A stretch of DNA of 64,000 nucleotides. It comes from Dokdonella sp. Lineage in GTDB: Bacteria > Pseudomonadota > Gammaproteobacteria > Xanthomonadales > Rhodanobacteraceae. The DNA lies in contig NZ_DASSYD010000207.1 in the NCBI RefSeq assembly GCF_035703485.1, positions 8,126 through 72,125 of the forward strand, given 5' to 3'. Below the pieces are notes generated by a model that saw only the letters and a list, made by a program, of their open reading frames with translations, was not told where the DNA came from and did no database searches. This document shows positions 1 to 64,000 of this stretch, one piece after another. How positions within the stretch are numbered: position 1 is the first letter of the stretch; every line of letters begins with the position of its first letter. A program made the position numbers and the translations under genes.

Positions 1-951
1 CGCAAGCTGCAGCAAAATGCGCATTTCTTCGCGCAGCGAAATCGGCGATACGACCTCGGCATCCGGGCCATACTTGAGCACATCCATCAGCAGTTCGCGG
101 GAATTGCTGTAGGGCACCTTGAGTTCATAACGACCATCGGACAGCCAGTGGCCTTCCTGCTGCGAATGCCAATGTTCATCGGCGACCCAGCGCGAGGCGT
201 GCTCGGAAAAACGGATTACCGCGGTGGCCTTCGGCGCACCGGAAAAAATGCCGTAGCTTGATGCAAGATGCGCATCGAGCTCGGCCAAATCGCTGTCCAG
301 CGCTTCCTGATCGCCGACCTTGACGCTGCGCATGCGATCGAGAGCAAAACTGCGCAGCGCTTCGCGACCATGATCCCAGGCATCGAGATACCAGTTGTCC
401 CGATAGTGAGCGAGGCGTTGCGGCGAGACATCGCGCGTGGTCGGTGCGTTGGTCGTGCGTGCACGGTATTCAAAGGTCAGGCGCTTGCGGCTGAGCAAGG
501 CACTCGAGACGGTACGGAACACTGCCTGATCGAGCTTGCGCGCACCACTGGCGATGACACGAATGCGTTCCACCGGCAACGTGCGCCCGCTGGCATGGTC
601 GGAAAGCAGGGTTTCGATGCGCTCGCGGAACGGTGCCAGTGCACCGGCGAGTACGCCGGGCTCGGATCGATCGAGCAGTTCGTTGAGAGCAAGCAAGGCT
701 GACAGCTCTTCGCTCGACAGCCACAAGCCCGGCAGCTCGAAGCGATCACCCTCTTCCCTGGCATAGTGAATCGTGCCGTTGTCGGAGTCACTCTCGATTG
801 GTGCGCCAAGCGCATCGCGCAGGAAGGCGATATCGCGATACATCGTCGCCCGGGAACACTGCAGCTCATCCTGCACACGCTTGAGCGAGACCGGAAAGCG
901 CGCGGCCTTGAGCATGCGATGAAGGAGCAAGGTGCGTTCGTAGCGATCCAT
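1..951 (-). CDS. WYL-domain transcriptional regulator (N-terminal HTH + WYL domain); C-terminal end lies outside the window
   Basis: My own minus-strand translation from the ATG at 951 gives MDRYERTLLLHRMLKAARFPVSLKRVQDELQCSRATMYRDIAFLRDALG (YafY/DeoR-type HTH), then ...SPQRLAHYRDNWYLDAWDHGREALRSFALDRM (WYL signature). The frame stays open to base 1 (317 codons). It is absent from the ORF track because it has no in-window stop. Confidence 0.75.
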   Translation of the reverse strand, partial: MDRYERTLLLHRMLKAARFPVSLKRVQDELQCSRATMYRDIAFLRDALGAPIESDSDNGTIHYAREEGDRFELPGLWLSSEELSALLALNELLDRSEPGVLAGALAPFRERIETLLSDHASGRTLPVERIRVIASGARKLDQAVFRTVSSALLSRKRLTFEYRARTTNAPTTRDVSPQRLAHYRDNWYLDAWDHGREALRSFALDRMRSVKVGDQEALDSDLAELDAHLASSYGIFSGAPKATAVIRFSEHASRWVADEHWHSQQEGHWLSDGRYELKVPYSNSRELLMDVLKYGPDAEVVSPISLREEMRILLQLA

Positions 952-1011
952 GAGCGCGAAATACCCAGTTTCCAGACGGATACCGAGTTTGGCACAAGGG
1001 GTTGATGAATC

Positions 1012-1089
1012 GGGAGTGGGGAGTGGGGAGTGGGGAGTGGGGAGTGGGGAGTGGGGAGCGGGGAGCGGGGAGCGGGGAGCGGGGAGCGG
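1012..1089 (+). repeat. Tandem heptanucleotide array: 6 x GGGAGTG then 5 x GGGAGCG (G4-N3 periodicity)
   Basis: Read directly from the sequence. It lies in the divergent intergenic region between the WYL regulator (start 951) and the molybdoenzyme gene (start 1317). Confidence 0.95.
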
Positions 1090-1316
1090 ATATGATGCGC
1101 GCCTTCACACGAGTCGTTCCAGCCGGGCATGGTGGCTCAACCGCCAACGCGACCTGAGCCATCGATCAATGTTCAGCTCGCGAACGCAGGAATGCATGGA
1201 TTCCCGTTAAAACAAGGGCTTGCAGCACCCTGCATTCGGCGATTCGTGGGCCTGCTCCCCTTCGCCCGGAATTTACCATTACCATCAGCGGTTCCTGACC
1301 AGGCAACGCATGGATC

Positions 1317-4136
1317 ATGCCCCACGCATCACTTGCCCTGAATACGCCGACCGCAGACGAGGTCAAGACCACCACGTGCTACATGTGCGCGTGTCGCTGC
1401 GGCATCCGCGTCCATCTGAAGGATGGCCGCGTGCGCTACATCGACGGCAACCCGAAGCACCCGGTCAATCGCGGGGTGATCTGCGCCAAGGGTTCGTCCG
1501 GAATCAAACAACATTATTCGCCAGCGCGCTTGTCGAAGCCGCTGTTGCGAGTCGGCGAACGCGGTGCTGGCGCGTTCCGCGAGATTGAATGGGATGAAGC
1601 GCTGGAGCTGGCGGCCAAATGGCTGGGTGATATCCGTCAACGCAATCCCGATGAACTCGCTTTTTTCACCGGGCGCGATCAATCCCAGGCGCTGACCGGC
1701 TGGTGGGCGCAGCAATTCGGCACGATCAATTACGCGGCCCACGGAGGCTTCTGCTCGGTCAACATGGCCGCCGCCGGCATGTACACGTTCGGCGGCAGCT
1801 TCTGGGAGTTCGGCGAACCGGACTGGGATTTGACCAAGTACCTGATGCTCTGGGGCGTCGCCGAGGATCACGATTCCAACCCGATCAAGCTCGGCCTCGG
1901 CAAACTGAAGGCGAACGGGGCCAAGATCGTCGCGATCAATCCGGTGCGTACCGGCTATGGCGCAATTGCCGATGAATGGGTGCCGATCAATCCGGGCACC
2001 GATGGTTTGCTCGCTGGCGCGTTTATCCACGAACTGCTGCGCAACGACCGCATCGATCTCGAGTATCTGGTGCGCTATACGAATGCTCATCACCTGGTCA
2101 TTCGCGATCCGGGTGCGGCCGATGACGGCTTGATCGCACGCGATGGCGACGGGCAGGCGCTGTGTGCGGCGCGCCGCGATGACGGCGAGGGGAACGCAAT
2201 CGTTCGCGCCAACGGCGTGGATGTTTCGCCACTGGTAGTTGGTGAATATCAACTGCCTGATGGACGCAAGGCGATTCCTTCGTTCCAGTTGATCGCCGAG
2301 CGCTTTCTTGCGGACGACTATTCGCCTGATGCGGTAAGCGAGCGTTGTGGCGTCGACGTCGAGACCATTCGTCGACTCGCCCGTGAACTCGCCGAGACAG
2401 CATTCGATCAGGCGATTACGCTCGATCAGCCGTGGACCGACAGCCACGGACGCGAACACGCAACCATGGTCGGCCGCCCGGTTTCGATGCATGCCATGCG
2501 TGGCATCTCGGCACATTCAAACGGCTTCCATACCTGCCGCACCTTGCACGTTTTGCAGATGTTGCTCGGCGCAATCGATACACCGGGAAGCTTCCGCTAC
2601 CAGCCACCGTATCCAAAACCGGCGCCGCCACCGAATCGCCCGGGCAAATCGCGCAAGGCCGACGGCACGCTCGACGGCGGCCCGCTCGGCTATGTGCAGT
2701 CGCCGGATGATTTGCTGGTCGATGCCGATGGCCAGCCACGGCGCCTCGACAAGGCCTATTCGTGGCAGCACCCGCTGGCCGCGCACGGCATCATGCAATC
2801 GGTGATCCGCAATGCCTGGGCCGGCGATTCGGGTCATATCGACACCTTGTTCATGTTCATGGCCAACATGGGCTGGAACTCGTCGATGAATACCAGCGAG
2901 ACGCGGCGCATGCTGCGTGATCGCGATGAGGCAACCGGCGAATACCGGATCCCGCACATCATCTATTCGGACGCCTATTTGTCCGAAACCGTCGCCTTCG
3001 CCGATCTTGTTTTGCCTGATACGACATATCTGGAACGCCACGACTGCATCAGCATGCTCGACCGGCCAATCTCGGATGCTGATTGCGCTGCCGATGCGAT
3101 CCGCCAGCCGGTGGTCGAACCTGATCGCGATGTGCGGCCGTTCCAGGATGTATTGATCGATCTCGGCACGCGGATCGGATTGCCCGGCTTGCTTAACGAG
3201 GATGGCAGCGGCAAATATCCCGGCGGATTCGCCCAATACATGGTCGAACACGAGCGCGCGCCCGGGGTCGGCATGCTCGCCGGCTGGCGTGGCGCCGATG
3301 GCTCAAAATCTGGCTTCGGCGAGCCGAATCCGGATCAGATCAAACGCTATATCGAGCACGGCTGCGTCTGGGAAGCCAAAATTCCCGATGCCGGGCGTTA
3401 TTACAAGATGGCCAATCGCGATTATCTGTCGTGGGCCAAATCGCTGGGTTTCGTCGGCTCGACTGATGCCATCGTCATGCAGCTCTATTGCGAAACCCTG
3501 CAACGGTTTCGTCTGGCCGCGCAGGGTCATGGCGCGCAACAGCCGCCCGAGAGCGAGCGTCAACGTGTCGAGCGCTATTTCGATCCGATTCCATTCTGGT
3601 ACGAAAGAGTCGAGCAACCGTCCGCCAGCGGCAATGAGCTGACCAGCGACTACCCTCTTTCCGCAATCACTCAGCGGCCGATGTTCATGTATCACAGCTG
3701 GGGTTCGCAAAATACCTGGCTGCGCCAGATCACTGCGCGCAACTACCTGTATCTGAATCCGCAGACGGCTGAAGCCAACGGCGTCGGCGATGGTGACTGG
3801 ATCTGGCTGGCATCGCCGCTCGGCCGCATCCGCGTGCAGGCAAGATTTCATTCTGCGACCGCGCCCGGAACATTGTGGACATGGAACGCAATCGGCAAGC
3901 GCAAAGGCGCCTGGAGACTTGATGCCGATGCGCCGGAATATCGCGATGCCTTTCTGCTCAATCACCTGATCAATGAGCTGCTGCCTTCGGATCGAAAGTC
4001 ACCGGGCTACGCAAATGCCGATCCGGTCACCGGCCAGGCCGCCTGGTTTGATCTGCGCGTGCGCATCGAGCGTGATCCGTCGCCGCTGGAAGATGGTCAT
4101 CGCATCGAGATGAACGACAAGAGGGCGGTCGAGTGA
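1317..4136 (+). CDS. Molybdopterin (bis-MGD) oxidoreductase catalytic subunit with no Tat signal, so predicted cytoplasmic; SoeA-like by operon architecture
   Basis: 939-aa ORF. The N-terminal 4Fe-4S motif is CYMCACRCG...VICAKG, followed by typical Mo-oxidoreductase blocks (GRDQS, INPVRT, TDG). No twin-arginine leader is present in MPHASLALNTPTADEVKTTT. Confidence 0.85.
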   Translation: MPHASLALNTPTADEVKTTTCYMCACRCGIRVHLKDGRVRYIDGNPKHPVNRGVICAKGSSGIKQHYSPARLSKPLLRVGERGAGAFREIEWDEALELAAKWLGDIRQRNPDELAFFTGRDQSQALTGWWAQQFGTINYAAHGGFCSVNMAAAGMYTFGGSFWEFGEPDWDLTKYLMLWGVAEDHDSNPIKLGLGKLKANGAKIVAINPVRTGYGAIADEWVPINPGTDGLLAGAFIHELLRNDRIDLEYLVRYTNAHHLVIRDPGAADDGLIARDGDGQALCAARRDDGEGNAIVRANGVDVSPLVVGEYQLPDGRKAIPSFQLIAERFLADDYSPDAVSERCGVDVETIRRLARELAETAFDQAITLDQPWTDSHGREHATMVGRPVSMHAMRGISAHSNGFHTCRTLHVLQMLLGAIDTPGSFRYQPPYPKPAPPPNRPGKSRKADGTLDGGPLGYVQSPDDLLVDADGQPRRLDKAYSWQHPLAAHGIMQSVIRNAWAGDSGHIDTLFMFMANMGWNSSMNTSETRRMLRDRDEATGEYRIPHIIYSDAYLSETVAFADLVLPDTTYLERHDCISMLDRPISDADCAADAIRQPVVEPDRDVRPFQDVLIDLGTRIGLPGLLNEDGSGKYPGGFAQYMVEHERAPGVGMLAGWRGADGSKSGFGEPNPDQIKRYIEHGCVWEAKIPDAGRYYKMANRDYLSWAKSLGFVGSTDAIVMQLYCETLQRFRLAAQGHGAQQPPESERQRVERYFDPIPFWYERVEQPSASGNELTSDYPLSAITQRPMFMYHSWGSQNTWLRQITARNYLYLNPQTAEANGVGDGDWIWLASPLGRIRVQARFHSATAPGTLWTWNAIGKRKGAWRLDADAPEYRDAFLLNHLINELLPSDRKSPGYANADPVTGQAAWFDLRVRIERDPSPLEDGHRIEMNDKRAVE

Positions 4137-5899
4137 CCTTGTCGCAATGGATGACCCTGGTGATCGTGATTGGCGCGGTCGCCTTGTTTGCCAGTGAAAA
4201 AGTTCGCATCGATCTGGTTGCCCTGATCGTTCTGGTGTTGCTGGTGATCCTGCAACTGGTCTCGCCGGTCGAGGCGCTCGCCGGATTCAGCAACGAGGCA
4301 ACGATCACGGTCGCGGCGATGTTTGCCCTGAGTCTCGGCATCGAGCGTTCGGGCGCGCTGGAACCGCTGGGCCGCCTGCTCTCGCGAATCCGCAAGCCGT
4401 GGCTGCTGACTCTCGCCTTGATGCTGGCGATTGCGCCGATGGGTGCTTTCGTCAAGAACATCGCGCTGGTGGCGACGTTTCTGCCGCTGGCGCTGCGCGT
4501 TTGCGCAAACACCGGCACCTCGCCCGCACGCGTATTGCTGCCAATGGCCTATGCCGCACAAATGGGTGGCGTCTGCACCCTGATCGGCACCTCGTCGAAC
4601 CTGCTCGCCGACAGCCTCGCCCAGCAACACGGCATCGCCGGTTTCGGCGTATTCGAGTTCACTCGCCTGGGCGCGCTGCTGGCCGTGGTCGGCATCACTT
4701 ACCTGATGCTGGTCGGGCGCTGGTTGCTACCCAAGGAAATTTCCCCGGTGGCCGCCGCCGAGACCGATATCGGCAAGTACGTTACCGAACTCAAGATCAC
4801 GACGGATTCGCCCCTGGTCGGGCAGACCATCGCCGACGCCAAACTGGGTGACAAGTACAGCATCTACCCGCTCGAACTGCTGCGCGGCGATCGCCATCTG
4901 TGGTCACCGCGCTCGCAGGTACTGGAAGTCGACGATGTGTTGTTGGTGCGCGGTGACTGGGACAAGATCGAGGACTTCCGCAAGCGCGCCGAACTCGAAA
5001 TCGATCCGGAGAACCGCTTCGGGACCGACAAGAGCAGCGCGCGCATCCTCGTCGAGGTCATGGTCAAGCCGGCAACAGCCATCGAAGGCAGCTCATTGGG
5101 TGAGCTCGATTTCAATCACAACCACGATGCCATCGCGCTCGCCATCCACCAGCGCGGGCGCATCCTGCGTGACAAGCTCAAGGATGTGCGCCTGACCGCC
5201 GGTGACGTACTCCTGCTGCTGGTCAACGAAGCGGGCGCTACTGCCTTGCGCAGCGAGGAACAGTTTGTCGTTCTGAGTGAGCGTGAAGATACCCGGCGCA
5301 CACCGAAACGGGCGATCGCCGCGGTGCTCATCATGATTGCCGTCGTCGTGGTCTCCGGCCTGCACTGGTTGCCGATCCCGGTGGCGGCGATTGCCGGTGC
5401 CGTAGCCATGGCCGCCGCAGGTTGCTATGGACGCAAGGATCTCTACGAAGGTATCGACTGGAAGATCATTGTCCTGCTGGCAGCGATCCTTCCGCTCGGC
5501 ACGGCCATCGAAAACAGCGGCTTGTCGCAAACGCTCGTCGAATCGAGCATGGGTCTGGTCGGCGAACACGGTCCACTGGCGGCCCTGCTCATGGTTTATC
5601 TGCTGACTGCCCTGCTCACGGAGCTGATGGGACACAACCCGTCCGTCGTGCTGATGGTGGGTATCGCGGTCACGGTGGCGCATTCGGTGGGCGCCGATCC
5701 GCGCCCGTTTGTGGTCGCTGTGGCATTTGCAGCGGCGACCTCGTTTGCGACGCCGGTTGGCTATCCGACCAACACCATGGTTTATTACGCGGGCGGTTAC
5801 CGTTTCGTGGATTTCATGAAAGTCGGCATCCCGCTGATTGCAATCTTCTGCGCCATCTCGATGTATCTGATTCCCCTGTTCTGGCCCTTGCAACCATGA
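4133..5899 (+). CDS. SLC13/DASS-family anion permease with two central TrkA-C (RCK_C) domains
   Basis: 588-aa polytopic ORF. The hydrophobic N- and C-terminal halves flank a soluble segment (LKITTDSPLVGQTIADAKL... and ...VMVKPATAIEGSSLGELDF) typical of TrkA-C inserts. GTG start overlaps the upstream stop, and its stop overlaps the next ATG (ATGA). Confidence 0.85.
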   Translation: MTLSQWMTLVIVIGAVALFASEKVRIDLVALIVLVLLVILQLVSPVEALAGFSNEATITVAAMFALSLGIERSGALEPLGRLLSRIRKPWLLTLALMLAIAPMGAFVKNIALVATFLPLALRVCANTGTSPARVLLPMAYAAQMGGVCTLIGTSSNLLADSLAQQHGIAGFGVFEFTRLGALLAVVGITYLMLVGRWLLPKEISPVAAAETDIGKYVTELKITTDSPLVGQTIADAKLGDKYSIYPLELLRGDRHLWSPRSQVLEVDDVLLVRGDWDKIEDFRKRAELEIDPENRFGTDKSSARILVEVMVKPATAIEGSSLGELDFNHNHDAIALAIHQRGRILRDKLKDVRLTAGDVLLLLVNEAGATALRSEEQFVVLSEREDTRRTPKRAIAAVLIMIAVVVVSGLHWLPIPVAAIAGAVAMAAAGCYGRKDLYEGIDWKIIVLLAAILPLGTAIENSGLSQTLVESSMGLVGEHGPLAALLMVYLLTALLTELMGHNPSVVLMVGIAVTVAHSVGADPRPFVVAVAFAAATSFATPVGYPTNTMVYYAGGYRFVDFMKVGIPLIAIFCAISMYLIPLFWPLQP

Positions 5900-6708
5900 C
5901 CAGCCTGCCCCCACCCACCGCGCGCAAGCTCGGTCTCGTCATTGACCTCGACACCTGCGTCGGCTGTCACGCCTGCGCGGTGGCCTGCAAGGAATGGAAC
6001 GACGGCGGATCGTTCGGACCATTGCCGGATGCCGATCCCTATGGCGCCGAGCCGAATGGGGTCTGGTTCAATCGGGTGCATTCTTATGAAGCGGGAGTGG
6101 GGAGTGGGGAGTGGGGAGTGGAAAAGGCAAATGCTTCCTGCTCTCCTACTCCCCTCTCCCCACTCCCTACTCCCGCTTCTGCTCAATCAATCCACTTCCC
6201 GCGTTCGTGCCTGCATTGCGAGACGCCGGCTTGCGTGACGGTGTGTCCGACCGGGGCGAGTTACAAGCGCGCCGAGGATGGCATCGTGCTGGTTGATGAG
6301 GACAAGTGCATCGGCTGCCAGTTGTGCGCCTGGGCCTGCCCTTACGGCGCGCGCGAGTTCAGCGCGAAACGTGGCGTCATGCAGAAGTGCACGTTGTGTG
6401 TCGATCGTATCTACAACGAAACGCTGGATGAGGCGGATCGGCAACCGGCCTGCGTGATGGCCTGCCCGACCCGGGCCCGACATTTTGGCGATCTCGGCGA
6501 TGCCGAGTCCGATGTTTCGAAGCTTGTCGCCGAACGCGGCGGCTACGCGCTGATGCCGGAATTTGGCTACAAGCCGGTCAATCGCTACTTGCCACCACGT
6601 CCGCGCAAGGACGCATCGGCGGCAAAAAAGGCCGCCATCGCCGAACCAATCGACACCACGCAAATGTCCCCGCTGCTGCGCTGGGTCGATCGCGTGCTGT
6701 CGCGCTGA
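5896..6708 (+). CDS. 4Fe-4S dicluster electron-transfer subunit (DmsB/PsrB/SoeB-like) carrying an in-frame repeat-encoded insert
   Basis: Start chosen at MTSLPPPTARKLGLVIDLDTCVGCHACAVACKEWN. Further Cys groups follow: CLHCETPACVTVCP, CIGCQLCAWACP, CTLCVDR...CVMACP. The upstream 158 codons of the track ORF overlap the transporter and are not counted. Confidence 0.85.
   Translation: MTSLPPPTARKLGLVIDLDTCVGCHACAVACKEWNDGGSFGPLPDADPYGAEPNGVWFNRVHSYEAGVGSGEWGVEKANASCSPTPLSPLPTPASAQSIHFPRSCLHCETPACVTVCPTGASYKRAEDGIVLVDEDKCIGCQLCAWACPYGAREFSAKRGVMQKCTLCVDRIYNETLDEADRQPACVMACPTRARHFGDLGDAESDVSKLVAERGGYALMPEFGYKPVNRYLPPRPRKDASAAKKAAIAEPIDTTQMSPLLRWVDRVLSR
6091..6176 (+). repeat. Heptamer-hairpin element inside the Fe-S subunit CDS (G-rich arm, 17-nt loop, degenerate C-rich arm)
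   Basis: Sequence is gcgggagtggggagtggggagtggggagtgg-aaaaggcaaatgcttcc-tgctctcctactcccctctccccactccctactcccgc. It translates in-frame as GVGSGEWGVEKANASCSPTPLSPLPTPAS. Confidence 0.85.
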
Positions 6709-6720
6709 GCAGGACTGACG

Positions 6721-7791
6721 ATGCGCCCTTCTTTCTCGATCATTTTTTTCACCGTCCTGTCGGGAGCTGGCTACGGGCTGTGGATGCTGGTCGGCCTCAC
6801 GTTCGCCTTGCAATGGCCGAATTGCGTGCCCGATGGCAATCTGTCGGGCGTCGATCGCGAAACCGTTCTTTGCATCGTCCCGGATGCGATCACTTATGCG
6901 TTCGGCGCGGGCTGGCTGCTGGTTGTCTCGGGTCTGGTTGCCTCCGTTGGACACCTGGGCAAACCGCTGCGTGCCTGGCGCGCATTTTCCCAGTGGCGAA
7001 GCTCCTGGCTGTCGCGTGAGGGCATTTCCGCTCTGCTCACCTTCCTTCCTGCCGTTGCCATGGTGCTCTACGCAATGCTGGTTTCCTTGCAGCTGAGCCA
7101 GGTTGATGTCGGCGATTCGTTCACTCCGTGGATTGACCGCAGAGTCATTCGTTTGCTCGGCGCGGTACTCGCTTTCGGCTCGCTGGCAACGGTCTATTGC
7201 ACCGCTAACATCTACGCATCCCTGAAGCCGATTTCCGGCTGGAACAACCGTTTCGTCATGCCGATTTATCTTGTCCTGGCGATTCACGGTGGATTGCTTC
7301 TGCTGTGGCTGCTGAATACCTTGCCATCTGCATGGGTGACGATGGGAGAGCCTCTTGAGGCCCGCTGGAACCTCGTGATCGGCTTGGGTGTCCTGCTTTT
7401 TTCCGTGCTGGGCGCTGCGCTCAAGTTGATTTACTGGAAGCAGATCGATCGCAAGCAAACGACGACGACAGCCGACGCCATCGGTCTCGCTTCACTCGAC
7501 AACGTGCGCTCATTCGAGCAGCCGCATACGGAAGAGAACTATCTGACCCACGAAATGGGCTTCCGCATTGCGCGCAAGCATTCGCGGAAGTTGCGCATGA
7601 TCTGCCTGAGTGCGGGTTTCGCCGTTCCAGCGATTCTGGCAACCCTGAGCCTGGTGATACCGGGCCTGGGCGTGGCTGCTGCGTGGGTTTCCGTGTTCAG
7701 CGGCATGCTCGGCATTTTCATCGAGCGCTGGTTGTTCTTCGCCGAAGCCAAACATGCGGTGATGCTCTATTACGGCGCACGCGATGCATGA
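6721..7791 (+). CDS. DmsC/NrfD-like integral membrane anchor subunit (SoeC-like position)
   Basis: 356-aa ORF with about 8-9 hydrophobic spans. The N-terminus MRPSFSIIFFTVLSGAGYGLWMLVGL resembles the DMSO-reductase anchor family. It lies directly after the Fe-S subunit. Confidence 0.7.
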   Translation: MRPSFSIIFFTVLSGAGYGLWMLVGLTFALQWPNCVPDGNLSGVDRETVLCIVPDAITYAFGAGWLLVVSGLVASVGHLGKPLRAWRAFSQWRSSWLSREGISALLTFLPAVAMVLYAMLVSLQLSQVDVGDSFTPWIDRRVIRLLGAVLAFGSLATVYCTANIYASLKPISGWNNRFVMPIYLVLAIHGGLLLLWLLNTLPSAWVTMGEPLEARWNLVIGLGVLLFSVLGAALKLIYWKQIDRKQTTTTADAIGLASLDNVRSFEQPHTEENYLTHEMGFRIARKHSRKLRMICLSAGFAVPAILATLSLVIPGLGVAAAWVSVFSGMLGIFIERWLFFAEAKHAVMLYYGARDA

Positions 7792-7934
7792 TCTGACGAG
7801 GTAAAGATCTGTTTCGAAGCGCTGGCCGTTCACTTCGCATTCAATTCCGCTCGATAGCATCGCACCGCTTGCGCGTCCGTGCTCTTCCGGGCCGTGCATC
7901 CGTTTTCATCCGCTCCCCAAAAAAGGTAACTCCA

Positions 7935-8702
7935 ATGAAAAACGCTCTCCTGGCGGGCGCTGTCCTGCTTGCTGTTCCGATGCTTGCATGCGCCCAGACC
8001 GACGACAACGAATGGTCAGGCAGCGGCGAAGCCGGTTTTGCGCTGACCAGCGGCAACACCAAATCGCAGAACCTGAATGCCAAATTCGCGCTGAAGAAGG
8101 AAGATGTGCAATGGAAGCACAAGTTTTTTCTCAATGCGCTGCGCAGCAAGGGTGAGTCGAACGGCGAGTACGACCTCACCGCCAATCGCTATGACATCGG
8201 AGCATCATCGGGCTACAAATTTGATGAGCGCAGCTATCTGGTCGGCGCAGCTCGTTATGAAAACGATGACTTCTCGACCTACAAGTATCAGTGGATTGTC
8301 TCGCTTGGCTACGGCTATACCTTCATCAAGAATGCGCAAACCGAGTTTTCGGCCGAAGTCGGCCCCGGCTACCGCCGCCAGGACAAGCGTGGTTACTCGG
8401 TGACCAGTGGCGAACCGCCGGTGACGACGTTCATCGACCCGGATGTCGAGGGCAGCGTCGTCGGTCGTGGTCTGATCAGCTTCAAGCACAAGTTCAACGA
8501 TTCGACCTCGTTCGAAAACACCACCCTGATTGAAGCCGGTTCCGACAATACATTTGTGCAAAATGATGCCGGCCTTGCGGTCAGCATGAGCGAAAAACTC
8601 GCACTCAAACTCGGCTACCAGGTTCGCAACAACTCCAAGGTCAATCCCGGCACGAAAAAGACGGATCAACTGCTGACGACCAATCTTGTTTTCAAGTTCT
8701 GA
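7935..8702 (+). CDS. DUF481/YdiY-family outer-membrane beta-barrel protein
   Basis: Signal peptide MKNALLAGAVLLAVPMLACAQT, then WSGSGEAGFALTSGNTKSQNLNAKF, alternating beta-strand pattern and a C-terminal ...LLTTNLVFKF. Confidence 0.7.
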   Translation: MKNALLAGAVLLAVPMLACAQTDDNEWSGSGEAGFALTSGNTKSQNLNAKFALKKEDVQWKHKFFLNALRSKGESNGEYDLTANRYDIGASSGYKFDERSYLVGAARYENDDFSTYKYQWIVSLGYGYTFIKNAQTEFSAEVGPGYRRQDKRGYSVTSGEPPVTTFIDPDVEGSVVGRGLISFKHKFNDSTSFENTTLIEAGSDNTFVQNDAGLAVSMSEKLALKLGYQVRNNSKVNPGTKKTDQLLTTNLVFKF

Positions 8703-8772
8703 ACTTGATTGAAGCGATTGCGGAGAACAGGGGGCGAGTCCAGCAGGGCTTGCCCCTTGTCCGATGGAGGAT

Positions 8773-9699
8773 TCACTGGTCGCGAAGTTTGCCCAGTATT
8801 TCGCCCGCACCACGCTCCAGCAACAAACCGGCGACCTGCTCACCGAGAGCGACACCCTGGTCACGACCGGAGATTTCCACCTGGGCGCGGATCAGTTGGC
8901 CATTTTCCGCATTGCCGACCAGGCCATATAGCGCGAGCCCGCTTTCGGTTTCGACGCAATAGCCGGCAATTGGCACGTTGCAACTGCCATGCAGGCGGCG
9001 ATTCATCGCGCGCTCGCACTCGACACAACGTCGGGTGATCGCGTCATCGAGCACGCCAACCAGATTGGCGACGCGCTCGTCTCCGATTCGCTGCTCGATC
9101 GCGATTGCACCCTGGGCGACGGCCGGCAGCCAATCGGGCGCAACCAGACGCGAGCGGATACGTTCACCGAGACCGAGTCGCTCAATACCTGCACAGGCCA
9201 GGATGATCGCGTCGTAGTCGCCAACATCAAGTTTTGCCAGGCGCGTATTCACGTTGCCGCGAAGATCCCGCAACTCAAGATCGGGTCGCAGCGCACGCAA
9301 CTGGGCTTGTCGGCGCAGCGACGAGGTACCCACGCGCGCACCCGCTGGCAGCTGATCGAGACGCATATACGTATTGCTGATGAAGGCATCCGCGGCATCG
9401 GCACGTTCCAGAACGGCACCGATCGAGAAGCCCGGCTCAAGGTCCATCGGCACGTCCTTGAGCGAGTGCACGGCGATGTCGGCGCGATCCTCAAGCATGG
9501 CGACTTCGAGTTCCTTGAGAAACAAACCCTTGCCGCCAATCTGGGCCAGCGGCCGATCCTGTACCTGGTCGCCACGCGTGGTCATCGGCACCAGTTCGAT
9601 ATCCAGCTGCGGATGCACAGCGCGCAGTCGCGTGGCGACATGTTCGGCCTGCCACAGGGCTAAAGCACTTTCACGGGTGGCGATGCGAATTCGATTCAA
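8773..9699 (-). CDS. hemC: Hydroxymethylbilane synthase (porphobilinogen deaminase)
   Basis: [17 protein letters not shown]...MTTRGD...[11 protein letters not shown]...AVHSLKDVP is the classic HemC sequence. The start appears to be TTG, overlapping the algR stop. Confidence 0.95.
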
Positions 9700-10430
9700 A
9701 GCGTACGTACCAGTTTGCGGAGGGCGGGCAGATTGCGGCGGCTGACTTCGAGTTCGGCGTCAACGTTGTCGAGTTTTGCCAGCACGCGACCGTCAGCGGC
9801 ACGGGTCAGACCGGCCAGCTTGTTGAGTGCGACCAGACAGTTTCGATGAATGCGCACGAAGCGTTCACCGAACTCGACCTCCAGGGCCTTCAACGATTCC
9901 TCGATCAGCACTTCGCTACCAGCATGATGGACGACGACATACTTGTCCTCGGCGAGCAGATAATCGATATCGACGATCGGCACGAGCACGAGACTGCCAC
10001 GAACTCGTGCGCACAGATGGCTGCGTTGACGCCGGGTCGAGTCGTCATTGTCCAGAGCATGAAGCACTTCGTGGTTGAATCGCCCGGCACGCTCCAGAGC
10101 CATGCGCAGGCGCTCGATACGAATCGGCTTGACCAGGTAGTCGACCGCATTGGCGTCAAAGGCGGCCAGCGCGTGCTCATCGTACGCCGTGCAGAAAACG
10201 ATGGCGGGTGGATGCTCGAATGATCCCAGATGGCGGGCAGCCTCAAGTCCATCCATGCGCGGCATGCGGATATCCAGCAACAGCAGATCAGGGCGATGCG
10301 CCTCAACCGCTTCGATCGCTTCACGGCCATCGCGCGCTTCGGCGATAACCTCGACCGAGCCGATTTCGCCAAGCAGATCAATCAGGCGTTCGCGCGCCAA
10401 CGCTTCGTCATCGACAACGATCGCCCTCAT
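9696..10430 (-). CDS. algR: LytTR-family response regulator (AlgR-like)
   Basis: Receiver domain [16 protein letters not shown]...[13 protein letters not shown] plus a C-terminal LytTR domain. The algZ-algR-hemC order matches Pseudomonas/Xanthomonadales. Confidence 0.8.
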
Positions 10431-11464
10431 CGTCTGGTTGCCTCCGGAAGCCTGACGGTCACCGTGAACTCTCCGCGTGATGGCTGCACGATCAGCGCGG
10501 CCTTGTCACCAAAATGGTACTCGATGCGCGCACGCACATTATCGACCGCGTGGGCGTTGCGCGGATGTGCCACATCATCGGGGACCGGATTGCGCACGAC
10601 AATTTCGATTGTGCCCTGCTGGCGGGTCGCATGCATGCTCAGGGTTCCGCCTTCGGGCATGCGCTGGATGCCGTGATAGACGGCGTTCTCGACCAGAGGC
10701 TGCAGCAGCAAGGGAGGCATCGGCATGTCGCGTGGCAGCGCACTGAGATCCATGTCCAGCTTCAGGCGATCAGCAAGGCGCAGGCTTTCAATGCGCAGAT
10801 AGTGGCCAATCAGATCAAGCTCTTCACCCAGTGTACCGAGCATTTCGCGCGTGCCAAGCGCGGCGCGAAAAAGATCGGAAAGATCTTCGACCGCGCGCTC
10901 GGCATCGGCCGGACGCTTGCGGATGAGACTGGCGATCGTGTTCATGCTGTTGAACAGGAAGTGCGGCCGGATACGCGCCTGCAAGGCATCCACCTGTGCC
11001 TTGGCCGCAGCGTTGACGCGCTCCTGCCAGAGTTCGCGAACGTACAGATAGCGCAGCAGGGCGGCGGCGATCAGCGCGCAGATTGCCGCATTGCCGAGTG
11101 AGAAACGCCAGATTGCGCCAGCCGGTGCGGTCAACCCGAAACCCAGCGCATGATCCATCGAATAGACAACGGCGCTGCCCAATGCTGTCGTTGTCACCGC
11201 GAGCGCCCAGGCAATCACGAAACCAGGCCACGGCGAAAGCCGCTCAAGCAGTTCACGCGACGAACACAGCACGACCGCATTGAGCAAGGCCAGCCATTGC
11301 ACAAAGACGCTGGCAATGGCGAGTTCGTTGATCCATGAACTCGCCACCCGAGCCGGAGCCATGGCGATGACCAGAGCAACAATCTCGGCAACCACCATCA
11401 GTGCAAACAGCGTTGGCAAACTGCAGAACTGCGGCAACCAGTGGTGTTTGTCAGATTGGCTCAT
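10427..11464 (-). CDS. algZ: LytS/AlgZ(FimS)-type sensor histidine kinase
   Basis: Hydrophobic N-terminal half, then the His-kinase block RIRPHFLFNSMNTIASL and an ATPase region (VENAVYHG). ATGA overlap with algR. Confidence 0.75.
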   Translation of the reverse strand: MSQSDKHHWLPQFCSLPTLFALMVVAEIVALVIAMAPARVASSWINELAIASVFVQWLALLNAVVLCSSRELLERLSPWPGFVIAWALAVTTTALGSAVVYSMDHALGFGLTAPAGAIWRFSLGNAAICALIAAALLRYLYVRELWQERVNAAAKAQVDALQARIRPHFLFNSMNTIASLIRKRPADAERAVEDLSDLFRAALGTREMLGTLGEELDLIGHYLRIESLRLADRLKLDMDLSALPRDMPMPPLLLQPLVENAVYHGIQRMPEGGTLSMHATRQQGTIEIVVRNPVPDDVAHPRNAHAVDNVRARIEYHFGDKAALIVQPSRGEFTVTVRLPEATRR

Positions 11465-11552
11465 GCCAACTCCGGCAAGGGAGGATCGAGCCCGGATTAT
11501 TCATCAATTGCGCATGACTTCGCTTGTCCATTGAATCGACACGGCATTTCGT

Positions 11553-12227
11553 TCATTCGGCGATCGTGGTGAGGCGCTCACCGATCCAGCGGCGCAGGTC
11601 GGCGATCTCCTCGGCGCACACCTGATGCGCCATCGGATAGCTGTGCCATTCAACCGGGTAACCGAGACCGCGCAGAAAATCACGACTGAGCATTCCAAGT
11701 GCCTGAGGCACGACCGGATCCATGCTGCCATGGGCGATGAACAGCGGCACTTTGGCATTCGCCGCCGAGCGCTCTTCGGCAAGCTGCTTGTCGAGTGGAA
11801 GGTATCCGGACAGGGCGATGATTCCAGCCAGGGCTTCGGTGTGGCGAAGGCCGCCAGACAACACCATTGCCGCACCTTGCGAAAACCCGGCGAGGAAGAT
11901 TCGAGAAGAGGCAATGCCGCGAGCGTTTTCGCGAGCAATCAATGCATCGAGATGAATCATCGAGGCACGAATGCCGGCTTCGTCCTGCTTGTTGGCGATC
12001 TCCATGCCGGAGATGTCGTACCAGGCGCGCATCGACATGCCGCCATTGATCGTGATCGGGCGCTTTGGTGCATGCGGAAAAATGAAGCGTATCGATGGCC
12101 AGTCCTTTGCCACCAGCTCAGGCACGATCGGGCCAAAATCATTGCCGTCAGCACCGAGGCCATGCAGCCAGATCACCGAGAATCGGGGATTGTCCGCGGT
12201 TTCAATCTGTACACAATCAAGCAGCAT
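11553..12227 (-). CDS. Alpha/beta-hydrolase carboxylesterase/phospholipase family protein
   Basis: Start trimmed to MLLDCVQIETADNPRFSVIWLHGLGADGNDF (AAGGAA RBS upstream). Nucleophile motif GFSQGAAM and the late HGSMDPVVP block are present. Confidence 0.8.
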   Translation of the reverse strand: MLLDCVQIETADNPRFSVIWLHGLGADGNDFGPIVPELVAKDWPSIRFIFPHAPKRPITINGGMSMRAWYDISGMEIANKQDEAGIRASMIHLDALIARENARGIASSRIFLAGFSQGAAMVLSGGLRHTEALAGIIALSGYLPLDKQLAEERSAANAKVPLFIAHGSMDPVVPQALGMLSRDFLRGLGYPVEWHSYPMAHQVCAEEIADLRRWIGERLTTIAE

Positions 12228-12381
12228 CGTTGTTCCTTGGTTGATCAGTGAACGGCAGGCTGCACGAATCTCTGCGCCGTGCCAAGGGCAGCCCTGGTCA
12301 AGGCCCGAGACTTTCGGCGCATGGCCTCGACCAGACGACCGGTTATCCTTGGTGGCTTGATCCCGCCTGGAGACTCCATCG

Positions 12382-14766
12382 ATGTCCCGACTCGCTGTTG
12401 CCGCCTTGTGCGCCCTGCTGCCGCTTTTCGCCGCACCCGCGCACGCCATCACTCTTGATCAGGCCATGGCCAATCCGGACTGGATCGGGCCACCCGTAGA
12501 AGCTCCGTACTGGAGTGTCGATGGCAAATCGATCTACTACTCGCTGAAGCGCAAGGGCTCAAGCGTACGTGACTTGCACCGGATTGATCCGGCCAATGGC
12601 AACGACGTGATCATCGATCCTTCCTTGATGGCCAATGCCGATGGTGCGGACGCTGTTTTCACAGCCGATCGCCGACTGGCTGCCTTCATTCGCAACGGTG
12701 ACGTCTTTGTGCGCAACGTTTCCAGCGGTGAGTTGCGCCAGATCACCCGATCCCCGGAAACGGAAACCTCCTTGCAGTTCTCGGCCGATGATCGCGCCGT
12801 GCAGTTTCGTGTCGGCAACGACTGGTTCATCAGCAGCCTCAGCGGCAACGTCATTGCTCCCGCTGCCGTGGTCCTGACCGAGAAGGATCCCGAGGACAAG
12901 AAGCCCGATGATCTCGGCGAAATGCAGCTGCGCCTGTTTTCGACCCTGCGCGACATCAAGGCCGATCGCGAAGCCAAGAAAGCCGACAAGGAAGCCTTCA
13001 GCAAGGGCGATCCGACACGCTCACCGCTGCCGTTCTATCTCGGCGACGAGGTCAAGATCGAAGGCACGTCGCTGTCACCGGATGCTCGCCATCTGCTGAT
13101 CGTGACCCGTGACAAGGGTTACGACGAAGGCAAGATCGCCAAACTTCAGCACTACGTGACCGATTCCGGCTACGAGGAGCAGGAAGATGAGCGCGTTCGA
13201 GTTGGCCGCAATCCCTCGGCACCTCAAACCATTTGGCTGCTCGACCTCGTCGCGCATACCCAGCACAAGCTGTCGCTGGCCGATTTGCCCGGGATCGCCG
13301 ACGACCCGCTGGCGAAAATCCGCGAGGAAAACCGCAAGGCCGGCCTGAGCCGGGACGATGCAAAAAAGGACGACAGCAAGGCGAAAGCGGACAAGCAGCG
13401 CGGCGTCACCGTGCCCGAGGCTATCTGGAGCCGCGAGGGCCGCCAGGTCGCGGTGCAATTGCGCGCAATCGACAACAAGGATCGCTGGATTGCCACGGTC
13501 GACTTCGCCAGCAACCGTCTGCTCAACCAGCATCGCCTGAATGACCCAGCCTGGATCAACTGGTCATTCAATGACTTCGGCTGGAGCAAGGACAACCGCA
13601 GCCTGTGGTATCTGTCCGAAGAATCCGGCTATTCGCAGCTTTACAGCAAGATTCCGGGAGGCAAGGCCAGGCAATTGACCTCGGGCAAGTTCGAGATCTC
13701 CTGGCCGCAGTTGTCCGCTGATGGCGCCTGGTTCTATGTCCGGGCCAATGTCGAAGCGCCCTACTCCTACGATGTCTATCGCGTCGCGACGACGGGCGGC
13801 AAGCTGCAACGGATCAGTTCGGTCAAGGGCATGGACGGTTTCACCCTTTCGCCGGATGGCAGCCAGATCGCCCTGCAGCAATCCTCCACCTATGTTCCAC
13901 CCCAGCTCGGCGTGGTCGCGGCCGACGGCGGCACCTCGAAGCAATTGACCGATACCCGCAGCGCCGAGTACAAGGCCTTCACCTGGCCCAAGCTCGACAT
14001 CGTCGAAGTACCGTCTTCACATGTGAAGGCACCAATCTATTCCAAGTTCTACCTGCCTGCCGATTTCGATCCGACGAAGAAATATCCGGCGGTTCTGTTC
14101 GTCCACGGTGCCGGCTACCTGCAGAACACCGAGTTGAGCTATCCGAACTACTTCCGCGAACAGTTGTTTCACAACCTGCTGACCTCGAAAGGCTATGTCG
14201 TGCTCGATATGGACTATCGCGCCTCGGCCGGCTACGGACGCGACTGGCGCACGGCGATCTACCGCAACATGGGTCATCCCGAACTTGAAGATCTGATCGA
14301 TGGCGTCAACTGGCTGGTCGGCAATCATTCGGTAGACGCCAAACGCATTGGCGTCTACGGCGGCTCCTACGGTGGCTTCATGTCGCTGATGGCGATGTTC
14401 CGCGCGCCGGATGTGTTTGCCGCCGGTGCCGCGCTGCGACCGGTCACCGACTGGACTTCGTACAACCACGAATACACCTCGAACATCCTCAATACGCCAC
14501 AGGTCGACCCGCTGGCCTATCGGCGCTCGTCACCGATCGAATTCGCCGACGGCCTCAAGGGCGGCCTGCTGATCGCCCACGGCATGATCGATGACAACGT
14601 GCTGTTCCAGGATTCGGTACGTCTGTATCAGCGCCTGATCGAACTGCGCAAGGACGATTTCGAGTTGTCCGGCTATCCACTGGAACGTCACGGCTTCGTC
14701 CATTCCGATTCCTGGTATGACGAATACCGACGCATCCTCAAGCTGTTCGAGACCCATCTCAAATAG
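12382..14766 (+). CDS. Secreted S9-family serine peptidase (prolyl oligopeptidase/DPP-IV type)
   Basis: Signal peptide MSRLAVAALCALLPLFAAPAHA, a beta-propeller-like N-terminal two-thirds, and a C-terminal catalytic domain with GGSYGGFM (Ser), a late Asp and HGF (His). Confidence 0.85.
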   Translation: MSRLAVAALCALLPLFAAPAHAITLDQAMANPDWIGPPVEAPYWSVDGKSIYYSLKRKGSSVRDLHRIDPANGNDVIIDPSLMANADGADAVFTADRRLAAFIRNGDVFVRNVSSGELRQITRSPETETSLQFSADDRAVQFRVGNDWFISSLSGNVIAPAAVVLTEKDPEDKKPDDLGEMQLRLFSTLRDIKADREAKKADKEAFSKGDPTRSPLPFYLGDEVKIEGTSLSPDARHLLIVTRDKGYDEGKIAKLQHYVTDSGYEEQEDERVRVGRNPSAPQTIWLLDLVAHTQHKLSLADLPGIADDPLAKIREENRKAGLSRDDAKKDDSKAKADKQRGVTVPEAIWSREGRQVAVQLRAIDNKDRWIATVDFASNRLLNQHRLNDPAWINWSFNDFGWSKDNRSLWYLSEESGYSQLYSKIPGGKARQLTSGKFEISWPQLSADGAWFYVRANVEAPYSYDVYRVATTGGKLQRISSVKGMDGFTLSPDGSQIALQQSSTYVPPQLGVVAADGGTSKQLTDTRSAEYKAFTWPKLDIVEVPSSHVKAPIYSKFYLPADFDPTKKYPAVLFVHGAGYLQNTELSYPNYFREQLFHNLLTSKGYVVLDMDYRASAGYGRDWRTAIYRNMGHPELEDLIDGVNWLVGNHSVDAKRIGVYGGSYGGFMSLMAMFRAPDVFAAGAALRPVTDWTSYNHEYTSNILNTPQVDPLAYRRSSPIEFADGLKGGLLIAHGMIDDNVLFQDSVRLYQRLIELRKDDFELSGYPLERHGFVHSDSWYDEYRRILKLFETHLK

Positions 14767-14804
14767 TTCAAGGGCGACGCCCAACCGAGGTTGACTTCCG
14801 GACA

Positions 14805-14835
14805 CAAAAAACCCCGCCGAAGCGGGGTTTTTCTT
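14805..14835. terminator. Bidirectional rho-independent terminator between convergent genes
   Basis: aaaaaaccccgc-cgaa-gcggggttttt is a GC stem flanked by A-run and T-run. Confidence 0.85.
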
Positions 14836-14851
14836 TAATCCAAAGTAGCTA

Positions 14852-15703
14852 TCAATTCATGCGACGGCGACGCAGACCTGCGAAGCCGAACAGGGCAAGC
14901 AGGGCGCCAAGACCGATCATCGCGCTGGTGCCGAGCGATGGAAGCTCGATCGCTGGTGCAGCCGGTGCGCCGGCGGTACCTTCTTCAATCGCGACGCGGT
15001 CAATACCGATATAGTTCGAACTGGCTCCGGCAGGGCCCGCATTGTGCACGTAGTAGCGGAATGCCACGCGCCCGGTGCCACTGGTCGGCAAGCCATCAGT
15101 ATTGGTGAGCGTGAACTGCGTCCAGGTGTCGGGGTAGCCACCAGCGACCTCGCCAGCATTGATGTCGGTCAAAAGCGTTGCAAAGTCGCCCGTTCCTTCA
15201 CCGGCCGCGCCAAAATTCGCGCATGGCATTGCTGCGCAAACACGGACCTGCAAACGATCAGGAAATATGGAGCCGGTGGTCGTTCGTGTATAGAACGACA
15301 CTGTCGCTCCTGTTCCGAAATTGATCGGTGGCGTTACCATCCAGTTGCTGATGATGCCTGAACCACCATCTCCACCGCCGTCAGTATTATTAAAATTTGC
15401 GCCAATATAAGCATCTGTCGCTCCGTCAAATGCCGTAAAGACGGTGTCATTGCCTTGAAACCAGTCGGTAGTTCCGACTCCATCACTGTTGTTGTTCAAC
15501 GTCCACCCGGCACCCGCAAGCGTGGTGATGTCATCAAAACCTTGATCAACAACGATGGCCAATGGCGCCGGGTTGGCGTTTGGTACGGTGGTGTCTGGCG
15601 TTACCGCCCCTCGTGCGGAAAAATCGCCCGGTGCCGCAATCGCGCCTTGCGCAAGACAAAACGCAGCACTTGCAACTGCTAATGTAATTTTATTCATATT
15701 CAT
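14852..15703 (-). CDS. Secreted protein with a PEP-CTERM/IPTL-CTERM-like C-terminal sorting tail (N-terminal region resembles choice-of-anchor domains)
   Basis: Signal peptide MNMNKITLAVASAAFCLAQGAIA. The C-terminus is ...IELPSLGTSAMIGLGALLALFGFAGLRRRRMN (short motif, TM helix, Arg cluster). The domain assignment is from memory and is tentative. Confidence 0.6.
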   Translation of the reverse strand: MNMNKITLAVASAAFCLAQGAIAAPGDFSARGAVTPDTTVPNANPAPLAIVVDQGFDDITTLAGAGWTLNNNSDGVGTTDWFQGNDTVFTAFDGATDAYIGANFNNTDGGGDGGSGIISNWMVTPPINFGTGATVSFYTRTTTGSIFPDRLQVRVCAAMPCANFGAAGEGTGDFATLLTDINAGEVAGGYPDTWTQFTLTNTDGLPTSGTGRVAFRYYVHNAGPAGASSNYIGIDRVAIEEGTAGAPAAPAIELPSLGTSAMIGLGALLALFGFAGLRRRRMN

Positions 15704-16074
15704 GTCACCCCAAATTCATTGATTTCACCTGGATTCAATCCCTGGTCGCTTGCAACTCCATAAATGCTTGACGCTACGTGGAAAATTGGAATCAGTGCGA
15801 GCCTGACAGCCCAACTTTAGAACGCAACTTGTGAAGCTAGCAGGTAGCTCGCAGTCAAACAACATCAATTTGACGGGCGGCGTGGCGGAAGCACCCGCAA
15901 AAAGGCCGATATGAGGCACCTTGCGGCCAGAATCGGCAACGAAACTGTGACCGTGTTCAGCATTGATTGCTGCAGCGCAAGAGAGAATGTTAAGCACTCG
16001 TTATTCCAGTTTCGTCGGAACTTTGTTAGTCTGCACATGAGGTTCACTGGATAACCTCATGATGGTGTTGATAA

Positions 16075-16533
16075 ATGTCGCTCTCATTACTACTGACAAC
16101 GCTGCTTTCCGTGACCGCTCTGGTCTCAGTTTGCGTGCGCCGTATTCCCGAAGGACAGGTCTATTCGTTGCGCCGTCTCGGCGGACACACCCGTTTCGTC
16201 GGCGCTGGCACGCATTTCATCCTGCCGCTGGTAGAGCGCATTTCGCACAAGATGAGCCTGACCGGCAGTCGTATCGATATCAATGCACCACTGTATTCGG
16301 GCGAGAACTGTCAAGCCTCGGTCTATTTCCAGGTCCTGGACCCGCAGCGCGCCGATCACGTCATCGAATCGGTCGAACCGCTACTGCGTGATCGAGCGAC
16401 TCACCTGCTGGCCAGCGATTCCGCCCCGGTAGATCAGCTCGAATGTCGACTCTGGCTCAAGCAGGGTCTGAATTCCGAGGTCCGCGAGCGCGGCCTGTTG
16501 GTCACCCGCATCGATCTGCGCCGCGCCGCCTGA
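16075..16533 (+). CDS. Short SPFH/band-7-like membrane protein (152 aa)
   Basis: N-terminal TM, then RRIPEGQVYSLRRLGGHTRFVGAGTHFILPLVERISHKMSL...VYFQVLDP, which fits the SPFH pattern. It is much shorter than canonical members. Confidence 0.5.
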   Translation: MSLSLLLTTLLSVTALVSVCVRRIPEGQVYSLRRLGGHTRFVGAGTHFILPLVERISHKMSLTGSRIDINAPLYSGENCQASVYFQVLDPQRADHVIESVEPLLRDRATHLLASDSAPVDQLECRLWLKQGLNSEVRERGLLVTRIDLRRAA

Positions 16534-16602
16534 TCGATCTGTCAGCTGGATTTTGCCTGGCTGCGCCGCGATACTGGCCCCCCTTTCGATTCCGAGCGAC
16601 CC

Positions 16603-17262
16603 ATGTCCGACCGCGAACCGCTGCGGCAGCGGCTGCGTGCGGGGCTGACGACGCTGAAGCTTGAGCTGGATGATTCGACCGTCGAGAAGCTTCTCGATTA
16701 CGTTGATCTGTTGCTGCGCTGGAATGCCGCCTACAATCTGACAGCCGTGCGTGATGCGGGCGAAATGGTCACCCGGCATCTGCTCGATTCGCTGGTCGTG
16801 CTGCCTTTTGTCTCCGGCAGCACCCTGGCTGATGTTGGGACGGGCGCAGGCATTCCAGGCATCCCATTGGCATTGGCCAAACCCGGTCTCAGGGTTCATT
16901 TGGTCGACTCCAATGGCAAGAAGGCACGGTTTCTGCGCGAAGCAGTGCGCCAGCTGAAACTGGATGGCACCCAGGTCGAGGAATGCCGGGTCGAGGCGGT
17001 TACTGGCGAATTTGATTGCATCACCGCTCGTGCATTCGCGACACTGGCCGATATGCTGGCTTGGGGAGGTCATCTGCTTGCTGAGAAGGGTCGCTGGCTG
17101 GCACTCAAGGGGCGATTCCCGCAGGATGAGCTCGACAATCTGCCAGTCGGTTTCTCGATCGAGGCAGTGCATCGACTCGATGTGCCCGGCCTCGACGCCG
17201 AGCGCCATCTGGTCATCATCAAACGCAGTGCAGACGGATCGCCTGCCCGGAAGAACTCATGA
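16603..17262 (+). CDS. rsmG: 16S rRNA (guanine527-N7)-methyltransferase
   Basis: LLDYVDLLLRWNAAYNLTAVRD...HLLDSL...DVGTGAGIPGIPLAL matches GidB/RsmG. It precedes parA-parB. Confidence 0.9.
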   Translation: MSDREPLRQRLRAGLTTLKLELDDSTVEKLLDYVDLLLRWNAAYNLTAVRDAGEMVTRHLLDSLVVLPFVSGSTLADVGTGAGIPGIPLALAKPGLRVHLVDSNGKKARFLREAVRQLKLDGTQVEECRVEAVTGEFDCITARAFATLADMLAWGGHLLAEKGRWLALKGRFPQDELDNLPVGFSIEAVHRLDVPGLDAERHLVIIKRSADGSPARKNS

Positions 17263-18050
17263 CACGCATCATCGCCGTCGCAAACCAGAAAGGCGGGGTT
17301 GGCAAGACAACCACCGCCGTAAACCTCGCCGCCGCACTCGCCGAGACACGCCGACGCGTGCTTCTGGTCGATCTCGACCCGCAAGGCAATGCAACGATGG
17401 CCGCCGGCGTCGACAAGCGTTCGGCCAAACCCAATGGCTGCGATGTACTGCTTGAGGAAGCCGCCATCGAGGATGCCATCGTCAAGACCGAGGGTGGATT
17501 CGATTTGTTGCCTGGCAGCGGCGACCTGACCGCCGCCGAGATCAAGCTGATGGACGCACTGGCCCGTGAACACCGGCTCAAGGAGCAACTCGACAAACTC
17601 GGTGATCACTACCACACGATTCTGATCGACTGCCCACCTTCCCTGCACCTGCTCACGTTGAACGCTCTGACTGCGGCGGACGGCGTGCTGATTCCGATGC
17701 AGTGTGAATATTTCGCGCTCGAAGGACTTTCGAGTCTGGTCGACACGATCAAGGCCGTGCGCAAGCGGCTCAATCCCGGACTCGAAATCGAAGGCCTGCT
17801 GCGCACCATGTACGACGTGCGCAACAATCTCAGCAACGATGTCTCGGCACAGTTGCACAAGCATTTCGGCGAAAAGCTGCTGCGCTCGATCATCCCGCGC
17901 AATATTCGCCTGGCCGAAGCACCAAGCCACGGCAAGCCGATCAATCTTTATGATCGCGAATCACGCGGAGCAATTGCCTATCTCGGCCTCGCCGGCGAGA
18001 TGCTTCGTCGCGAGCGCGCCGCATCCACCACTGCAGCAACAGCCAGCTAG
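17259..18050 (+). CDS. parA: Chromosome partitioning ATPase ParA/Soj
   Basis: Deviant Walker A in IIAVANQKGGVGKTTTAVNLA, then DLDPQGNAT. ATGA overlap with rsmG. Confidence 0.9.
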   Translation: MTRIIAVANQKGGVGKTTTAVNLAAALAETRRRVLLVDLDPQGNATMAAGVDKRSAKPNGCDVLLEEAAIEDAIVKTEGGFDLLPGSGDLTAAEIKLMDALAREHRLKEQLDKLGDHYHTILIDCPPSLHLLTLNALTAADGVLIPMQCEYFALEGLSSLVDTIKAVRKRLNPGLEIEGLLRTMYDVRNNLSNDVSAQLHKHFGEKLLRSIIPRNIRLAEAPSHGKPINLYDRESRGAIAYLGLAGEMLRRERAASTTAATAS

Positions 18051-18061
18051 GACATACCGCC

Positions 18062-18940
18062 ATGGCAGCAAAAAAACGCGGGCTTGGGCTCGGGCGCGGG
18101 CTAGATGCCCTGCTTGGCAACGACGACGATGCCGCCGAATCCGCATCAGTCACATCGAACAACGAAGGCGAGCTGCGTTCGCTGGCGATCAGCGCGATCA
18201 GCGCCGGCAAATACCAGCCACGCCGCCATTTCGATGAGGACCTGCTGCAGGAACTGGCCGAATCGATCAAGTCCCAGGGCGTGATCGAACCGGTCATCGT
18301 GCGCAGTGCGGGCAAGGGCCGTTTTGAACTAATCGCCGGCGAACGCCGCTGGCGCGCAAGCCAACTCGCAGGACTTTCCGAAATCCCCGCCCTGGTTCGC
18401 GATATCGATGATCGCGCCGCGATCGCGATCGCCCTGATCGAGAACATCCAGCGCGAAGACCTCTCGCCACTGGAAGAGGCGCAGTCACTGGCGCGCCTGA
18501 TCGCCGAATTCAAACTGACCCATCAACAAGCTGCCGATGCCGTGGGCCGTTCGCGTGCCTCGGTATCGAATCTGCTGCGCCTGCTCGATCTGCCCGATGA
18601 AATTCGCGCAATGCTCGACAACGGCAAGCTCGAAATGGGCCACGCTCGCGCTCTGCTCACCCTGCCCGCAGCTCGTGCTGTCGCCCTCGCACGCAAGTCC
18701 ATCGACAACGACTGGAACGTCCGCGAACTTGAGCAAGCGGTGCGCAACGCCACCGAGCTGCCCAAGGGCAAGGTAGCCAAGCCGAAGCGCGATGCCGATA
18801 TCGAATCTCTGGAAAACGAGCTCGGCGAGAAGCTCGGCGCGCGCGTCGCCATCAACCATGGTCGCGGCGGCGGCGGCAAGCTGGTCATCAGCTATCACAG
18901 TCTTGATGAGCTGGACGGCATCCTCGGTCGCATTCGCTGA
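18062..18940 (+). CDS. parB: Chromosome partitioning protein ParB/Spo0J
   Basis: KKRGLGRGLDALL, the ParB box GERRWRASQLAGL, and the HTH QQAADAVGRSRASVSNLLRLL. Confidence 0.9.
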   Translation: MAAKKRGLGLGRGLDALLGNDDDAAESASVTSNNEGELRSLAISAISAGKYQPRRHFDEDLLQELAESIKSQGVIEPVIVRSAGKGRFELIAGERRWRASQLAGLSEIPALVRDIDDRAAIAIALIENIQREDLSPLEEAQSLARLIAEFKLTHQQAADAVGRSRASVSNLLRLLDLPDEIRAMLDNGKLEMGHARALLTLPAARAVALARKSIDNDWNVRELEQAVRNATELPKGKVAKPKRDADIESLENELGEKLGARVAINHGRGGGGKLVISYHSLDELDGILGRIR

Positions 18941-19030
18941 GATTTGGGCTGAACGAAGAGATCGGCGATAATTGTCGGCTTGATCGACAATCGTGTTGGC
19001 TGTCGATCGTCTCCTCACAGGATCCGGGCC

Positions 19031-19747
19031 ATGACCCAGCTTTCCGTCGTCGTGCCGGTCTTCAATGAGCGCGACAATGTTCTGCCATTGATCAACGAGA
19101 TCACCACGGCGCTGCGTGGCGTCATTGATTTCGAGATCGTCTATGTCGACGACGCCAGCAAAGACGACACTCTCGCCGTGCTCAGCACAGCCAAGGCCGA
19201 CAATCCGGAACTGCGCGTGATTCGCCATCTTTCGCAGAGCGGTCAGAGTACCGCCGTGCGCAACGGCATCAAGGCCGCCCGCGGTGCGTGGATCGCGACC
19301 CTCGATGGCGATGGCCAGAATGATCCGGCTGATATTCCCAAGCTGCTCGCCATGCGTGACGAATCGCCCGCACAGATCAAATTGTTCGCTGGCTGGCGCG
19401 TCAATCGCAAGGATACCGGCAGCAAGCGCATCGCCTCGAAGCTGGCCAACGCGATCCGCAGTCGATTGCTGCGCGATGCCACGCCGGATACCGGTTGCGG
19501 CATCAAGCTGTTCGAGCGCGAGGTCTTTCTCGATCTGCCCTACTTCGACCATATGCACCGCTATCTGCCGGCCTTGATGCAGCGTGCCGGCTGGCAAGTC
19601 AAGAGCGTACCGGTCAACCATCGCGCTCGTGGCACCGGAATTTCCAAGTACAACAACCTCAATCGCGCCCTAGTGGGTATATCCGATTTGCGCGGCGTGG
19701 CCTGGCTGATCCGCCGCTCGAAGCGCACGGCGACTGAGGAAATCTGA
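19031..19747 (+). CDS. Family-2 glycosyltransferase (polyprenol-phosphate sugar transferase-like)
   Basis: Start trimmed to MTQLSVVVPVFNERDNV. Also VDDASKDDT and LDGDGQNDP (DxD) with a C-terminal basic region. Confidence 0.8.
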   Translation: MTQLSVVVPVFNERDNVLPLINEITTALRGVIDFEIVYVDDASKDDTLAVLSTAKADNPELRVIRHLSQSGQSTAVRNGIKAARGAWIATLDGDGQNDPADIPKLLAMRDESPAQIKLFAGWRVNRKDTGSKRIASKLANAIRSRLLRDATPDTGCGIKLFEREVFLDLPYFDHMHRYLPALMQRAGWQVKSVPVNHRARGTGISKYNNLNRALVGISDLRGVAWLIRRSKRTATEEI

Positions 19748-19952
19748 GCTTTCCAGCTTGCGGATGCAGCCGGAATAGGCTATAAAGCGCGGCTAGCTTT
19801 GGCCCGTTCTCCGGTTTTCCCGGATGCATGGAGCCCGGTACACGACCCCTCTGTCGCATGGCCAAAGCAACCCCAGCATCGTGTGGCGCATCGACGTCGC
19901 TGGGCCGAATCCGTCCTGGCCAAGGGCGGTAACCGACAATGACGAGGTTCGC

Positions 19953-20189
19953 ATGTCCAACGTATGCCAAGTCACCGGAAAAAGTTTCCAATCCGGTAAT
20001 AATGTTTCACACGCCAACAACAAATCGCGCCGCCGCTGGCTGCCGAATCTTCACGAACGCCGTTTCTGGGTCGCCGGTGAAAACCGCTGGATCAAGCTCA
20101 AGGTCTCCAACCATGGCCTGCGCACGATCGACAAGAAAGGTATCGAAGTAGTCATTGCCGAGCTGCGTGCGCGCGGCGCGAAGATCTGA
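19953..20189 (+). CDS. rpmB: 50S ribosomal protein L28
   Basis: [33 protein letters not shown]... The track ORF was trimmed by 43 codons. Confidence 0.95.
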
Positions 20190-20202
20190 GGAGTATTGAA
20201 TC

Positions 20203-20367
20203 ATGGCATCCAAGCGCGACAAGATCCGCCTCGTGTCCTCCGCCGGCACCGGTCATTTCTACACCACCGACAAGAACAAGAAGAACACGCCCGAGAAGAT
20301 GGAGATCAAGAAATACGATCCCGTCATCCGCAAGCATGTGGCCTACAAGGAAGCCAAGATCAAGTGA
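20203..20367 (+). CDS. rpmG: 50S ribosomal protein L33
   Basis: My own translation gives [54 protein letters not shown] (54 aa, below the ORF-track cutoff). Confidence 0.95.
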
Positions 20368-20456
20368 AGCATCGGCCCGCGCGCACAGCGCGCGGCTTCG
20401 CCAATGCTTCACCCCGGTGCAGGCCGGACTCTTGATCTTGCTTTGCTTCAACAAAT

Positions 20457-20482
20457 AGCCCGCCACCCGGCGGGTTTTTTGT
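20457..20482 (+). terminator. Rho-independent terminator after rpmG
   Basis: agcccgcc-accc-ggcgggtttttt. Confidence 0.85.
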
Positions 20483-20500
20483 TGGTTGAAAATCGCTATT

Positions 20501-20575
20501 CGCCCTCCTACCTCTCGTCGAGCCTGTCCTGAGCTTGCCGAAGGGCAGGGGCGACGGAGGAGTGGGAGGCGAGGG
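20501..20575. repeat. Imperfect C-rich/G-rich hairpin, possibly a degenerate relative of the heptamer-hairpin elements
   Basis: cgccctcctacctctcgtcg...cgacggaggagtgggaggcg, with an inner cctgtcc...gggcagg pairing. The arms are only partly complementary. Confidence 0.4.
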
Positions 20576-20678
20576 AAAAATGGCAGGGATGCCGTGCGTC
20601 AAGGGAAAGTGCCAAAAACTACCATGAAACCGATTGCCCCTTGCCCTTCTCCTCAATAGAAACAACAATCCCTGCGGC

Positions 20679-21617
20679 ATGAATCAAACTCCCCCTGTAC
20701 TTTCCCTCAGCAACGTATCCCGACAATTGTCCGGACGCGCGATCATCAGCGATCTCGATCTCAGCCTTGATCGTGGCGAAGTTCTCGGTCTGCTTGGCAT
20801 CAACGGTGCCGGCAAGTCGACCACGTTGCGCATGATCTCGGGCATGCTTGCGCCGAGTTCGGGCAGCGTGAAGCTGGCGGGCCTCGACCTCTACGAGCAC
20901 CCTGAGCGCGCCCGACGCGATATTGGCTATTTGCCCGAGGAGCCGCCGCTTTATGGCGAACTCAACGTCGAGGAATACCTGCGTTTCTGCGCGCGCTTGC
21001 ATGGTATTCCTCGCACGGCAATCAACGCCGCCGTCGAGACGGCAATCGAGCGCTGCGAGCTCGGCGAGATGCGTCGTCGCTTGACCAGCTTGTTGTCTAA
21101 AGGCTTCCGTCAACGCGTCGGGCTGGCTCAGGCCATCGTCCACGAACCGGCCCTGATCGTGCTGGATGAACCGGCCTCGGGCCTCGATCCGATTCAGGCC
21201 CTGCGCTTGCGCGAATTGATCCGCGCCCTCGCCGACGATCATGCGGTGGTGCTCTCGACCCACGTACTGTCGGATGTGCTGGCCTGCTGCGATCGGGTCG
21301 CGATCCTGCATCAGGGACGCCTGCGCCATTCAGCAGTGATGTCCGAACTCGACGCAAGCAGCGCGCTGCATGTGCACATCGAGCGCGATGTCGACAAGGA
21401 GGCATGGATGCGCATGCCAATGGTCGCCAGCGCTCAGGTCATCGACACGCGACGCTGGCGTATCGAGCTTTCCCGGGATGCCAGCGCCGGCGATCTGGCC
21501 AGGGCGATCAACGAAGCGGGCTTCGGCCTGCTCGAACTGCGCGCGGACAACAACGCGCTGCAGGACATTTTCGTTCAGATCGCTGGCGAGACCGCGACCG
21601 TCAAGGCCGCCGCATGA
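20679..21617 (+). CDS. ABC transporter ATP-binding protein (ABC-2/GldA-like)
   Basis: Walker A GINGAGKSTT, signature LSKGFRQRVGLA, Walker B LIVLDEPASGLD. Start trimmed to MNQTPPVLSL. Confidence 0.85.
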   Translation: MNQTPPVLSLSNVSRQLSGRAIISDLDLSLDRGEVLGLLGINGAGKSTTLRMISGMLAPSSGSVKLAGLDLYEHPERARRDIGYLPEEPPLYGELNVEEYLRFCARLHGIPRTAINAAVETAIERCELGEMRRRLTSLLSKGFRQRVGLAQAIVHEPALIVLDEPASGLDPIQALRLRELIRALADDHAVVLSTHVLSDVLACCDRVAILHQGRLRHSAVMSELDASSALHVHIERDVDKEAWMRMPMVASAQVIDTRRWRIELSRDASAGDLARAINEAGFGLLELRADNNALQDIFVQIAGETATVKAAA

Positions 21618-22372
21618 GCGCGATCCGTCTGCTCGCCGGCAACGACATCAAGCGCCAGTTCGCGCAGCCGTTCGCGTGGATATTGCTGGGCCTGATCTGT
21701 GCCCTGCTCGCCTGGCAATTCCTGATCGCGCTGGATGCCTATTTGCGTATTGCGCCGAAGCTCGGCGCGGTGGCCAATTCGCAAGGCGCAACCGACTTGA
21801 TCGCGATTCCGCTGCTGCGCAGCCTCTCGGGCTTGCTCATTCTGATTGTGCCGCTGGCGACCATGCAAAGCCTGGCCGGCGAACGACGCGCGCACACCTT
21901 GCCGCTGCTGCTGGCGGCTGGCATTGGCAATCTGCGCATCGTGCTTGGCAAGTTTCTCGGCGCATTCATGCTCGTTGCCCTGATCGTACTGCTCGCCGTG
22001 TGCATGCCCTTGATGCTCGAATTCGGCACCACGCTCGACCTCGGCCGCCTTGTCGCGACAACGCTGGGATTGCTGCTGTTTGGCGCCAGCCTGACCGCGA
22101 TCGGCATTGCCTGCTCGGCGTGGACGGCGCATCCCGCGCTGGCCGCCGCAGCCGCATTGATCATTGGCAGCTTGCTGGTGATGCTCGACATGGGTGCACG
22201 CTTCCAGGGCATCGACAACGCGTTGATCAACTGGTTGTCGATGTCGACTCATCTGGAACCGTTCTTCTTCGGCCTGGTTTCCAGTGTCGATATCGTCTAT
22301 TTCCTGCTCGTCACGTTGCTCGCGCTGCTGCTTGCCGCACGTCGCCTCGACAGCCTGCGCACGCGAGGCTGA
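21614..22372 (+). CDS. ABC-2 type transporter permease (GldF-like)
   Basis: MSAIRLLAGNDIKRQFAQPFAWILLG... with about 6 TM spans. ATGA overlap with the ATPase gene. Confidence 0.75.
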   Translation: MSAIRLLAGNDIKRQFAQPFAWILLGLICALLAWQFLIALDAYLRIAPKLGAVANSQGATDLIAIPLLRSLSGLLILIVPLATMQSLAGERRAHTLPLLLAAGIGNLRIVLGKFLGAFMLVALIVLLAVCMPLMLEFGTTLDLGRLVATTLGLLLFGASLTAIGIACSAWTAHPALAAAAALIIGSLLVMLDMGARFQGIDNALINWLSMSTHLEPFFFGLVSSVDIVYFLLVTLLALLLAARRLDSLRTRG

Positions 22373-22375
22373 TCG

Positions 22376-23725
22376 ATGAACGAACGCCTGACCAATATTC
22401 TTCACCTCATTTTGCTGATCGCGGCCGCGCTGCTGATCGGTTTCCTGAGCACGCGTTACGGTTTCGTCCGCGATTTCAGCAGCAGCCGGCATGCCAGTCT
22501 GAGCGAGCCGTCGACGAAGTTGCTTGAATCGATGCAGGGGCCGATCGAGATCGTTTCCTACGCGCGACCCCAGGGCAATCTGCGCGAGACGATTGAGAAA
22601 TTCATCGCCCGCTACGAGCGCGTCAAATCCGATCTGACCCTCCGATTCATCGACCCCGATGCCGATCCCGAAGCGATGCGCGAGGCCGGTGTGCAGATCG
22701 ATGGCGAGCTCGAGCTGCGCTACAACGGTCGCAGTGAACGCCTCAAGAGCTTGAGTGAAACGGATGTCAGCAGTGCCCTGCTGCGCCTTTCGCGGGCACG
22801 CGAACGCGTGGTCGCCTTTCTCGAAGGCGAAGGTGAGCGCAAACACGATGGCGTGGCCAATGCCGATCTCGGCCAGTTCGGCGCAACCCTGAAGCAACGT
22901 GGCATCCACAGTGTCAACCTCGCCCTCGCAACAATCGGCAAGGTCCCCGACAACGTCGACCTGTTGGTCATCGCCAACCCGCGCGTGGCCCTGTCCGGAC
23001 CCTCCGCAATGGCCGTCGTTGACTACCTAGAACGTGGCGGAAATTTGCTTTGGCTGATCGAGCCGGATGAGGACAACGGTCTCGACGCACTCAGCGAGGC
23101 CTTGTCGATCCGTGTGTTGCCGGGGGTTATCGTCGATGGCGCGGGCCAGGCGTACGGCATCGAGGATCCAAGCTTCGTCGCGGTCAATCGCTACCCGAGT
23201 CACGCAATCGACAAGGATTTCGATCTCGGCACGCTGTTTCCGCAACCCGTCGCGCTGGCCCAACTCGCGCCACCCAAATGGGATTTCAAATCCATCCTGC
23301 AAAGCTCGGCGCAATCCTGGAATGAGACTGGTCACATACCCAAACCGGGTGAGCCGGCTGGCGACGTGCGCTACGACGGCACCGATGGTGAAATTTCAGG
23401 CCCGCTCGATTTTGGATTCGCGCTGACCCGTTTGTCGCCGCGTCCCGGTGAACGCGAGCAGCGCGTCGTCGTCATCGGTGATGGCGATTTCCTCTCCAAC
23501 AGCTATCTCGGCAACGGCGGCAATCGCGAATTCGGCACCCGCGTATTCGACTGGCTGCTGGCCGATGACGCCTTGATCGATGTTCCCGAAGCCAGCGCCA
23601 AAGACCGCACGATTGCGCTTTCCGATACTGCCCTGGCCATTATCAGTTTCGGCTTTCTGCTCGGTTTGCCGATCCTGCTGATCGGCAGCGGACTGTGGAT
23701 CTGGCGTCGGCGTCGGCGGCGCTGA
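22376..23725 (+). CDS. GldG-family ABC-transport auxiliary protein
   Basis: N- and C-terminal TM anchors around a large periplasmic domain, in the position and at the size typical of GldG-like proteins after an ABC-2 pair. It ends in RRRRRR. Confidence 0.7.
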   Translation: MNERLTNILHLILLIAAALLIGFLSTRYGFVRDFSSSRHASLSEPSTKLLESMQGPIEIVSYARPQGNLRETIEKFIARYERVKSDLTLRFIDPDADPEAMREAGVQIDGELELRYNGRSERLKSLSETDVSSALLRLSRARERVVAFLEGEGERKHDGVANADLGQFGATLKQRGIHSVNLALATIGKVPDNVDLLVIANPRVALSGPSAMAVVDYLERGGNLLWLIEPDEDNGLDALSEALSIRVLPGVIVDGAGQAYGIEDPSFVAVNRYPSHAIDKDFDLGTLFPQPVALAQLAPPKWDFKSILQSSAQSWNETGHIPKPGEPAGDVRYDGTDGEISGPLDFGFALTRLSPRPGEREQRVVVIGDGDFLSNSYLGNGGNREFGTRVFDWLLADDALIDVPEASAKDRTIALSDTALAIISFGFLLGLPILLIGSGLWIWRRRRRR

Positions 23726-24519
23726 TGAAACGCGCGACGCGTACCAACCTGATCCTGATCGGCGTGGTCGTCGCGCTTGGTCTCGCCGCGTATTGGCAGG
23801 TCAGTCGCGAAATGGCCCGCTTCGAGCCACCGCTCAGCACACTTGATCCTGCGAGCATCCAGCAGGTACGCGTCGCTTGCCTGCAATGTACGCCGCGCCG
23901 TTTTGAACGAGCCGACGGACACTGGATGATGCGTGAACCTTACGATCTGCCCGCCGACGATGCGCAGATTGCACGACTGCTTTCGATTGCCGCTTCTCCG
24001 GTGCGCAGTCGACGCCCGCTGGCGAGCCTGGATGCGAAGAAGATCGGACTCGATCCAGCCTTGATGAGCCTCGAACTTGATTCCACGCACTTCGATTTCG
24101 GCACGACCGATACCTTCAATGGTGACCGTTATGTGCGTATTGGCGACAGCATTGCGATGGCGCCGGATCGGTTCAGTCCATTCCTCCTCGCCGCACCGGC
24201 CAGCGAGCTTGATCGGCACCTGGTTCCGCGTGGATCGACGCTGAGCGGAATGAGCATTGATCAGGTCGATCGCCCGGATCTGGTTGCCGCCTGGAGTGAT
24301 GCGCTGGCCAGCCGGATAACCGCTCGCAACGATCCGGCTACCTCCGCCAATGGCGTAAAAATCACTTTGAAGCTCAGCGATGGCTCGACGATCAGCTATC
24401 GTCTCGTTCGTGATGGCGATACCTTTATTGCCGACCGCAATGAACCCGCGTTGCGCTATGGCTTGACGCCCGAACAGGCCACAACATTGCTGGGCGACGC
24501 CGAAGCCGGCGCACATTAA
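23725..24519 (+). CDS. DUF4340-like periplasmic protein, fourth gene of the ABC-2/GldG module
   Basis: MKRATRTNLILIGVVVALGLAAYWQ anchor. Start overlaps the gldG-like stop. The family call comes from conserved context and is tentative. Confidence 0.55.
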   Translation: MKRATRTNLILIGVVVALGLAAYWQVSREMARFEPPLSTLDPASIQQVRVACLQCTPRRFERADGHWMMREPYDLPADDAQIARLLSIAASPVRSRRPLASLDAKKIGLDPALMSLELDSTHFDFGTTDTFNGDRYVRIGDSIAMAPDRFSPFLLAAPASELDRHLVPRGSTLSGMSIDQVDRPDLVAAWSDALASRITARNDPATSANGVKITLKLSDGSTISYRLVRDGDTFIADRNEPALRYGLTPEQATTLLGDAEAGAH

Positions 24520-24528
24520 GGCAACGCC

Positions 24529-25341
24529 GTGCCCGAACTGCCCGAAGTTGAAACAACGCGCCGCGGAATCGAACCTTATTTGCTCGAGCAGCGAATTTCA
24601 CGACTCGTCATTCGCCAGCCGCAATTGCGCTGGCCGATCCCGCAAACGCTGATTGCCGCCCTGCCCGGCAAGCGCATCGAATCGATCGAGCGTCGGGCCA
24701 AGTACCTGCTCGTCAATACGCCGGTTGGCAGCGCGCTCCTGCACCTGGGCATGTCAGGCAGCCTGCGCGTGCTTGATCCGCAAACGCCGCCGGGCAAGCA
24801 CGATCACTACGACTGGTTGCTCGATTCGGGGCGCATGTTGCGCTTCACCGATCCACGCCGCTTCGGCAGCCTGCTCTGGCAACCGCTGGGCAGCACCCAC
24901 GATCTGCTCGCGCGCCTGGGACCCGAACCGCTCGGTGAGCGCTTTGATGGCGACTATCTGTGGCGGCTTTCACGCGGGCGCTCGGCCTCGGTCAAGACTT
25001 TCATCATGGATCAGGCCATTGTCGTCGGCGTCGGCAACATCTACGCCGCCGAAGCGCTATTCGCGGCCGGCATCCATCCACGGCGCAAGGCCGGATCGGT
25101 GTCACGAAATCGCTATGCAAACCTCGCCGAGGCAATCAAGCGGATCCTCAGCTACGCGATCGAACGCGGCGGCACGACCCTGCGCGACTTCATCTCACCG
25201 GACGGCGTTCCCGGCTATTTCGAGCAGGAATTGTTTGTCTATGGCCGCGCAGGCGAGCCGTGTCGCAACTGCGGAGCACCCGTGCGGTCGATCACGCTGG
25301 GGCAGCGTTCGACGTTTTATTGCCCTCGGTGTCAGAGGTGA
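24529..25341 (+). CDS. mutM: Formamidopyrimidine-DNA glycosylase
   Basis: [14 protein letters not shown]-terminus (GTG start) and a C-terminal zinc finger CRNCGAPV...FYCPRCQ. Confidence 0.95.
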
Positions 25342-25342
25342 A

Positions 25343-25540
25343 GGGGAGTGGGGAGTGGGGAGTGGGGAGTGGGGAGTGGGGAGTGGGAAATAGGAAAAGC
25401 CGCTCGCGGTATGCGATATCGTCGCAATTGATTCCATCTTCGGCGAGATCTTGAAAATGCGCTGGTGGGTCGAATGAGGTTGAACTCGTCACGCATTGCT
25501 TTCCTATTTCCCACTCCCCACTCCCCACTCCCCACTCCCA
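25343..25540. repeat. Heptamer inverted-repeat element filling the whole mutM/tdk convergent intergenic region
   Basis: The left arm is (GGGGAGT)x6 + gggaaataggaaaagc. The right arm is gctttcctatttccc + (ACTCCCC)x4. About 95 nt of unrelated sequence lies between the arms. Confidence 0.9.
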
Positions 25541-25541
25541 T

Positions 25542-26162
25542 TCAAAGCGGTAAGACGGATTGCTGCAACTCGATGCGGCCTTCGCCGGCGACGATTTTCT
25601 TGAACTCGGCGCGACTGACCGAGACGTAGCGTTCATTGCCGCCGATCTCGACCTGCGGGCCGTCGGTCAGCGCGCGGCCGTGTTCGTCGACGCGCACGAC
25701 CATCGTTGCCTTGCGCCCGGTGTGGCAGATTGTCTTGATCTCGTCGAGCTTGTCGGCCCAGGCCAGCAGGTACTGGCTGCCCTCGAACAGTTCGCCGCGG
25801 AAATCCGTGCGCAGACCATAAGCCAGAACCGGAATACCACGCTTGTCGGCGACATCGGTCAATTGCCAGACCTGGGCCTTGCTCAGGAACTGTGCTTCGT
25901 CGACCAAGACGCAATCAAGCTTGCCGTTGGCGGCGATATCGGCATCGATCAAGGCGAGCAGATCGTCATCACGATCAAAACGCAGGCCGGCGGCCTTGAG
26001 CCCGATACGCGAAGCAACCACGCCCTCACCGGCGCGATTGTCCAGCTTTGGCGTCATGATCCGCGTGCGCATGCCGCGCTCATGATAGTTGTACGCGCTC
26101 TGCAGCAGCGTCGTCGTCTTGCCGGCATTCATGGCTGAGTAGTAGAAATAGAGTTTGGACAT
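25542..26162 (-). CDS. tdk: Thymidine kinase
   Basis: [26 protein letters not shown]... with VDEAQFL. Confidence 0.95.
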
Positions 26163-26170
26163 TTACGAGC

Positions 26171-26552
26171 GGGAGTGGGGAGTGGGGAGTGGGGAGTGGG
26201 GATTTGGCAAGTCAAGAGCCCTTAAGGCAACGCTGATCAAGTGGCGCAATCGTCACGACACCTGTCTGCGTGCAGACAGGTGTCGCCTAACCGATTGATT
26301 TTATTGAAACAGGTGGCATCCAGAAGGTCCGCCAGTCGTGCTGCGCGGCTCGTCAAGGCAACCAGCCTTCACTTCGCCACGCAGCACGACTGGCGAACCT
26401 TCTGAAGGCCATGACGGTTGTGCCACTTGATCAGCGTTGCCTTAATTGTGCCCGTGTGCGGCGATTGCGTCATGTAATGGGTGGCTGGACCGGTCGTCTA
26501 TGCGAAAATCCCGCGCTGTTGCCTGCCTACTCCCTACTCCCCACTCCCGCTC
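26171..26552. repeat. Split heptamer-hairpin element (G-rich arm 26171-26201, C-rich arm 26527-26552) with a MITE-like element lodged between the arms
   Basis: gggagtggggagtggggagtggggagtgggga ... ctactccctactccccactcccgctcc. It lies in the divergent region between tdk and rep. Confidence 0.7.
26223..26444 (+). mobile_element. MITE-like non-autonomous element, copy 1 (222 bp, 22-bp terminal inverted repeats, no ORF)
   Basis: The ends are aaggcaacgctgatcaagtggc ... gccacttgatcagcgttgcctt. Internal long hairpins are gacacctgtctgc/gcagacaggtgtc and cagaaggtccgccagtcgtgctgcg/cgcagcacgactggcgaaccttctg. It is nearly identical to 33565-33850. Confidence 0.75.
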
Positions 26553-26557
26553 CAACC

Positions 26558-28534
26558 ATGCTCAACCCCTACCAACGTGCCGCCATTGATTACTGCGATG
26601 GCCCGCTGCTCGTGCTTGCAGGCGCGGGTTCGGGCAAGACGCGGGTGATCACGGAGAAAATCGCCCATCTGGTCAAACGCAAGAACCTGTCGGCATCGAA
26701 AATTGCCGCGATTACGTTTACCAACAAGGCCGCACGCGAGATGCGCGAGCGTGTCGGCAAGCTGATCCAGGGTCCGGCGGCGGAGGGATTGACCGTTTGC
26801 ACGTTTCACGCGCTTGGCCTCAAGTTCTTGCAGATCGAGCATGCGCGGGCCAATCTGCGTCGCGGATTCTCCGTGCTTGACGCCGATGACAGTCAGGGCT
26901 TGATCAAGGATCTTGCGCCGAATGGCATCAAGAAGGATGCGTTGTGGGCGCTGCAGTCGCTGGTCTCGCGGGCCAAGAACGAGGGCCTCACGCCCGAACA
27001 GGCCGAGGCCAATGCGGGTGGAGTGCGTGAACGCGAGGCGGCGGACATTTATGCGGCTTACCAGAAGCGACTTGCGGCCTTCAATGCCGTGGATTTCGAT
27101 GACCTGATCCGTCTGCCGCTGCAGATTCTCGAAAGCGATGATGAGGCGCGGGCCGCCTGGCAAGAGCGCATCCGCTACCTGCTGCTGGATGAGTACCAGG
27201 ATACGAACACCGCGCAATATCGGCTGGTCAAGGCGCTGGCGGGCGAGCGCGGCATGTTTACGGCCGTTGGTGACGATGACCAGAGCATTTACGCCTGGCG
27301 TGGTGCGAACCCGGAAAACCTCGGCGAGCTGTCGCGCGACTATCCGAAGCTCAAGGTGATCAAGCTTGAGCAGAACTACCGTTGCGGGCGACGCATCCTG
27401 CGCGTGGCCAATGCGCTGATCGCGAACAATGATCATCTGTTCGAGAAGAAGCTCTGGAGCGAAGGCGCTGAAGGGCCGCCGATCCGCGTGCTCGAATGCC
27501 GCGACGATGAGCACGAGGCCGAGCGTGTCGCCGCCGAAATCGCGCATCTGGTCGAGAAGCACAAGACGCGCTGGAACGAGTTCGCGATCCTGTATCGCGG
27601 CAATCACCAATCGCGTGCGCTGGAAAAAGCCTTGCGCATCGCCCGTGTGCCCTATCACCTGAGTGGCGGCACCGCCTTTCTGGAACGCGCCGAGGTCAAG
27701 GATCTGCTTGCCTATCTGCGCCTGATCAACAACCCGGATGACGACGCGGCATTTCTGCGCATCGTCAATATTCCACGCCGCGACATCGGTGCGACCTCAC
27801 TGGAAAAACTCGGCCAAGCCGCCGGTGTCCGTCACATCTCGATGTTCAAGGCAGCGCAGAACGACACCGTGCTGGCCGGGCTGGCAGCACGTCCGGCCTC
27901 GGCGCTGGTTGGATTCGTCAGCCTGATGCGCGATCTCGCGCGTCTTGCAGAACGCAGCGCCGCTGCGGATCTGGTCGATCAACTGATCGAGCGCGTCGGC
28001 TATGCCGAGCACATCGGCGCACAGATCAAGGAGCCGGGCTTGCGTGCGCGTCGACTCGAGAATCTCAAGGAACTCAGCGAGTGGTTCCGTGCCATGCAGA
28101 AGGAAGGCGCTGCCGGCGATCTCGCCGCCCAGCTCGCCCTGCTTACGCATGGTGATCGAGACGATCCGGGCAATGCCGTGCGCCTGATGACCTTGCATTC
28201 GGCCAAGGGACTGGAATTTCGCTTTGTCTTTATCGTCGGTGTCGAGGAAGGCTCGTTTCCGCACGAGGCCAGCATTGACGAGGGCCGCCTCGATGAAGAA
28301 CGCCGCCTGATGTATGTCGGCATCACCCGCGCCAAGGAACATCTCAGCTTGAGTTTCACCCGGCGCAAGCGTCGCTTCGGCGAGATCATTGCCAACGATC
28401 CGAGTCGTTTTCTTGGCGAATTGCCTGCCTCCGACCTGCACTGGTCCGGTCGCGATAGCGAACAGGACGAGGTGCAGCGCAAGGAAGTGGCCAACTCAAG
28501 CATCGCCAAACTGGCGGCCTTGTTTGACGACTGA
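26558..28534 (+). CDS. rep: ATP-dependent DNA helicase Rep (UvrD/Rep SF1 family)
   Basis: Start trimmed to MLNPYQRAAIDYCDGPLLVLAGAGSGKTRVITEKIAHLV. Also TFTNKAAREM, LLDEYQDTN and VGDDDQSIYAWRGA. The VITxKIAHL block matches Rep better than UvrD. Confidence 0.9.
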   Translation: MLNPYQRAAIDYCDGPLLVLAGAGSGKTRVITEKIAHLVKRKNLSASKIAAITFTNKAAREMRERVGKLIQGPAAEGLTVCTFHALGLKFLQIEHARANLRRGFSVLDADDSQGLIKDLAPNGIKKDALWALQSLVSRAKNEGLTPEQAEANAGGVREREAADIYAAYQKRLAAFNAVDFDDLIRLPLQILESDDEARAAWQERIRYLLLDEYQDTNTAQYRLVKALAGERGMFTAVGDDDQSIYAWRGANPENLGELSRDYPKLKVIKLEQNYRCGRRILRVANALIANNDHLFEKKLWSEGAEGPPIRVLECRDDEHEAERVAAEIAHLVEKHKTRWNEFAILYRGNHQSRALEKALRIARVPYHLSGGTAFLERAEVKDLLAYLRLINNPDDDAAFLRIVNIPRRDIGATSLEKLGQAAGVRHISMFKAAQNDTVLAGLAARPASALVGFVSLMRDLARLAERSAAADLVDQLIERVGYAEHIGAQIKEPGLRARRLENLKELSEWFRAMQKEGAAGDLAAQLALLTHGDRDDPGNAVRLMTLHSAKGLEFRFVFIVGVEEGSFPHEASIDEGRLDEERRLMYVGITRAKEHLSLSFTRRKRRFGEIIANDPSRFLGELPASDLHWSGRDSEQDEVQRKEVANSSIAKLAALFDD

Positions 28535-28543
28535 TCCGAGTGT

Positions 28544-29563
28544 TCAGACCAGCTCTGCGCCTTCGAGCTCACGTTTCAGGTAGGCGAAATAGATCGGTGC
28601 GGCAACGACACCGGCGAGGCCAAACGCCGCCTCCATGACCAGCATGGCAATCAGCAACTGCCAGGCGCGGGCCCGGATTTGCCCGCCGATGATGCGCGCG
28701 TTGAGGAAGTATTCGAGCTTGTGGATGATGACGAGGAAGGTCAGCGCGGCGACGGCGACCCATAGCGATACCGACAGACCGATAACGAAGATCAGCGTGT
28801 TTGAGATGAGGTTGCCAATGACCGGCAGCAGGCCGCAGATGAAGGTCGCAAGTACCAATGTCTTGGCCAGCGGCAGGTTGACCCCGAACAACGGCAGCAC
28901 GATGAGCAGGAAAATCCCCGTGAACAGGGTGTTCAGGGCGGAAATCTTGACCTGCGCAAAAACGATGTCGCGAAACGCCGTGGCCAGATTCAGGCAGCGC
29001 TTGTTCAGCACCTCGGTGAGTGGCTGACCCGGTTGACGAGCAAGAGCGTTTTGCAAGGCAAGCATGGCGCCAAGGATCATGCCGATGAGCAGATGCACGA
29101 TGACTCGTGCGGCGTTGGTTCCGGCGACCTGCAGCTGCGCGGCATGTTCACGCAGCCACTCCATGACTGCCGCGCGGATCTGTTCGGAGTTGTCCGGAAG
29201 ATGATTGACAACGAAGGCCGGGAGCTGGGCTCTGGCGCGCTCGACAACCGGTGCCAGGCGCTCGAACAACTGCATGGGATTGCCATGTTCAGAGCCGAGG
29301 TAGGCAACACTGGCAACAATGGCAAGGGTCAGCAGACCAACCACGATCGCGCCGAGCAAGGCGACCACAAGCCAATGCGCGCGAGCACCCGGCAGATGAC
29401 GCTGCAATGAGGGCGCCAACGCGTTGACCACGGCAAACACCAGCAAGCCGCTGATCAGGACCGGCAGCAGGTGCAGATGCAGGATCAACAGGAGGGCAAT
29501 GGCAGCCATCAAATAGCTGACCTGGACGAGTCGCGGAGAGGGAATCGTTGGCGAGAGCGGCAT
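28544..29563 (-). CDS. AI-2E family (PerM/YhhT-like) transporter
   Basis: 339-aa polytopic protein with ...LNTLFTGIFLLIVLPLFG... and ...FGLAGVVAAPIYFAYLK, typical of the family. Confidence 0.8.
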   Translation of the reverse strand: MPLSPTIPSPRLVQVSYLMAAIALLLILHLHLLPVLISGLLVFAVVNALAPSLQRHLPGARAHWLVVALLGAIVVGLLTLAIVASVAYLGSEHGNPMQLFERLAPVVERARAQLPAFVVNHLPDNSEQIRAAVMEWLREHAAQLQVAGTNAARVIVHLLIGMILGAMLALQNALARQPGQPLTEVLNKRCLNLATAFRDIVFAQVKISALNTLFTGIFLLIVLPLFGVNLPLAKTLVLATFICGLLPVIGNLISNTLIFVIGLSVSLWVAVAALTFLVIIHKLEYFLNARIIGGQIRARAWQLLIAMLVMEAAFGLAGVVAAPIYFAYLKRELEGAELV

Positions 29564-29715
29564 GGCGGTCGACGTCGTTGGACGGCGCGCAGTCTGTCAG
29601 GCGCGGCCTGTCATTGCCAGTCCGATGGGGCACGTGCGTGAAGTAGACTTCGGTGACCCATTTTCAGACAACGTTGTCTTGATCCTTCAATCTCAGACCG
29701 ACGCGGAGCCTCTGC

Positions 29716-30633
29716 ATGTCCCGACTCATCCCCTTTTCCCTGCTCGCAAGCCTTCTGCTCAGTGCCTGCAGCGCACCGACAACCCGCCCGGATTCAACGA
29801 GCGCCAGTCAGCCGGGCTCGCAACCCGCCGCGGCCGCATCAGTCCAATCAACGCCGGCACCGAACGACAACCTCAACGCGGTCGCGTGGACGCAAACGGC
29901 GGTCGAGCGCGATCTGATCTATCGACAGACCTACCGCATGGCTGCTGACGAACTGGATGCAGCGCTGGCCGATCCAACCTGGGAAGCGCTGCCGAAAGGA
30001 GAGCGGAAAACGCCCGTGGCCGACCCGACCCGGACCGCGGTCATTCTCGATATCGACGAAACCGTGCTCGACAACTCACCCTATCAGGCGCGTCTTGTCA
30101 TCAATGGCACCAGTTTCAACAAGGACACCTGGGCCGAATGGTGCCGCGAGATAAACGCCGCGGCGATTCCCGGAGCACTCGAATTTACCCGACTGGCCGC
30201 GAGCAAGGGCGTCACCGTGTTCTATCTGTCGAACCGGCCCAATGACCTTGAAGACGTGACTTTGGCCAACTTGCGCAAACTCGATTTTCCGATTGCGGAC
30301 AACGAGCAGGTTTTTCTCGGCAAGGGCATGACGGTCTCCGGTTGCGTCGAGAAAGGCAGCGCCAAAAGCTGCCGCCGCGAGCTGATTTCGCGCAAATACC
30401 GGGTGTTGCTGCAGATCGGCGACCAGCTCGGCGATCTTGTTGATGAAGGGGAAAACACGCCGCAGGCGCGTGCCCAGGCGATTGCGCCCTATCTCGACTG
30501 GATCGGCCAGCGCTGGTTCGTGCTGCCGAACCCGACCTACGGGCACTGGGAGCCAGCACTGTTCAACAACGACTGGAGCCAGCCCGAAGCCGAGCGCCGA
30601 CGTGCCAAAGAGGCCTCATTGCGCTTGAATTAG
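29716..30633 (+). CDS. Lipoprotein e(P4)-family 5'-nucleotidase / class C acid phosphatase (HAD IIIB)
   Basis: Lipobox LLLSAC, HAD motif I AVILDIDETVLDNSPYQA, and a late GDQLGD motif. Confidence 0.85.
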   Translation: MSRLIPFSLLASLLLSACSAPTTRPDSTSASQPGSQPAAAASVQSTPAPNDNLNAVAWTQTAVERDLIYRQTYRMAADELDAALADPTWEALPKGERKTPVADPTRTAVILDIDETVLDNSPYQARLVINGTSFNKDTWAEWCREINAAAIPGALEFTRLAASKGVTVFYLSNRPNDLEDVTLANLRKLDFPIADNEQVFLGKGMTVSGCVEKGSAKSCRRELISRKYRVLLQIGDQLGDLVDEGENTPQARAQAIAPYLDWIGQRWFVLPNPTYGHWEPALFNNDWSQPEAERRRAKEASLRLN

Positions 30634-30971
30634 AAATATTTTTCCTTTCAATATCAACATGATATCTGATGCAAGTTAAGGCATTGCATTAACCTTGTTC
30701 ACTGGTTACCATGCGCATGCCGTCTTCCTCGTGTTGCCCCACTCGGAAAGCGCTTCATCAACGCACAGAACGACGTATCAGTTCCCCCTCCGGCGATGCC
30801 GGATTCGACCCGGATGGTATCCATCCGGGTTTTCTTTTGCGCAGAATCCAGGCTGGTCAGGACTATTCATGAATGATCCGGGCCAGGGCCCGTAAACAGT
30901 GTGAAGTCGATTGAGCATTTCCTTCTCCCGCCAACGGGAGGAGCACCGAGTTGATACATTTTGGGGCCGGA

Positions 30972-32078
30972 TCAGAAATACGGGATCGGTGGCGGCATTC
31001 CGTCGACCGATACGCCCCGGCGACCGAGTTCGGCGCGCGCCTGGCCTGCCGAGTCTCCGCCGGCAAGCATTTCAGCACGCAGTGCGAGCAGATCGAATCC
31101 GACCTCTCGCGCCCGTGTCGCAACGCGGGCAAGTGCAGACTCCTTGCCGGAGTTGCGCACCGAGGCTCGCAACAGATCGACACGCAGGGTCAGCAAGGCA
31201 TCGGGATTGCTGCCAAGCTCGCTCTCCAACTCGTCGAGCAGACGCTCGGCCTGCTCGATGTGGCTCTGGGCCGACAACACACCGGCCAGAAGCACACCCG
31301 CCTGCAATCCGGCGTGCGGATCGTTCGCCTTGAGCATGGCCCGGCGCAGCTCGCGAGCGGATTGTTCGGCGGCGCCGAGATGGCCCCGGCGCGCCGCCAG
31401 TTCGGCCAGATCAAGCTCGCTCATGCGCGCCCATTCGTCGAGACCGGCCTGCTCGCGCAATTGTTTCGCCAGTCGAAATCCGGTATCTGCAGACTCGTTC
31501 GCGCCGCGCAATGCCGCTTCACGGGCGCGCGCCGTCTCGATAGCGGCACGCCGCGAGGCCGGCACTTGTTCATTGAGCTCGGAAAGCAGGCTCCCCGCGC
31601 CGTCCAGATCGGCGCGAAGCAGCAACAATTCACCAAGACTGGCGACGACCTGCAGCCGATTGTCCTCGGCACCAATGGCAGCCCGGACTCGATTTCCTGT
31701 GCAGGCATCGCATCGACAATGCCAGCTGTCGATGCGGTTTCATCCAACACCTGCGGCTGGACGAGAAAACGGTAGCCGAGCTTGTGCTTGGTTTCGATAT
31801 AGGGCAACGCTGATCAAGTGGCCCTAGGTCGAATTGCGTGCGGAATCGCCGAGCGCCTGGCGCAGCTCGCGGATCGATTGAGAAACCACACCTACACTGA
31901 CCGCCTGACGTCCCCAGACATTGTCGAGCAGTTCCTCGTGTCCGATCAGGCGCTGCGGATTTTCAAGCAAATGGCGAAGCACCTGCACCGTGATCGGGCG
32001 CAGCGCAATTTCGCCCTCCGCGCCACTGAGGCGCGCGTTGTGCGCATCGAAACTGAATTGATCGAATTGGTAATGCAT
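30972..32078 (-). pseudogene. Disrupted winged-helix (OmpR/CadC-type) + TPR-like transcriptional regulator
   Basis: Three minus-strand frames each carry part of one protein. 32078-31824 gives MHYQFDQFSFDAHNARLSGAEGEIALRPITVQVLRHLLENP...IRELRQALGDSARNST*. 31807 onward gives PYIETKHKLGYRFLVQPQV (the rest of the wHTH wing). A third frame gives AAIGAEDNRLQVVASLGELLLLRADLDGAGSLL... down to 30972. One junction coincides with a MITE-end footprint. Confidence 0.6.
31801..31823 (+). repeat. Solo MITE terminal-repeat footprint inside the regulator pseudogene
   Basis: agggcaacgctgatcaagtggcc compared with the element end aaggcaacgctgatcaagtggcg (21/23 identical). Confidence 0.65.
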
Positions 32079-32192
32079 GACTGGAGTCTACCCGGCATTT
32101 GCGGCACTACCACTCTGAATAATGACCGGCATACTGGAAGCAGACTGGGCGCGATAGAATGCATCAGCCACATACAACGGAGCCGCTTGCGG

Positions 32193-32858
32193 ATGTTGAC
32201 CCTTCCTGACCAGCCACTACTCGACAAGATCGCCCTGATTGGCGGTTGTGCGCGACTTGATTTCGGTTTCGATGCCGAGCGTGCGCTTTCCGAGATCACG
32301 GCACTGCCGGATTCCAGTTGGGGCAGTCGTGCCGGTCGAGTCGGCGTTCACGACCCGGCCCAGGCGATCTTTCTGCGTGGTCATGCGCCGGCCCAGGGTG
32401 ATCTACCTGTCGAGGATCGCGACGAACTTGCGCAGCTTCCATATCTGCGTGAGTTGATCAAAGAGGTAATTCCCGCGCCAGCGCTTCGTTGCGTGCTGGC
32501 CCAGTTGTCGGCGGGCGGAATCATCGCACCGCATATTGATCAGGGTGAGTATTTCAGCAAGACCATCCGCCTGCACTTTCCGATCACCACCAACGAAAAT
32601 GTCTGGATGAACTGTGCCGGGCTTAGCTACCAGATGCATTCTGGTGAGATCTGGGCACTCAATAACAGCATTGGTCACGGCGTGATCAATGCTGATGCGA
32701 GCCGCGCGCGCTTGCACATGATCTGTGATTTTCTGAGCAGCGCGGAGCTGGTGGAGATACTTGCGCGCGCTGATCGAGGCCTTGGCAGGCCCAATCCTGC
32801 GATCAAGGCCCGCCTGATCGAAGCACAGCACCAGGCCCAGCAAGCTGGCAAGCTGTGA
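32193..32858 (+). CDS. Aspartyl/asparaginyl beta-hydroxylase-family 2OG/Fe(II) oxygenase (LpxO/ASPH-type cupin), 221 aa
   Basis: Start trimmed to MLTLPDQPLLDKI, because the upstream part of the track ORF overlaps the wHTH on the other strand. HxD in IIAPHIDQGEY, distal His in NSIGHGVIN, and the cupin core IRLHFPITTNENVWMNCAG...GEIWALNN. Confidence 0.75.
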   Translation: MLTLPDQPLLDKIALIGGCARLDFGFDAERALSEITALPDSSWGSRAGRVGVHDPAQAIFLRGHAPAQGDLPVEDRDELAQLPYLRELIKEVIPAPALRCVLAQLSAGGIIAPHIDQGEYFSKTIRLHFPITTNENVWMNCAGLSYQMHSGEIWALNNSIGHGVINADASRARLHMICDFLSSAELVEILARADRGLGRPNPAIKARLIEAQHQAQQAGKL

Positions 32859-33550
32859 TCATCACCGACAAACTCGTCTATGTGCACCTGCACAAGTCGG
32901 GCGGCACGTTTGTCAACGAATGCCTGATGCGCTTCATTCCTGGCGCAAGAATGCTCGGATATCACCTGCCGAGCAGCATGATTCCGGACAATCTCGGTCA
33001 CCTTCCGCTGCTCGGTTTCGTGCGCAGCCCCTGGAGTTACTACGTGTCCTGGTATGCGTTCCAGTCACAGATGACATACCCGAATGTACTGTTTCGCGTT
33101 GTCAGCAAAGACCGGGCACTGGATTTCCATGGGACGCTGCGCAATCTGCTTGACCTTGGCAGCGACAACGACATGCTCGACAAACTCGTTGCGTTGCTGC
33201 CAAAGACTTACGGCAACCAGGGCTTGAATCTGCCCGGCTTCGCGCTGGAACCGATTCGTGGCAGTGGCAAAGGTCTGTACAGCTATCTCTACGGCTACAT
33301 GTACGGCGAAAGGGAAGCTGAGGCACTCGTGGGTCGCGTGGAAAATCTGCGCACCGACCTGCTTGGCTTTCTTGCCAGCATCGAGGGTGCGTTGTCACCG
33401 CCACTGCGCACATTCATCGAGCAGGCGGAAGCACGAAACACCTCGCGCCATGATGCGTTTCGCGATTACTACAACAAGGAAATGGCCGCGCTCGTTACCG
33501 AACGCGACCAGTCGGTCGTCGAAAAATTCGACTATCGTTTCGAAGACTGA
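32855..33550 (+). CDS. Sulfotransferase family protein (Sulfotransfer_2-like), 231 aa
   Basis: 5'-PSB-like loop VHLHKSGGTFV and 3'-PB-like FVRSPWSYYVSWY. GTG start overlaps the hydroxylase stop (GTGA). Confidence 0.7.
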   Translation: MIITDKLVYVHLHKSGGTFVNECLMRFIPGARMLGYHLPSSMIPDNLGHLPLLGFVRSPWSYYVSWYAFQSQMTYPNVLFRVVSKDRALDFHGTLRNLLDLGSDNDMLDKLVALLPKTYGNQGLNLPGFALEPIRGSGKGLYSYLYGYMYGEREAEALVGRVENLRTDLLGFLASIEGALSPPLRTFIEQAEARNTSRHDAFRDYYNKEMAALVTERDQSVVEKFDYRFED

Positions 33551-33564
33551 GGTCGAGCCAGGTC

Positions 33565-33850
33565 AAGGCAACGCTGATCAAGTGGCGCAATCGTCACGAC
33601 ACCTGTCTGCGTGCAGATCGCGGCGCGCTGACGCAGATGGACTGGCCGTCCTTCAAGCCAGCGCAACAAGGAGCTGCGCGCAGACAGGTGTCGCCTAACC
33701 GATTGGTTTTGTTGAAACAGGTGACACTCAGAAGACCCACCAACCGCACCGCGCGTCTGGTCAAGGCAACCTGCCTTCACTTCGCCACGCAGCACGGCCG
33801 GTGCGCTTTCTGAATGCCATGACGGTTGGGCCACTTGATCAGCGTTGCTT
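33565..33850 (+). mobile_element. MITE-like element, copy 2 (286 bp; same orientation as copy 1, with an extra internal block of about 60 bp)
   Basis: Same ends as copy 1: aaggcaacgctgatcaagtggc ... gccacttgatcagcgttgc-tt. The internal segments align with 26223-26444 by eye. Confidence 0.75.
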
Positions 33851-33858
33851 AAGACGCA

Positions 33859-34452
33859 CTATTTTTTGGCCTTTGCTTTTGGACGCTTTTCCGGCTTCGC
33901 CGGCTCACCTTTTCGACCAAGCTCTTCAAGCAGGCTGCTCATGTCTTCGGCATGCTCTTCCTCGACTTCGAGAATCTCCTCCATGAGCCGCCGAGTGGTT
34001 GTATCGGCGCTGCCCAGATAGTCGACGATTTCCCGATAGCTGTCGATGGCGATGCGCTCGGCGACGAGATTTTCCTTGATCATGTCGACCAGATCGTCAC
34101 CTTCGACGTAATCGGAGTGGCTGCGTGTGAGCAAGCCTTCTGGCGAAAGGTTTGGCGCGCCACCCAGCTGGGTAATCCGCTCGGCAATGCGATCAGCGTG
34201 GCTCTGCTCCTCGTTGGCGTGCGCGAGAAACTCGGCAGCGACGCTTTGCGCGTTGATGCCCGATGCCATGTAGTAGTGATACTTGTACCGAAGAACACAA
34301 ACGATCTCGGTCGCGAGTGCCTCATTGAGAACCCGAATGACCGTTTCGCGATCGGCGTCGTAGCCAGCGGTGACGGCGCCACGCTCGATATGTTCGCGGG
34401 CCCGCTTGCGGATATTCTTGATGTCGGAGACGAAGGGTTTGCGTATGGCCAT
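33859..34452 (-). CDS. Ferritin-like (bacterioferritin/Dps-like) protein with a lysine-rich C-terminal tail
   Basis: Start trimmed to MAIRKPFVSD (AAGGAG RBS). Di-iron-type motifs are LNEALATEIVCVLRYKYHY, HANEEQSHADRIAERI, ERIAIDSYRE and EEILEVEEEHAEDM. The tail is GRKGEPAKPEKRPKAKAKK. Confidence 0.8.
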   Translation of the reverse strand: MAIRKPFVSDIKNIRKRAREHIERGAVTAGYDADRETVIRVLNEALATEIVCVLRYKYHYYMASGINAQSVAAEFLAHANEEQSHADRIAERITQLGGAPNLSPEGLLTRSHSDYVEGDDLVDMIKENLVAERIAIDSYREIVDYLGSADTTTRRLMEEILEVEEEHAEDMSSLLEELGRKGEPAKPEKRPKAKAKK

Positions 34453-34582
34453 GGGGACTGCTCCTTGAATCGCTGCGGATGGATCGCCGATCCGGGCGGA
34501 AATCATTCCGTTGCGGTTCTCGGCGGGAAGTCACCAGTCCATTGTGCTGAAACCCATGCATCCCCGGCTGAATGAGATTTCC

Positions 34583-36475
34583 TCAGCCGCTGAACACCAA
34601 CTCCGCACGCGCTCTGGTCGCCTCGATCAATGGCAGTACGGCCTCGATTTCTCGCTCGTGACGACGCCACTTCTCCGGTGCGGGTGCCGAAACCGTATGC
34701 TGCGAATGTGGAAGGTTGGCTCCGAGTTCTACATCCCAGCCGAGCCCCAGCTCACTGCACAAACGCCTGCATTCAGATTGTGGGTCGGCCAGGAAGCGGT
34801 CGTAGCGAACGGTGTGAATCCGCTCACTGGGCACGTTGGCCAACTCATCGAGCAACGTTCGGGTTGTTGTCTCCCATTGCCGCGCGACGATCTCGGGCAG
34901 CGGCCGGCCGATCAGCTCCCGCCAACCCGGCACCAGCAACAATGACCATGGCGTGCCGGTCCAGCCCGGAAGTCTCGGATAGGTGCGATATTTCCCCGAG
35001 TTCCAGGCCTCGATCATGCTGGAAAGCACTTCGCGTGGATCGCGATACAGATAGACGAAATGCGCCTCCGGAAAAACTTTGCGCAAAAATGGAATGCGCA
35101 ATGCATTCCTCGGGGTCTTTTCGAGCAGACGAATGCGTCCCGCTGGTGGACGTTTACCCTCTCGATCGTGCAACGCTGTATCGAAACGCCCACGTAGTCG
35201 AGCGACCACGTCCTGCGTTGCGGCAGCTGCGTCAAGTGCGTTCGAGGCGAATCCACGAGCCACAGGATGCAACTCGTTCATACCTTCGATTTGAACATGG
35301 CTTTCGCCACCGACGGTGTAGAGATCCGGTGCACGTAGCAGGGTTTCAAAAAGCAGAGTCGAGCCGGAACGAGGCGATGAAAGGATGATGACCGGTCGAT
35401 CAAAGCGCGAGTCAACATCAGAACCTGATTCGGAGGATTCGATGCGCGGGCCATTCGACGAAGGCGGAGACTTTGCCTGATCCGGTGCAGTCGCGAAAGC
35501 ATCGGGCCCTTTGTCGGCATTGGCCCCCAATTCGCGATTCACACGACCGATCAAGGCCCCTTCGAAGATCATCGCGCGGAACGCCGCGAAGAAGCGAAAG
35601 CTGTTCTTGAGCAGCAATCCATCGCTCAATCCATGCATTTCTATCGCGAATTCCTTGAGTACTGCATGGTACTCAGGCCAACCCTCTTCGCGGATGCCGT
35701 AACGCGCCCACAAGCCGAGCCAGACGCCATTGAATTGTGCACAGCGCGACTGCATCACAGCCATGTTTGGAGTGTGAGTCGCTTCGGAGAGCAGAAAGTT
35801 GAGAGTATCGCGAAGCTCCCACGGCGTAATTACGTCGCCTAGATTCTCCGACTCGTAGATTATTTCGACCTCTTTTTCTGGATCAAATGAAACCTGCTTC
35901 GGAGACCATCCTGGAGCAGCGTGTCCTTCTACGCGCCCCTGGTTGGTGTGCTCCCAGAAACGCTGGCTGCCAACCGTATCGGCAACCAGATGAATGCGTT
36001 GGGCAGGGTTCGCATTGATGACCCGATGCGCACGCCAGGTATCGAAGATCCAGCACTCGCCCTCGGCCATATTGACCTCGGCGTCGCCGCACTGGAAGCG
36101 TACCGTTGGCTGGGTCTGGATCGGCACATGCACGCGTACCCGTTCACGCCAGTAGTAGGCGAAGTCCGCATGTCGGGGAACCTCGGCGTGGCCCGACAGT
36201 CGCATCAGCCGACTGCGCCCCCATACAGCGCCAAGGCTGGCCAGCACCTGGCGCAAGTAAGGACAGGCATCCAGATGTGGCGTTGGCCGCATTGGCCCGG
36301 AAATCGAATCACTGGATGGATCGCCATTCACCGCGATCAAGGGCAAAGCCGAGTTGCCGGCATAACCCTGCGGATGCGGCCGCCATACGCTTTCACCGAG
36401 CTTCTCGATCTCGGCAAGCAATCGCGGCGCATCAAAACTCAGGGGCAATTGGACGAACGGAACTTGAAGTTTCAT
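34583..36475 (-). CDS. Fusion protein: N-terminal Asp/Asn beta-hydroxylase-family cupin + central unknown region + C-terminal sulfotransferase (Sulfotransfer_3-like), 630 aa
   Basis: N-terminus: ...LSGHAEVPRHADFAYYWRERVRVHVPIQTQPTVRFQCGDAEVNMAEGECWIFDTWRAHRVIN (HxD...H cupin). C-terminus: VIILSSPRSGSTLLFETL (5'-PSB), YLYRDPREVLSSMIEAW (3'-PB). Start trimmed to MKLQVPFVQLP. Confidence 0.75.
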   Translation of the reverse strand: MKLQVPFVQLPLSFDAPRLLAEIEKLGESVWRPHPQGYAGNSALPLIAVNGDPSSDSISGPMRPTPHLDACPYLRQVLASLGAVWGRSRLMRLSGHAEVPRHADFAYYWRERVRVHVPIQTQPTVRFQCGDAEVNMAEGECWIFDTWRAHRVINANPAQRIHLVADTVGSQRFWEHTNQGRVEGHAAPGWSPKQVSFDPEKEVEIIYESENLGDVITPWELRDTLNFLLSEATHTPNMAVMQSRCAQFNGVWLGLWARYGIREEGWPEYHAVLKEFAIEMHGLSDGLLLKNSFRFFAAFRAMIFEGALIGRVNRELGANADKGPDAFATAPDQAKSPPSSNGPRIESSESGSDVDSRFDRPVIILSSPRSGSTLLFETLLRAPDLYTVGGESHVQIEGMNELHPVARGFASNALDAAAATQDVVARLRGRFDTALHDREGKRPPAGRIRLLEKTPRNALRIPFLRKVFPEAHFVYLYRDPREVLSSMIEAWNSGKYRTYPRLPGWTGTPWSLLLVPGWRELIGRPLPEIVARQWETTTRTLLDELANVPSERIHTVRYDRFLADPQSECRRLCSELGLGWDVELGANLPHSQHTVSAPAPEKWRRHEREIEAVLPLIEATRARAELVFSG

Positions 36476-36973
36476 GGGTCCATTATCGCACTTTAGGCAA
36501 GGCGGAACCAGAAACGTCGGGTCTGTTTCCACGCTCCCTAAGTACATCTTCTCGACTGTTCGCTGATTTGGCTCCTGTTGCGCTGAAACGTTGCAGGGCA
36601 GTAGCCAATTTGCGCCCGCGCCGCTCTTCCGATTGCCGGGTGGCTACTGGTTCCGCGAACAAGTTCGCCTAGACACTGAAGCCGGCAATGACATCCTTGC
36701 CGCAGCAATAGCCAAGATTGAGCCATCGAGCACCGCAACTCAAAAGAAGACTCGAACTCTGAGCCGCTGTGACTTTTTGTGTACCAACTCAAGCGACAAG
36801 TACATCAAGTTATTGGATGCGACGCCGAACCTCCACCTCATCTCTAAGCATAAACAGCAATCGTATATGTTTTTCAATACTACTAATAGTTGTGATTTCG
36901 ATCACATTTTTTATTCTAATACCCATACGATGCAAGTCAACATATTCGACAATATCTGTCTTGAAGGTTTGTC

Positions 36974-37900
36974 ATGATCATGAAACGTACTTCAGCATTT
37001 CTATTGATACTGATAGCACCCCTAGTTTTACTCGCAATTTTCAGCTTGAATTACATGCGTGGAAGCGATGTTGTTCCTGCAAAAATGCCAAACAATGTAC
37101 TTTTTAGTTCGGCAACTTCACGCGAGTTACTTACTCCCATAAACCCAAGGGCTAGCCATCACTTGAGGATGCCGACAGCCCAACGCTCGAACCATCAAAT
37201 CGTGGATGGCCTTCTGCAGCAATTCGAGAGTGGAGATGGCGAGGCGCTAGATGCCAAGCTCGTCGCAGCGCATTTTGCTGACATTCTTCGAAGGCTGAAG
37301 GACGGAGATCCCATTGCCGCACGCCTACTGCATCAAAGCTTGGCAACGTGTAAGGGATCTTACTCTCCCAAGGAACTCAACGATTTGCGCATTTCCGCGA
37401 GCTCGCGGAATGACGAAATAGCCTTGCGCTCCATTGCGGCGATCTCGGCCGCATGCTCACCATTCTCTGGCGAGCAGATCGCCGCGGATTGGGAAATTGT
37501 GAAAGCCGGCATTGATCTAGGGGACGATTCTCTTAAAGTTCAATATTATACGTTGGACCCTGGCGTTCCAAGCTTTGACTCGCGATACTCAAGGAGACTG
37601 GCCGAGTACAACGATGAAGCACTTGCCCACTTGAATCAGGCCGCGAGTGATGGGTTTCCAGACGCCTATTGGGCATTGGGCGACGCGTATATGGAAGGAA
37701 AGATTGTTCCGCGAGACTTCCTGCGCGCGTATGGGTATCAACTCGCGTGGCTCGAAAGCCAGAGAGCCACATTCCTTCCTTCCGAGTGGGAAGCATTCCA
37801 TTCGGCATTGGTAAGGGACTTCGGGACACGTCTGACGGCTGAGCAGCAGTTAGACGCACAGTTTCTGGCTAATCGTTTACTTTCTGGAGATAACTCATGA
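36974..37900 (+). CDS. Membrane-anchored hypothetical protein with at least one Sel1-like repeat
   Basis: N-terminal anchor MIMKRTSAFLLILIAPLVLLAIFSL. AASDGFPDAYWALGDAYMEGKIVPRDFLRAYGY resembles a Sel1/TPR-like repeat. The coding region is AT-rich relative to its neighbours. Confidence 0.45.
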   Translation: MIMKRTSAFLLILIAPLVLLAIFSLNYMRGSDVVPAKMPNNVLFSSATSRELLTPINPRASHHLRMPTAQRSNHQIVDGLLQQFESGDGEALDAKLVAAHFADILRRLKDGDPIAARLLHQSLATCKGSYSPKELNDLRISASSRNDEIALRSIAAISAACSPFSGEQIAADWEIVKAGIDLGDDSLKVQYYTLDPGVPSFDSRYSRRLAEYNDEALAHLNQAASDGFPDAYWALGDAYMEGKIVPRDFLRAYGYQLAWLESQRATFLPSEWEAFHSALVRDFGTRLTAEQQLDAQFLANRLLSGDNS

Positions 37901-38217
37901 ACTTTCGCCTCATCGCCGTTACATTGTTCGGAATAGCCGTTTCAGGCGTGTGTAGCGCATCAAGCTTCGGCACCCAGTGTCAGTCTTGCACACCGTTCAA
38001 CTATTCGAGCGCTTCAGTTCAGCAAGCAGCAGTACTACTGGCGAGCAGCAATAGTGCCGCCATTGGAGACACCCTGCAATTATGTAAAGATATTAACAAT
38101 GGGCGGTCACTCCTACTTTCGTATACTGTAAATTCCTCCCCCGTCACGAGTATCGCGAATCTTACTCACGGACCTCTTGGACAAATCATTCTCGATGTTT
38201 CCTGTGACGGCAACTAA
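37897..38217 (+). CDS. Small secreted hypothetical protein (106 aa, 5 Cys)
   Basis: Signal peptide MNFRLIAVTLFGIAVSGVCSA. The mature part is Ser/Cys-rich (SSFGTQCQSCTPFNYSS...LCKD...VSCDGN). ATGA overlap with the upstream gene suggests translational coupling. I recognise no family. Confidence 0.4.
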   Translation: MNFRLIAVTLFGIAVSGVCSASSFGTQCQSCTPFNYSSASVQQAAVLLASSNSAAIGDTLQLCKDINNGRSLLLSYTVNSSPVTSIANLTHGPLGQIILDVSCDGN

Positions 38218-38253
38218 ACTAGTATCGATCTTCGTCTTCTTCTAGCCTTGGTT

Positions 38254-38280
38254 AGCGGAATCCGCCAAGCGGATTCCGCT
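38254..38280. terminator. Perfect 12-bp stem-loop between convergent genes (no U-tract)
   Basis: agcggaatccgc-caa-gcggattccgct. Confidence 0.45.
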
Positions 38281-38356
38281 CTATCGTAGCGGCCCTCAAA
38301 TCTCGAATCAGACTCTGAGGTTTCACCACGAATTTCCGCTGGTAGACCGCGATTGT

Positions 38357-40574
<2,218 letters not shown>

Positions 40575-40678
40575 CCCGCATTGAATCATGTTCATTGCAG
40601 CCAAGCCAGCCAGACGCCACCTGGTTCAAGGCGAGGGTGCTCAGATGGCACAATGGTGGCTTGTCTCAAGGAACTGCC

Positions 40679-42019
40679 ATGGATATCCAGCAACCCGATT
40701 TGCACCCGTTGTACGCCGCCCATCTCGATACCCTCAAGCAACGCAGCGATGCCGCGCTCGATCGCAGCCGCTTTGATCATCTGGTCATTCCGGCAGGCGT
40801 GGCGCGATTGCAGTTCCTCGATGACATGCACTATCCGTTTCATGTCAATCCACATTTCAAGCACTGGTTGCCGGTAACCCGTGCGCCGGGTTCTTGGATT
40901 GTCTACACGCCCGGGCGCCGGCCGAAGCTGATCTATCTGCAGCCTGCCGACTACTGGCACGTGGTACCCGATGCACCGGCCGGCTATTGGGTCGAGCATT
41001 TCGATATCGTCATCATCCGTGAAGAGGATGACGCCTTTGCCGAACTGCCGACGGATGTCTCGCGCTGCGCAATTCTCGGCGAGGACAACGCCGCGCTGCG
41101 GGAGTTTGTTCCGAACAACCCGCAGGGCGTGGTCAACTACCTGCACTATCAGCGCTTCATCAAGACCGCCTATGAGTTGGCCATGATGCGCGTGGCCAAC
41201 AAGATTGGCACCCGCGCCCACCGCGCCGCAGAACGCGCGTTCCGCAGCGGCGTCTCTGAATTCGATATCCACATGGCCTATCTGACGGCCGCCCGTCAGG
41301 GTGACAACGATCTTCCCTACAACAACATCATTGCGCTCAATGAACACGCGGCGGTGCTCCACTACATGCAGGTCCAGCATGTTCCGCCGGCACACTTCCA
41401 TTCATTCCTGATCGATGCCGGTGCCAGCTTCCACGGCTATGCCAGCGACATCACGCGCACCTATGCCGCCGATTCCGACAGCGAGTTCCAGTCGATGATC
41501 GATGCTGTCGATGCGGTGCAGAAGAACCTGTGTGCCGCAGTGGTTGCCGGCAAGGACTACGGTGCCCTGCACGTGGAAGCCCACCACCAGCTCGCCAACG
41601 TGCTGAAGAACTTCGGTTTCATCCGCATGAGCGCTGAAAGTGCGGTCGAATCCGGCGTTTCGTCGGCATTCTTTCCGCACGGACTCGGTCACTCGATTGG
41701 CCTGCAGGTTCACGATGTTGCAGGCTTCGCCGCCGACGACTCCGGGCGCACCATCGATCGCCCGCCAGGCCATCCCTTCCTGCGCATGACGCGCAACATC
41801 GAGCCTGATGCCGTGGTCACGATCGAACCCGGGCTCTATTTCATCGACATGTTGCTGGCCCCACTGAAGGACAAGCCGCAAGGCAAGGACATCGCCTGGG
41901 ATCGCATCGATGCATTCCGTCACTATGGCGGGATCCGCATCGAGGATGATGTGGCTTGCACCGGGGCAGGACCGGAAAACCTGACCCGTGATGCCTTTGC
42001 CCAGCTCGCTGATGCTTGA
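40679..42019 (+). CDS. pepQ: Xaa-Pro dipeptidase
   Basis: Start trimmed to MDIQQPDLHPLYAAHLDTLKQR. Metal-ligand blocks are DAGASFHGYASDITRT, HGLGHSIGLQVHD and TIEPGLYF...GGIRIEDD. Confidence 0.9.
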   Translation: MDIQQPDLHPLYAAHLDTLKQRSDAALDRSRFDHLVIPAGVARLQFLDDMHYPFHVNPHFKHWLPVTRAPGSWIVYTPGRRPKLIYLQPADYWHVVPDAPAGYWVEHFDIVIIREEDDAFAELPTDVSRCAILGEDNAALREFVPNNPQGVVNYLHYQRFIKTAYELAMMRVANKIGTRAHRAAERAFRSGVSEFDIHMAYLTAARQGDNDLPYNNIIALNEHAAVLHYMQVQHVPPAHFHSFLIDAGASFHGYASDITRTYAADSDSEFQSMIDAVDAVQKNLCAAVVAGKDYGALHVEAHHQLANVLKNFGFIRMSAESAVESGVSSAFFPHGLGHSIGLQVHDVAGFAADDSGRTIDRPPGHPFLRMTRNIEPDAVVTIEPGLYFIDMLLAPLKDKPQGKDIAWDRIDAFRHYGGIRIEDDVACTGAGPENLTRDAFAQLADA

Positions 42020-42134
42020 AAGCCAAGCTGAATGGATTCAACCACGCAATAGCACTCGTGCGACCAAACCATGCCTTGCGTCGTCCTTGGTTCTGCATGG
42101 TGCCATCCGTTGGCACCCTTGATTGGAGAATGAA

Positions 42135-42692
42135 ATGAACAGATCCACATCCATTCGGCGCCTGCTCCGTGGACTCCTGATCGGGGCTCTGGTGTCCTGC
42201 ATCTCGATTCCGGCCTTCGCTGCGGATGTCGCCAACAAGGATTACAACAGCGATCAGGTCAGTGTGAGCTGGACCGATCCGGCAAAATTCACCGAAATGC
42301 AATTCGGCAACCAGTTTCGCCAACCGGAACCGGAAGTCTGGCTCACGGAGTTCCAGAAAACCCTGGTCAAACGCGGCGACAAGCTGTTGCAACCCGGCCA
42401 GCATCTGGATGTAGTTATCACCAATGTGAAACTGGCCGGCCGCATCGAGCCGGGAACCCTTGGCAACGCCAGCGGTGTACGCGTCGTCAAGTCGATCTAC
42501 CCGCCGGAAGTCAGCCTGAACTTCAAACTGACTGACTCTCAGGGCCAAGTCATCGACAGTGGTGAACGCAACCTGCGCGATGTGGCGTTTCTCGATCGCG
42601 GAACAGCCAACCACAACACCCCTTACCGGTTCGAAACACGCTTGCTCAAGGACTGGCTCAACAGGGAGTTTGGCAAGCGGTCAGGTTCCTGA
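42135..42692 (+). CDS. DUF3016-family periplasmic protein
   Basis: Signal peptide MNRSTSIRRLLRGLLIGALVSCISIPAFA, then VSWTDPAKFTEM...GQHLDVVITNVKLAG, as recalled for DUF3016. Confidence 0.6.
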   Translation: MNRSTSIRRLLRGLLIGALVSCISIPAFAADVANKDYNSDQVSVSWTDPAKFTEMQFGNQFRQPEPEVWLTEFQKTLVKRGDKLLQPGQHLDVVITNVKLAGRIEPGTLGNASGVRVVKSIYPPEVSLNFKLTDSQGQVIDSGERNLRDVAFLDRGTANHNTPYRFETRLLKDWLNREFGKRSGS

Positions 42693-42714
42693 TCCGCGTT
42701 ATCCGGACAAGCGG

Positions 42715-43905
42715 CTAAAGACGTCGCGCCAGACTGATGCTGGCAAGTCCGGCGGGTAATGCCGCCGGCGGGATGTTTCTGGCCAGAATCATGGCCTGAA
42801 ATTTCTCTCCCATTTCGCCCGGCAAGGTCAATCGTTTGACCTGCTGGGCGAGCCCGTAAGCGGTCGCTTCATCGGCGTCGATACGCGCTCGCTCGAATCG
42901 CTGCGCCAATCCGCAGGCAATCAGCAACTGCGCCTGAGCAGCATAGCCGACAAGCTCGAAACCGGCGTGGTTGCCCGCTTCGGCCAGGGCCGTGAAATCA
43001 ACGAATGCGGTGATGTCCTGCAAGCCAGGCCAAGCCAGTGCATCGGCATGGGCACGATGCCGATAGTGACAAACAAGGGTGCCATCGTTGCGCTCGGCGC
43101 GATAGAACTCGGCACGCGGATAGCCATAGTCGACAAACATTGCGATACCCGAGCCCAGACTGCCGAGCACGGCCTGCATCCAGTAGGGCAACTGCGCCAG
43201 GATCTCGGATCGGTAGCCTTCGTCGAACTCACGGCCAAGATCCCGTTCGACATGCCTGACGGCGCCGGCAACAAGCGTATCGGCGGGACGATCACAGATC
43301 ACGAACCGACCTGATTCATCGACGCTGACATGCTCCTCGAACACTTCACCATCGCGAATCGTGAAGCGTGTGGCGGGTAGCGCATCGATCACTTCGTTGG
43401 CAAACAGGACACCGCTCCAGCTTTCTTCTGGCGGTCGATCCAGCCACTGCAACCTTGCAAAGAGTTCGGTGGACAATGCCTCGCGCAGACGCTCTTGTTG
43501 ACGCTCGCGCAGATCGGCGCTCGGCTCCAGAATGCGGTAGCGTCGAGGCAAGACTCCCGCCTCGACAAACGCCAGCATGGCCACTTCGGCGAACGCACCA
43601 CTGCCACCACCGAGTTCGCAGAAATCGGCCTCAGGTCCGAGTTCGCGCAGGCAAGGAATCAAGGCATCGGCGATGCACTGTGCAAACAGCGAACCGAGTT
43701 CGGGCGCAGTGACGAAATCGCCGGCGGCACCGAATTTGATCCGGCCGGCACTGTAGTAGCCGAGCCCTGGTGCGTACAGGCATCGTTCCATGAAGCGCGA
43801 AAACGGCATCGGCCCCTGTGCCGCCATTTCGGCACGCAGCAGCGCAACCAGTTGTGCGGAATGGGCGAGTTCCTGGGCAGTCGGGGGCGGCAGGGAGGGC
43901 TTCAC
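42715..43905 (-). CDS. MidA/NDUFAF7-family SAM-dependent methyltransferase (DUF185)
   Basis: FSRFMERCLYAPGLGYYSAG...GDFVTAPELGSLF...ELGGGSGAFA. GTG start. Confidence 0.8.
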   Translation of the reverse strand: MKPSLPPPTAQELAHSAQLVALLRAEMAAQGPMPFSRFMERCLYAPGLGYYSAGRIKFGAAGDFVTAPELGSLFAQCIADALIPCLRELGPEADFCELGGGSGAFAEVAMLAFVEAGVLPRRYRILEPSADLRERQQERLREALSTELFARLQWLDRPPEESWSGVLFANEVIDALPATRFTIRDGEVFEEHVSVDESGRFVICDRPADTLVAGAVRHVERDLGREFDEGYRSEILAQLPYWMQAVLGSLGSGIAMFVDYGYPRAEFYRAERNDGTLVCHYRHRAHADALAWPGLQDITAFVDFTALAEAGNHAGFELVGYAAQAQLLIACGLAQRFERARIDADEATAYGLAQQVKRLTLPGEMGEKFQAMILARNIPPAALPAGLASISLARRL

Positions 43906-43966
43906 TGGTTCGTTGCGTCGTCTTGCGGCACTCTGGGCAGGATACCGACGTCAACAGAGAACACCA

Positions 43967-44716
43967 ATGACGGATTTACCGAATCCCCGACCCGTAGTGC
44001 TGATTACCGGTGCCGCGCGGCGCGTCGGTGCAATGATTGCGCGCACCCTGCACGGCGCAGGCTACGACCTCGCACTGCATTGCCGGAACTCGCGTGTCGA
44101 ACTCGACACCTTGATCGATGAGCTCGAGCAGCTTCGTCTTTCGAGTACGCTCGCCTTGCAGGCCGACCTGGCCGATATTGATGGCCTGCCCGATCTGGTC
44201 AGCGCCACGATCAGCCGCTTTGGACGCCTTGATGGCCTGGTCAACAATGCATCGGCGTTTTTTCCGACCCCGCTCAGCAGCGCAACGACCGCACGATGGA
44301 ATGAACTGTTCGCATCGAACGCGCAAGCTCCGTACTTTCTGACCCAGGCGGCTGCGGAACATCTGCGCGATCGCGTCGGAGCCGTCGTCAACCTGCTCGA
44401 CATCTACGCCGAACGTCCCTTGCCCGGCTACTCGATCTACTGCATGGCCAAGGCGGCGCAGGTCGCCATGACCCGCGCCCTCGCCCACGAGCTCGGTCCG
44501 GAGGTACGCATCAACGGCATTGCACCGGGGGCGGTGATGTGGCCGGAAGCCGACAAATCCTATGCCGACAAGGACGAAATCATCGCGCGCACACCGCTCA
44601 AGCGCGCCGGCACCGCCGCCGATGTGGCCGACGCGGCGCTGTGGCTGATCCGTGATGCGCAATTCGTCACCGGACAGATTATCCGCGTCGATGGCGGACG
44701 CTCACTGGCGATCTGA
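43967..44716 (+). CDS. Short-chain dehydrogenase, pteridine reductase/FolM-like
   Basis: VLITGAARRVGAMIA, NNASAFFPTP, and the YCMAKAA (YxxxK) catalytic motif. Start trimmed to MTDLPNPRP. Confidence 0.75.
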   Translation: MTDLPNPRPVVLITGAARRVGAMIARTLHGAGYDLALHCRNSRVELDTLIDELEQLRLSSTLALQADLADIDGLPDLVSATISRFGRLDGLVNNASAFFPTPLSSATTARWNELFASNAQAPYFLTQAAAEHLRDRVGAVVNLLDIYAERPLPGYSIYCMAKAAQVAMTRALAHELGPEVRINGIAPGAVMWPEADKSYADKDEIIARTPLKRAGTAADVADAALWLIRDAQFVTGQIIRVDGGRSLAI

Positions 44717-44777
44717 GAAAAACATCGAGCGCCGCATCAAGGGCAACGCTGCCCAGGCGGCGCTCGACTCAAGTCGG

Positions 44778-45623
44778 TCAGGCTTTGACCTTGAACGCAG
44801 CGTCAAGCATGCCCTTGTCAAAGCCTTCACCGGCATCGCCCTCGGTTGCGTAGCGATACAGCGCGGCGGCATAGACGCCTTGCAGCGCCGCCTGGATCAG
44901 GATCAGCAGCAAAAAGGCGATGACCACGCCGACGATCGCAGTGATCGTGATGGCAAGGATGCCGCTCGAAACGGCCAGGAAGATCAGCCCGCCACCGACG
45001 AATATCAAGGCAAAGATTCCCAGCCCGAAGACCAGGCCGATACCGGCGGTCCCGATAAGGTTCTCGCCCCAGGTTTTTTTCAGCAATTCGGCACTGCGCT
45101 TGACCGCATCAATCGGACCGATGTCCTGACTGACCAGCACCGGCACGACAAGAAACGAAGCCACCGTCCAGGCCAGGCCGATCAGACCGATGACGAAACG
45201 GCCGATGAATCCGGCACGCTCCTGCAAGGCGCGCAGAATGACGCCAACGGTAGCCGCGATGACCGCGTAACCAAGGATCGACGGCAGCTTTGACATGGCA
45301 ATGCGAAAACCATCGGCAACCGTTGGATCGCCACCGTTGAGACGAATCATCGCCGCACCGATCAAGGCCGAATTGAAGAAGATGATGACGAAGTACTGAA
45401 CCACATAGAAAGCAAACAGGAAGACATAGAACACGGGACTCATGTTTTCGCGATCGAGCCCGCTGAACAGTCCGGCAAAAATGGCCGGCACGAAGAACGT
45501 CGCCGCCACGAGGATGCAACTGATCGCCGAAAGCAGCGGAAACACCAGCAGCTCCTTGTCGGAACGCAATACCGAGGCGCTGGCCTTGACCAGTGACCAG
45601 CTTTGGGAAAACTTTTCGAACAT
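44778..45623 (-). CDS. Multi-pass membrane protein of unknown function (possibly DUF6159-like)
   Basis: Start trimmed to MFEKFSQSWSLVKASASVL (GGAGAGGAA RBS). About 6 hydrophobic spans. The family name is from memory and uncertain. Confidence 0.55.
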   Translation of the reverse strand: MFEKFSQSWSLVKASASVLRSDKELLVFPLLSAISCILVAATFFVPAIFAGLFSGLDRENMSPVFYVFLFAFYVVQYFVIIFFNSALIGAAMIRLNGGDPTVADGFRIAMSKLPSILGYAVIAATVGVILRALQERAGFIGRFVIGLIGLAWTVASFLVVPVLVSQDIGPIDAVKRSAELLKKTWGENLIGTAGIGLVFGLGIFALIFVGGGLIFLAVSSGILAITITAIVGVVIAFLLLILIQAALQGVYAAALYRYATEGDAGEGFDKGMLDAAFKVKA

Positions 45624-45788
45624 GAGGATTCCTCTCCGAATCTGTCGATCGACAGCAAAAATGAAGTATAGCCGGGCTGAATCAGCGCGTGTGCTGCGGG
45701 TCAGACGATGTTTGAGGATGGAGCATCGTCGGCAGCAACCGGCATCCAGCGTAGAATGCGGTTTCGTCTCCCACGTGCGGTTTTTCTC

Positions 45789-47171
<1,383 letters not shown>

Positions 47172-47260
47172 AGCACCGGCATCCGATTCGCGTTGCGGCC
47201 CGATCTGTCAGTGCGCCGACTGACCAGCGTTGCCTTTATCAGGAACGATTTCCGTCTGGC

Positions 47261-48019
47261 TCAGGCGTGCAGGATGCAACGCGCAAGCTGACGCAGTTGT
47301 CCGGCTTGCAGCAACTCGACATCACGCTCATCGACGCGAATCAGGCCCTGATCCTGGAATCGACGCAGGACCCGACTGACTGTCTCCGGGGCCAATCGCA
47401 AGTGATTGGCGATGTCGCCACGCGCCATGCTCAGGCGAAAGCGCGTCGCCGAAAAACCACGCGCGGCAAATCGATCGGCGAGCAGGATCAAGAAAGCAGC
47501 CATGCGTTCGTTGGCGTTGTGATCACCGGCAAGCAGAGCCGCCTTGCCGATATCGGCGCTGAGCAGCCGGAATAGTTGCTGCTGAACACCAGGCATCCGC
47601 GTGGCCAGCGTCGCCAACGCAGGAAACGAGAAGCGGCACAGATAGACCGTATCAAGCGCAATCGCATCACACGGATAACGCGCCGGATGGATTGCGTTGA
47701 GGCCGACCATTTCACCCGGCAGATGGAAGCCGAGGATCTGTTCGCGCCCTTCCTCATCGACCGTCGAGGTTTTCACCGTTCCGGCACGCACGGCATATAT
47801 CGATTCAAATTTCTCGCCGGTACTGAAAATGCGGTCGCCGGAATGAAACGGGCCCACATGCTCGACCAGACAGTGCAGATCCTGCAGGGCGGTCTTGTCG
47901 AAACCCCCGGGTATGCAGACCTCGCCAAATGCGCAGGTCGAACAGAAGCGAACCTCATCGCCGTCACCTTCACCGGGATCGATGGGCGCAACGCGTTCAA
48001 TCGGCTTGATATTGCTCAT
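47261..48019 (-). CDS. fnr: FNR/Anr-type oxygen-sensing Crp-family regulator
   Basis: N-terminal Cys cluster FCSTCAFGEVCIP plus a central Cys (YPCDAIAL), a cNMP-like domain, and the C-terminal HTH RGDIANHLRLAPETVSRVL. The ATG at 48019 is preferred; a GTG at 48028 is possible. Confidence 0.9.
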   Translation of the reverse strand: MSNIKPIERVAPIDPGEGDGDEVRFCSTCAFGEVCIPGGFDKTALQDLHCLVEHVGPFHSGDRIFSTGEKFESIYAVRAGTVKTSTVDEEGREQILGFHLPGEMVGLNAIHPARYPCDAIALDTVYLCRFSFPALATLATRMPGVQQQLFRLLSADIGKAALLAGDHNANERMAAFLILLADRFAARGFSATRFRLSMARGDIANHLRLAPETVSRVLRRFQDQGLIRVDERDVELLQAGQLRQLARCILHA

Positions 48020-48179
48020 TGCCACCACGTGGATCGCGCCGGAGCGGCGCGTTTCAGTCCATTCGCGACCGCGAGGTCACCCCAACGGACGGACTGGATG
48101 ATACGCAGGATGCCATCGCACTGTGAACCATCCTGTCGCCGGTGAGTGGCGTGCTGCCCCGGGTTGTGGCTCCAGCCAC

Positions 48180-48764
48180 TCAGTTGCTATCGAGAACCGC
48201 CTTGATCGCGGCAATGAAGTCTGGATCGATCTTGCCCATGACATCACTGCGCGCGGCAATCCGACCCTCGGCATCGAGCAGAAGCAACACGCTGGAATGG
48301 TTGAATTCACCGTCATCGAGCTGTCGGTACTGGATTCCGAGGACAGCGGCGAGCTTGCGCACATTGGCCGCATCGGTGCGTGCCAGGGTCCAGCGGCTGG
48401 ATTGGATCTTGCGCTTTTCGGCCTGGGCCTTGAGTGCAGCAGGATCATCGCGTTCAGCATCGAAGCTGACCATCAGCACGGATAGTTTTGCCCGCTGGCT
48501 ATCGTCCAGTTTGCGCTCGGCCATGCGTGTCGTGTCGATGATCAGCGGACACATGTAGGCACACGAGGTATAGAACATCGTGACCAATCGTGGCTGGCCG
48601 CGCAGGCTGGCGAAATTGAAGGTCTTGGCGTTCTGGTCAACCAGCGGGACTTGAAGCTGGTAGACCGAATCACCCGGCAAACTGGCAGCTTTTGTCGCGG
48701 TCGCCGACGCCAACAGCAAGCCAACCAGCACGATGCGGGAAATACGGGCAGCATGCCGGATCAT
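48180..48764 (-). CDS. SCO1/SenC-family copper chaperone (thioredoxin fold)
   Basis: Signal/anchor MIRHAARISRIVLVGLLLASA, the CxxxC motif FYTSCAYMCP, and a late His (FNHSS). ATGA overlap with nirV. Confidence 0.85.
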   Translation of the reverse strand: MIRHAARISRIVLVGLLLASATATKAASLPGDSVYQLQVPLVDQNAKTFNFASLRGQPRLVTMFYTSCAYMCPLIIDTTRMAERKLDDSQRAKLSVLMVSFDAERDDPAALKAQAEKRKIQSSRWTLARTDAANVRKLAAVLGIQYRQLDDGEFNHSSVLLLLDAEGRIAARSDVMGKIDPDFIAAIKAVLDSN

Positions 48765-49579
48765 GGTGTTGTTTCCTGGTCTGGACGCACACAACGGAAG
48801 CCAACATTGCCGGTGACATCCGCTCCTTTCAGTGACGACAGCATGGCGATGCGCATGAGCACCGCGTAGTTGTCGCGATCCTGCATTGACAATGCCCCAG
48901 CGCCACAGAACTTGAGCAGATCGGGATCACCCTGGTTGCGATTGTCAGCGCTGACAAACAATGCATTGAAATCATCGACCCATTCCCAGACCAGGCCGTG
49001 CAAATCACGCACACCATAAGCATTCGGCGCGCCGCCGACCCACTCGGGATCACCGTTTGAAGTCTTCGAATACCAGCCAAGAATGCGATTTCGCCAGGCT
49101 GGATCGTTGCGTGCATCGCGATGTGTCTCATCGGCGGCAGCGACGTATTCCCATTCATGCCAGCTCGGCAACCTGGCATCTTCACTCTCGCAGTAGGCTT
49201 GCGCGGCAAACCAGCTGACCTTGACTATCGGTTGCCGGGCTTGTGCATCGGAAATGGATTGATCACCCATCCAGTGATCGAGATAGCGCGACTCGGCAAA
49301 TACACCGGCCACCTTGTCACGACGCCATTGCGGATGACTCCGCACGAAGGCCAGAAACTCGGCGTTGGTCACCGGCTCAGCGCGCATCGACATGGGCTTG
49401 ATGATGACATCGAGCGGTGTGTCTGCTGTCGGCAGTACGGATTGATAGGCGCCGCCAGGGATAGCAATGTATTCGGCGGCGACAACAGGAAATGCCAGTG
49501 CCAGCGCGATCATTCCTGCAGCCAGCCGGTGTCCCCGCCGGCTGGCTGCACGCTTCACGCTGGAGTCGAAGAAATTCAT
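48761..49579 (-). CDS. nirV: Formylglycine-generating-enzyme-family protein, NirV-like
   Basis: Sulfatase-modifying-factor fold blocks (VSWFAAQAYC, RLPSWHEWEY, GLVWEWVDD, NVGFRCV). Its position directly downstream of nirK matches the known nirK-nirV pairs. Confidence 0.75.
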   Translation of the reverse strand: MNFFDSSVKRAASRRGHRLAAGMIALALAFPVVAAEYIAIPGGAYQSVLPTADTPLDVIIKPMSMRAEPVTNAEFLAFVRSHPQWRRDKVAGVFAESRYLDHWMGDQSISDAQARQPIVKVSWFAAQAYCESEDARLPSWHEWEYVAAADETHRDARNDPAWRNRILGWYSKTSNGDPEWVGGAPNAYGVRDLHGLVWEWVDDFNALFVSADNRNQGDPDLLKFCGAGALSMQDRDNYAVLMRIAMLSSLKGADVTGNVGFRCVRPDQETTP

Positions 49580-49590
49580 CACGACAGGCC

Positions 49591-51102
49591 TTAGTGCGCC
49601 GCACCTTCGGAACGCGGTGTTTCCTTGCGCACCTTGCCCACCTGCTCGGCACTGACGCGACCATCATCATTGCCCCAGCTATTGAACACATAGGTCAGGA
49701 TGTTGGCGATTTCGTCGTTGTTGAGCTGGCTCATCGGCGGCATCACCGAATCGTATTCCTTGCCGTTGACGGTGATCTTGCCGACCAGGCCATTGAGCAC
49801 GTAATGGATGGCTGCCTCGGGATCCTTGCTCAGGAAATCGGATTTCGCCAGCGGCGGGAACACGCCCGCAAGTCCCTCGCCGTTGTCCTGATGGCAAACC
49901 GAGCAGGTTCCCGTGTAATGCGCCTTGCCTGCAGCGATCTGCTGCTCAAGCGTCAGCGTTCCACTGACTGCGGCATCACGCGCCTCGGTGACCGGTTCCA
50001 GGCTGACCGCCTTGTCACCCAGATAAACCGAATCCACTTCCTTGCCCGAATAAATCGCCTTGTCTTCCTCACCATCGACCTTGAGGATGGCCAATGCGCC
50101 CTTGTTGAAGGCGCGGAAGATCGAGTGATCGACGAGCACGTAGCTGCCCGGCACCTCGACATGGAAGTCGGCCATCATCGCGCCACCCGATGGAATCAGT
50201 GTGGTCTGCACGTTTTCCTGATAATGCGTGCCGCCTTCGTACCAGACCTTGTCGAAGATCTCGCCGATGACGTGGAAGCTTGAAACCAGGTTCGGGCCCC
50301 CGTTGCCCATGAACAGGCGCACGTGTTCGCCGGTCCTGGCCTTGAGTGCCTTTTCGTTGATCAGCGCGCCTTCCGAACCGTTGAACAGCACATAGGTCGG
50401 GTTCTCGTCGATCGCCTTCTGCATGTCGAAGGCCTGCAGGCCCTTCTCGCGGTATTTGCCAACCGTATAGAAATCGCCCTGCATCACGTAGTACTCGTGA
50501 TCAACGGGCGGCAGACCTTCCGGCGGCTCAACCAGGATCATGCCGTACATGCCATTGGCGATATGCATGCCAACCGGCGCGGTTGCGCAGTGATAGACGA
50601 ACAATCCGTGATTGAGCGCCTTGAAGGTGAACTGCGATTCATGGCCCGGCGCGGTAAAGCTCGATGACGCACCACCGCCTGGCCCGGTGACGCCGTGCAA
50701 GTCGATGTTATGCGGCATTTTTGAATCAGGATGGTTCTTCAGATGGAATTCGACCGTGTCACCCTGGCGCACGCGGATGAAACTGCCCGGCACGGTACCG
50801 CCGAAGGTCCAGAACGTGTAAGTCGACCCCTCGGAAATCTCCATTTCAAGTTCGCGAACCTCGAGTTCAACGATGACCTTGGCCGGCGCGGTACGACCCG
50901 TGGCTGGGGGAACTTCGGGAGGGCTGGTCAGAATGGCGTGAATCGGCTCACCCTGTGGCGGCCCGAAGTCGCCCTTCGCGGAGCCGCCAGTATCTACCTT
51001 CTCGGACGCTGCCAAAGCAGTCTTCGAAGGTGCCTGAGTCTCCGACGAGCAAGCCCCGAGCAACAAGGCAGACAGGGCGATTGCAATCATTACCGGCTTC
51101 AT
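49591..51102 (-). CDS. nirK: Copper-containing nitrite reductase with a C-terminal c-type cytochrome domain; predicted lipoprotein
   Basis: Start trimmed to [18 protein letters not shown] (lipobox). Type-1/type-2 Cu ligand blocks are [33 protein letters not shown] and HVIGEIFD. The C-terminal haem motif is [13 protein letters not shown]...M. Confidence 0.9.
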
Positions 51103-51166
51103 TGAATTTCCTTGAATCATGGGTTTTGGAATAGGCCACACGTTATCGAATCGTGGAGAAATCGTC

Positions 51167-51180
51167 TTGACTCTGATCAA
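51167..51180. promoter_or_regulatory. FNR/Anr/Dnr-type box (TTGAC-N4-ATCAA) in the nirK / 51410 divergent region
   Basis: ttgactctgatcaa, centred about 72 bp upstream of the nirK ATG. Confidence 0.65.
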
Positions 51181-51409
51181 GCAAAAGCGCCCCGCAAAGC
51201 CACCTGCGACAGGCTGCCGCAAGCGCTGCAAGGCTTGACGGTCAAGGCTCTGAGCCATTTGCGTTTGGACCAGCGACAGGACACGCTTGCATCCCACCCT
51301 GGCCTGCGTGAGTCTGTGCATTGATCATGCCCCCATCAGCAACACCCCTTCTCTCATTCATGCTTGACTGCGCTGCCCACGTTGCGGGTCGCGCGATCGC
51401 AATCGACCC

Positions 51410-52156
51410 ATGAACGGTTCACTGACAATCGTTGCCGCGTTGCTGCTCGGCTTGCTCGCCAGCGGTCATTGCATGTTGATGTGCGGAGGCATTTCGATGG
51501 CTCTCGGCGTTGCCACGGCCAAAGATGAGCGCGGCCGGCCGCGCCGCCTCCTGCTGCTCGGCTACCAGCTTGGTCGAATCTCTTCCTACGCATTGGCCGG
51601 CCTTCTGATCGGAACGATTGGCGGTGGCTTGATCGCGGTGCTCGATATCGAACGCGTGCGCCTCGCACTGCGTATCGCCAGCGCCGCGGCGTTGTTGATT
51701 GCGGCCCTGGTCATGCTCGGCGTGCTGCGTGATCCCGGCTCCGGGATCGGCAAGCGGCTGTGGTCAAAGATCGCCCCACTCGGGCGGCGCCTGATGCCGG
51801 TGTCAAACCTGCCGCGGGCGTTTGCCTTCGGTGCACTCTGGGGCTGGATGCCGTGCGGACTGGTCTATACCGTGCTGCTGATTGCCGCACTCAATGCCCA
51901 GGCCTGGTCCTCGGCGGCAATCATGGCCGCGTTTGGCCTGGGCACCTTGCCGGCCATGCTGATGACTTCATGGGGTGCGCCGCGCCTGCTCGGCATCTTC
52001 TCGAATGTCCGCTTGCGTCGATCCGCCGGTATCGTCTTGCTGGCCAGTGCTGCGCTGACCCTGGCCGGGCCGTTGCTGATCGGGCACGCGCCCTGGCTGC
52101 AGGGCTGGTTGCCGTTTGATTGCAGCCCCGTTACGCCATCGCAAACGGTGAAGTAA
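51410..52156 (+). CDS. DsbD_2/TauE-like membrane protein with an HCxxMCGG motif
   Basis: LLASGHCMLMCGGISMALG, then about 6 TM spans and a second GWMPCGLVY motif. Family members often accompany cbb3/anaerobic gene sets. Confidence 0.7.
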   Translation: MNGSLTIVAALLLGLLASGHCMLMCGGISMALGVATAKDERGRPRRLLLLGYQLGRISSYALAGLLIGTIGGGLIAVLDIERVRLALRIASAAALLIAALVMLGVLRDPGSGIGKRLWSKIAPLGRRLMPVSNLPRAFAFGALWGWMPCGLVYTVLLIAALNAQAWSSAAIMAAFGLGTLPAMLMTSWGAPRLLGIFSNVRLRRSAGIVLLASAALTLAGPLLIGHAPWLQGWLPFDCSPVTPSQTVK

Positions 52157-53590
52157 TCAAAGTGCGTTCGAGTAGACCGGCTTGTTCTCGCTAGCGGCCA
52201 TGCCGAGATAGGCATCGAAACACATGGCGACAATCCGCAACAGAAAGCGGCCGCGCGCGGTGACCCGGATCTGACCCGGTGGCAGATCAACAAGACCGTC
52301 GGCCTGCAACGATCTCAGACGTACCAGCTCCGACGAGAAGTAGTCTTCGAAATCGATGTCGAAGTGACGACCAAATGCCTGCATGTCGAGTTCGCCGAGG
52401 CACATGAGCTGCTGGATCACCTCAGCACGGATCACATCGTCATCACTGAGCAACATGCCACGTTGCATTGGCAGTTGGCCGTGGTCAATCGCCATGTAGT
52501 AGCCCTGCAGATTGCGCGCATTCTGGTGGAAGCTGCGGCCGATATGACCGATCGAACTCATGCCAAGACCAATCAGATCGCAATCGCCATGAGTTGAGTA
52601 GCCCTGGAAATTTCGCTGCATCGTGCCCTTGCGCTGGGCGCGCGCGAGATCATCGTCGGGCAAGGCGAAATGATCGAGTCCGATAAAGCGGAATCCAGCG
52701 GCTGCCAGTGTCTCCACGGTCTGACCAATCAGCGCGAGGCGAGTCGCCGCATCGGGCAGGTCAGCGGCCTTGATCTGGTGCTGCGCGCGGAAGCGCTCCG
52801 GCATGTGCGCGTACGAGTAAGTCGCGATCCGATCAGGTCGCAACGCAATGACCGCATCCAGAGTGCGGGCAAACTTCGCGGTCGTCTGTTTCGGCAAACC
52901 ATGGATCAGATCGACACTGACCGAGCGGAAGCCGACTTCGCGTGCCGTGTCGATGATTTCGCGCGTCTGCTCGACGCTCTGCACGCGATTGACCGCGAGC
53001 TGCACATCGTGATCGAAGTCCTGAATGCCGAGGGAAAGCCGATTGAAGCCGGCATTCGCCAGCATGCGAACCGTCGCCGCATCGGCAAAGCGGGGATCGA
53101 CCTCGATACCGAATTCCCGATCCGGCTCATCGGAAAGATTGAACCCGCCACGCAGCGCATCGAGCAAGCGAATCATCTGTTCGGCATCGAGAAAGTTCGG
53201 CGTGCCTCCGCCCAGATGCAACTGGTTGACGCGCCGATCCCGATCGAACATCGGTGCCGTCAGCTCGATCTCGCGCAGCAAGCGCCCAAGATATTCATCG
53301 GCGCGTCGCCGATCCCGGGTAATGATGCGCGTGCATCCGCAATAGAAGCACGGGCTCAGACAAAACGGTATGTGCACATAGATCGATAGCGCGCGCGGAA
53401 TCGGATCCTCGTTCGAGGCGCGAACGATGGCGCGCAATTCCGCCTCGGAGAATTTTTCATGGAACTGCGGCGCAGTCGGATACGAGGTGTAGCGAGGCCC
53501 GCGAATGTCGTAGCGAGCGACCAGCTCCGCATCGAACACCTGGGTGCTTGCGGAAATCGGCGATGGATGAAAATGAGTGAGCGTGGCCAT
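52157..53590 (-). CDS. hemN: Oxygen-independent coproporphyrinogen III oxidase (radical SAM)
   Basis: Start trimmed to MATLTHFHPSP. RGPRYTSYPTAPQF, the radical-SAM motif YVHIPFCLSPCFYCGC, and HLGGGTPNFL. Confidence 0.9.
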   Translation of the reverse strand: MATLTHFHPSPISASTQVFDAELVARYDIRGPRYTSYPTAPQFHEKFSEAELRAIVRASNEDPIPRALSIYVHIPFCLSPCFYCGCTRIITRDRRRADEYLGRLLREIELTAPMFDRDRRVNQLHLGGGTPNFLDAEQMIRLLDALRGGFNLSDEPDREFGIEVDPRFADAATVRMLANAGFNRLSLGIQDFDHDVQLAVNRVQSVEQTREIIDTAREVGFRSVSVDLIHGLPKQTTAKFARTLDAVIALRPDRIATYSYAHMPERFRAQHQIKAADLPDAATRLALIGQTVETLAAAGFRFIGLDHFALPDDDLARAQRKGTMQRNFQGYSTHGDCDLIGLGMSSIGHIGRSFHQNARNLQGYYMAIDHGQLPMQRGMLLSDDDVIRAEVIQQLMCLGELDMQAFGRHFDIDFEDYFSSELVRLRSLQADGLVDLPPGQIRVTARGRFLLRIVAMCFDAYLGMAASENKPVYSNAL

Positions 53591-53624
53591 GCGTGGATCC
53601 TGCGCGAAGCCGGCCATGCCCGCC

Positions 53625-53638
53625 TTGATCCATGTCAA
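53625..53638. promoter_or_regulatory. FNR box (TTGAT-N4-GTCAA) upstream of hemN
   Basis: ttgatccatgtcaa, centred about 41 bp upstream of the hemN ATG. Confidence 0.7.
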
Positions 53639-53649
53639 CCGGAATTGCG

Positions 53650-53726
<77 letters not shown>

Positions 53727-53984
53727 GTTGCGGGTTTCTCGTGGATGCTGGTGGTGATTCGGCTGGATCGCCAATCTTGCGTGCAGCGCAATCACCGATG
53801 ACGGCGGGCCGATTCAACCCGTCTGTTCCGTCGAGGCGCGCGATTGTAGCGGTAACGGCACCCGTGTGGGCAGTCGGCGTCTGCTCGGGTTGCCTCATTT
53901 CAACGGAAATCAAAGGTTGGACGCCGTCAGCACTTGCCCGGACAATGGCAAATATCGGTCACTGTTGCGGAAGTCCAGTCTCGC

Positions 53985-55304
53985 ATGCGCATTTTTTCGC
54001 TGGAAGGGAAACTCGCTGCCGCCCTGTTGCTGTGGTCGATACTGACGGCGGCGTGCGTGGCACTTCTGATCGCCTGGCTCGATACCCCGGTCATTGCGGC
54101 GACATTCGCGGTGCTGATTTTGTGCCTGCCTGGCTTGTGGCTGGCCCGACGTCTCGCTCGTCCCGTGGCCGCCCTGATCCGCGCCCTCTCCGGCAGCGTG
54201 ACGGCTTTTGGCGATGGCGATTTCAGCTTCTCGATTCGCAATACGCGACGCGATGAGGTCGGCGATCTGGTCGATGCGCACAATGAACTCGGTCGCGTAT
54301 TGCGCGAACAGCGACAAAACCTTTTCCAGCGTGAGCTGCTGCTCGATACCGTGGTGCAGAACACGCCAACCGCACTGACCCTGATTGAGCCCGGTGGACA
54401 TGTGGTCTATGCCAATCTGGCGGCTCGCGCACTCTTGAATGGCGGTCGTGCGATGAACGGCTCGCTGATCGACACGATCGTTTCCGAGGCGCCGCCACAA
54501 TTCGCCGAAGCGCTGTCGGCTGGAGCGGACTCCTTGTTCAGCGTGGAACTCAATCACGAGGAAGAAACTTTCCATCTCTCACAGCGGACATTCAAGCTGC
54601 AGGGACGGACCCATCGCATGATCCTGCTTCGACGCATGACTCGCGAACTGTCGCGCCAGGAGGTCGCAACCTGGAAAAAAGTCATCCGCGTTGTCAGCCA
54701 TGAGCTGAACAATTCCCTGGCACCGATTCGCTCGTTGTCGCACTCCGGCAGGGAACTGGCGCGGCGCGGCGAGTTGCAGCGTCTTGAACAGGTATTCGGC
54801 ACCATCGAGGAGCGCGCCGAACACCTGGGCAGTTTTGTCCAGGGCTATGCGCATTTCGCCAAATTGCCGACCCCGCGGGCTTCATCGATCGAATGGGCGC
54901 CATTTCTGGCGGCGCTGGGACAGCACTCGCAGTTCACCCTCGCAGGGCTACCGCCAGCGAACCCGGGTTGGTTCGATCGTGCGCAGATCGAGCAGATGTT
55001 GATCAACCTGCTCAAGAACGCGCGTGAATCAGGCAGCGATCCCGATTCCATTGAATTGGCCATTGGAGAGCGTGGACGCGAACTGCGCATCGATGTCCGT
55101 GATCGCGGCCCGGGCATGTCCGAAACGGTGCTGTCGAATGCCTTGCTGCCATTTTATTCAACCAAGCGCAGCGGCAGCGGCCTCGGCCTGGCCCTGGCTC
55201 GCGAAATCGCCGAAGCCCATGATGGGCGGCTGCAATTGGCGAATCGGGCCGGGGGAGGGCTGCAAGTCAGTCTGATTCTGCCGCAGGGCATCAGGCCAAA
55301 TTGA
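53985..55304 (+). CDS. Membrane sensor histidine kinase (HAMP + sensor + HisKA + HATPase), no adjacent response regulator
   Basis: Two TM spans, a HAMP-like region ([23 protein letters not shown]), the H-box [14 protein letters not shown]-box [11 protein letters not shown], and G-boxes DRGPGM and GSGLGLAL. Confidence 0.8.
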
Positions 55305-55365
55305 ATACCTTTGCACGCACAGTCCTGCTAGATTGCTCCGACCTGAATTCGCGCGGAGAGCGAAA

Positions 55366-56328
55366 ATGAGTGGTGGTTTTTTTGTTGGCCTTGTCATCGT
55401 TGTCATCGCGTTTATCGTGCTGGCCAAGCTCGTGCGCATTGTTCCGCAGGGATTCGAGTGGACCGTACAACGCTGGGGCAAGTACACGCATACGCTGAGT
55501 CCGGGCTTCCATTTGCTCGTTCCAATCGTGCAAACGGTCGGACACAAGATCAACATGATGGAACAAGTGCTCGATGTGCCCTCGCAGGAAGTCATCACCA
55601 AGGACAATGCGGTTGTCCGCGTCGATGGTGTCGTCTTCTATCAGGTACTCGATGCAGCCAAGGCGGCCTACGAGGTGTCCAGTCTCGAACAGGCGTCGCT
55701 GGCTCTGGTCATGACCAATATCCGAACCGTGCTCGGCTCGATGGATCTCGATGAGTCGCTGAGCAAACGCGACGTCATCAACGCCAAATTGCTCACCGTG
55801 GTCGACGAGGCCACCCACCCATGGGGCGTCAAAGTCACACGCATCGAGATCAAGGACATTTCGCCTCCACGCGATCTGATTGAGTCAATGGCGAGGCAGA
55901 TGAAAGCCGAACGCGAGAAGCGCGCCAACATCCTCGAAGCCGAAGGTTTCCGCCAGGCTGCGATCCTCAAGGCCGATGGCGAGAAGCAGGCCGCCATCCT
56001 CGAAGCCGAAGGTGAGCGCGAAGCCGCGTTTCGCGAAGCCGAGGCACGCGAACGACTGGCTGAGGCCGAAGCCAAGGCGACGACCATGGTCTCCGATGCA
56101 ATCGCCGGCGGCGATATCAACGCGATCAACTATTTCGTTGCCAACAAGTATGTCGAGGCACTCAAGGAAATGGCCAATTCACCGAATCAGAAGATGTTGC
56201 TGATGCCATTCGAGGCCAGCGGCATCATCGGCTCACTGGCCGGAATTGCCGAGATCGCCAGGAACGCCTTTGACAAGACTCCGCCGCCGCCACCCGCGCC
56301 GCGCAGCGGCCCATCGATCATGCGCTGA
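55366..56328 (+). CDS. SPFH/band-7 (stomatin/QmcA-like) protein
   Basis: [32 protein letters not shown]...[18 protein letters not shown]...EAEGEREA coiled-coil tail. Confidence 0.9.
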
Positions 56329-56341
56329 GCAGGAAGCCGAT

Positions 56342-56803
56342 ATGGAAAGTTCGATCTCCAGCCTTCTGGCCAGCTACGGTTGGTGGTTACTGGCTCTGCT
56401 GCTGATCGCGGCAGAGATGATTACGCCTGGCTATTTTCTGCTCTGGATCGGACTTGCCTCGGCCGTGATGGGCCTGATCATGCTGGCCGTGCCGGGCCTG
56501 GCATTTCTCGCACAAGCGGTGCTCTTCGCCCTGCTTTCCATCGCCTTGTGTTTCGTCTACTGGAAATACATCCGTCCCGCTGCAGAGCGACGCGACGATC
56601 AGCCGCTGCTGAACAGAAAAGGCGACCGCATGATCGGTCGCCGCGTGACCGTGGTCGATGCCATCGTCAACGGTCGCGGCAAGGCCAAGGTCGGTGATTC
56701 TGTCTGGCTGATTCAGGGCGAGGATTGTGCGTCCGGAACGTCCGTAACGGTCACTGCAGTCATTGGCACGACCCTGCAAGTGGTTGCGGATCCGCAGCCC
56801 TGA
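56342..56803 (+). CDS. NfeD-family membrane protein (partner of the SPFH protein)
   Basis: Three TM spans followed by a C-terminal OB-like domain (GRRVTVVDAIVNGRGKAKVGDSVWLIQGED). This is the canonical SPFH-NfeD gene pair. Confidence 0.85.
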   Translation: MESSISSLLASYGWWLLALLLIAAEMITPGYFLLWIGLASAVMGLIMLAVPGLAFLAQAVLFALLSIALCFVYWKYIRPAAERRDDQPLLNRKGDRMIGRRVTVVDAIVNGRGKAKVGDSVWLIQGEDCASGTSVTVTAVIGTTLQVVADPQP

Positions 56804-56898
56804 CCCGGCGGGCGGTCGCACTGCCTGACCGGACCTCCCGACACAGGCGCCAGCGCCGTCCATTTTCTATAATCGATTGTTCAAACTAGGTTGACGAC

Positions 56899-57981
56899 AT
56901 GACCCGCAAAACGGTTCTGAACGAGTCGCATCGCGCGCTCGGAGCAAAAATGGTCGATTTCGGTGGCTGGGACATGCCACTGAATTACGGTTCGCAGATC
57001 GACGAACACCACGCGGTACGCCGCGATGCCGGCATGTTTGATGTTTCGCACATGACCGTGGTCGACATGCATGGGCCACGCACTCGGGAGTTTCTGCGCC
57101 ATCTGCTGGCCAATAACATCGACAAGCTCAAACGGCCCGGCAAGGCACTGTATTCGTGCATGCTCAATGCCGAGGGCGGCGTGATCGATGATCTTATCGT
57201 CTACTACGTCGAGGACGATTTCTTCCGCACCGTCGTCAATGCCTCAACCCGTGAAAAGGATCTGGCATGGATCAGCCAGCAGGCAGCGACTTTCGGCGTG
57301 CAAATCCGTGAGCGCGATGATCTTGCGATGATCGCTGCCCAGGGCCCGCAAGCCCGTGACAAGGTGGCATCAGTGCTCGATGCGGAGCTTGCCGCTCGTG
57401 CGCTCACGCTGGCAAAGTTCGTTGCCGTGCAGGATGGCGACCTGTTCATTGCCCGCACCGGCTACACCGGCGAAGACGGTTACGAAATCATGCTGGCCGA
57501 ATCGGCAGCGATTGAGATGTGGAGTCGACTCATTGCCGCCGGCATCAAACCGGCAGGACTCGGCGCGCGCGACACCCTGCGACTGGAAGCGGGGATGAAC
57601 CTGTATGGCCAGGACATGGATGAGTCCATTACGCCGTGGGAAGCCGGTCTTGGCTGGACAGTGTCGCTGGACGAAGGTCGCGACTTTATCGGCCGTGCTG
57701 CTCTGGAAGCCCAGAAGGCCTCCGGCGTGCCGCGCAAGATGATCGGCATCGTCATGGACGAGAAAGGCGTTCTGCGCCATGGCCAGACCGTCATCACTGA
57801 TGCCGGCAATGGTGAAATCCTGTCAGGCACGTTTTCTCCGACCCTCGGCAAGGCGATTGGCTTTGCGCGCATTCCTGCCAACGCGGGTGAGGAGGTGCAC
57901 GTCGATATTCGCGGACGCCAGATTCCGGTGCGCGTGGTCAAATATCCGTTTGTGCGTGATGGTCAGGCGGTAGCTGATTGA
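56899..57981 (+). CDS. gcvT: Glycine cleavage system aminomethyltransferase T
   Basis: [46 protein letters not shown]... Confidence 0.95.
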
Positions 57982-58061
57982 GTTTCGCCGCCCATTGCTG
58001 TGGCTGATAGAATCCGCAACGAGCTTTTCCCTACCTCGACCCTTCATCCAGGCCAGAAGAC

Positions 58062-58457
58062 ATGAAAGAAATACCCGGTGATCTGTTGTTCCTCAAATCC
58101 CACGAGTGGGTCCGTGTTGAAGATGACGGCACGGCTACTGTCGGCATTTCCGACCATGCGCAGGGCTTGCTCGGTGATCTGGTCTATGTCGAACTTCCAG
58201 ACGTTGGCGATAGCGCGAAGCCGGGAACGGCGGCGGCGGTTGTCGAATCCGTCAAGGCAGCTTCGGACGTATATTCTCCGGTCAGTGGTGAGATCGTCGC
58301 AGTCAACGAAGCCCTCGCCGATACTCCGGAAACGATCAACGAAGATGCCTATGGCGAGGGTTGGATTTTCGTCGTCAAACTCGATAGTCGCGACGAGCTC
58401 GATGACATGCTCGGACCCGACGCATATGCCGAGCTGATTGAAAACGAGGAAGGCTGA
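58062..58457 (+). CDS. gcvH: Glycine cleavage system protein H
   Basis: [24 protein letters not shown]...[16 protein letters not shown] (lipoyl-Lys motif). Confidence 0.95.
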
Positions 58458-58491
58458 GTCGAATTCACACCAGTCGTCTTGAGTACATGGA

Positions 58492-58524
58492 AGCGGGCCA
58501 GGGAAATCTGGCTCGCTTTTTTTT
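58492..58524 (+). terminator. Rho-independent terminator after gcvH
   Basis: agcgggcca-gggaaatc-tggctcgct followed by T8. Confidence 0.7.
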
Positions 58525-58856
58525 GCTCTCAATGCGCGTTCAAGCAAAATAATTCTCGCCTTCATTTGGCTGCGGTTTAGCTTGTCGCGGCATCACTTTT
58601 CGTCGTTGAAGCAGGGACTTGAATGATGACAATTCAATCGATCGGCGAAGCAATGAATGAGAGCAGATTGCAGGTTTTAACCCGCCATAGGGCGATATAT
58701 CTAGCTATCCGGGTTTTGTCCTGAATTATGTCGGGACGTATAAACGTCTATATGGCTCATACAAAACAGTTGGACTCATTGCACGTTACTGAAAGTTCAG
58801 CGCGGCACTGGCACTGGCGATGGAAACTCCAGAGCCTTGTTTTTTGTCAGAAATCT

Positions 58857-58884
58857 GTTGACACTCGCATCCGACAAGCATAAT
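58857..58884 (+). promoter_or_regulatory. Sigma70-like promoter for the MetJ-like gene
   Basis: TTGACA-16 nt-CATAAT, about 40 bp upstream of the ATG at 58923. Confidence 0.45.
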
Positions 58885-58922
58885 TTTCGCGTCAGCAACA
58901 CTACGGAATCCAAAATAGAATC

Positions 58923-59552
58923 ATGGCTGCATCCAGATTCGTCGAACCCTATATCGAGCACGGCCTGAAATCATCGGCCACAAGAAAAATCACGGTATCG
59001 ATTCCACTGCACATCCTTCGACTTCTGTCCGATGAACGGACCCGGCGCCAGGTAGCGAACCTGCGCCACGCGACAAACAGCAACCTGCTGTGCGAAGCAT
59101 TTCTTCACGCTTTTACTGGGCAACCACTGCCAACTGACGAGGAGTTAAGACGCGATATGGCCACAAAGAAAGCAACAGCGAAAAAGAAACCAGCTGCGAA
59201 GAAACCTGCCGCCAAAAAAGCGGCAAAGAAAGTAGCTGCCAAGAAGGCTCCAGCAAAGAAGAAGACAGCCAAGGCCAAAGTGGCCAAAGCTGTAAAGAAA
59301 GCTCCAGCAAAGAAGGTCGCAGCCAAGAAGGCGCCGGCGAAAAAGGCTCCAGCAAAGAAAGCTGCGAAAAAGACGGTGAAGAAGGTCGCAGCGAAGAAAG
59401 CTCCGGCCAAAAAAGTCGCAAAGAAGGCTGCGAAGAAGAAAACAGCCAGGGCCAAAACAGCGACAGCCATGAAAAAGGCGCCGGCCAAGAAGGCGGCCGC
59501 AAAGAAGGCTCCAGCAAAGAAAGCTGCCAAAAAGGCCGCCAAGAAGAAATAG
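58923..59552 (+). CDS. metJ: MetJ-type ribbon-helix-helix repressor core fused to a histone H1-like Lys/Ala-rich tail (209 aa)
   Basis: Residues 1-78 ([68 protein letters not shown]) match E. coli MetJ as I recall it ([57 protein letters not shown]). Residues 79-209 are (A/P)AKK(A/V) repeats. Confidence 0.8.
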
Positions 59553-59562
59553 TGTTCCTTGA

Positions 59563-59588
59563 GGTTGGTTGTCGGCTGGCAACCAACC
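59563..59588 (+). terminator. Stem-loop after the MetJ-like gene (no U-tract)
   Basis: ggttggttg-tcggctgg-caaccaacc. Confidence 0.4.
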
Positions 59589-59785
59589 CTTGACTGGACG
59601 CCGCGCATCGCATCGTTGGTGCCAGGCAGTACAGAGTCACTGCACACCAAGTGCAGGTAAATAAGCTTCATGATCCAGCAATCGAACTCCTCTCCCTGCG
59701 GTATGCCCAGCGCAGGGAGAGATTTCGAAAAGCGGATTCAGCTTTTTGAAGTGCTCGAAACTTTCGGCCAGCTGCCCGCGAATAG

Positions 59786-60112
59786 CTACAACCGGGTTTC
59801 AGGCTCCGCCGCATGCAGCTCATCGGGCCTGGTTCGCGACTGAAGAATCCTCGCCACCAGCATTGATCCCGCTGATGATCGAATCAGCGACCATCCGAAG
59901 CTTGCTGTCGAGTGTACCGACCGGGTCACATCGCGCAGTCGACCGCGGCCCATCAGCAGGCCGGCAACGAACCCGCCTCCCACCAGCAAAGTCGGCCGCC
60001 AGCGCTCGAATCTGTCGCTCAGGTCTTCCGTTTTCAGTTTCAGCTTTTGTCGTCGCGCGATCAGATTGACCGAAGCGCTCCGCACCCGTTGGCGATCATC
60101 CTTGAGACTCAT
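59786..60112 (-). CDS. YqjK-like small membrane protein
   Basis: Start trimmed to MSLKDDRQRVRSASVNLIARRQKLKLK...TLLVGGGFVAGLLMG. ATGA overlap with the upstream gene. It is third in a yqjD-yqjE-yqjK-like order. Confidence 0.5.
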   Translation of the reverse strand: MSLKDDRQRVRSASVNLIARRQKLKLKTEDLSDRFERWRPTLLVGGGFVAGLLMGRGRLRDVTRSVHSTASFGWSLIRSSAGSMLVARILQSRTRPDELHAAEPETRL

Positions 60113-60549
60113 GCATCCTCCGGCCCGGTTGCTGAACTGACTTCGTTGTCGTTGACGGATCTGACCGAAACGATCAACGCGCGTGTTTGTGGAAGGCTCA
60201 CATCCCGCCAGCATCGGCGCATCGCCAAAGTTACCCAGACCACGCCGCCCAGATTGATGGCGGCAACCACTGCAACACCAAGAAAAAGGTTTCCGCTGAG
60301 CTGGTAGACGCCGAGCGCAATCGCTGCAATTGTCGATAGCCAGGCGCCAGCGCCGAGCGCAACAAGCGCGAACGCCAGCCAGACAATCGTCAGTGCGCTG
60401 CTGCGTGCCAGGCGAAGCTCGCTGCGCAACAGGCTAAATGACGCCTCAATGACCTGGAGTGCGCCACGCAACGCGTCGCGCATCGTATCCAGCAGCGAAT
60501 CCGCTGTTGCGGGAGCAGCCTCATCGATACTTTCATTTTCTGCCGGCAC
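60109..60549 (-). CDS. YqjE-like (phage-holin-3_6/DUF1469 family) membrane protein
   Basis: LRSELRLARSSALTIVWLAFALVALGAGAWL... and a second TM. GTG start. Confidence 0.65.
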   Translation of the reverse strand: MPAENESIDEAAPATADSLLDTMRDALRGALQVIEASFSLLRSELRLARSSALTIVWLAFALVALGAGAWLSTIAAIALGVYQLSGNLFLGVAVVAAINLGGVVWVTLAMRRCWRDVSLPQTRALIVSVRSVNDNEVSSATGPEDA

Positions 60550-60559
60550 GTTGTTGAAC

Positions 60560-60868
60560 TCAGCGACGACGCATCATGCGCGTAAGCAATACCCCTGCGG
60601 CCACCGCGATTCCGACGGCTGCCAGTGGATGTGCGCGAATCTGCTCCGACGCCACCGTTCCGAGTCGCTTGGCGCCATCGCCGAATCGCTCACCCGCGGC
60701 ATTCAGTTCATCGTGCAGGGCACTGCCGTTGTTGCGCAGGCGCTCGCTGAAGCGACTGGCGCTACTTGCCACCTGATCGATTCCATCGCTTATCTGATCC
60801 GCGATCTTGCTCGTGACCTGATCGTTGCCATCAATCGCCTTGGCTCCTGATTTTGCTGAAGTGTTCAT
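60560..60868 (-). CDS. DUF883/ElaB/YqjD-family C-tail-anchored protein
   Basis: Helical N-terminal region followed by IRAHPLAAVGIAVAAGVLLTRMMRRR, the family-typical tail anchor. AGAGGAA RBS. Confidence 0.75.
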   Translation of the reverse strand: MNTSAKSGAKAIDGNDQVTSKIADQISDGIDQVASSASRFSERLRNNGSALHDELNAAGERFGDGAKRLGTVASEQIRAHPLAAVGIAVAAGVLLTRMMRRR

Positions 60869-61329
60869 GGGAATTCCTCTTTGCGTTCAATGCAGACTTT
60901 GCTGACATGACCCAGCGTCGCGCCAGATATCTGCTGCAACCATGCTTGCACGGGCTCCCTGAAGCCCGCATTGATGGAGGCATCCGGCATGGCAGCGACA
61001 GCTCCCGAATATGGCGTGGCGTGTGCGCAATTTCCGCAGGTGTGACACCTTGCACGGTAATGCGCTATCTTTCTTGCGTCCGTAGGTCAAGTGATGTTGA
61101 GGACAGGGGCGCAGATTTCAAGCGATGCAACACGAATCGCTTGTCTGACGCGGATGCTTCAGAACAGGTACTGCGATGCGCGGACCTGGAAGTGAGCCGG
61201 GCTTTTCAGCCGACTCATTGTCGAGTCGCGCGCCGCGGAACTGTTCAGATATTCCGCTTGAGCTCTTGTTGGGCACGCCACTTGCATGCGTGATTGTCTT
61301 GTCTTGCATTTCCGGAGCGTCTGGCCACC

Positions 61330-62355
61330 ATGAAATCGTCCTCTTCTCACTCACGTTCCGTGCGCGGCTCAGCCGCACTCACGATCATAATCATTCTCAT
61401 CTTGCTGGCTGCAGCGGCCGCAGGCGCCTGGTGGTACCTCACCCAACGTGGAGCCGCCGTGCCAACAGCGGGACCCGCCGCAACGACAGCTCCGATATCG
61501 GGCTCCGCAACCGCCGAAGATGCTGAAGCAAAGGCGGCCGCCGCCGCAGCCGCGGCCGCCGCGGTCGAAGGCCTGAGTATTGACCAGCTCTATCGCGAAG
61601 CGCGCAAGGCCATGGCCGATCAACGCCTGGTGGCTCCTGCCGGCAACAATGCACTGGAGTTCTATCTCGCCATCCTCGAAAAGGATGAGAACAATACTGG
61701 AGCAGCCGATGCACTGCGCGAACTGTTTCCGTTCGCCAGCGGCACCGCAGAACAGGAAATCAACCAGGGCAACCTGGAAGAAGCTGATCGCATCATCGAG
61801 TCGCTGGCGAAGGCCGATCCGAGCAACTACACCTTGACCATCTTGCGCAGCAAGCTCGACGCCAAGAGCAAGCAGCTTGAACAACAAGCCGCAGAAGCTG
61901 CGGCAGCCGCGGCTGCACCACCGCCGACGCCAACGCCGCCAACAAGTGTTGTCGACGAAGCCACTCAACCCGCTTCGGACACAGCCGCAGCGGTCGATGC
62001 CACACCACAACCCGCACCGCCACCTGCACCTGCCGTGGCCGCTCCGGCACCCCAGCCGGTCGCGGCCGCACCAAGAGGCGAAAGCCGTGACGTCGATGTG
62101 GTGACCCCTTCACCGCCCAGCTACCCGCGTGCGGCCGCAAGAGATCGCCAGGAAGGCTGGGTCGAAGTCGAATTCACGGTTACTGCGGACGGCAAGGTTG
62201 TCGATGCAAAGGTAACCGCATCCGATCCCCAACGCGTCTTCGATCGCGAGGCGATCCGCTCCATCGAACGTACCCAGTTCAGTCCGCGAATGGAAAACGG
62301 AGTCGCAGTCAACGCAACGGTCCGTCGCCGCATCGAGTTCAAGCTGGGACGCTGA
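61330..62355 (+). CDS. TonB-family protein (N-terminal anchor, Ala/Pro-rich spacer, TPR-like region, C-terminal TonB domain)
   Basis: Anchor ALTIIIILILLAAAAAGAWWYL, a Pro/Ala spacer, and the C-terminus PPSYPRAAARDRQEGWVEVEFTVTADGKVVDAKV...FDREAIRSIERTQFSP. Confidence 0.75.
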   Translation: MKSSSSHSRSVRGSAALTIIIILILLAAAAAGAWWYLTQRGAAVPTAGPAATTAPISGSATAEDAEAKAAAAAAAAAAVEGLSIDQLYREARKAMADQRLVAPAGNNALEFYLAILEKDENNTGAADALRELFPFASGTAEQEINQGNLEEADRIIESLAKADPSNYTLTILRSKLDAKSKQLEQQAAEAAAAAAAPPPTPTPPTSVVDEATQPASDTAAAVDATPQPAPPPAPAVAAPAPQPVAAAPRGESRDVDVVTPSPPSYPRAAARDRQEGWVEVEFTVTADGKVVDAKVTASDPQRVFDREAIRSIERTQFSPRMENGVAVNATVRRRIEFKLGR

Positions 62356-62375
62356 AGTAGCACGCGAATGAAGTA

Positions 62376-62414
62376 GGGAGAGCGATCGCGCAATGCGATC
62401 GCTCTCTTTTTTTG
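62376..62414 (+). terminator. Rho-independent terminator after the TonB-family gene
   Basis: gggagagcgatcgcg-caa-tgcgatcgctctc followed by T8. Confidence 0.85.
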
Positions 62415-62442
62415 CCGTGACCCAAACAGCCGGTCGGATTCG

Positions 62443-63069
62443 CTAGGCCATCAATGCATCACGCAGATCCACGAGCAGATCATGTTCTGCGTCGACAACG
62501 CTTCTTGATCCGCGCAATCTCAGCAGCCTGCTCATCGCCGCTTCATGGGTATCGCCAATGAGGTTGTGTTCGAGTTGTCCGGCAAGATCGGTCAACATCA
62601 ACAAACCCATCCCTCGCAAACTTCCATGATCTGCCACCGCGGCATTGCGCAGTTGGGTCGATGCTTCGTTGCGTGCCTGGATGGAGCGCAACGGGAAATG
62701 CAGCTTGCTCCACGGCAGCCACGATTCACGAACCCGGTGCAATACATCCCGCCGAAACAAGCTTTCGAGCAAATTGAAACTTGTCGGATTCAATCGGCCA
62801 ACCAGCAACTCGACCGCAGCCGAAGCCGGCAAGCCGCCTACCGGCCCGGCGAGTATCTGGGCGGCCGCCGCGAGTTGCGGATGGGTGGTTGGCAGAAGCG
62901 GTTCGATGACGAGATGTTTGCCCTGATAGCGCAACCTGCGTTGCTCGAACAAATCGAGAATCAGCGCAGCTGCGCACAACAGGTTGGCGTCTGCATGTGA
63001 CCGCGAAGCATCGAAATCGCCCGATTTCGGATCAATGCACAACAACATCAATTGTTCGGCTATCAGCAT
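62443..63069 (-). CDS. GPP34/GOLPH3-family protein
   Basis: MLIAEQLMLLCIDPKSGDF...LLCAAALILDLFEQRRL is the typical N-terminal pattern of bacterial GPP34 proteins. Confidence 0.7.
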   Translation of the reverse strand: MLIAEQLMLLCIDPKSGDFDASRSHADANLLCAAALILDLFEQRRLRYQGKHLVIEPLLPTTHPQLAAAAQILAGPVGGLPASAAVELLVGRLNPTSFNLLESLFRRDVLHRVRESWLPWSKLHFPLRSIQARNEASTQLRNAAVADHGSLRGMGLLMLTDLAGQLEHNLIGDTHEAAMSRLLRLRGSRSVVDAEHDLLVDLRDALMA

Positions 63070-63364
63070 TCAATGCCTCCCGGCAACGCTTGCAGCCCTG
63101 TAGGTCAACAATCCACGGACTTGGCAAACTTTTGAAACGCACTCGGGCGAGTGAGAGACAAGACAAAGCGAGCAACAAATGCGCAATTCGCATGCGAAAA
63201 CTTGGCATTTTCAAGCACGTTTCGCCGTCGTGTCGCTCCGACCGAGTAGAATTTCGACAAGCTGACCAGGCAACCATCAAGCCTCTGGCTGCCGTCCGTA
63301 ATGGAACCTGCCTGATCCTGCAAGGCTCTTCCAGCGTGAGCCCGAGCGGCGCAGGAACGCACGC

Positions 63365-64000
63365 TCATTTGACGTCACCACCTTTTCTGCTTGCGACACG
63401 TGTCGGACCAACTCCGGCCCAGTCCACTGAAGGCAAGCCCAGGTAGCGATCAAACAGCATCGGCATCAACCCCGCCGGCGCAGCCGATTCACAATTCCAG
63501 AGCATGACCATTCCGACTTTCCTTTTCGGCAGAAAGCCAATCATTGCGCGGTAGCCTTGCACGGCGCCCGCATGAAACACGAGTCGCTCGCCAGCATACT
63601 CGTAAACACGCCAACCAAGCGCATATTGCGCATCAAGCAAGCGCCCCCGACGCCACGGCGTCGAGCGCAAGTCACGCGGAGTTTCGACCAGCGGTGTCTG
63701 CAAGGTATGCAGGAGATCTGCCGACAGGACATCAGGCCGCCCTCCCATTTGCGCGATCAACCACTGCTCCATGTCGCGGAGACTTGCATTGACTCCAGCG
63801 GCCGGCGGCATTCGATAGTAGACCTCGTTGGGCATGAAAGCCTTCCACTGCTTTCCCCGGCGTCGATGCGGCCGCGCCCAATGAGCCGATTGCTCCAGGG
63901 CATCGCGTCCGTAGCTGGCGGTTTCCATTCCCAGCGGATGAAAAATGCGTTTGCCAACCTCGTGGTAGAAAAAGCTGCCGGTCAACGCGTAGGTGATATC
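63365..64000 (-). CDS. Serine hydrolase / class C beta-lactamase-family protein; N-terminus outside the window
   Basis: The frame is open to base 64000. ...LGMETASYG..., ...ALGWRVYEYAGERLVFHAGAVQGYRAMIGFLP (HxG/KTG-equivalent block) is typical of the C-terminal half of the family. Confidence 0.7.
   Translation of the reverse strand, partial: DITYALTGSFFYHEVGKRIFHPLGMETASYGRDALEQSAHWARPHRRRGKQWKAFMPNEVYYRMPPAAGVNASLRDMEQWLIAQMGGRPDVLSADLLHTLQTPLVETPRDLRSTPWRRGRLLDAQYALGWRVYEYAGERLVFHAGAVQGYRAMIGFLPKRKVGMVMLWNCESAAPAGLMPMLFDRYLGLPSVDWAGVGPTRVASRKGGDVK

What the first reader, a model, noticed from the sequence alone, without database searches (positions are those of the whole stretch)
6091..6176. 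Heptamer-hairpin repeat embedded in-frame inside the Fe-S subunit coding sequence
An element of about 84-86 bp with the same G-rich heptamer arm, short loop and degenerate C-rich arm seen in intergenic copies sits inside the ORF. It falls between the first (CVGCHACAVACKEWN) and second (CLHCETPACVTVCP) cysteine groups and reads through as GVGSGEWGVEKANASCSPTPLSPLPTPAS without breaking the frame. As I recall them, DmsB/PsrB-type subunits have a much shorter linker at this position. This looks like a repeat insertion that was tolerated, or domesticated, as a surface loop. It also places a strong hairpin or G4 within an mRNA.
Basis: seen in the sequence. Interest (0 to 1): 0.65.

Follow-up and report, generated by a model that had tools for sequence, protein, structure and literature searches.

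The report
Heptamer hairpin repeat translated inside SoeB
A G-rich 7-base repeat hairpin of a kind normally found between genes in Xanthomonas-type bacteria sits in frame inside an intact iron-sulfur subunit gene, where it is read as a floppy loop, and the same spot has taken up such repeats many times in related bacteria.

Summary
In window 6093-6121, (GGGAGTG)x4.1 faces a degenerate (ACTCCCC)x3.9 at 6148-6174. The full stem runs 6088-6179 (RNA -77 kcal/mol, z -11). It lies in frame in an intact SoeB-like 4x[4Fe-4S] gene (5896-6708). Three other GGGGAGT sites in the window are intergenic.

The element belongs to the G-rich heptamer simple-repeat class, which often occurs as convergent inverted pairs. 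That class is described for Xanthomonas and Nostoc (PMC4692102). Here the unit is new and the position is coding.

It occupies the tip of a beta-hairpin between Cys motifs I and II. AlphaFold2 predicts a low-confidence loop there.

Across 162 orthologous loci this loop is 9-81 aa long:
- 53 loci keep a short loop (15 aa or less; observed 9-14 aa), inferred to be ancestral.
- 41 carry heptamer arrays of at least 12 different units.
- 10 carry other palindromes.
- 58 have long loops without detectable structure.

The window's copy is inherited within a Dokdonella-like clade. The core gene has dN/dS 0.02-0.08 and the insert 0.4-0.6. The G arm changes far less than synonymous sites do, and both arms switched heptamer together. 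[quoted passage not shown]

SoeA has two similar insertion hotspots. Verdict: a tolerated in-frame repeat, comparable to Rickettsia palindromic elements. It is a new variant of known kinds, and any function is unproven.

The parts
5896..6708 (+). SoeB-like four-cluster iron-sulfur subunit gene (270 aa) that hosts the element
   Evidence: Translation is intact. Pfam gives Fer4_11 and related domains. The best homologues (88-93% identity) come from Dokdonella and Xanthomonadales metagenome-assembled genomes, and JGI names some of them 'sulfite dehydrogenase (quinone) subunit SoeB'. No NCBIfam model passes its cutoff. The fold matches PsrB 2VPW_B with TM-score 0.85 on the target. Core dN/dS is 0.02-0.08.
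6088..6179 (+). Complete hairpin: outer stem GAAGC/GCTTC, both heptamer arms and the spacer
   Evidence: strand folding gives RNA -77.3 kcal/mol (z -11.3) and DNA -40.5 kcal/mol (z -10.3). No curated Rfam family matches; there are only sub-threshold generic hits to miRNA-precursor hairpins.
6093..6121 (+). G arm, (GGGAGTG)x4.1, perfect; encodes GVGSGEWGV; fits the G-quadruplex motif
   Evidence: It shows 0 differences in 32 positions against L081 and 2 in 32 against L083, although core dS is about 0.5.
6122..6147 (+). Spacer (loop of the hairpin); encodes EKANASCS; homologous to the spacers of L081, L083, L001, L002 and L205, with a 15-nt indel
   Evidence: Alignment A3. It diverges at roughly the neutral rate, 8-15 differences in 24 positions plus the indel.
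6148..6174 (+). C arm, degenerate (ACTCCCC)x3.9; encodes PTPLSPLPTP
   Evidence: Tandem Repeats Finder gives 85% matches. It shows 3-4 differences in 31 positions against L081 and L083. Of the three departures from a perfect complement of the G arm, two are read as C-to-T changes that would keep G-U pairs (my reading of the sequence, not tallied by a tool).
6091..6189 (+). Protein loop A66-S98 (33 aa) between beta-strands; the short orthologous loops are 9-14 aa
1010..1089 (+). Solo array (GGGGAGT)6(GGGGAGC)5 with no C arm, in the divergent region between a WYL-type regulator gene and soeA
   Evidence: The orthologous place holds (GGCAATG)3 in L081 and only remnants in L083.
25343..25539 (.). 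Intergenic family member: (GGGGAGT)x6.4, about 120 nt of spacer, then (CCCACTC)x4.3; lies between convergent genes that I read as fpg-like and tdk-like (not tested)
26167..26552 (.). Intergenic family member: (GGGAGTG)x4.6, 320 nt of spacer, then a degenerate C arm; the spacer holds a nested 224-bp element with 34-nt terminal inverted repeats
1317..4136 (+). SoeA-like molybdopterin subunit gene (operon context)
   Evidence: Pfam domains Molybdop_Fe4S4, Molybdopterin and Molydop_binding.
4133..5899 (+). DASS/CitMHS transporter gene with two TrkA_C domains, lying between soeA and soeB
   Evidence: The arrangement is conserved in L081 and L083.
6721..7791 (+). DmsC-like membrane anchor gene (SoeC-like)
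   Evidence: Pfam DmsC.

Best explanation
What it is. The element is a copy of the G-rich heptamer repeat class of Xanthomonadales, in its usual 'convergent pair' form: a G-rich array, a spacer, then the complementary C-rich array. It has come to lie in frame at the tip of a beta-hairpin between Cys motifs I and II of a functional SoeB-like Fe-S subunit.

Why it is tolerated (shown):
1. 7 and 3 share no factor, so a heptamer array reads as the same 7-aa repeat in every frame. GGGGAGT and ACTCCCC contain no stop codon in any frame.
2. The arms encode Gly/Ser/Trp-rich and Pro/Ser/Thr-rich peptides, which are predicted to be disordered.
3. The site accepts 9 to 81 residues in nature.

History. 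The copy was inherited from the ancestor of a Dokdonella-like clade (shown by the homologous spacer).

What is maintained. The maintained thing is the nucleic acid, not the peptide. The G arm is nearly invariant where synonymous sites have diverged by about 0.5 substitutions per site. The C arm drifts mostly in ways that keep pairing. In sister lineages all units of both arms have switched together, GGGGAGT/ACTCCCC to GGGGAAT/ATTCCCC.

How that happens (inferred). Slippage within each array, plus arm-to-arm correction or selection for the stem or the G-tracts, homogenises the repeat. The spacer and the peptide drift.

Why here (inferred). Repeats of this and other palindromic families insert, or arise, widely in these genomes. 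Inside genes they survive only at permissive surface loops. This SoeB loop and two loops of SoeA are such places.

No benefit to the cell is demonstrated. The most likely status is a tolerated, self-perpetuating structure that puts a very strong hairpin, with G-quadruplex potential, into the soe mRNA.
For: Family membership. The same heptamer occurs at 4 sites in 64 kb, 30 matches against 0.36 expected. There are convergent pairs with about 4 units per arm, as described for GGGNATC in Xanthomonas: 183-186 repeats per genome, 70-75 convergent pairs, a preference for 4 units, and G-quadruplex formation in vitro (PMC4692102).

Hairpin. z -11.3 as RNA and -10.3 as DNA.

Functional host gene. Core dN/dS is 0.018-0.079 against L081, L083, L001 and L002. 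Insert dN/dS is 0.41-0.58.

Loop position. Strands 59-66 and 97-104 flank residues with pLDDT of about 46-55, in a model with mean pLDDT 83. The fold matches PsrB.

Permissive site. In 162 orthologous loci the loop is 9-81 aa. 53 are short, 41 have heptamer arrays (34 of them with hairpin z below -4), 10 have other palindromes and 58 are long without structure.

Stop-free arms. Nearly all heptamers seen at this site have no stop on either strand. GGGGCTA does contain TAG, and in the soeB arms I examined it runs to about 2-3 units read in a frame that avoids TAG, whereas intergenic arrays reach 3.4-6.6 units.

Inheritance. The spacer and flanks align across window, L081, L083, L001, L002 and L205.

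Concerted change in both arms. Four stem pairs switch GC to AU in the Dokdonella-like clade. Five pairs show double changes in a second clade, GGGGCCA to GGGGCGA.

Arm conservation. G arm 0-2 differences in 32, C arm 3-4 in 31, spacer 8-10 in 24 plus a 15-nt indel, at core dS 0.47-0.53.

Generality. SoeA has two in-frame insertion hotspots, after residues about 285-297 and about 762-780, each with about 20-30 listed inserts among 70 loci. The transporter (72 sequences) has no internal insert of 12 aa or more, only one 12-aa extension at the N-terminus. SoeC (26 sequences) has none.
Against: - No transcript, ribosome or protein data exist for this locus, so translation through the hairpin is inferred from purifying selection on the gene.
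- The way the element arrived is unknown. No target-site duplication, cognate transposase or RAYT gene was identified.
- Conservation of the arms could equally reflect selection for a function.
- Heptamer arms are about 100 times denser in this loop than in the about 1.4 Mb of flanking DNA examined, and about 10 times denser than in its intergenic part. This is a rough estimate, inflated by shared ancestry. It is more than simple tolerance predicts.
- Solvent exposure within the SoeABC complex was not modelled; only the monomer was.
Confidence: 0.75

Rival explanations
1. The hairpin or G-quadruplex is a selected cis-regulatory element of the soe operon. It acts in the mRNA or DNA, for example by slowing ribosomes, serving as a processing or RNase III site, protecting the upstream soeA-transporter message, or acting as a K+-dependent G-quadruplex switch. 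On this view its recurrence at this position is convergent selection.
For: - The arms are conserved well below the synonymous rate while the peptide drifts.
- Both arms change together in two clades.
- Hairpins at the same loop recur in many lineages, with about 22 state changes on a neighbour-joining tree.
- The density here exceeds that of the flanking intergenic DNA.
- Four units per arm matches what a G-quadruplex needs (PMC4692102).
Against: - About a third of orthologues (53 of 162) do well with a short loop.
- Many long loops have lost all structure (58 of 162 with z near 0), and some look like decayed hairpins, for example L008, L010, L074 and L206.
- Unrelated palindrome families occupy the same site, and two loops of SoeA behave the same way. 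That points to a tolerance filter.
- There is no U-tract, so the hairpin is not an intrinsic terminator.
- No expression data exist.
Confidence: 0.13
2. The arms were not inserted as a ready-made mobile element. They grew in place: a short seed expanded by replication slippage, and the opposite arm arose by fold-back (template-switch) inverted duplication. Arm-to-arm correction followed.
For: - Solo arrays exist: window 1010-1089, and loops with only a G arm such as L057, L239 and L017.
- Units turn over in place within inherited elements.
- Spacers of different copies are unrelated and range from 26 to 320 nt.
- No target-site duplication or transposase was seen.
- The Xanthomonas repeats were reported as not associated with insertion sequences (PMC4692102).
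Against: - An ARAGC motif follows G arms at soeB and at other sites: 17 of 51 and 7 of 46, against a background of 1.5%. It pairs with GCTYT before the C arm. Window copies also share a GARGC-type outer stem.
- These shared features suggest a common element rather than independent births.
- The ancestral short loop has no G-rich seed.
Confidence: 0.3
3. The 33-aa segment is a domesticated protein feature, with a role in SoeABC assembly, membrane contact or redox tuning (for example through Cys82). The repeat DNA is only its historical source.
For: - Almost all long loops contain one Cys and the short loops contain none.
- A Tahibacter-type 29-30 aa loop, VQPRRDAAGNGPLQQLAKTGFAENAPAMT, is conserved as a peptide with no hairpin. 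So domestication at this site appears possible.
Against: - Insert dN/dS is 0.41-0.58 against 0.02-0.08 for the core.
- The peptide differs completely between lineages, following whichever heptamer is present.
- Length varies from 9 to 81 aa.
- pLDDT is low.
- The Cys codon may simply be a by-product of GCTGC/GCAGC-type palindromes (my inference from the sequences).
Confidence: 0.05
4. The feature is an assembly artefact or lies in a pseudogene: repeat-induced misassembly put an intergenic repeat into the gene.
For: Short-read (Logan) contigs from metagenomes break at the repeat.
Against: - The same element, in the same frame, is present in independent assemblies: L081 (GCA_016721015.1), L082 (a separate ENA contig encoding the identical protein) and L083. 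It is also present with other heptamers in dozens of genomes, including the isolate Dokdonella fugitiva A3, and in decayed one-arm form in Dokdonella ginsengisoli.
- The reading frame is open and all Cys motifs are intact.
- The core is under strong purifying selection.
Confidence: 0.02

Closest known systems
G-rich heptameric simple sequence repeats of Xanthomonas (GGGAATC / GGGNATC) and Nostoc (GGGGA(C/T)T), Rehm et al. 2015, PMC4692102
   Same: - A 7-nt unit with a G3-4 tract.
- Dispersed in many copies.
- About four units preferred.
- Frequent convergent inverted pairs that can form stem-loops.
- The sequence fits a G-quadruplex motif.
- The host is in the same order (Xanthomonadales/Lysobacterales).
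- Not linked to insertion sequences.
   Different: - The unit is GGGGAGT, not GGGNATC. Related genomes use at least 12 other units.
- This copy is intragenic, on the coding strand and in frame. The paper reports such positions as under-represented and excluded them from its transcript analysis.
- In the passages I searched I found no mention of orthologous-site recurrence, of both arms changing together, or of repeats being translated as loops.
Rickettsia palindromic elements (RPEs), Ogata et al. 2000/2002, as summarised in PMC10969869
   Same: A palindromic repeat inserted in frame into conserved, functional protein-coding genes, read through as an extra peptide segment at a structurally permissive place. 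It is seen as 'selfish DNA' tolerated by the protein.
   Different: - RPEs are about 150 bp with a conserved sequence and a conserved encoded peptide per family. Here the arms are tandem heptamers, the spacer is variable and the peptide is not conserved.
- The host lineage is different.
- No sequence relationship was tested or is expected.
REP / REPIN elements mobilised by RAYT transposases
   Same: Two inverted short repeats that form a hairpin (a REPIN-like doublet). They are multi-copy and mostly intergenic, with lineage-specific sequences.
   Different: - The arms are tandem arrays of variable copy number, not a fixed 20-35-nt REP.
- No RAYT gene was looked for or seen.
- A distinct REP-like family (CTCTCCC...GGGAGAGG, giving peptides such as PSPGGRGAQ or GEGARRADEG) occupies the same loop in Lysobacter-type orthologues and occupies the SoeA loops.
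Cyanobacterial STRR heptamer repeats and other heptamer arrays such as TAACTGA of Beggiatoaceae (PMC4679880)
   Same: Tandem 7-nt units that are abundant and mostly intergenic. Exact (GGGAGTG)4 arrays are common in Nostocales, and also occur in Acidobacteriota and Thiobacillus.
   Different: Those are mostly direct arrays without a paired inverted arm, and they are not reported here as in-frame loops. The resemblance to STRR rests on my own knowledge.
Intragenic MITEs, ERIC and BOX elements (reviewed in PMC10969869)
   Same: Small non-autonomous repeats with inverted termini that sometimes create in-frame fusions with host ORFs.
   Different: No target-site duplication or parent insertion sequence was found, and the internal sequence is not conserved between copies.

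Membership tests
G-rich heptameric quadruplex-type repeats (Rehm et al. 2015) | Tandem 7-nt unit containing a G3-4 tract (consensus GGGNATC in Xanthomonas; GGGGA(C/T)T in Nostoc) | tested here: met
   Period 7, unit GGGGAGT. The unit differs at 1-2 positions from the published consensus, so this is a variant unit.
G-rich heptameric quadruplex-type repeats (Rehm et al. 2015) | Many dispersed copies in the genome, far above chance | tested here: met
   Four sites in 64 kb; 30 matches against 0.36 expected. The whole genome is not available.
G-rich heptameric quadruplex-type repeats (Rehm et al. 2015) | Preference for about four units; frequent convergent inverted pairs | tested here: met
   4.1 and 3.9 units here. 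Three of the four window sites are convergent pairs.
G-rich heptameric quadruplex-type repeats (Rehm et al. 2015) | Forms a G-quadruplex (shown by circular dichroism and melting in K+) | not testable with these tools
   The sequence fits G3+N3 repeated four times. The competing duplex stem is predicted at -77 kcal/mol.
G-rich heptameric quadruplex-type repeats (Rehm et al. 2015) | Predominantly intergenic, close to ORF ends | tested here: not met
   This copy is 195 nt inside a 813-nt ORF, on the coding strand. The other three window sites are intergenic. This is a tendency of the class, not a strict criterion.
RPE-like in-frame palindromic elements | A palindromic repeat present in several genomic copies and inserted in frame in a conserved, intact gene | tested here: met
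RPE-like in-frame palindromic elements | The insert lies at a surface or permissive position of the host protein | tested here: inconclusive
   The monomer model puts it in a low-pLDDT loop at a beta-hairpin tip, and natural length variation of 9-81 aa supports tolerance. The SoeABC complex was not modelled.
RPE-like in-frame palindromic elements | A conserved element sequence and a conserved encoded peptide within a family | tested here: not met
   The spacer and peptide differ between copies and lineages. So it works like an RPE but is not a member.
MITE | Terminal inverted repeats plus target-site duplication; a related autonomous insertion sequence | tested here: inconclusive
   Inverted arms are present. 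No direct duplication flanks the element in the copies inspected. Transposases were not searched for.
REP/REPIN-RAYT | A fixed REP sequence in inverted doublets, with a cognate RAYT gene flanked by REPs | not tested
   No RAYT search was done. The arms are variable-number tandem arrays, which is atypical for REPs.
SoeB (Fe-S subunit of cytoplasmic sulfite:quinone oxidoreductase SoeABC) | A four-cluster ferredoxin subunit encoded with a molybdopterin subunit and an NrfD/DmsC-type anchor | tested here: met
   16 Cys in four motifs. Gene neighbours are identified. The fold matches PsrB.
SoeB (Fe-S subunit of cytoplasmic sulfite:quinone oxidoreductase SoeABC) | Orthology to characterised SoeB, and sulfite-oxidising activity | tested here: inconclusive
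   Only JGI's name on homologues of 88-90% identity supports it. No NCBIfam equivalog passes its cutoff. Activity cannot be tested here.

The most novel reading that the evidence does not exclude
The hairpin or G-quadruplex is not a passenger. On this reading heptamer hairpins are either installed at this codon position again and again by a site-preferring mechanism, for example homing on the GAAG(T/C) microhomology at Tyr-Glu-Val. Or they are retained because a strong, K+-sensitive structure early in soeB tunes translation or mRNA processing of the sulfite-oxidation operon. The low divergence of the arms and their joint switching would then reflect selection on an RNA or DNA structure embedded in a coding sequence.
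Probability: 0.12. Interest if true: 0.8.

Novelty: new variant of a known kind. Interest (0 to 1): 0.52.

Why it matters
G-rich heptamer repeats are abundant in Xanthomonadales and cyanobacteria. Their origin, spread and function remain open questions (PMC4692102).

A copy fixed inside a strongly conserved gene gives three things that intergenic copies cannot:
- an exact orthology anchor across more than 100 genomes;
- a built-in neutral clock, the host gene's synonymous rate;
- a readable record of gain, unit turnover and decay.

Here that record shows three things. The arms are kept as nucleic acid at well below the neutral rate. Whole arrays switch unit on both arms together. Structure eventually decays into an ordinary long loop.

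It also shows how repeat DNA feeds new low-complexity loops into an essential redox enzyme, at three hotspots in one operon. This extends the Rickettsia-type 'coding palindrome' phenomenon to free-living Gammaproteobacteria.

In practice it flags a source of odd Gly/Ser/Pro-rich segments in annotated proteins and of assembly breaks inside genes. It also offers a natural test case for translation through a hairpin of about 30 bp that could also form a G-quadruplex.

Tried and rejected
- Expression. No RNA run holds the window's gene. DNA metagenome contigs break at the repeat and say nothing about expression. Metatranscriptome contigs laid on the Dokdonella fugitiva locus cover only conserved parts, contributed by other relatives, some of which lack the insert.
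- First AlphaFold2 run. With 24 close homologues it was unusable (pLDDT 38). A second run with 41 more diverse sequences worked.
- Known RNA family. Rfam gives only sub-threshold matches to eukaryotic miRNA-precursor models, which means a generic long hairpin. Rejected.
- Intrinsic terminator or promoter at the element. None found.
- Plasmid origin. No match.
- 'One heptamer per species, genome-wide concerted evolution'. In the loci that carry both a soeB hairpin and other arrays, the units agree in only about 4 of 15 (window, L002, L030, L046). Genomes carry several heptamer families. Rejected as a general rule.
- Target-site duplication, or locus-specific flank complementarity as a signature of fold-back origin. 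The window's three pairs each have 4-5 extra complementary bases, but these resemble one another (GARGC or TGAA). Other loci lack them. Inconclusive.
- Single ancient insertion explaining all hairpins. Unlikely. Short loops with conserved sequence, which the short-looped wider SoeB family suggests are ancestral, are interspersed with hairpin-bearing sisters at 90-94% core identity. Spacers are unrelated between clades. The neighbour-joining tree is not bootstrapped, so the count of gains (about 22 state changes) is rough.
- NCBIfam naming of SoeA/B/C. No model passes its cutoff.
Full report
1. THE OBSERVATION

The window between 6088 and 6179 holds a near-perfect long hairpin. Tandem Repeats Finder reports (GGGAGTG)x4.1 at 6093-6121 with 100% matches, and (ACTCCCC)x3.9 at 6148-6174 with 85% matches. 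A 26-nt spacer separates the two arrays, and the stem is extended by GAAGC/GCTTC.

The hairpin folds at -77.3 kcal/mol as RNA (z -11.3) and -40.5 kcal/mol as DNA (z -10.3). None of 200 shuffles folds as well.

The heptamer is a family in this genome. GGGAGTGGGGAGTG with up to 2 mismatches is found 30 times, against 0.36 expected. The matches fall at four places:
- a solo 11-unit array at 1010-1089;
- this element;
- two intergenic convergent pairs at 25343-25539 and 26171-26548.

The element lies inside the ORF 5896-6708. The ORF reads through it as ...SYE-AGVGSGEWGVEKANASCSPTPLSPLPTPASAQS-IHFPRSC... without a stop, and all sixteen cluster-binding cysteines are in place.

2. THE HOST GENE

The protein is a four-cluster ferredoxin-type subunit (Pfam Fer4_11 and related). 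It is encoded after a molybdopterin subunit (1317-4136) and a DASS/TrkA_C transporter (4133-5899), and before a DmsC-like anchor (6721-7791).

Its closest relatives (88-93% identity) come from Dokdonella, Rhodanobacteraceae and Xanthomonadales genomes. JGI names several of them 'sulfite dehydrogenase (quinone) subunit SoeB'. No NCBIfam equivalog passes its cutoff, so 'SoeB-like' is a name by annotation transfer only.

The gene is under strong purifying selection. Outside the insert, dN/dS is 0.018-0.079 against four relatives. It is not a pseudogene.

3. WHERE THE INSERT SITS IN THE PROTEIN

The closest solved structure by sequence is PsrB of Thermus polysulfide reductase (2VPW_B, E 5e-34). 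Query residues 36-102 correspond to PsrB residues 28-55, so the linker is 66 aa against 27 aa.

A first AlphaFold2 run on a shallow alignment failed (pLDDT 38). A second run on 41 more diverse sequences gave mean pLDDT 83 and pTM 0.75. It shows strands 59-66 and 97-104 flanking the insert, with block-mean pLDDT of 46 for residues 71-80 and 55 for residues 81-90.

The model matches PsrB with TM-score 0.85 on the target and also matches ArrB. The insert is therefore the tip of a beta-hairpin between Cys motifs I and II and is predicted to be disordered. Exposure within the SoeABC complex was not modelled.

4. ORTHOLOGUES: A PERMISSIVE LOOP AND A RECURRENT HOTSPOT

I collected 162 orthologous loci with DNA. 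They comprise 80 from species-representative genomes, 80 from metagenomes, two close relatives and the window itself. I extracted the segment between WFNRVH and FPRSC from each.

The loop ranges from 9 to 81 residues. Classification:
- 53 loci have a short loop of 9-14 aa, such as VEPTEKNKPPMT or VEQATPAGTRELT.
- 41 carry heptamer arrays. 27 have both arms, 7 have one arm decayed but still a significant hairpin, and 7 have one arm only.
- 10 carry a different palindrome, mostly REP-like, with peptides such as PSPGGRGAQ or GEGARRADEG.
- 58 have a long loop without detectable structure. Several of these look like decayed hairpins (L008, L010, L074, L206, L211).

At least twelve different units occur at this one site: GGGGAGT, GGGGAAT, GGGAATC, GGGATTC, GGGGATT, GGGGCCA/GGGGCTA, GGGGCGA/GGGACGA, GGGGACC/GGGACCC, GGGAGCC, GGGACTC/GGGGACT, GGGGAGA and GGGAGAC.

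SoeB-family representatives from outside the order have a short loop (YEVGEFPATETVHFPKSC). Short is therefore inferred to be the ancestral state.

On a neighbour-joining tree of the core protein, short-loop and hairpin-bearing taxa are interspersed, and parsimony needs about 22 state changes. In one clade the short-loop loci L044 and L024 are 90-94% identical in the core to L013, L012/L248 and L260. Those three groups carry hairpins with different units and unrelated spacers; L241 and L259 (88-90% to the short-loop loci) carry two more. Several independent acquisitions are the simplest reading. The exact number is uncertain because the tree has no support values.

5. THE WINDOW'S COPY IS INHERITED, AND THE ARMS EVOLVE AS NUCLEIC ACID

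The element, its flanks and its spacer align base for base with those of L081 (GCA_016721015.1), L083, L001, L002 and L205. The only gap is a 15-nt indel in the spacer.

Core dS to L081 and L083 is 0.47-0.53. Over the same comparisons:
- the G arm differs at 0 of 32 and 2 of 32 positions;
- the C arm differs at 3-4 of 31 positions;
- the spacer differs at 8-10 of 24 positions, plus the indel;
- the short linker after the C arm differs at 7-14 of 24 positions.

Insert dN/dS is 0.41-0.58, and the encoded peptide simply follows whichever heptamer is present. So what is conserved is the repeat DNA or RNA, not the peptide.

Between the window group and the L001/L002/L205 group, the sixth base of every unit changed on both arms: GGGGAGT/ACTCCCC to GGGGAAT/ATTCCCC. 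This gives four stem pairs with GC-to-AU double changes. Mixed intermediates exist in L002 and L205.

A second clade with homologous spacers (L012, L265 and L030 against L223, L248 and L255) shows the same behaviour, GGGGCCA/GGGGCTA to GGGGCGA, with five double-change pairs.

These are few evolutionary events counted over many positions. They show concerted turnover with complementarity kept. They do not by themselves prove selection, because slippage plus arm-to-arm correction would produce the same pattern.

6. WHY THE READING FRAME SURVIVES

A heptamer array is read in all three phases within 21 nt, so it gives the same 7-aa repeat in any frame. GGGGAGT gives GEWGVGS and ACTCCCC gives TPHSPLP, and neither contains a stop.

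The same holds for nearly every unit seen at this site. About 80% of GGGNNNN units are stop-free on both strands, against 50% of all heptamers.

The exception is GGGGCTA, which contains TAG. In the soeB arms I examined it runs to about 2-3 units and is read in a frame that avoids TAG, whereas intergenic arrays of it reach 3.4-6.6 units. Only the total length and the spacer need to be frame-compatible.

7. THE PHENOMENON IS GENERAL IN THIS OPERON

Aligning SoeA from 70 loci to the window's SoeA shows two further in-frame insertion hotspots. They lie after residues about 285-297 and about 762-780. The inserts are 12-74 aa, with about 20-30 listed at each hotspot. They are mostly REP-like, and some still fold significantly.

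L012 carries a (TCAGCCC)4 heptamer array in one of them. The close relative L081 has a 39-aa insert that the window lacks.

The transporter (72 sequences) has no internal insert of 12 aa or more, only one 12-aa extension at the N-terminus. SoeC (26 sequences) has none. This pattern fits repeats arising or inserting widely and surviving only at permissive loops of the soluble subunits.

8. COMPARISON WITH WHAT IS KNOWN

Rehm et al. (PMC4692102) described GGGNATC repeats in Xanthomonas. They report 183-186 per genome, 70-75 convergent inverted pairs, a preference for four units, G-quadruplex formation in vitro, no link to insertion sequences and under-representation in coding regions. They also described GGGGA(C/T)T repeats in Nostoc.

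The window's family has the same architecture with a different unit. Exact (GGGAGTG)4 arrays are widespread in Nostocales and also occur in Acidobacteriota and Thiobacillus.

G arms at soeB and elsewhere tend to be followed by an ARAGC motif: 17 of 51 and 7 of 46, against a background of 1.5%. This motif pairs with GCTYT before the C arm, which hints at a shared element core.

Functionally the closest analogue is the Rickettsia palindromic element: in-frame palindromes in functional genes at structurally tolerated positions (PMC10969869). RPEs, however, have a conserved sequence and peptide, which is not the case here. No Rfam family matches, and the hairpin is not an intrinsic terminator.

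9. WHAT REMAINS OPEN

- Whether the mRNA hairpin or quadruplex affects expression is untested. No RNA data were found.
- How the arms arrive is unknown: a mobile element or growth in place.
- Why this loop is so often occupied is unknown. By my rough estimate, arms are about 100 times denser here than in the about 1.4 Mb of flanks, and about 10 times denser than in the intergenic part. Shared ancestry inflates this figure.
- The idea that each species has one heptamer fails. Units in soeB and in neighbouring arrays agree in only about 4 of 15 loci.

10. VERDICT

It is best described as an in-frame, vertically inherited member of the Xanthomonadales G-rich heptamer inverted-repeat class. It is tolerated as a disordered loop of a functional SoeB-like protein and is maintained at the nucleic-acid level. 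The site has repeatedly captured such repeats.

It is a new variant of known kinds (G-quadruplex-type heptamer repeats and RPE-like coding palindromes). It is moderately interesting, mainly as a calibrated natural system for studying how these repeats evolve.

Noticed in passing
window 26222-26445: A 224-bp MITE-like element lies nested inside the spacer of the intergenic heptamer pair 26171-26202 / 26523-26548. It has 34-nt terminal inverted repeats (TTAAGGCAACGCTGATCAAGTGGC..., 94% complementary) and an internal 36-nt palindrome.
   Followed up: partly
window 1010-1089: A solo array (GGGGAGT)6(GGGGAGC)5 without a C arm lies in the divergent region between a WYL-type regulator gene and soeA. 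The orthologous place holds (GGCAATG)3 in L081 and only G-rich remnants in L083, so turnover is very fast.
   Followed up: partly
window 4133-5899: A DASS/CitMHS-type transporter gene with two TrkA_C domains is inserted between soeA and soeB, with overlapping ATGA stop/start codons at both ends. The arrangement is conserved in L081 and L083. It may be a sulfate or sulfite carrier coupled to the enzyme.
   Followed up: no
L012:589-4041 and SoeA of about 70 loci (window SoeA residues about 285-297 and about 762-780): There are two in-frame insertion hotspots in SoeA, filled mostly by REP-like palindromes (peptides such as HPHPNPPP..GEG or PSPQPSPP..GERE) and once by (TCAGCCC)4. L081 has a 39-aa insert that is absent from the window.
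   Followed up: partly
L015, L021, L025, L027, L042, L049, L235, L240 (SoeB loop): Tahibacter-type orthologues share a conserved 29-30 aa loop, VQPRRDAAGNGPLQQLAKTGFAENAPAMT, with no hairpin (z about 0). The peptide is conserved, so an insert at this site may have been domesticated.
   Followed up: no
SoeB loop of most loci with long loops (window residue C82, nt 6139-6141): Almost every long loop contains one cysteine (..ASCS....TGCAS..), while the short loops contain none. This is probably a by-product of GCTGC/GCAGC-type palindromes, but it remains unexplained.
   Followed up: no
3' side of G arms in window and loci (e.g. window 6122-6135, 25388-25405): An ARAGC motif occurs within 18 nt after G arms: 17 of 51 soeB arms and 7 of 46 other arms, against a background of 1.5%. 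It pairs with GCTYT before the C arm, which suggests a conserved inner stem shared by elements with different heptamers.
   Followed up: partly
L266:3195-3440 (SoeB loop, 80 aa): The C-arm side has been amplified as about 45-nt tandem copies (peptide SASAPLDSRLSSHGP repeated three times), giving the longest loop but one in the set. This is a secondary duplication inside an in-frame element.
   Followed up: no

What the first reader, a model, noticed from the sequence alone, without database searches (positions are those of the whole stretch)
30634..38356. Accessory island with two hydroxylase + sulfotransferase pairings: a candidate hydroxylate-then-sulfate modification system of unknown substrate
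The island lies between core genes (e(P4) phosphatase and thiC). It contains (i) a 221-aa Asp/Asn-beta-hydroxylase-family cupin (HxD...H) whose stop overlaps the start of a 231-aa sulfotransferase, and (ii) on the other strand, a 630-aa protein that fuses the same two activities. It also holds a ferritin-like protein, a degraded wHTH/TPR regulator divergent from pair (i), a MITE copy, and an AT-rich two-gene module. The family precedents are LpxO/OlsC (2-hydroxylation of lipid acyl chains) and ASPH (hydroxylation of Asp/Asn in Cys-rich secreted domains). Bacterial sulfotransferases act on lipids, glycans or peptides (NodH, Stf0, RaxST). Finding the pairing twice, once as a fusion, argues that the two chemistries act on one substrate, with C-hydroxylation creating the acceptor for O-sulfation. 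I know of no characterised bacterial system of this design. No PAPS-synthesis genes are in the window.
Basis: partly seen in the sequence, partly recalled or inferred. Interest (0 to 1): 0.85.

Follow-up and report, generated by a model that had tools for sequence, protein, structure and literature searches.

The report
Conserved paired hydroxylase–sulfotransferase gene locus
A soil bacterium related to Dokdonella carries two different pairs of a hydroxylating and a sulfating enzyme, one pair fused into a single protein; the pairs travel together in many genomes and probably hydroxylate and then sulfate an unknown amino-acid-like molecule, but the locus is conserved rather than a mobile island, and the idea was already predicted in 2010.

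Summary
All the described genes are present. The 630-aa protein fuses an Fe(II)/2-oxoglutarate hydroxylase to a TPST/CurM-type sulfotransferase. A 221-aa hydroxylase overlaps by 4 nt a 231-aa protein with no Pfam hit. Motifs, a predicted fold and Pfam-positive relatives make that protein a divergent sulfotransferase.

The "accessory island" label fails. The fusion, the Dps-like ferritin and the split pair lie beside thiC across Rhodanobacteraceae. Only the AT-rich two-gene module, the MITE and the decay of the regulator are specific to this strain.

The pairing is robust. At least 562 species representatives encode a relative of the fusion, and all five long contigs reached from the pair carry the fusion alongside. 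The 231-aa family also occurs fused to a hydroxylase, once with TPR repeats and a second sulfotransferase. Fuller clusters add TPR-sulfotransferases, a TPR-AspH, a prolyl-hydroxylase-like gene and TonB-dependent receptors.

Among solved structures, the nearest sequence relatives of both hydroxylases are free-proline hydroxylases, not ASPH. LpxO/OlsC could not be compared directly, but the proteins lack their membrane anchor.

The likeliest function is cytoplasmic hydroxylation followed by PAPS-dependent O-sulfation of an amino-acid-like or small peptide substrate that is not encoded here. Iyer et al. predicted this design in 2010. I found no experimental work.

The parts
29716..30633 (+). e(P4)-family lipoprotein acid phosphatase. 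Left flank, not part of the system.
   Evidence: PF03767 E 4e-41; TIGR01533 E 1e-60. Absent beside the cluster in all related loci.
30978..32078 (-). Pseudogene of a CadC/OmpR-type winged-helix plus TPR regulator, divergent from the split pair. Residues 1-84 map to 31827-32078 and residues 641-875 to 30978-31676. About 500 residues have been deleted.
   Evidence: tblastn against the intact 875-aa Dokdonella immobilis regulator; PF00486 E 5e-11 on the 84-aa fragment. An intact copy is present in 5 Dokdonella-type loci.
31803..31823 (-). Solo MITE terminal-repeat-like sequence (GGCCACTTGATCAGCGTTGCC) directly after the premature TAG of the regulator.
   Evidence: Read. It matches the TIR of the MITE copies found.
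32193..32858 (+). 221-aa soluble Fe(II)/2OG hydroxylase (PF05118 cupin), the first gene of the split pair.
   Evidence: PF05118, 46 bits. Invariant H114, D116, H162, R173. Best solved relative is L-proline cis-4-hydroxylase 4p7w, E 6e-11. No transmembrane segment.
32855..33550 (+). 231-aa divergent sulfotransferase-like protein with no Pfam hit, the second gene of the split pair. It is translationally coupled to the hydroxylase through a GTGA overlap.
   Evidence: Invariant K14 (HKSGGT), H37 (YHLP), R57 and S65 (VRSPWSYYVS). The profile aligns these with the catalytic His and 3'-PB of SULT1C2 (E 0.047). AF2 model pLDDT 92. The top 50 Foldseek hits are all sulfotransferases, but at E 0.05-1.2. 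43 of 150 family representatives hit PF00685.
33565..33848 (.). MITE copy inserted between the split pair and the ferritin gene.
   Evidence: 34-nt TIRs and a second copy at 26222-26445. The same intergenic gap is about 40 bp in D. immobilis.
33859..34506 (-). Dps-like ferritin (probable true start at 34452). A conserved downstream neighbour of the fusion, probably functionally independent.
   Evidence: PF00210 E 3e-28; PDB 8w1d E 4e-70. Downstream of the fusion in 34 of 66 loci with enough flank.
34583..36475 (-). 630-aa fusion protein. The N-terminal part is a free-proline-hydroxylase-like Fe/2OG cupin with a helical domain (1-312). A disordered linker follows (313-352), then a C-terminal TPST/CurM-type PAPS sulfotransferase (about 355-630).
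   Evidence: Pfam. Invariant H102, D104, H150, R160, plus PRSGST, E391, K453, R478, S486. AF2 pLDDT 88.7. Profile and Foldseek hits to 4p7w, 1e5r, Cpz10, TPST1/2 and CurM ST.
36913..36940 (-). Sigma-70-like promoter match upstream of the fusion, inside the AT-rich insertion.
   Evidence: TTGACT-16-TAGAAT, 10 of 12. The number of such matches in the region is not above chance.
36974..38217 (+). AT-rich two-gene insertion. One gene encodes a 308-aa protein with a signal or transmembrane segment and a weak Sel1 repeat. The other encodes a 106-aa Cys-containing secreted protein. The insertion separates thiC from the fusion.
   Evidence: GC 0.49-0.51, GC3 0.50-0.52. No homologue in 94 related loci or in plasmids. 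In 23 related genomes thiC and the fusion are less than 60 bp apart.
38357..40228 (-). thiC, the conserved upstream neighbour of the fusion.
   Evidence: 94-95% identical to Dokdonella thiC genes annotated PF01964.
40495..40576 (-). TPP-riboswitch-like leader of thiC.
   Evidence: RF00059, 32.9 bits, below the gathering score of 54.3; E 1e-4 in the local search.

Best explanation
The region is a conserved chromosomal locus of Rhodanobacteraceae, here in a Dokdonella-like organism. It encodes two non-orthologous couples of a soluble Fe(II)/2-oxoglutarate hydroxylase and a PAPS-dependent sulfotransferase.

Couple 1 is a single 630-aa polypeptide. It joins a free-proline-hydroxylase-like cupin with a helical domain, through a flexible linker, to a TPST/CurM-type sulfotransferase. 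Couple 2 is a translationally coupled two-gene operon. It encodes a 221-aa hydroxylase and a 231-aa member of a sulfotransferase family that Pfam does not recognise.

The most likely mechanism is as follows. In the cytoplasm, each hydroxylase installs a hydroxyl on an unactivated carbon of an amino-acid-like or short peptidyl substrate. Its partner sulfotransferase then converts that hydroxyl into a sulfate ester, using PAPS made elsewhere in the genome. The two couples act on the same molecule or pathway.

The window holds a reduced version of a larger recurrent cluster. That cluster also encodes TPR-sulfotransferases, a TPR-AspH, a prolyl-hydroxylase-like oxygenase and TonB-dependent receptors. 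In this strain the dedicated regulator has decayed, and an AT-rich insertion has cut the fusion off from thiC.

What is shown: the domains, the catalytic residues, the conservation, the co-localisation and the independent fusions. What is inferred: the order of the reactions, the use of PAPS and the class of substrate.
For: Domains and catalytic residues
- Pfam hits are well above the cut-offs.
- The HxD...H triad and the 2OG-binding Arg are invariant in 88 fusion homologues and 21 homologues of the split hydroxylase.
- The TPST catalytic set aligns with the fusion, including 5'-PSB PRSGST and 3'-PB RDPxxxxSS.
- In the 231-aa family K14, H37, R57 and S65 are invariant.

Coupling
- At least 562 species representatives encode a relative of the fusion, and all 120 best database hits share its fused architecture.
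- The split pair lies beside the fusion in 17 of 66 loci reached from the fusion.
- It lies beside the fusion in all five long contigs reached from the pair.
- The two split genes have near-equal family sizes, 1310 and 1274.
- They overlap by 4 nt in 13 of 17 loci.
- The 231-aa family also occurs fused to a hydroxylase of the split type (P0409: probabilities 100% and 98.8%).
- It occurs once as sulfotransferase-AspH-TPR-Sulfotransfer_3 in a single 1025-aa protein.

Cellular location
- None of the enzymes has a signal peptide or transmembrane segment.

Substrate class
- The best solved sequence relatives of both hydroxylases are free L-proline hydroxylases and the small-molecule hydroxylase Cpz10 (PMC9814697).
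- TPR-fused paralogues sit in the extended clusters.

Prior prediction
- Iyer et al. 2010 predicted the same logic.
Against: - No substrate gene, peptide precursor or PAPS-synthesis gene lies in the locus.
- No experiment on any family member was found.
- The sulfotransferase assignment of the 231-aa protein is indirect. Foldseek E-values are 0.05-1.2 with TM-scores of 0.35-0.55. There is no profile similarity to the fusion's sulfotransferase domain.
- The nearest-structure argument for a free amino acid is weak evidence of substrate. It also pulls against the TPR evidence, which points to peptides.
- Tight thiC-fusion spacing in 23 genomes is unexplained.
- The orientation between the two domains of the fusion model is unreliable (pTM 0.57).
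Confidence: 0.6

Rival explanations
1. The enzymes modify a ribosomal peptide or protein, but the two chemistries are independent. The TPST-like domains sulfate tyrosine, as RaxST and TPST do. The cupins hydroxylate Asp, Asn or Pro elsewhere on the same peptide.
For: The fusion's sulfotransferase domain matches TPST1/2 at E 3e-11 and retains all TPST catalytic residues. Extended clusters carry TPR-sulfotransferase, TPR-AspH and PF13640 prolyl-hydroxylase-like genes. Lasso-peptide clusters in Pontixanthobacter list a sulfotransferase and an aspartyl beta-hydroxylase together. CanE hydroxylates a lasso precursor.
Against: No precursor peptide, protease or exporter is conserved in the locus. The same domain matches CurM ST, which sulfates an aliphatic hydroxyl, slightly better (E 4e-12). 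The window proteins have no TPR domain. Repeated one-to-one fusions of hydroxylase and sulfotransferase are more simply explained by consecutive steps.
Confidence: 0.17
2. The sulfate is not the end product but a leaving group. Hydroxylation followed by sulfation activates the carbon for elimination, cyclisation or substitution, as in CurM/Ols olefin formation. The final metabolite would then carry no sulfate.
For: CurM ST and Ols ST are the best and fifth-best sequence matches of the fusion's sulfotransferase domain. LGS1, which performs sulfation-assisted ring closure, is among the fold hits of the 231-aa model.
Against: No thioesterase or other eliminating partner is conserved nearby. The extended clusters hold up to five sulfotransferase domains, which fits multiple stable sulfations better.
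Confidence: 0.1
3. One reading: LpxO/OlsC-like 2-hydroxylation of a lipid A or ornithine-lipid acyl chain, followed by sulfation as an envelope modification.
For: The Pfam family PF05118 is shared with LpxO and OlsC (own knowledge). A GT-C/PMT_2 glycosyltransferase and DUF2333 lie beside the pair in some MAGs.
Against: All three proteins lack any hydrophobic segment (maximum 19-residue hydropathy 1.0-1.4), whereas LpxO is membrane-anchored. The nearest solved relatives act on free amino acids or a nucleoside-peptide. No acyltransferase or lipid genes are conserved with the pair.
Confidence: 0.05
4. The whole 7.7-kb region is a recently acquired accessory island, as the title claims.
For: GC3 of the enzyme genes (0.63-0.69) is below that of the flanking core genes (0.73-0.83). 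The region also holds a MITE, a decayed regulator and an AT-rich module.
Against: The thiC-fusion-ferritin-pair synteny is shared with Dokdonella, Rhodanobacter, Dyella, Rudaea and other genera at 52-82% protein identity. Only the AT-rich module has no counterpart elsewhere.
Confidence: 0.05

Closest known systems
[quoted passage not shown]
   Same: They are the best solved sequence relatives of both hydroxylases (E 1.4e-9 and 6.4e-11) and the top Foldseek hits of the fusion model. They share the HxD...H triad and the 2OG-binding Arg in register. In the fusion, a C-terminal helical region follows the jelly roll.
   Different: Identity is only about 16-19%. The substrate-binding residues were not verified. 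The known enzymes are stand-alone and have no sulfotransferase partner.
Human aspartate/asparagine beta-hydroxylase (ASPH)
   Same: It shares the Pfam family (PF05118) and the fold (Foldseek E 1e-6).
   Different: ASPH does not reach E<=1 against the fusion-domain profile and scores E 1.8 against the split-enzyme profile. It has a TPR domain and a two-His iron site without the carboxylate (own knowledge). The window proteins have HxD and no TPR. TPR-AspH genes that match PF05118 over its full length occur only in the extended clusters of other genomes.
Tyrosylprotein sulfotransferases (TPST1/2; bacterial RaxST) and CurM/Ols sulfotransferase domains
   Same: The fusion's C-terminal domain is PF13469. 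It aligns with TPST1 (E 3e-11) and CurM ST (E 4e-12), conserving 5'-PSB, 3'-PB and the catalytic Glu and Lys.
   Different: It is fused to a hydroxylase rather than to a PKS module or a Golgi anchor. The acceptor is unknown. No RaxX-like precursor or RaxAB exporter lies nearby.
Predicted beta-hydroxylase plus sulfotransferase peptide-modification operons of Iyer, Abhiman, de Souza and Aravind 2010 (PMC2938197)
   Same: They share the concept: a 2OG dioxygenase of the amino-acid beta-hydroxylase family, fused or linked to a P-loop sulfotransferase, with hydroxylation followed by sulfation. That paper also notes TonB-type receptors in related neighbourhoods.
   Different: Those operons also encode PhyH-methyltransferase fusions, PAPS synthetases, and collagen-like or tail-collar candidate substrates. 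None of these is present here. The 231-aa sulfotransferase family and the thiC-linked locus are not mentioned in the passages I read.
Cpz10 (PDB 7V4F), caprazamycin beta-hydroxylase
   Same: It is a small PF05118-type cupin and the best structural superposition with the fusion's cupin (TM 0.76 over the target). It acts on a small aminoacyl-nucleoside (PMC9814697).
   Different: It belongs to an actinomycete antibiotic cluster. Identity is only 22%, and it has no sulfotransferase partner of this kind.
LpxO / OlsC lipid 2-hydroxylases
   Same: They share the Pfam family label.
   Different: They are membrane-anchored enzymes acting on acyl chains (own knowledge). The window proteins are soluble, and no lipid genes are linked to them.

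Membership tests
Fe(II)/2OG oxygenases of Pfam PF05118 (Asp_Arg_Hydrox) | Profile match above the curated cut-off | tested here: met
   46.1 bits (221-aa protein) and 52.0 bits (fusion) against a cut-off of 22.6.
Fe(II)/2OG oxygenases of Pfam PF05118 (Asp_Arg_Hydrox) | HxD/E...H iron triad and a 2OG-binding Arg, conserved | tested here: met
   H102/D104/H150/R160 are invariant in 88 sequences. H114/D116/H162/R173 are invariant in 21. They align with the triad of 4p7w.
Fe(II)/2OG oxygenases of Pfam PF05118 (Asp_Arg_Hydrox) | Double-stranded beta-helix fold | tested here: met
   The fusion AF2 model (pLDDT 88.7) matches 4p7w, 1e5r, 7v4f and 5apa at E 1e-10 to 1e-6. The split enzyme was not modelled, but it matches the fusion domain by hhalign at 99.5% probability.
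ASPH-type EGF-domain Asp/Asn beta-hydroxylase | TPR substrate-binding domain next to the oxygenase, and close sequence relationship | tested here: not met
   No TPR hit in either window protein. Human ASPH does not reach E<=1 for the fusion domain and scores E 1.8 for the split enzyme in profile searches.
LpxO/OlsC lipid hydroxylases | Membrane anchoring | tested here: not met
   Maximum 19-residue Kyte-Doolittle hydropathy is 1.0-1.4 in all three proteins.
Free amino-acid (proline) hydroxylases P3H / cis-P4H | Closest characterised homologues | tested here: met
   4p7w at E 1.4e-9 and 6.4e-11; 1e5r at E 7.6e-6 and 2.3e-7.
Free amino-acid (proline) hydroxylases P3H / cis-P4H | Residues that bind the free alpha-amino and alpha-carboxylate groups; activity on a free amino acid | not testable with these tools
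   The structural paper (Koketsu 2015) is not held. An enzyme assay is needed.
PAPS sulfotransferases, Sulfotransfer_3 (TPST/CurM ST type): fusion C-terminal domain | Profile match, 5'-PSB and 3'-PB motifs, catalytic base | tested here: met
   PF13469, 100 bits. PRSGST, RDPxxxxSS, E391 and K453 align with TPST1 catalytic residues. Foldseek matches to TPST and CurM ST at about E 1e-7.
PAPS sulfotransferases (SULT-like): 231-aa protein | Direct profile match to a curated sulfotransferase family | tested here: not met
   No Pfam or NCBIfam hit at E<=10. There is no hhalign similarity to the fusion's sulfotransferase domain.
PAPS sulfotransferases (SULT-like): 231-aa protein | 5'-PSB Lys, catalytic His, 3'-PB Arg and Ser; sulfotransferase fold; transitive homology | tested here: met
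   Invariant K14, H37, R57 and S65 align with SULT1C2 His and 3'-PB (E 0.047). All top 50 Foldseek hits are sulfotransferases, at weak E-values of 0.05-1.2. Of the 150 closest representatives, 43 hit PF00685 and 7 hit PF03567 at E<=0.01. P0409 passes the PF00685 cut-off (25.7 against 22).
Iyer-Aravind predicted hydroxylase-sulfotransferase peptide-modification operons | Beta-hydroxylase-family dioxygenase fused or linked to a sulfotransferase | tested here: met
   the paper's text.
Iyer-Aravind predicted hydroxylase-sulfotransferase peptide-modification operons | Co-encoded PAPS synthetase, PhyH-methyltransferase, and a collagen-like or tail-collar substrate | tested here: not met
   None is present in the window or in the related loci inspected. 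A plain methyltransferase occurs in one cluster type.

The most novel reading that the evidence does not exclude
The fusion, the split pair and their TPR-bearing relatives form an uncharacterised cytoplasmic pathway, widespread in soil Gammaproteobacteria. It would make a multiply hydroxylated and O-sulfated amino-acid- or peptide-derived molecule, recognised or recycled through dedicated TonB-dependent receptors. That would be a new class of sulfated bacterial metabolite or signal. It would also define a new sulfotransferase family (the 231-aa type; 3783 representative clusters at E<=1e-3) whose acceptor is a hydroxyl freshly installed on an aliphatic carbon.
Probability: 0.35. Interest if true: 0.75.

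Novelty: new variant of a known kind. Interest (0 to 1): 0.55.

Why it matters
Few bacterial sulfotransferases have a known acceptor. No enzyme is known to pair a dedicated C-H hydroxylase with a sulfotransferase in one polypeptide. This locus offers three compact, soluble and readily expressed proteins for testing a prediction that has stood for 16 years.

It also assigns a fold and probable chemistry to a large family now annotated as "hypothetical". And it points to a larger gene cluster, linked to TonB-dependent receptors, whose product is unknown. Finding the product would add a new sulfated metabolite or peptide modification to bacterial biochemistry. It could also explain the many TPR-sulfotransferase genes in Xanthomonadales and related soil bacteria.

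Tried and rejected
- Metagenome scan. I substituted contig look-ups from the pair side.
- De novo neighbour clustering. A crude longest-ORF gene caller picked antisense ORFs in this high-GC DNA. I used tblastn presence/absence tables instead.
- Origin of the window. A look-up of the window's own fusion protein found nothing on record.
- Literature. Searches for the fusion, for TPR-sulfotransferase/TonB clusters and for Rhodanobacter sulfotransferases found no experimental work.
- L066 neighbours. The 229-aa and 208-aa ORFs beside the fusion paralogue in L066 are not related to the 231-aa family.
- Split pair as a broken fusion. Rejected: the hydroxylases are only 28% identical, and the sulfotransferases are unrelated at profile level.
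- thiamine link. thiC and the fusion are less than 60 bp apart in 23 genomes, but I found no biochemical rationale. The paralogous clusters are not near thiC, so I treat this as inherited synteny or co-transcription and leave it unexplained.
- Ferritin as a pathway member. It is an orthologue-level match to a structurally solved Dps-like protein and is absent from many loci that have the pair. It is probably independent.
- Free-proline binding residues. The structural paper is not held.
- AT-rich module. It has no plasmid homologue.

Full report
**What is in the sequence.**

The window has GC 0.594. Its thiC is 94-95% identical, and its pepQ 75-85% identical, to Dokdonella genes. The source is therefore a Dokdonella-like member of the Rhodanobacteraceae.

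Between the e(P4) phosphatase (29716-30633) and thiC (38357-40228, minus strand) lie these features:
- the remains of a winged-helix/TPR regulator (30978-32078, minus strand)
- a 221-aa PF05118 hydroxylase (32193-32858, plus strand)
- a 231-aa ORF (32855-33550, plus strand) whose GTG start overlaps the hydroxylase stop by 4 nt
- a 284-nt MITE (33565-33848)
- a Dps-like ferritin (33859-34506, minus strand)
- a 630-aa PF05118 plus PF13469 fusion (34583-36475, minus strand)
- an AT-rich two-gene module (36974-38217, plus strand)

**The domains.**

The fusion matches Asp_Arg_Hydrox (52 bits) and Sulfotransfer_3 (100 bits). In 88 homologues the residues H102-x-D104, H150 and R160 are invariant. So are the sulfotransferase motifs PRSGST (5'-PSB) and R478/S486 (3'-PB), and K453; E391 is nearly invariant. 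These align with the catalytic residues of TPST1.

An AlphaFold model (pLDDT 88.7) shows three parts: a cupin plus a helical domain (1-312), a disordered linker (313-352) and a sulfotransferase domain. Foldseek matches L-proline cis-4-hydroxylase, proline 3-hydroxylase, Cpz10, TPST1/2, CurM ST and, less strongly, human ASPH.

The 221-aa protein has invariant H114-x-D116, H162 and R173. It is homologous to the fusion's cupin at 28% identity (hhalign probability 99.5%).

The 231-aa protein has no Pfam or NCBIfam hit at all. The evidence that it is a sulfotransferase is indirect:
- Its family has invariant K14 in HKSGGT, H37 in YHLP, and R57/S65 in VRSPWSYYVS.
- A family profile aligns these residues with the catalytic His and 3'-PB of SULT1C2, SULT1A3 and SULT4A1, but weakly (E 0.05-0.3).
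- A confident model (pLDDT 92) finds only sulfotransferases among its top 50 PDB matches, again weakly (E 0.05-1.2, TM 0.35-0.55).
- An exhaustive profile search found 3783 representative clusters at E<=1e-3. Of the 150 closest, 43 hit PF00685 and 7 hit PF03567 at E<=0.01. One of them, P0409, passes the PF00685 cut-off.

I accept it as a divergent sulfotransferase. It shows no profile similarity to the fusion's sulfotransferase domain.

**Not an accessory island.**

The order pepQ, thiC, fusion, ferritin, then the convergent pair and the regulator recurs in Dokdonella immobilis and in several MAGs. Rhodanobacter, Dyella and others keep thiC, fusion and ferritin without the pair.

Counts over 80 species-representative loci:
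- thiC lies upstream in 32 of 63 loci with enough flank. In 23 loci overall the gap is under 60 bp.
- The ferritin lies downstream in 34 of 66.
- The pair is present in 17 of 66.

Nothing resembling the AT-rich module or the e(P4) gene lies beside the cluster elsewhere. The thiC-fusion junction also carries other insertions in other genomes: a PRiA4_ORF3 gene in D. immobilis and a 265-aa ORF in L092.

The regulator has lost about 500 internal residues. Its premature stop abuts a solo MITE terminal repeat. GC3 of the enzyme genes (0.63-0.69) is somewhat below that of the core neighbours (0.73-0.83), while the inserted module is at 0.50-0.52. So the strain-specific features are the insertion, the MITE and the regulator decay. 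The enzyme genes are inherited.

**How robust is the pairing.**

- All 120 best database relatives of the fusion share the fused architecture, and at least 562 species representatives encode a relative.
- Starting from the pair instead, all five long contigs examined carry the fusion directly alongside (L088, L092, L093, L095, L097).
- At least 24 of about 60 relatives of the 231-aa protein on contigs of 4 kb or more share their longest-contig length with a listed fusion relative (my comparison).
- The two split families are nearly equal in size, 1310 and 1274. Their 4-nt overlap is kept in 13 of 17 loci.
- The 231-aa family itself occurs fused to a hydroxylase of the split type, in the opposite domain order (P0409, P0386, P0398, P0443, P0383). 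Once it occurs as 231-type sulfotransferase, AspH, TPR and Sulfotransfer_3 in a single 1025-aa protein (P0412).

Independent fusions of both kinds of couple are strong evidence that hydroxylase and sulfotransferase act in one pathway.

**The wider system.**

Three unrelated contigs share a seven-gene cluster. It comprises a TonB-dependent receptor, a TPR-sulfotransferase, a PF13640 prolyl-hydroxylase-like gene, a TPR-AspH, the fusion, the hydroxylase and the 231-aa sulfotransferase.

Second copies of the fusion in Rhodanobacter, Dyella and Steroidobacteraceae sit in receptor-led clusters with up to four TPR-sulfotransferases and a TPR-AspH. None of these extra genes is in the 64-kb window, so the window holds a reduced core.

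None of the enzymes has a signal peptide or a hydrophobic segment. The chemistry is therefore cytoplasmic, as PAPS and 2OG require.

**Substrate.**

The substrate remains unknown. No precursor peptide or PAPS-synthesis gene is present in the locus.

Two lines of evidence pull in different directions. Among solved structures, the nearest sequence relatives of both hydroxylases act on free L-proline or on a small aminoacyl-nucleoside. ASPH is not detectable by sequence. Against that, the TPR domains on paralogues, and the membership of TPST in the same sulfotransferase family, suggest peptides.

I therefore commit only to an amino-acid-like or short peptidyl substrate. The lipid precedent (LpxO/OlsC) is unlikely for soluble proteins with no lipid genes nearby.

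**Mechanism and rivals.**

- Best explanation (0.6): sequential C-hydroxylation and PAPS-dependent O-sulfation in the cytoplasm by two couples acting in one pathway.
- Rival (0.17): independent hydroxylation and Tyr-sulfation of one peptide.
- Rival (0.10): sulfate as a CurM-like leaving group.
- Rival (0.05): lipid modification.
- The "accessory island" claim is refuted for the enzyme genes.

**Novelty.**

Iyer, Abhiman, de Souza and Aravind (2010, PMC2938197) reported three relevant things. This type of sulfotransferase is fused or linked to 2OG dioxygenases in several bacteria. Beta-hydroxylase-family enzymes cluster with sulfotransferases. The hydroxyl is then sulfated. So the concept is not new.

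From my own knowledge, hydroxylation followed by sulfation also occurs as a tailoring step in some antibiotic pathways.

These points appear to be new:
- the specific fused family remains experimentally untouched
- the 231-aa proteins are recognised as a large sulfotransferase family that Pfam misses
- that family is obligately associated with the fusion
- the reciprocal fusions exist
- the seven-gene receptor-linked cluster recurs

I class the finding as a new variant of a known kind, of moderate interest (0.55). It is a clean and testable lead for enzyme discovery rather than a surprise.

Noticed in passing
window 25337-25546 and 26157-26555: Arrays of the heptamer GGGGAGT and its complement stand in inverted orientation. 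One pair has 40-nt arms, 100% complementary and 102 nt apart. A second pair brackets the other MITE copy (26222-26445).
   Followed up: no
window 40495-40576 (-): The TPP-riboswitch-like leader of thiC scores 32.9 bits, well below the Rfam gathering score of 54.3, and the whole-window scan at gathering threshold missed it. The core motifs CUGAGA and ACCUGAU are present, but model positions 38-48 (a stem in the consensus structure) have no counterpart in the sequence.
   Followed up: partly
window 36476-38356; L001 9281-9907; L092 11627-12424: The thiC-fusion junction is an insertion hot spot. Different unrelated genes sit there in different genomes, while 23 genomes have a gap under 60 bp. That spacing implies co-transcription of the fusion with riboswitch-controlled thiC. 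No functional link to thiamine is apparent.
   Followed up: partly
L088 3798-4106; L095 9742-10068: A small lipoprotein of 102 or 108 aa occurs in two independent extended clusters, once between the hydroxylase and the 231-aa sulfotransferase. It has a conserved AGY[KR]IV..NG..LYC....KTGS.......C core and a PPQG[SN] C-terminus. It could be a substrate or a receptor partner. It is absent from the window.
   Followed up: partly
window 31803-31823: A 21-nt solo copy of the MITE terminal repeat sits directly after the premature stop of the regulator pseudogene. This suggests that MITE activity caused the internal deletion.
   Followed up: partly
window 36974-38217: The AT-rich module encodes a 308-aa protein with a hydrophobic N-terminus and a weak Sel1 repeat, and an overlapping 106-aa Cys-containing secreted protein. 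It has no homologue in related loci or in the plasmid collection, and its function is unknown.
   Followed up: partly
L005 14471-17421; L092 5514-8214; L093 5308-8073: A DUF2333 gene and a PMT_2 (GT-C) glycosyltransferase lie divergently beside the split pair in several MAGs, followed by an inorganic pyrophosphatase. This is probably synteny, but it recurs.
   Followed up: no
L017 and L018 (about 1.5-1.8 kb beyond the 231-aa homologue): Extra C-terminal fragments of the 231-aa gene appear 1.5-1.8 kb downstream of the full-length copy. This suggests a duplication or an insertion there.
   Followed up: no
window 26411-26557: The long ORF of the UvrD/Rep-like helicase starts inside a MITE copy (MTVVPLDQRCLN...). 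The true start is probably further downstream.
   Followed up: no

What the first reader, a model, noticed from the sequence alone, without database searches (positions are those of the whole stretch)
34583..36475. Rosetta-stone fusion of an Asp/Asn-beta-hydroxylase-type cupin with a PAPS-type sulfotransferase
In a single 630-aa ORF, residues about 1-190 carry the cupin with PRHADF...WRAHRVIN iron ligands. Residues about 200-370 are an unassigned helical region followed by a Ser/Pro-rich linker (…APDQAKSPPSSNGPRIESSESGSDVDS…). Residues about 385-630 carry the sulfotransferase 5'-PSB (PRSGSTLL) and 3'-PB (RDPREVLSS) motifs. Fusing an oxygenase to a sulfotransferase is strong genomic-context evidence for consecutive steps on one molecule. 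The unassigned middle region is a candidate substrate-recognition module.
Basis: partly seen in the sequence, partly recalled or inferred. Interest (0 to 1): 0.75.

Follow-up and report, generated by a model that had tools for sequence, protein, structure and literature searches.

The report
Widespread fused hydroxylase–sulfotransferase enzyme, function unproven
The gene is real and encodes one protein that joins an iron/2-oxoglutarate hydroxylase to a PAPS-type sulfotransferase. The same fusion occurs in hundreds of proteobacterial species and was anticipated in a 2010 computational paper, so it is an uncharacterised but not new kind of enzyme whose substrate is still unknown.

Summary
One uninterrupted minus-strand ORF (34583-36475, 630 aa) carries a PF05118 cupin (HxD...H triad and Arg160 intact). 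It is followed by a helical domain, a 44-residue disordered linker and a PF13469 sulfotransferase with both PAPS-binding motifs. It is not a sequencing artefact. All 120 best homologues have the same two domains, 114 of the 150 best 50%-identity cluster representatives do, and at least 594 species genomes encode a relative (Lysobacterales, Steroidobacteraceae, Caulobacterales, a Diaphorobacter plasmid). Split forms also exist, and a second, unfused cupin plus sulfotransferase-fold pair lies 1 kb away. The Rosetta-stone logic therefore holds. The "unassigned" middle region is the C-terminal helical domain of this hydroxylase subfamily, as in proline 3- and cis-4-hydroxylases. Hydroxylate-then-sulfate was already predicted for linked or fused bacterial beta-hydroxylases and sulfotransferases by Iyer et al. 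(2010). The substrate is unknown and the genomic contexts differ by lineage:
- a TPP-riboswitch thiC operon plus a ferritin-like gene in Lysobacterales;
- TonB-dependent receptor, TPR-sulfotransferase and TPR-hydroxylase clusters elsewhere;
- triple fusions with DUF4915 next to beta-helix surface proteins.
Verdict: a new member of a catalogued, uncharacterised family, of moderate interest.

The parts
34583..36475 (-). Complete fusion gene (630 aa plus stop): hydroxylase, helical domain, linker, sulfotransferase
   Evidence: ORF list; Pfam; start fixed by alignment A1; translation check
35906..36475 (-). Residues 1-190: double-stranded beta-helix (cupin) Fe(II)/2-oxoglutarate oxygenase core. 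H102-x-D104 lies at 36164-36172, H150 at 36026-36028 and the putative 2OG-binding R160 at 35996-35998
   Evidence: PF05118. H102, D104, H150 and R160 are invariant in 33 sequences. They align to the HxD/H of 4p7w and 1e5r. Fold matches to 4p7x, 1e5r, Cpz10 7v4f and AspH
35546..35905 (-). Residues 191-310: helical domain belonging to the hydroxylase half (helices 218-231, 238-259, 263-283, 295-307)
   Evidence: AF2 pLDDT 82-95. The P3H sequence alignment runs to residue 232. Foldseek aligns about 290 columns to the 286-residue cis-P4H. The region is present in stand-alone cupin proteins of 322-338 aa
35414..35545 (-). Residues 311-354: disordered Ser/Pro/Ala-rich linker, variable in length and sequence among homologues
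   Evidence: pLDDT below 50 for 311-354; gapped, unconserved alignment columns
34586..35413 (-). Residues 355-630: PAPS-type sulfotransferase domain. 5'-PSB PRSGSTLL lies at 35351-35374, E391-S-H393 at 35297-35305, EKTPRN at 35105-35122 and 3'-PB RDPREVLSS at 35018-35044
   Evidence: PF13469 E 2.2e-28. Motifs invariant. Sequence and fold matches to CurM ST 4gbm, OLS ST 4gox and TPST1/2
33859..34506 (-). Ferritin/Dps-like gene directly downstream on the same strand (76-nt gap). A likely co-transcribed, recurrent partner
   Evidence: PF00210 E 2.7e-28. It lies downstream of the fusion in 24 of 81 related loci, within 6-130 bp in 19 of them, with or without thiC
32193..32858 (+). Unfused paralogous PF05118 cupin (221 aa), 29% identical to fusion residues 9-175
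   Evidence: Pfam E 2.8e-12; BLASTP E 2e-17. Adjacent to the fusion in L001, L005, L006, L008, L010, L013, L019, L040 and L043
32855..33550 (+). 231-aa protein overlapping the cupin gene by 4 bp. No Pfam or NCBIfam family. Probable sulfotransferase-fold protein (invariant HKSGG P-loop and R57-x-P...S65)
   Evidence: No family hit. 1310 homologues, all 'hypothetical'. AF2 pLDDT 91.5. All 49 best PDB fold matches are sulfotransferases, but weakly (E at best 0.016, TM at most 0.55). The C-terminal 72 aa are 32% identical to a PF03567 protein in the equivalent Asticcacaulis operon. hhalign against the fusion's ST domain is negative

Best explanation
The gene encodes a cytoplasmic bifunctional enzyme. 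The N-terminal half (cupin plus helical domain) is an Fe(II)/2-oxoglutarate oxygenase that installs a hydroxyl group on an unactivated carbon of an amino-acid-derived substrate. A free or acylated amino acid or small peptide is more likely than a folded protein. The C-terminal half, tethered by a flexible 44-residue linker, uses PAPS to convert a hydroxyl of the same molecule, most simply the new one, into a sulfate ester. In this organism the enzyme works beside a second, unfused hydroxylase plus sulfotransferase-fold pair and a ferritin-like protein, so the pathway product may carry more than one hydroxyl or sulfate group. SHOWN: the fusion is real and conserved; both domain folds are present; the metal, 2OG and PAPS motifs are intact; split and fused forms coexist; linkage to further sulfotransferases and hydroxylases recurs. 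INFERRED: enzymatic activity, the order of steps, that both act on the same atom, and the substrate class.
For: Domain assignment and scores. Invariant H102/D104/H150/R160 and PRSGST, E391/H393, EKTPKN, R478 and S486 in 33 homologues at 52-82% identity. The closest solved hydroxylases act on free amino acids or small aminoacyl molecules: P3H 1e5r E 1.3e-5, cis-P4H 4p7w E 3.2e-5; Foldseek 4p7x E 1.9e-9; Cpz10 7v4f TM 0.73 (Cpz10 function from PMC9814697). There is no TPR or other peptide-binding domain. Fused and split forms occur in the same family: 114 of 150 representatives carry cupin+ST, alongside stand-alone versions. A tight Asticcacaulis operon encodes TonB receptor, PF03567 ST, small PF05118 cupin, TPR-ST and the fusion. 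PAPS-synthesis genes cysD/cysNC lie beside one relative. Iyer et al. 2010 published a prior independent prediction that such linked enzymes hydroxylate and then sulfate.
Against: No substrate or product is known, and no experimental paper was found. The AF2 inter-domain geometry is undefined (pTM 0.52, disordered linker), so there is no evidence for a shared cleft. The nearest solved sulfotransferases include tyrosylprotein sulfotransferases, which need no prior hydroxylation. Genomic context differs between lineages, so one common substrate is not assured. No PAPS-synthesis gene, transporter or scaffold-synthesis gene lies next to the gene in the window.
Confidence: 0.45

Rival explanations
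1. Post-translational modification of an exported protein. The enzyme hydroxylates and sulfates side chains of a secreted or outer-membrane protein before export. Candidates are beta-helix surface proteins with IPTL-CTERM-like tails, or TonB-dependent receptors.
For: Relatives fused or adjacent to DUF4915 sit next to mutually homologous signal-peptide beta-helix proteins with IPTL-CTERM-type tails in L085, L088, L090 and L092 (34-44% identity). Such proteins also occur in L040 (flanked by two fusion paralogues and a small cupin) and L079. TonB receptor, TPR-sulfotransferase and TPR-hydroxylase neighbours occur in Steroidobacteraceae, Caulobacterales and Rhodanobacter soli. Iyer et al. 2010 proposed surface proteins as substrates of linked beta-hydroxylase and sulfotransferase genes.
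Against: The window has no such protein. The fusion has no TPR or peptide-docking domain and no signal peptide. Its closest solved hydroxylase relatives act on small molecules. Adjacency was seen in only about 6 of about 90 loci.
Confidence: 0.2
2. Sulfation as activation, not decoration. The sulfate is a leaving group, as with CurM/OLS sulfotransferases, and is expelled in a later elimination or cyclisation. In relatives the fused TIGR03032/DUF4915 beta-propeller would do this step, so the final product would be unsulfated.
For: The best solved sequence match of the ST half is the activating CurM ST (4gbm E 3e-7; identical SSPRSGSTLL and aligned E-x-H). About 20 of 150 cluster representatives carry a C-terminal DUF4915, 3 are ST+DUF4915 only, and in Diaphorobacter the TIGR03032 gene overlaps the fusion by 4 bp.
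Against: Neither the window nor any of the 84 related loci searched encodes DUF4915. No thioesterase or PKS context is present. Similarity to CurM is remote (19% identity), and TPST and heparan-sulfate STs match almost as well. The chemistry of DUF4915 is unknown, with only weak beta-propeller matches.
Confidence: 0.12
3. Same pathway, different positions. The two domains modify one scaffold independently, for example the ST sulfates a pre-existing hydroxyl, phenol or sugar while the oxygenase acts elsewhere. The fusion then reflects co-expression rather than consecutive chemistry.
For: A long disordered linker of variable length separates the halves. Clusters contain several extra sulfotransferases and hydroxylases, up to four TPR-STs in L049. 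Variants exist with two ST domains (P0135) or an extra cupin-like segment between the two halves (L062, L084).
Against: The simplest reading of a 1:1 fusion conserved in hundreds of species, plus repeated 1:1 small cupin and ST pairs (window; Asticcacaulis), is a coupled two-step reaction.
Confidence: 0.18
4. Artefact: two adjacent genes joined by a sequencing or assembly error in the linker.
For: None beyond the low-complexity linker.
Against: The ORF is continuous. All 120 best homologues from NCBI, JGI, ENA and Logan assemblies are 607-655 aa with both domains. Relatives occur in at least 594 species genomes.
Confidence: 0.01

Closest known systems
Linked or fused bacterial beta-hydroxylase and sulfotransferase systems predicted by Iyer, Abhiman, de Souza & Aravind 2010 (NAR 38:5261, PMC2938197)
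   Same: The same two enzyme superfamilies, described as fused or functionally linked in bacteria. The same inferred logic: the dioxygenase makes a hydroxyl that is then sulfated. TonB-receptor-linked dioxygenase clusters are also noted there.
   Different: That work is purely computational. It describes neighbourhoods with PhyH-methyltransferase fusions, collagen-like and tail-collar proteins, none of which is present here. In the text I read it does not describe this PF05118-helical-PF13469 protein, the thiC/TPP or ferritin linkage, DUF4915 fusions, or the 231-aa family.
Free-amino-acid hydroxylases of the PF05118 fold: proline 3-hydroxylase (1e5r) and L-proline cis-4-hydroxylase (4p7w/4p7x)
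   Same: These are the best solved sequence and fold matches for residues about 59-310. The HxD...H triad and following Arg align, and they share the cupin plus C-terminal helical domain layout.
   Different: Identity is only 14-17%. Substrate-binding residues were not tested. Those enzymes are stand-alone, with no sulfotransferase.
Cpz10 (7v4f), beta-hydroxylase of an aminoacyl-glycyluridine in caprazamycin biosynthesis
   Same: Best TM-score for the cupin core (0.73, 22-23% identity). It is an AspH-like enzyme acting on a small molecule.
   Different: It is 167 aa, lacks the helical domain, and sits in a nucleoside-antibiotic cluster context absent here.
CurM and OLS activating sulfotransferase domains (4gbm, 4gox) and tyrosylprotein sulfotransferases (TPST1/2)
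   Same: The same Sulfotransfer_3-type fold and PAPS motifs. The SSPRSGSTLL motif is identical to CurM, and the E-x-H and (D/E)K(S/T)P motifs align.
   Different: There is no ACP, thioesterase or PKS context (CurM). There is no evidence for tyrosine substrates (TPST). Identity is about 16-22%.
Human AspH and bacterial LpxO/OlsC (PF05118 namesakes)
   Same: The same Pfam family and DSBH fold.
   Different: AspH uses a TPR domain and binds EGF-domain substrates. LpxO/OlsC act on lipid acyl chains. NCBIfam LpxO/OlsC models match the neighbouring TPR-hydroxylases of other lineages (E 1e-33) but not this protein.

Membership tests
PF05118 Asp_Arg_Hydrox (Fe(II)/2OG DSBH oxygenases) | Profile score above the curated cut-off | tested here: met
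   52.0 bits against cut-off 22.6, E 9.5e-14
PF05118 Asp_Arg_Hydrox (Fe(II)/2OG DSBH oxygenases) | HxD/E...H iron-binding triad and a basic residue for the 2OG C5 carboxylate | tested here: met
   H102, D104, H150 and R160 are invariant in 33 sequences and align to the HxD/H/R of 4p7w and 1e5r
PF05118 Asp_Arg_Hydrox (Fe(II)/2OG DSBH oxygenases) | Double-stranded beta-helix fold | tested here: met
   AF2 model with pLDDT mostly above 85 in residues 1-190. Foldseek matches to 4p7x, 1e5r, 7v4f and AspH 5apa
PF05118 Asp_Arg_Hydrox (Fe(II)/2OG DSBH oxygenases) | 2OG-dependent hydroxylase activity | not testable with these tools
   Needs an enzyme assay
AspH proper (protein Asp/Asn beta-hydroxylase of EGF domains) | TPR substrate-binding domain preceding the oxygenase | tested here: not met
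   No TPR hit in the fusion. TPR+PF05118 proteins are separate genes in other lineages
Free-proline hydroxylase subfamily (P3H, cis-P4H) | Cupin core plus C-terminal helical domain | tested here: met
   Sequence alignment to 1e5r covers residues 59-232. The Foldseek alignment spans about the full 286-residue 4p7x. Helices 218-307 are confidently modelled
Free-proline hydroxylase subfamily (P3H, cis-P4H) | Proline-binding pocket residues and proline hydroxylation | not tested
   Identity is only 14-17%. Pocket residues were not compared for lack of coordinates and open literature
PF13469 Sulfotransfer_3 (PAPS-dependent sulfotransferases) | Profile score above the curated cut-off | tested here: met
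   100.4 bits against cut-off 27, E 2.2e-28
PF13469 Sulfotransfer_3 (PAPS-dependent sulfotransferases) | 5'-phosphosulfate-binding P-loop and 3'-phosphate-binding RxxxxxxxS motif | tested here: met
   PRSGST 368-373 and R478...S486 are invariant or nearly so, are identical to or aligned with CurM ST, and were verified by translation
PF13469 Sulfotransfer_3 (PAPS-dependent sulfotransferases) | Candidate catalytic base | tested here: inconclusive
   Invariant E391 and H393 align with the 'PELH' of CurM ST. That these are the CurM catalytic residues rests on my memory of McCarthy et al. 2012 and was not checked here (one search found no open text)
CurM-type activating sulfotransferase | Embedded in a PKS module with ACP-bound beta-hydroxyacyl substrate and a following thioesterase | tested here: not met
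   There is no PKS, ACP or TE domain in the protein or its neighbours
Sulfotransferase fold (for the neighbouring 231-aa protein) | Sulfotransferase fold and PAPS motifs | tested here: inconclusive
   All 49 best fold matches are sulfotransferases, but with E at best 0.016 and TM at most 0.55. The invariant HKSGG and R57-x-P...S65 fit the motifs. There is no Pfam or NCBIfam hit, only sub-threshold Sulfotransfer_1 hits in 2 of 4 members. hhalign to the fusion's ST domain is negative

The most novel reading that the evidence does not exclude
In much of the Lysobacterales the hydroxylase-sulfotransferase is the second gene of the TPP-riboswitch-controlled thiC operon. In 24 of 81 loci it starts within -4 to +63 bp of the thiC stop, and 8 of these show a 4-bp overlap. 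A ferritin-like gene often follows. The most novel reading not excluded is that the enzyme has a thiamine-linked role. It might make or salvage a hydroxylated, sulfated pyrimidine or thiazole-related metabolite, or support the iron-dependent radical-SAM enzyme ThiC. That would be an unknown branch of thiamine metabolism, with the window's copy a descendant uncoupled by an insertion.
Probability: 0.08. Interest if true: 0.85.

Novelty: new member of a known kind. Interest (0 to 1): 0.42.

Why it matters
I found no report of a biochemically characterised bifunctional hydroxylase-sulfotransferase, and sulfate esters are rare in bacterial metabolites and proteins. This family is large (hundreds of species, several architectures) and completely uncharacterised, so identifying its substrate would open a new class of sulfated bacterial products or protein modifications. 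The window adds little novelty of its own, because the fusion is common and its logic was predicted in 2010. The work does yield testable leads. These are isolates carrying the gene (Dokdonella immobilis, Rudaea cellulosilytica, Rhodanobacter spp., Diaphorobacter sp. HDW4B, Asticcacaulis sp. DW145), a likely thiamine-responsive operon, candidate protein substrates (beta-helix IPTL-CTERM proteins), a recurrent third domain (DUF4915/TIGR03032), and an unannotated probable sulfotransferase family of over 1300 proteins.

Tried and rejected
- **Sequencing-error fusion:** rejected.
- **Middle region as an independent substrate-recognition module:** rejected in favour of the hydroxylase's own helical domain.
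- **Iron (Fur) regulation**, suggested by the ferritin neighbour and PiuC-like/TonB-receptor contexts: no Fur-box-like site near the fusion, ferritin or cupin genes. The only good match in the window is at about 61380 beside a TonB gene.
- **Promoter and terminator scan of 31.5-38.4 kb:** counts at or below shuffle expectation, so uninformative.
- **Riboswitches in TonB-receptor-type clusters:** none found.
- **DUF4915, TPR-sulfotransferase, TPR-hydroxylase or beta-helix surface protein genes in the window:** none found.
- **Profile-profile comparison of the 231-aa family with the fusion's ST domain:** negative.
- **Sequence search of DUF4915 against the PDB:** only weak beta-propeller matches.
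- **Literature searches** for the Pfam names, DUF4915, TIGR03032 and combinations of sulfotransferase, hydroxylase and TonB: no experimental work, only Iyer et al. 2010.
- **CurM catalytic residues and the cis-P4H pocket:** I could not confirm either from open text.
- **Whether the two active sites face each other:** not assessable, because AF2 gives pTM 0.52 with a disordered linker and no PAE output.
- **Conserved neighbours across all lineages:** none found. ThiC and ferritin adjacency is confined to Lysobacterales and may partly reflect inherited synteny.
Full report
**1. The observation**

The window holds a minus-strand ORF at 34583..36547 (654 aa from the first ATG). Thirty-two homologues all begin MKLxVPF, so the true start is the ATG at 36475.

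Pfam assigns PF05118 Asp_Arg_Hydrox (52 bits, cut-off 22.6) and PF13469 Sulfotransfer_3 (100 bits, cut-off 27). I checked every quoted motif by translation:
- H102-A-D104 at 36164-36172
- H150 at 36026-36028
- PRSGSTLL at 35351-35374
- RDPREVLSS at 35018-35044
- the Ser/Pro-rich linker at 35414-35545

The frame is unbroken.

**2. Is the fusion real?**

Yes.
- All 120 best hits in a 5.8-billion-protein collection are 607-655 aa and carry both Pfam domains. They come from independent NCBI, JGI, ENA and Logan assemblies of Dokdonella, Rhodanobacter, Rudaea, Dyella and Steroidobacteraceae.
- In a library clustered at 50% identity, 606 representatives match at E<=1e-30. Of the best 150, 114 contain both the cupin and the sulfotransferase.
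These lie in Lysobacterales (Rhodanobacteraceae, Pseudoxanthomonas, Arenimonas), Steroidobacteraceae, Caulobacterales and Hyphomonadaceae.
- Plasmids of a betaproteobacterium (Diaphorobacter) and of Asticcacaulis also carry it.

The closest relatives (71-78% identity) are Dokdonella-like, so the window comes from a Dokdonella-related member of the Rhodanobacteraceae.

**3. Anatomy**

An AlphaFold2 model built on 33 homologues (mean pLDDT 83.8) shows four parts:
- a beta-rich cupin core, residues 1-190
- a confident helical domain with helices between 218 and 307
- a disordered stretch, residues 311-354
- an alpha/beta sulfotransferase domain, residues about 358-630

The alignment shows invariant H102, D104, H150 and R160 in the oxygenase. 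In the transferase, P368-R-S-G-S-T373, E391, H393, E452-K-T-P455, R478 and S486 are invariant or nearly so. The linker varies in length and sequence.

Against solved structures, the N-terminal half matches proline 3-hydroxylase (1e5r, E 1.3e-5, query residues 59-232) and L-proline cis-4-hydroxylase (4p7w, E 3.2e-5), with the HxD, H and R aligned. By fold, cis-P4H (4p7x, E 1.9e-9) aligns over about its full 286 residues. The small-molecule beta-hydroxylase Cpz10 (7v4f) gives the best core TM-score (0.73), and human AspH matches more weakly. The identity of Cpz10 comes from PMC9814697.

The "unassigned helical region" is therefore the C-terminal helical domain that belongs to this hydroxylase subfamily. 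Stand-alone proteins of 322-338 aa consisting of cupin plus helical domain exist in the same family.

The C-terminal half matches the CurM and olefin-synthase sulfotransferase domains (4gbm E 3e-7, with an identical SSPRSGSTLL) and tyrosylprotein sulfotransferases. Stand-alone sulfotransferases of 284-296 aa from the same family also exist. This is a genuine Rosetta-stone situation.

**4. The immediate neighbourhood in the window**

- *Ferritin/Dps-like gene.* It lies 76 nt downstream on the same strand (33859-34506; PF00210).
- *Second hydroxylase/sulfotransferase module, not fused.* It lies beyond the ferritin gene on the other strand. It comprises a 221-aa PF05118 cupin (32193-32858) that is 29% identical to the fusion's N-terminus. 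Overlapping it by 4 bp is a 231-aa protein (32855-33550) that matches no Pfam or NCBIfam model.
- *The 231-aa family.* It has at least 1310 members, all annotated "hypothetical" and many on the same contigs as fusion homologues. Its model is confident (pLDDT 91.5), and all 49 best fold matches are sulfotransferases, though weakly (best E 0.016, TM at most 0.55). An invariant HKSGG loop and R57-x-P...S65 fit the two PAPS-binding motifs. Its C-terminal 72 residues are 32% identical to a bona fide PF03567 protein occupying the equivalent position in an Asticcacaulis operon. A profile-profile comparison with the fusion's own ST domain is negative. I call it a probable, not proven, sulfotransferase.
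- *Recurrence of the pair.* It lies beside the fusion in at least nine related loci.
- *Regulator remnant.* The adjacent OmpR-type/TPR regulator is 875 aa and intact in D. immobilis, L005 and L008. In the window only residues 1-84 and 641-875 survive, so it is an internally deleted remnant.

**5. Context in other lineages**

No neighbour is conserved everywhere.

(a) *Lysobacterales.* The fusion follows thiC on the same strand in 32 of 81 loci. In 24 of them the gap is -4 to +63 bp, and 8 of these show a 4-bp overlap. A TPP riboswitch precedes thiC in L003, L005, L039, L046 and L075. In those species the enzyme is very probably part of the thiamine-repressed thiC transcript. The ferritin-like gene follows the fusion in 24 loci, 10 of which have no thiC nearby. 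In the window this adjacency is broken by a 1.8-kb lower-GC insertion.

(b) *Steroidobacteraceae, Caulobacterales and Rhodanobacter soli.* The neighbours are TPR+Sulfotransfer_3 proteins (up to four copies), TPR+PF05118 hydroxylases (OlsC/LpxO-like by NCBIfam), TonB-dependent receptors, PF13640 oxygenases and an aspartyl protease. Asticcacaulis has a tight operon: TonB receptor, PF03567 sulfotransferase, small cupin, TPR-sulfotransferase and the fusion.

(c) *DUF4915 variants.* About 20 of the 150 representatives add a C-terminal DUF4915/TIGR03032 domain, which gives weak beta-propeller matches. Three are sulfotransferase+DUF4915 only. In Diaphorobacter the TIGR03032 gene overlaps the fusion by 4 bp. 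Four of the five such loci examined lie next to mutually homologous signal-peptide beta-helix proteins ending in IPTL-CTERM-type sorting tails. One of them also lies next to cysD/cysNC, the PAPS-synthesis genes. A homologous beta-helix gene sits between two fusion paralogues in L040.

None of these partner genes is present in the window. The rest of the window is ordinary chromosome.

**6. Mechanism**

The best-supported account is a bifunctional enzyme. An Fe(II)/2OG oxygenase makes a hydroxyl on an amino-acid-derived substrate, and the tethered PAPS-dependent transferase then sulfates that molecule.
- Shown: the architecture, the folds, the intact cofactor motifs, the coexistence of fused and split forms, and repeated 1:1 pairing of small cupins with sulfotransferases.
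- Inferred: activity, the order of the steps, that the new hydroxyl is the acceptor, and the substrate class.

I favour a small molecule for two reasons. The closest solved hydroxylases act on free amino acids or aminoacyl-nucleosides, and the protein lacks any TPR or docking domain. The beta-helix surface-protein and TonB-receptor contexts keep a protein-modification reading alive (0.2). The CurM similarity and the DUF4915 fusions keep a sulfate-as-leaving-group reading alive (0.12). Independent action of the two domains on one scaffold is also possible (0.18).

Inter-domain geometry could not be judged (pTM 0.52).

**7. Comparison with what is known**

The protein meets the tested defining features of PF05118 and PF13469. 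It is not an AspH proper (no TPR) and not a CurM-type module (no PKS or thioesterase).

The idea that bacterial beta-hydroxylases and sulfotransferases are linked or fused, and that the dioxygenase-made hydroxyl is then sulfated, was published by Iyer et al. 2010 (PMC2938197).

I found no experimental study of this family. Databases name its members only "sulfotransferase", "aspartyl/asparaginyl beta-hydroxylase" or "LPS sulfotransferase NodH".

**8. Verdict**

However, the fusion is common, already catalogued, and its logic already predicted. It is a new member of a known, uncharacterised kind.

Interest is moderate (0.42). It rests on three things: the total lack of biochemical data for a large family, the unexplained thiC/TPP-riboswitch operon membership, and the by-product identification of an unannotated probable sulfotransferase family.

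Noticed in passing
window 32193-33550 (+): This is a second, unfused hydroxylase/sulfotransferase-like module. A 221-aa PF05118 cupin overlaps by 4 bp a 231-aa protein that has no Pfam or NCBIfam family. That protein has at least 1310 'hypothetical' homologues, and its predicted fold matches only sulfotransferases. It is probably an unannotated sulfotransferase family.
   Followed up: yes
window 33859-34506 (-): A ferritin/Dps-like gene lies 76 nt downstream of the fusion. The same pairing recurs in 24 of 81 related loci, 10 of them without thiC nearby. Its role (iron supply, protection or pathway enzyme) is unexplained.
   Followed up: partly
L003, L039, L046, L075 and 20 further loci; window 38357-40438 (thiC): In many Lysobacterales the fusion gene starts -4 to +63 bp after thiC, downstream of a TPP riboswitch, which implies thiamine-controlled co-transcription. 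In the window and in Dokdonella other genes have been inserted between the two.
   Followed up: partly
window 40495-40576 (-): Upstream of thiC there is only a weak TPP-riboswitch match (32.9 bits, gathering score 54.3, E 1.4e-4). Relatives score 63-71 bits. This may be a divergent or decaying aptamer.
   Followed up: partly
window 30978-32078 (-): This is a remnant of an OmpR-type winged-helix plus TPR regulator. Only residues 1-84 and 641-875 of the 875-aa Dokdonella orthologue remain, in different frames. It is an internally deleted pseudogene divergent from the small cupin gene.
   Followed up: yes
window about 36600-38300: A lower-GC stretch (0.53 against about 0.60) carries a Sel1-like protein with an N-terminal hydrophobic segment (36974-37900 +) and a 106-aa cysteine-containing protein with a signal-peptide-like N-terminus (37897-38217 +). 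Both are absent from all related loci. It is probably an insertion that split thiC from the fusion gene.
   Followed up: partly
L085, L088, L090, L092, L040, L079: Relatives of the fusion, often with DUF4915/TIGR03032 fused or adjacent, lie next to homologous signal-peptide beta-helix proteins. These proteins share an 'ATFTVT..DSGAGSLR' N-terminus and IPTL-CTERM-like tails. In L088 the neighbours also include cysD/cysNC.
   Followed up: partly
L062 (10001-12833), L084 (524-3351), L032/L049/L068/L069, P0135: Architectural variants exist. Some loci have an extra cupin-like segment between the two halves. In others the tblastn match starts about 670-890 bp upstream of the fusion ORF, where a TPR-sulfotransferase gene directly precedes it. 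One protein has two sulfotransferase domains.
   Followed up: no
window about 61380-61404: The only good Fur-box-like site in the window (5 mismatches to the 19-mer consensus) lies at the start of a TonB-family gene (61294-62355).
   Followed up: no
window 58001-60000: A second lower-GC interval (0.532) with strong AT skew (0.18). I did not examine it.
   Followed up: no
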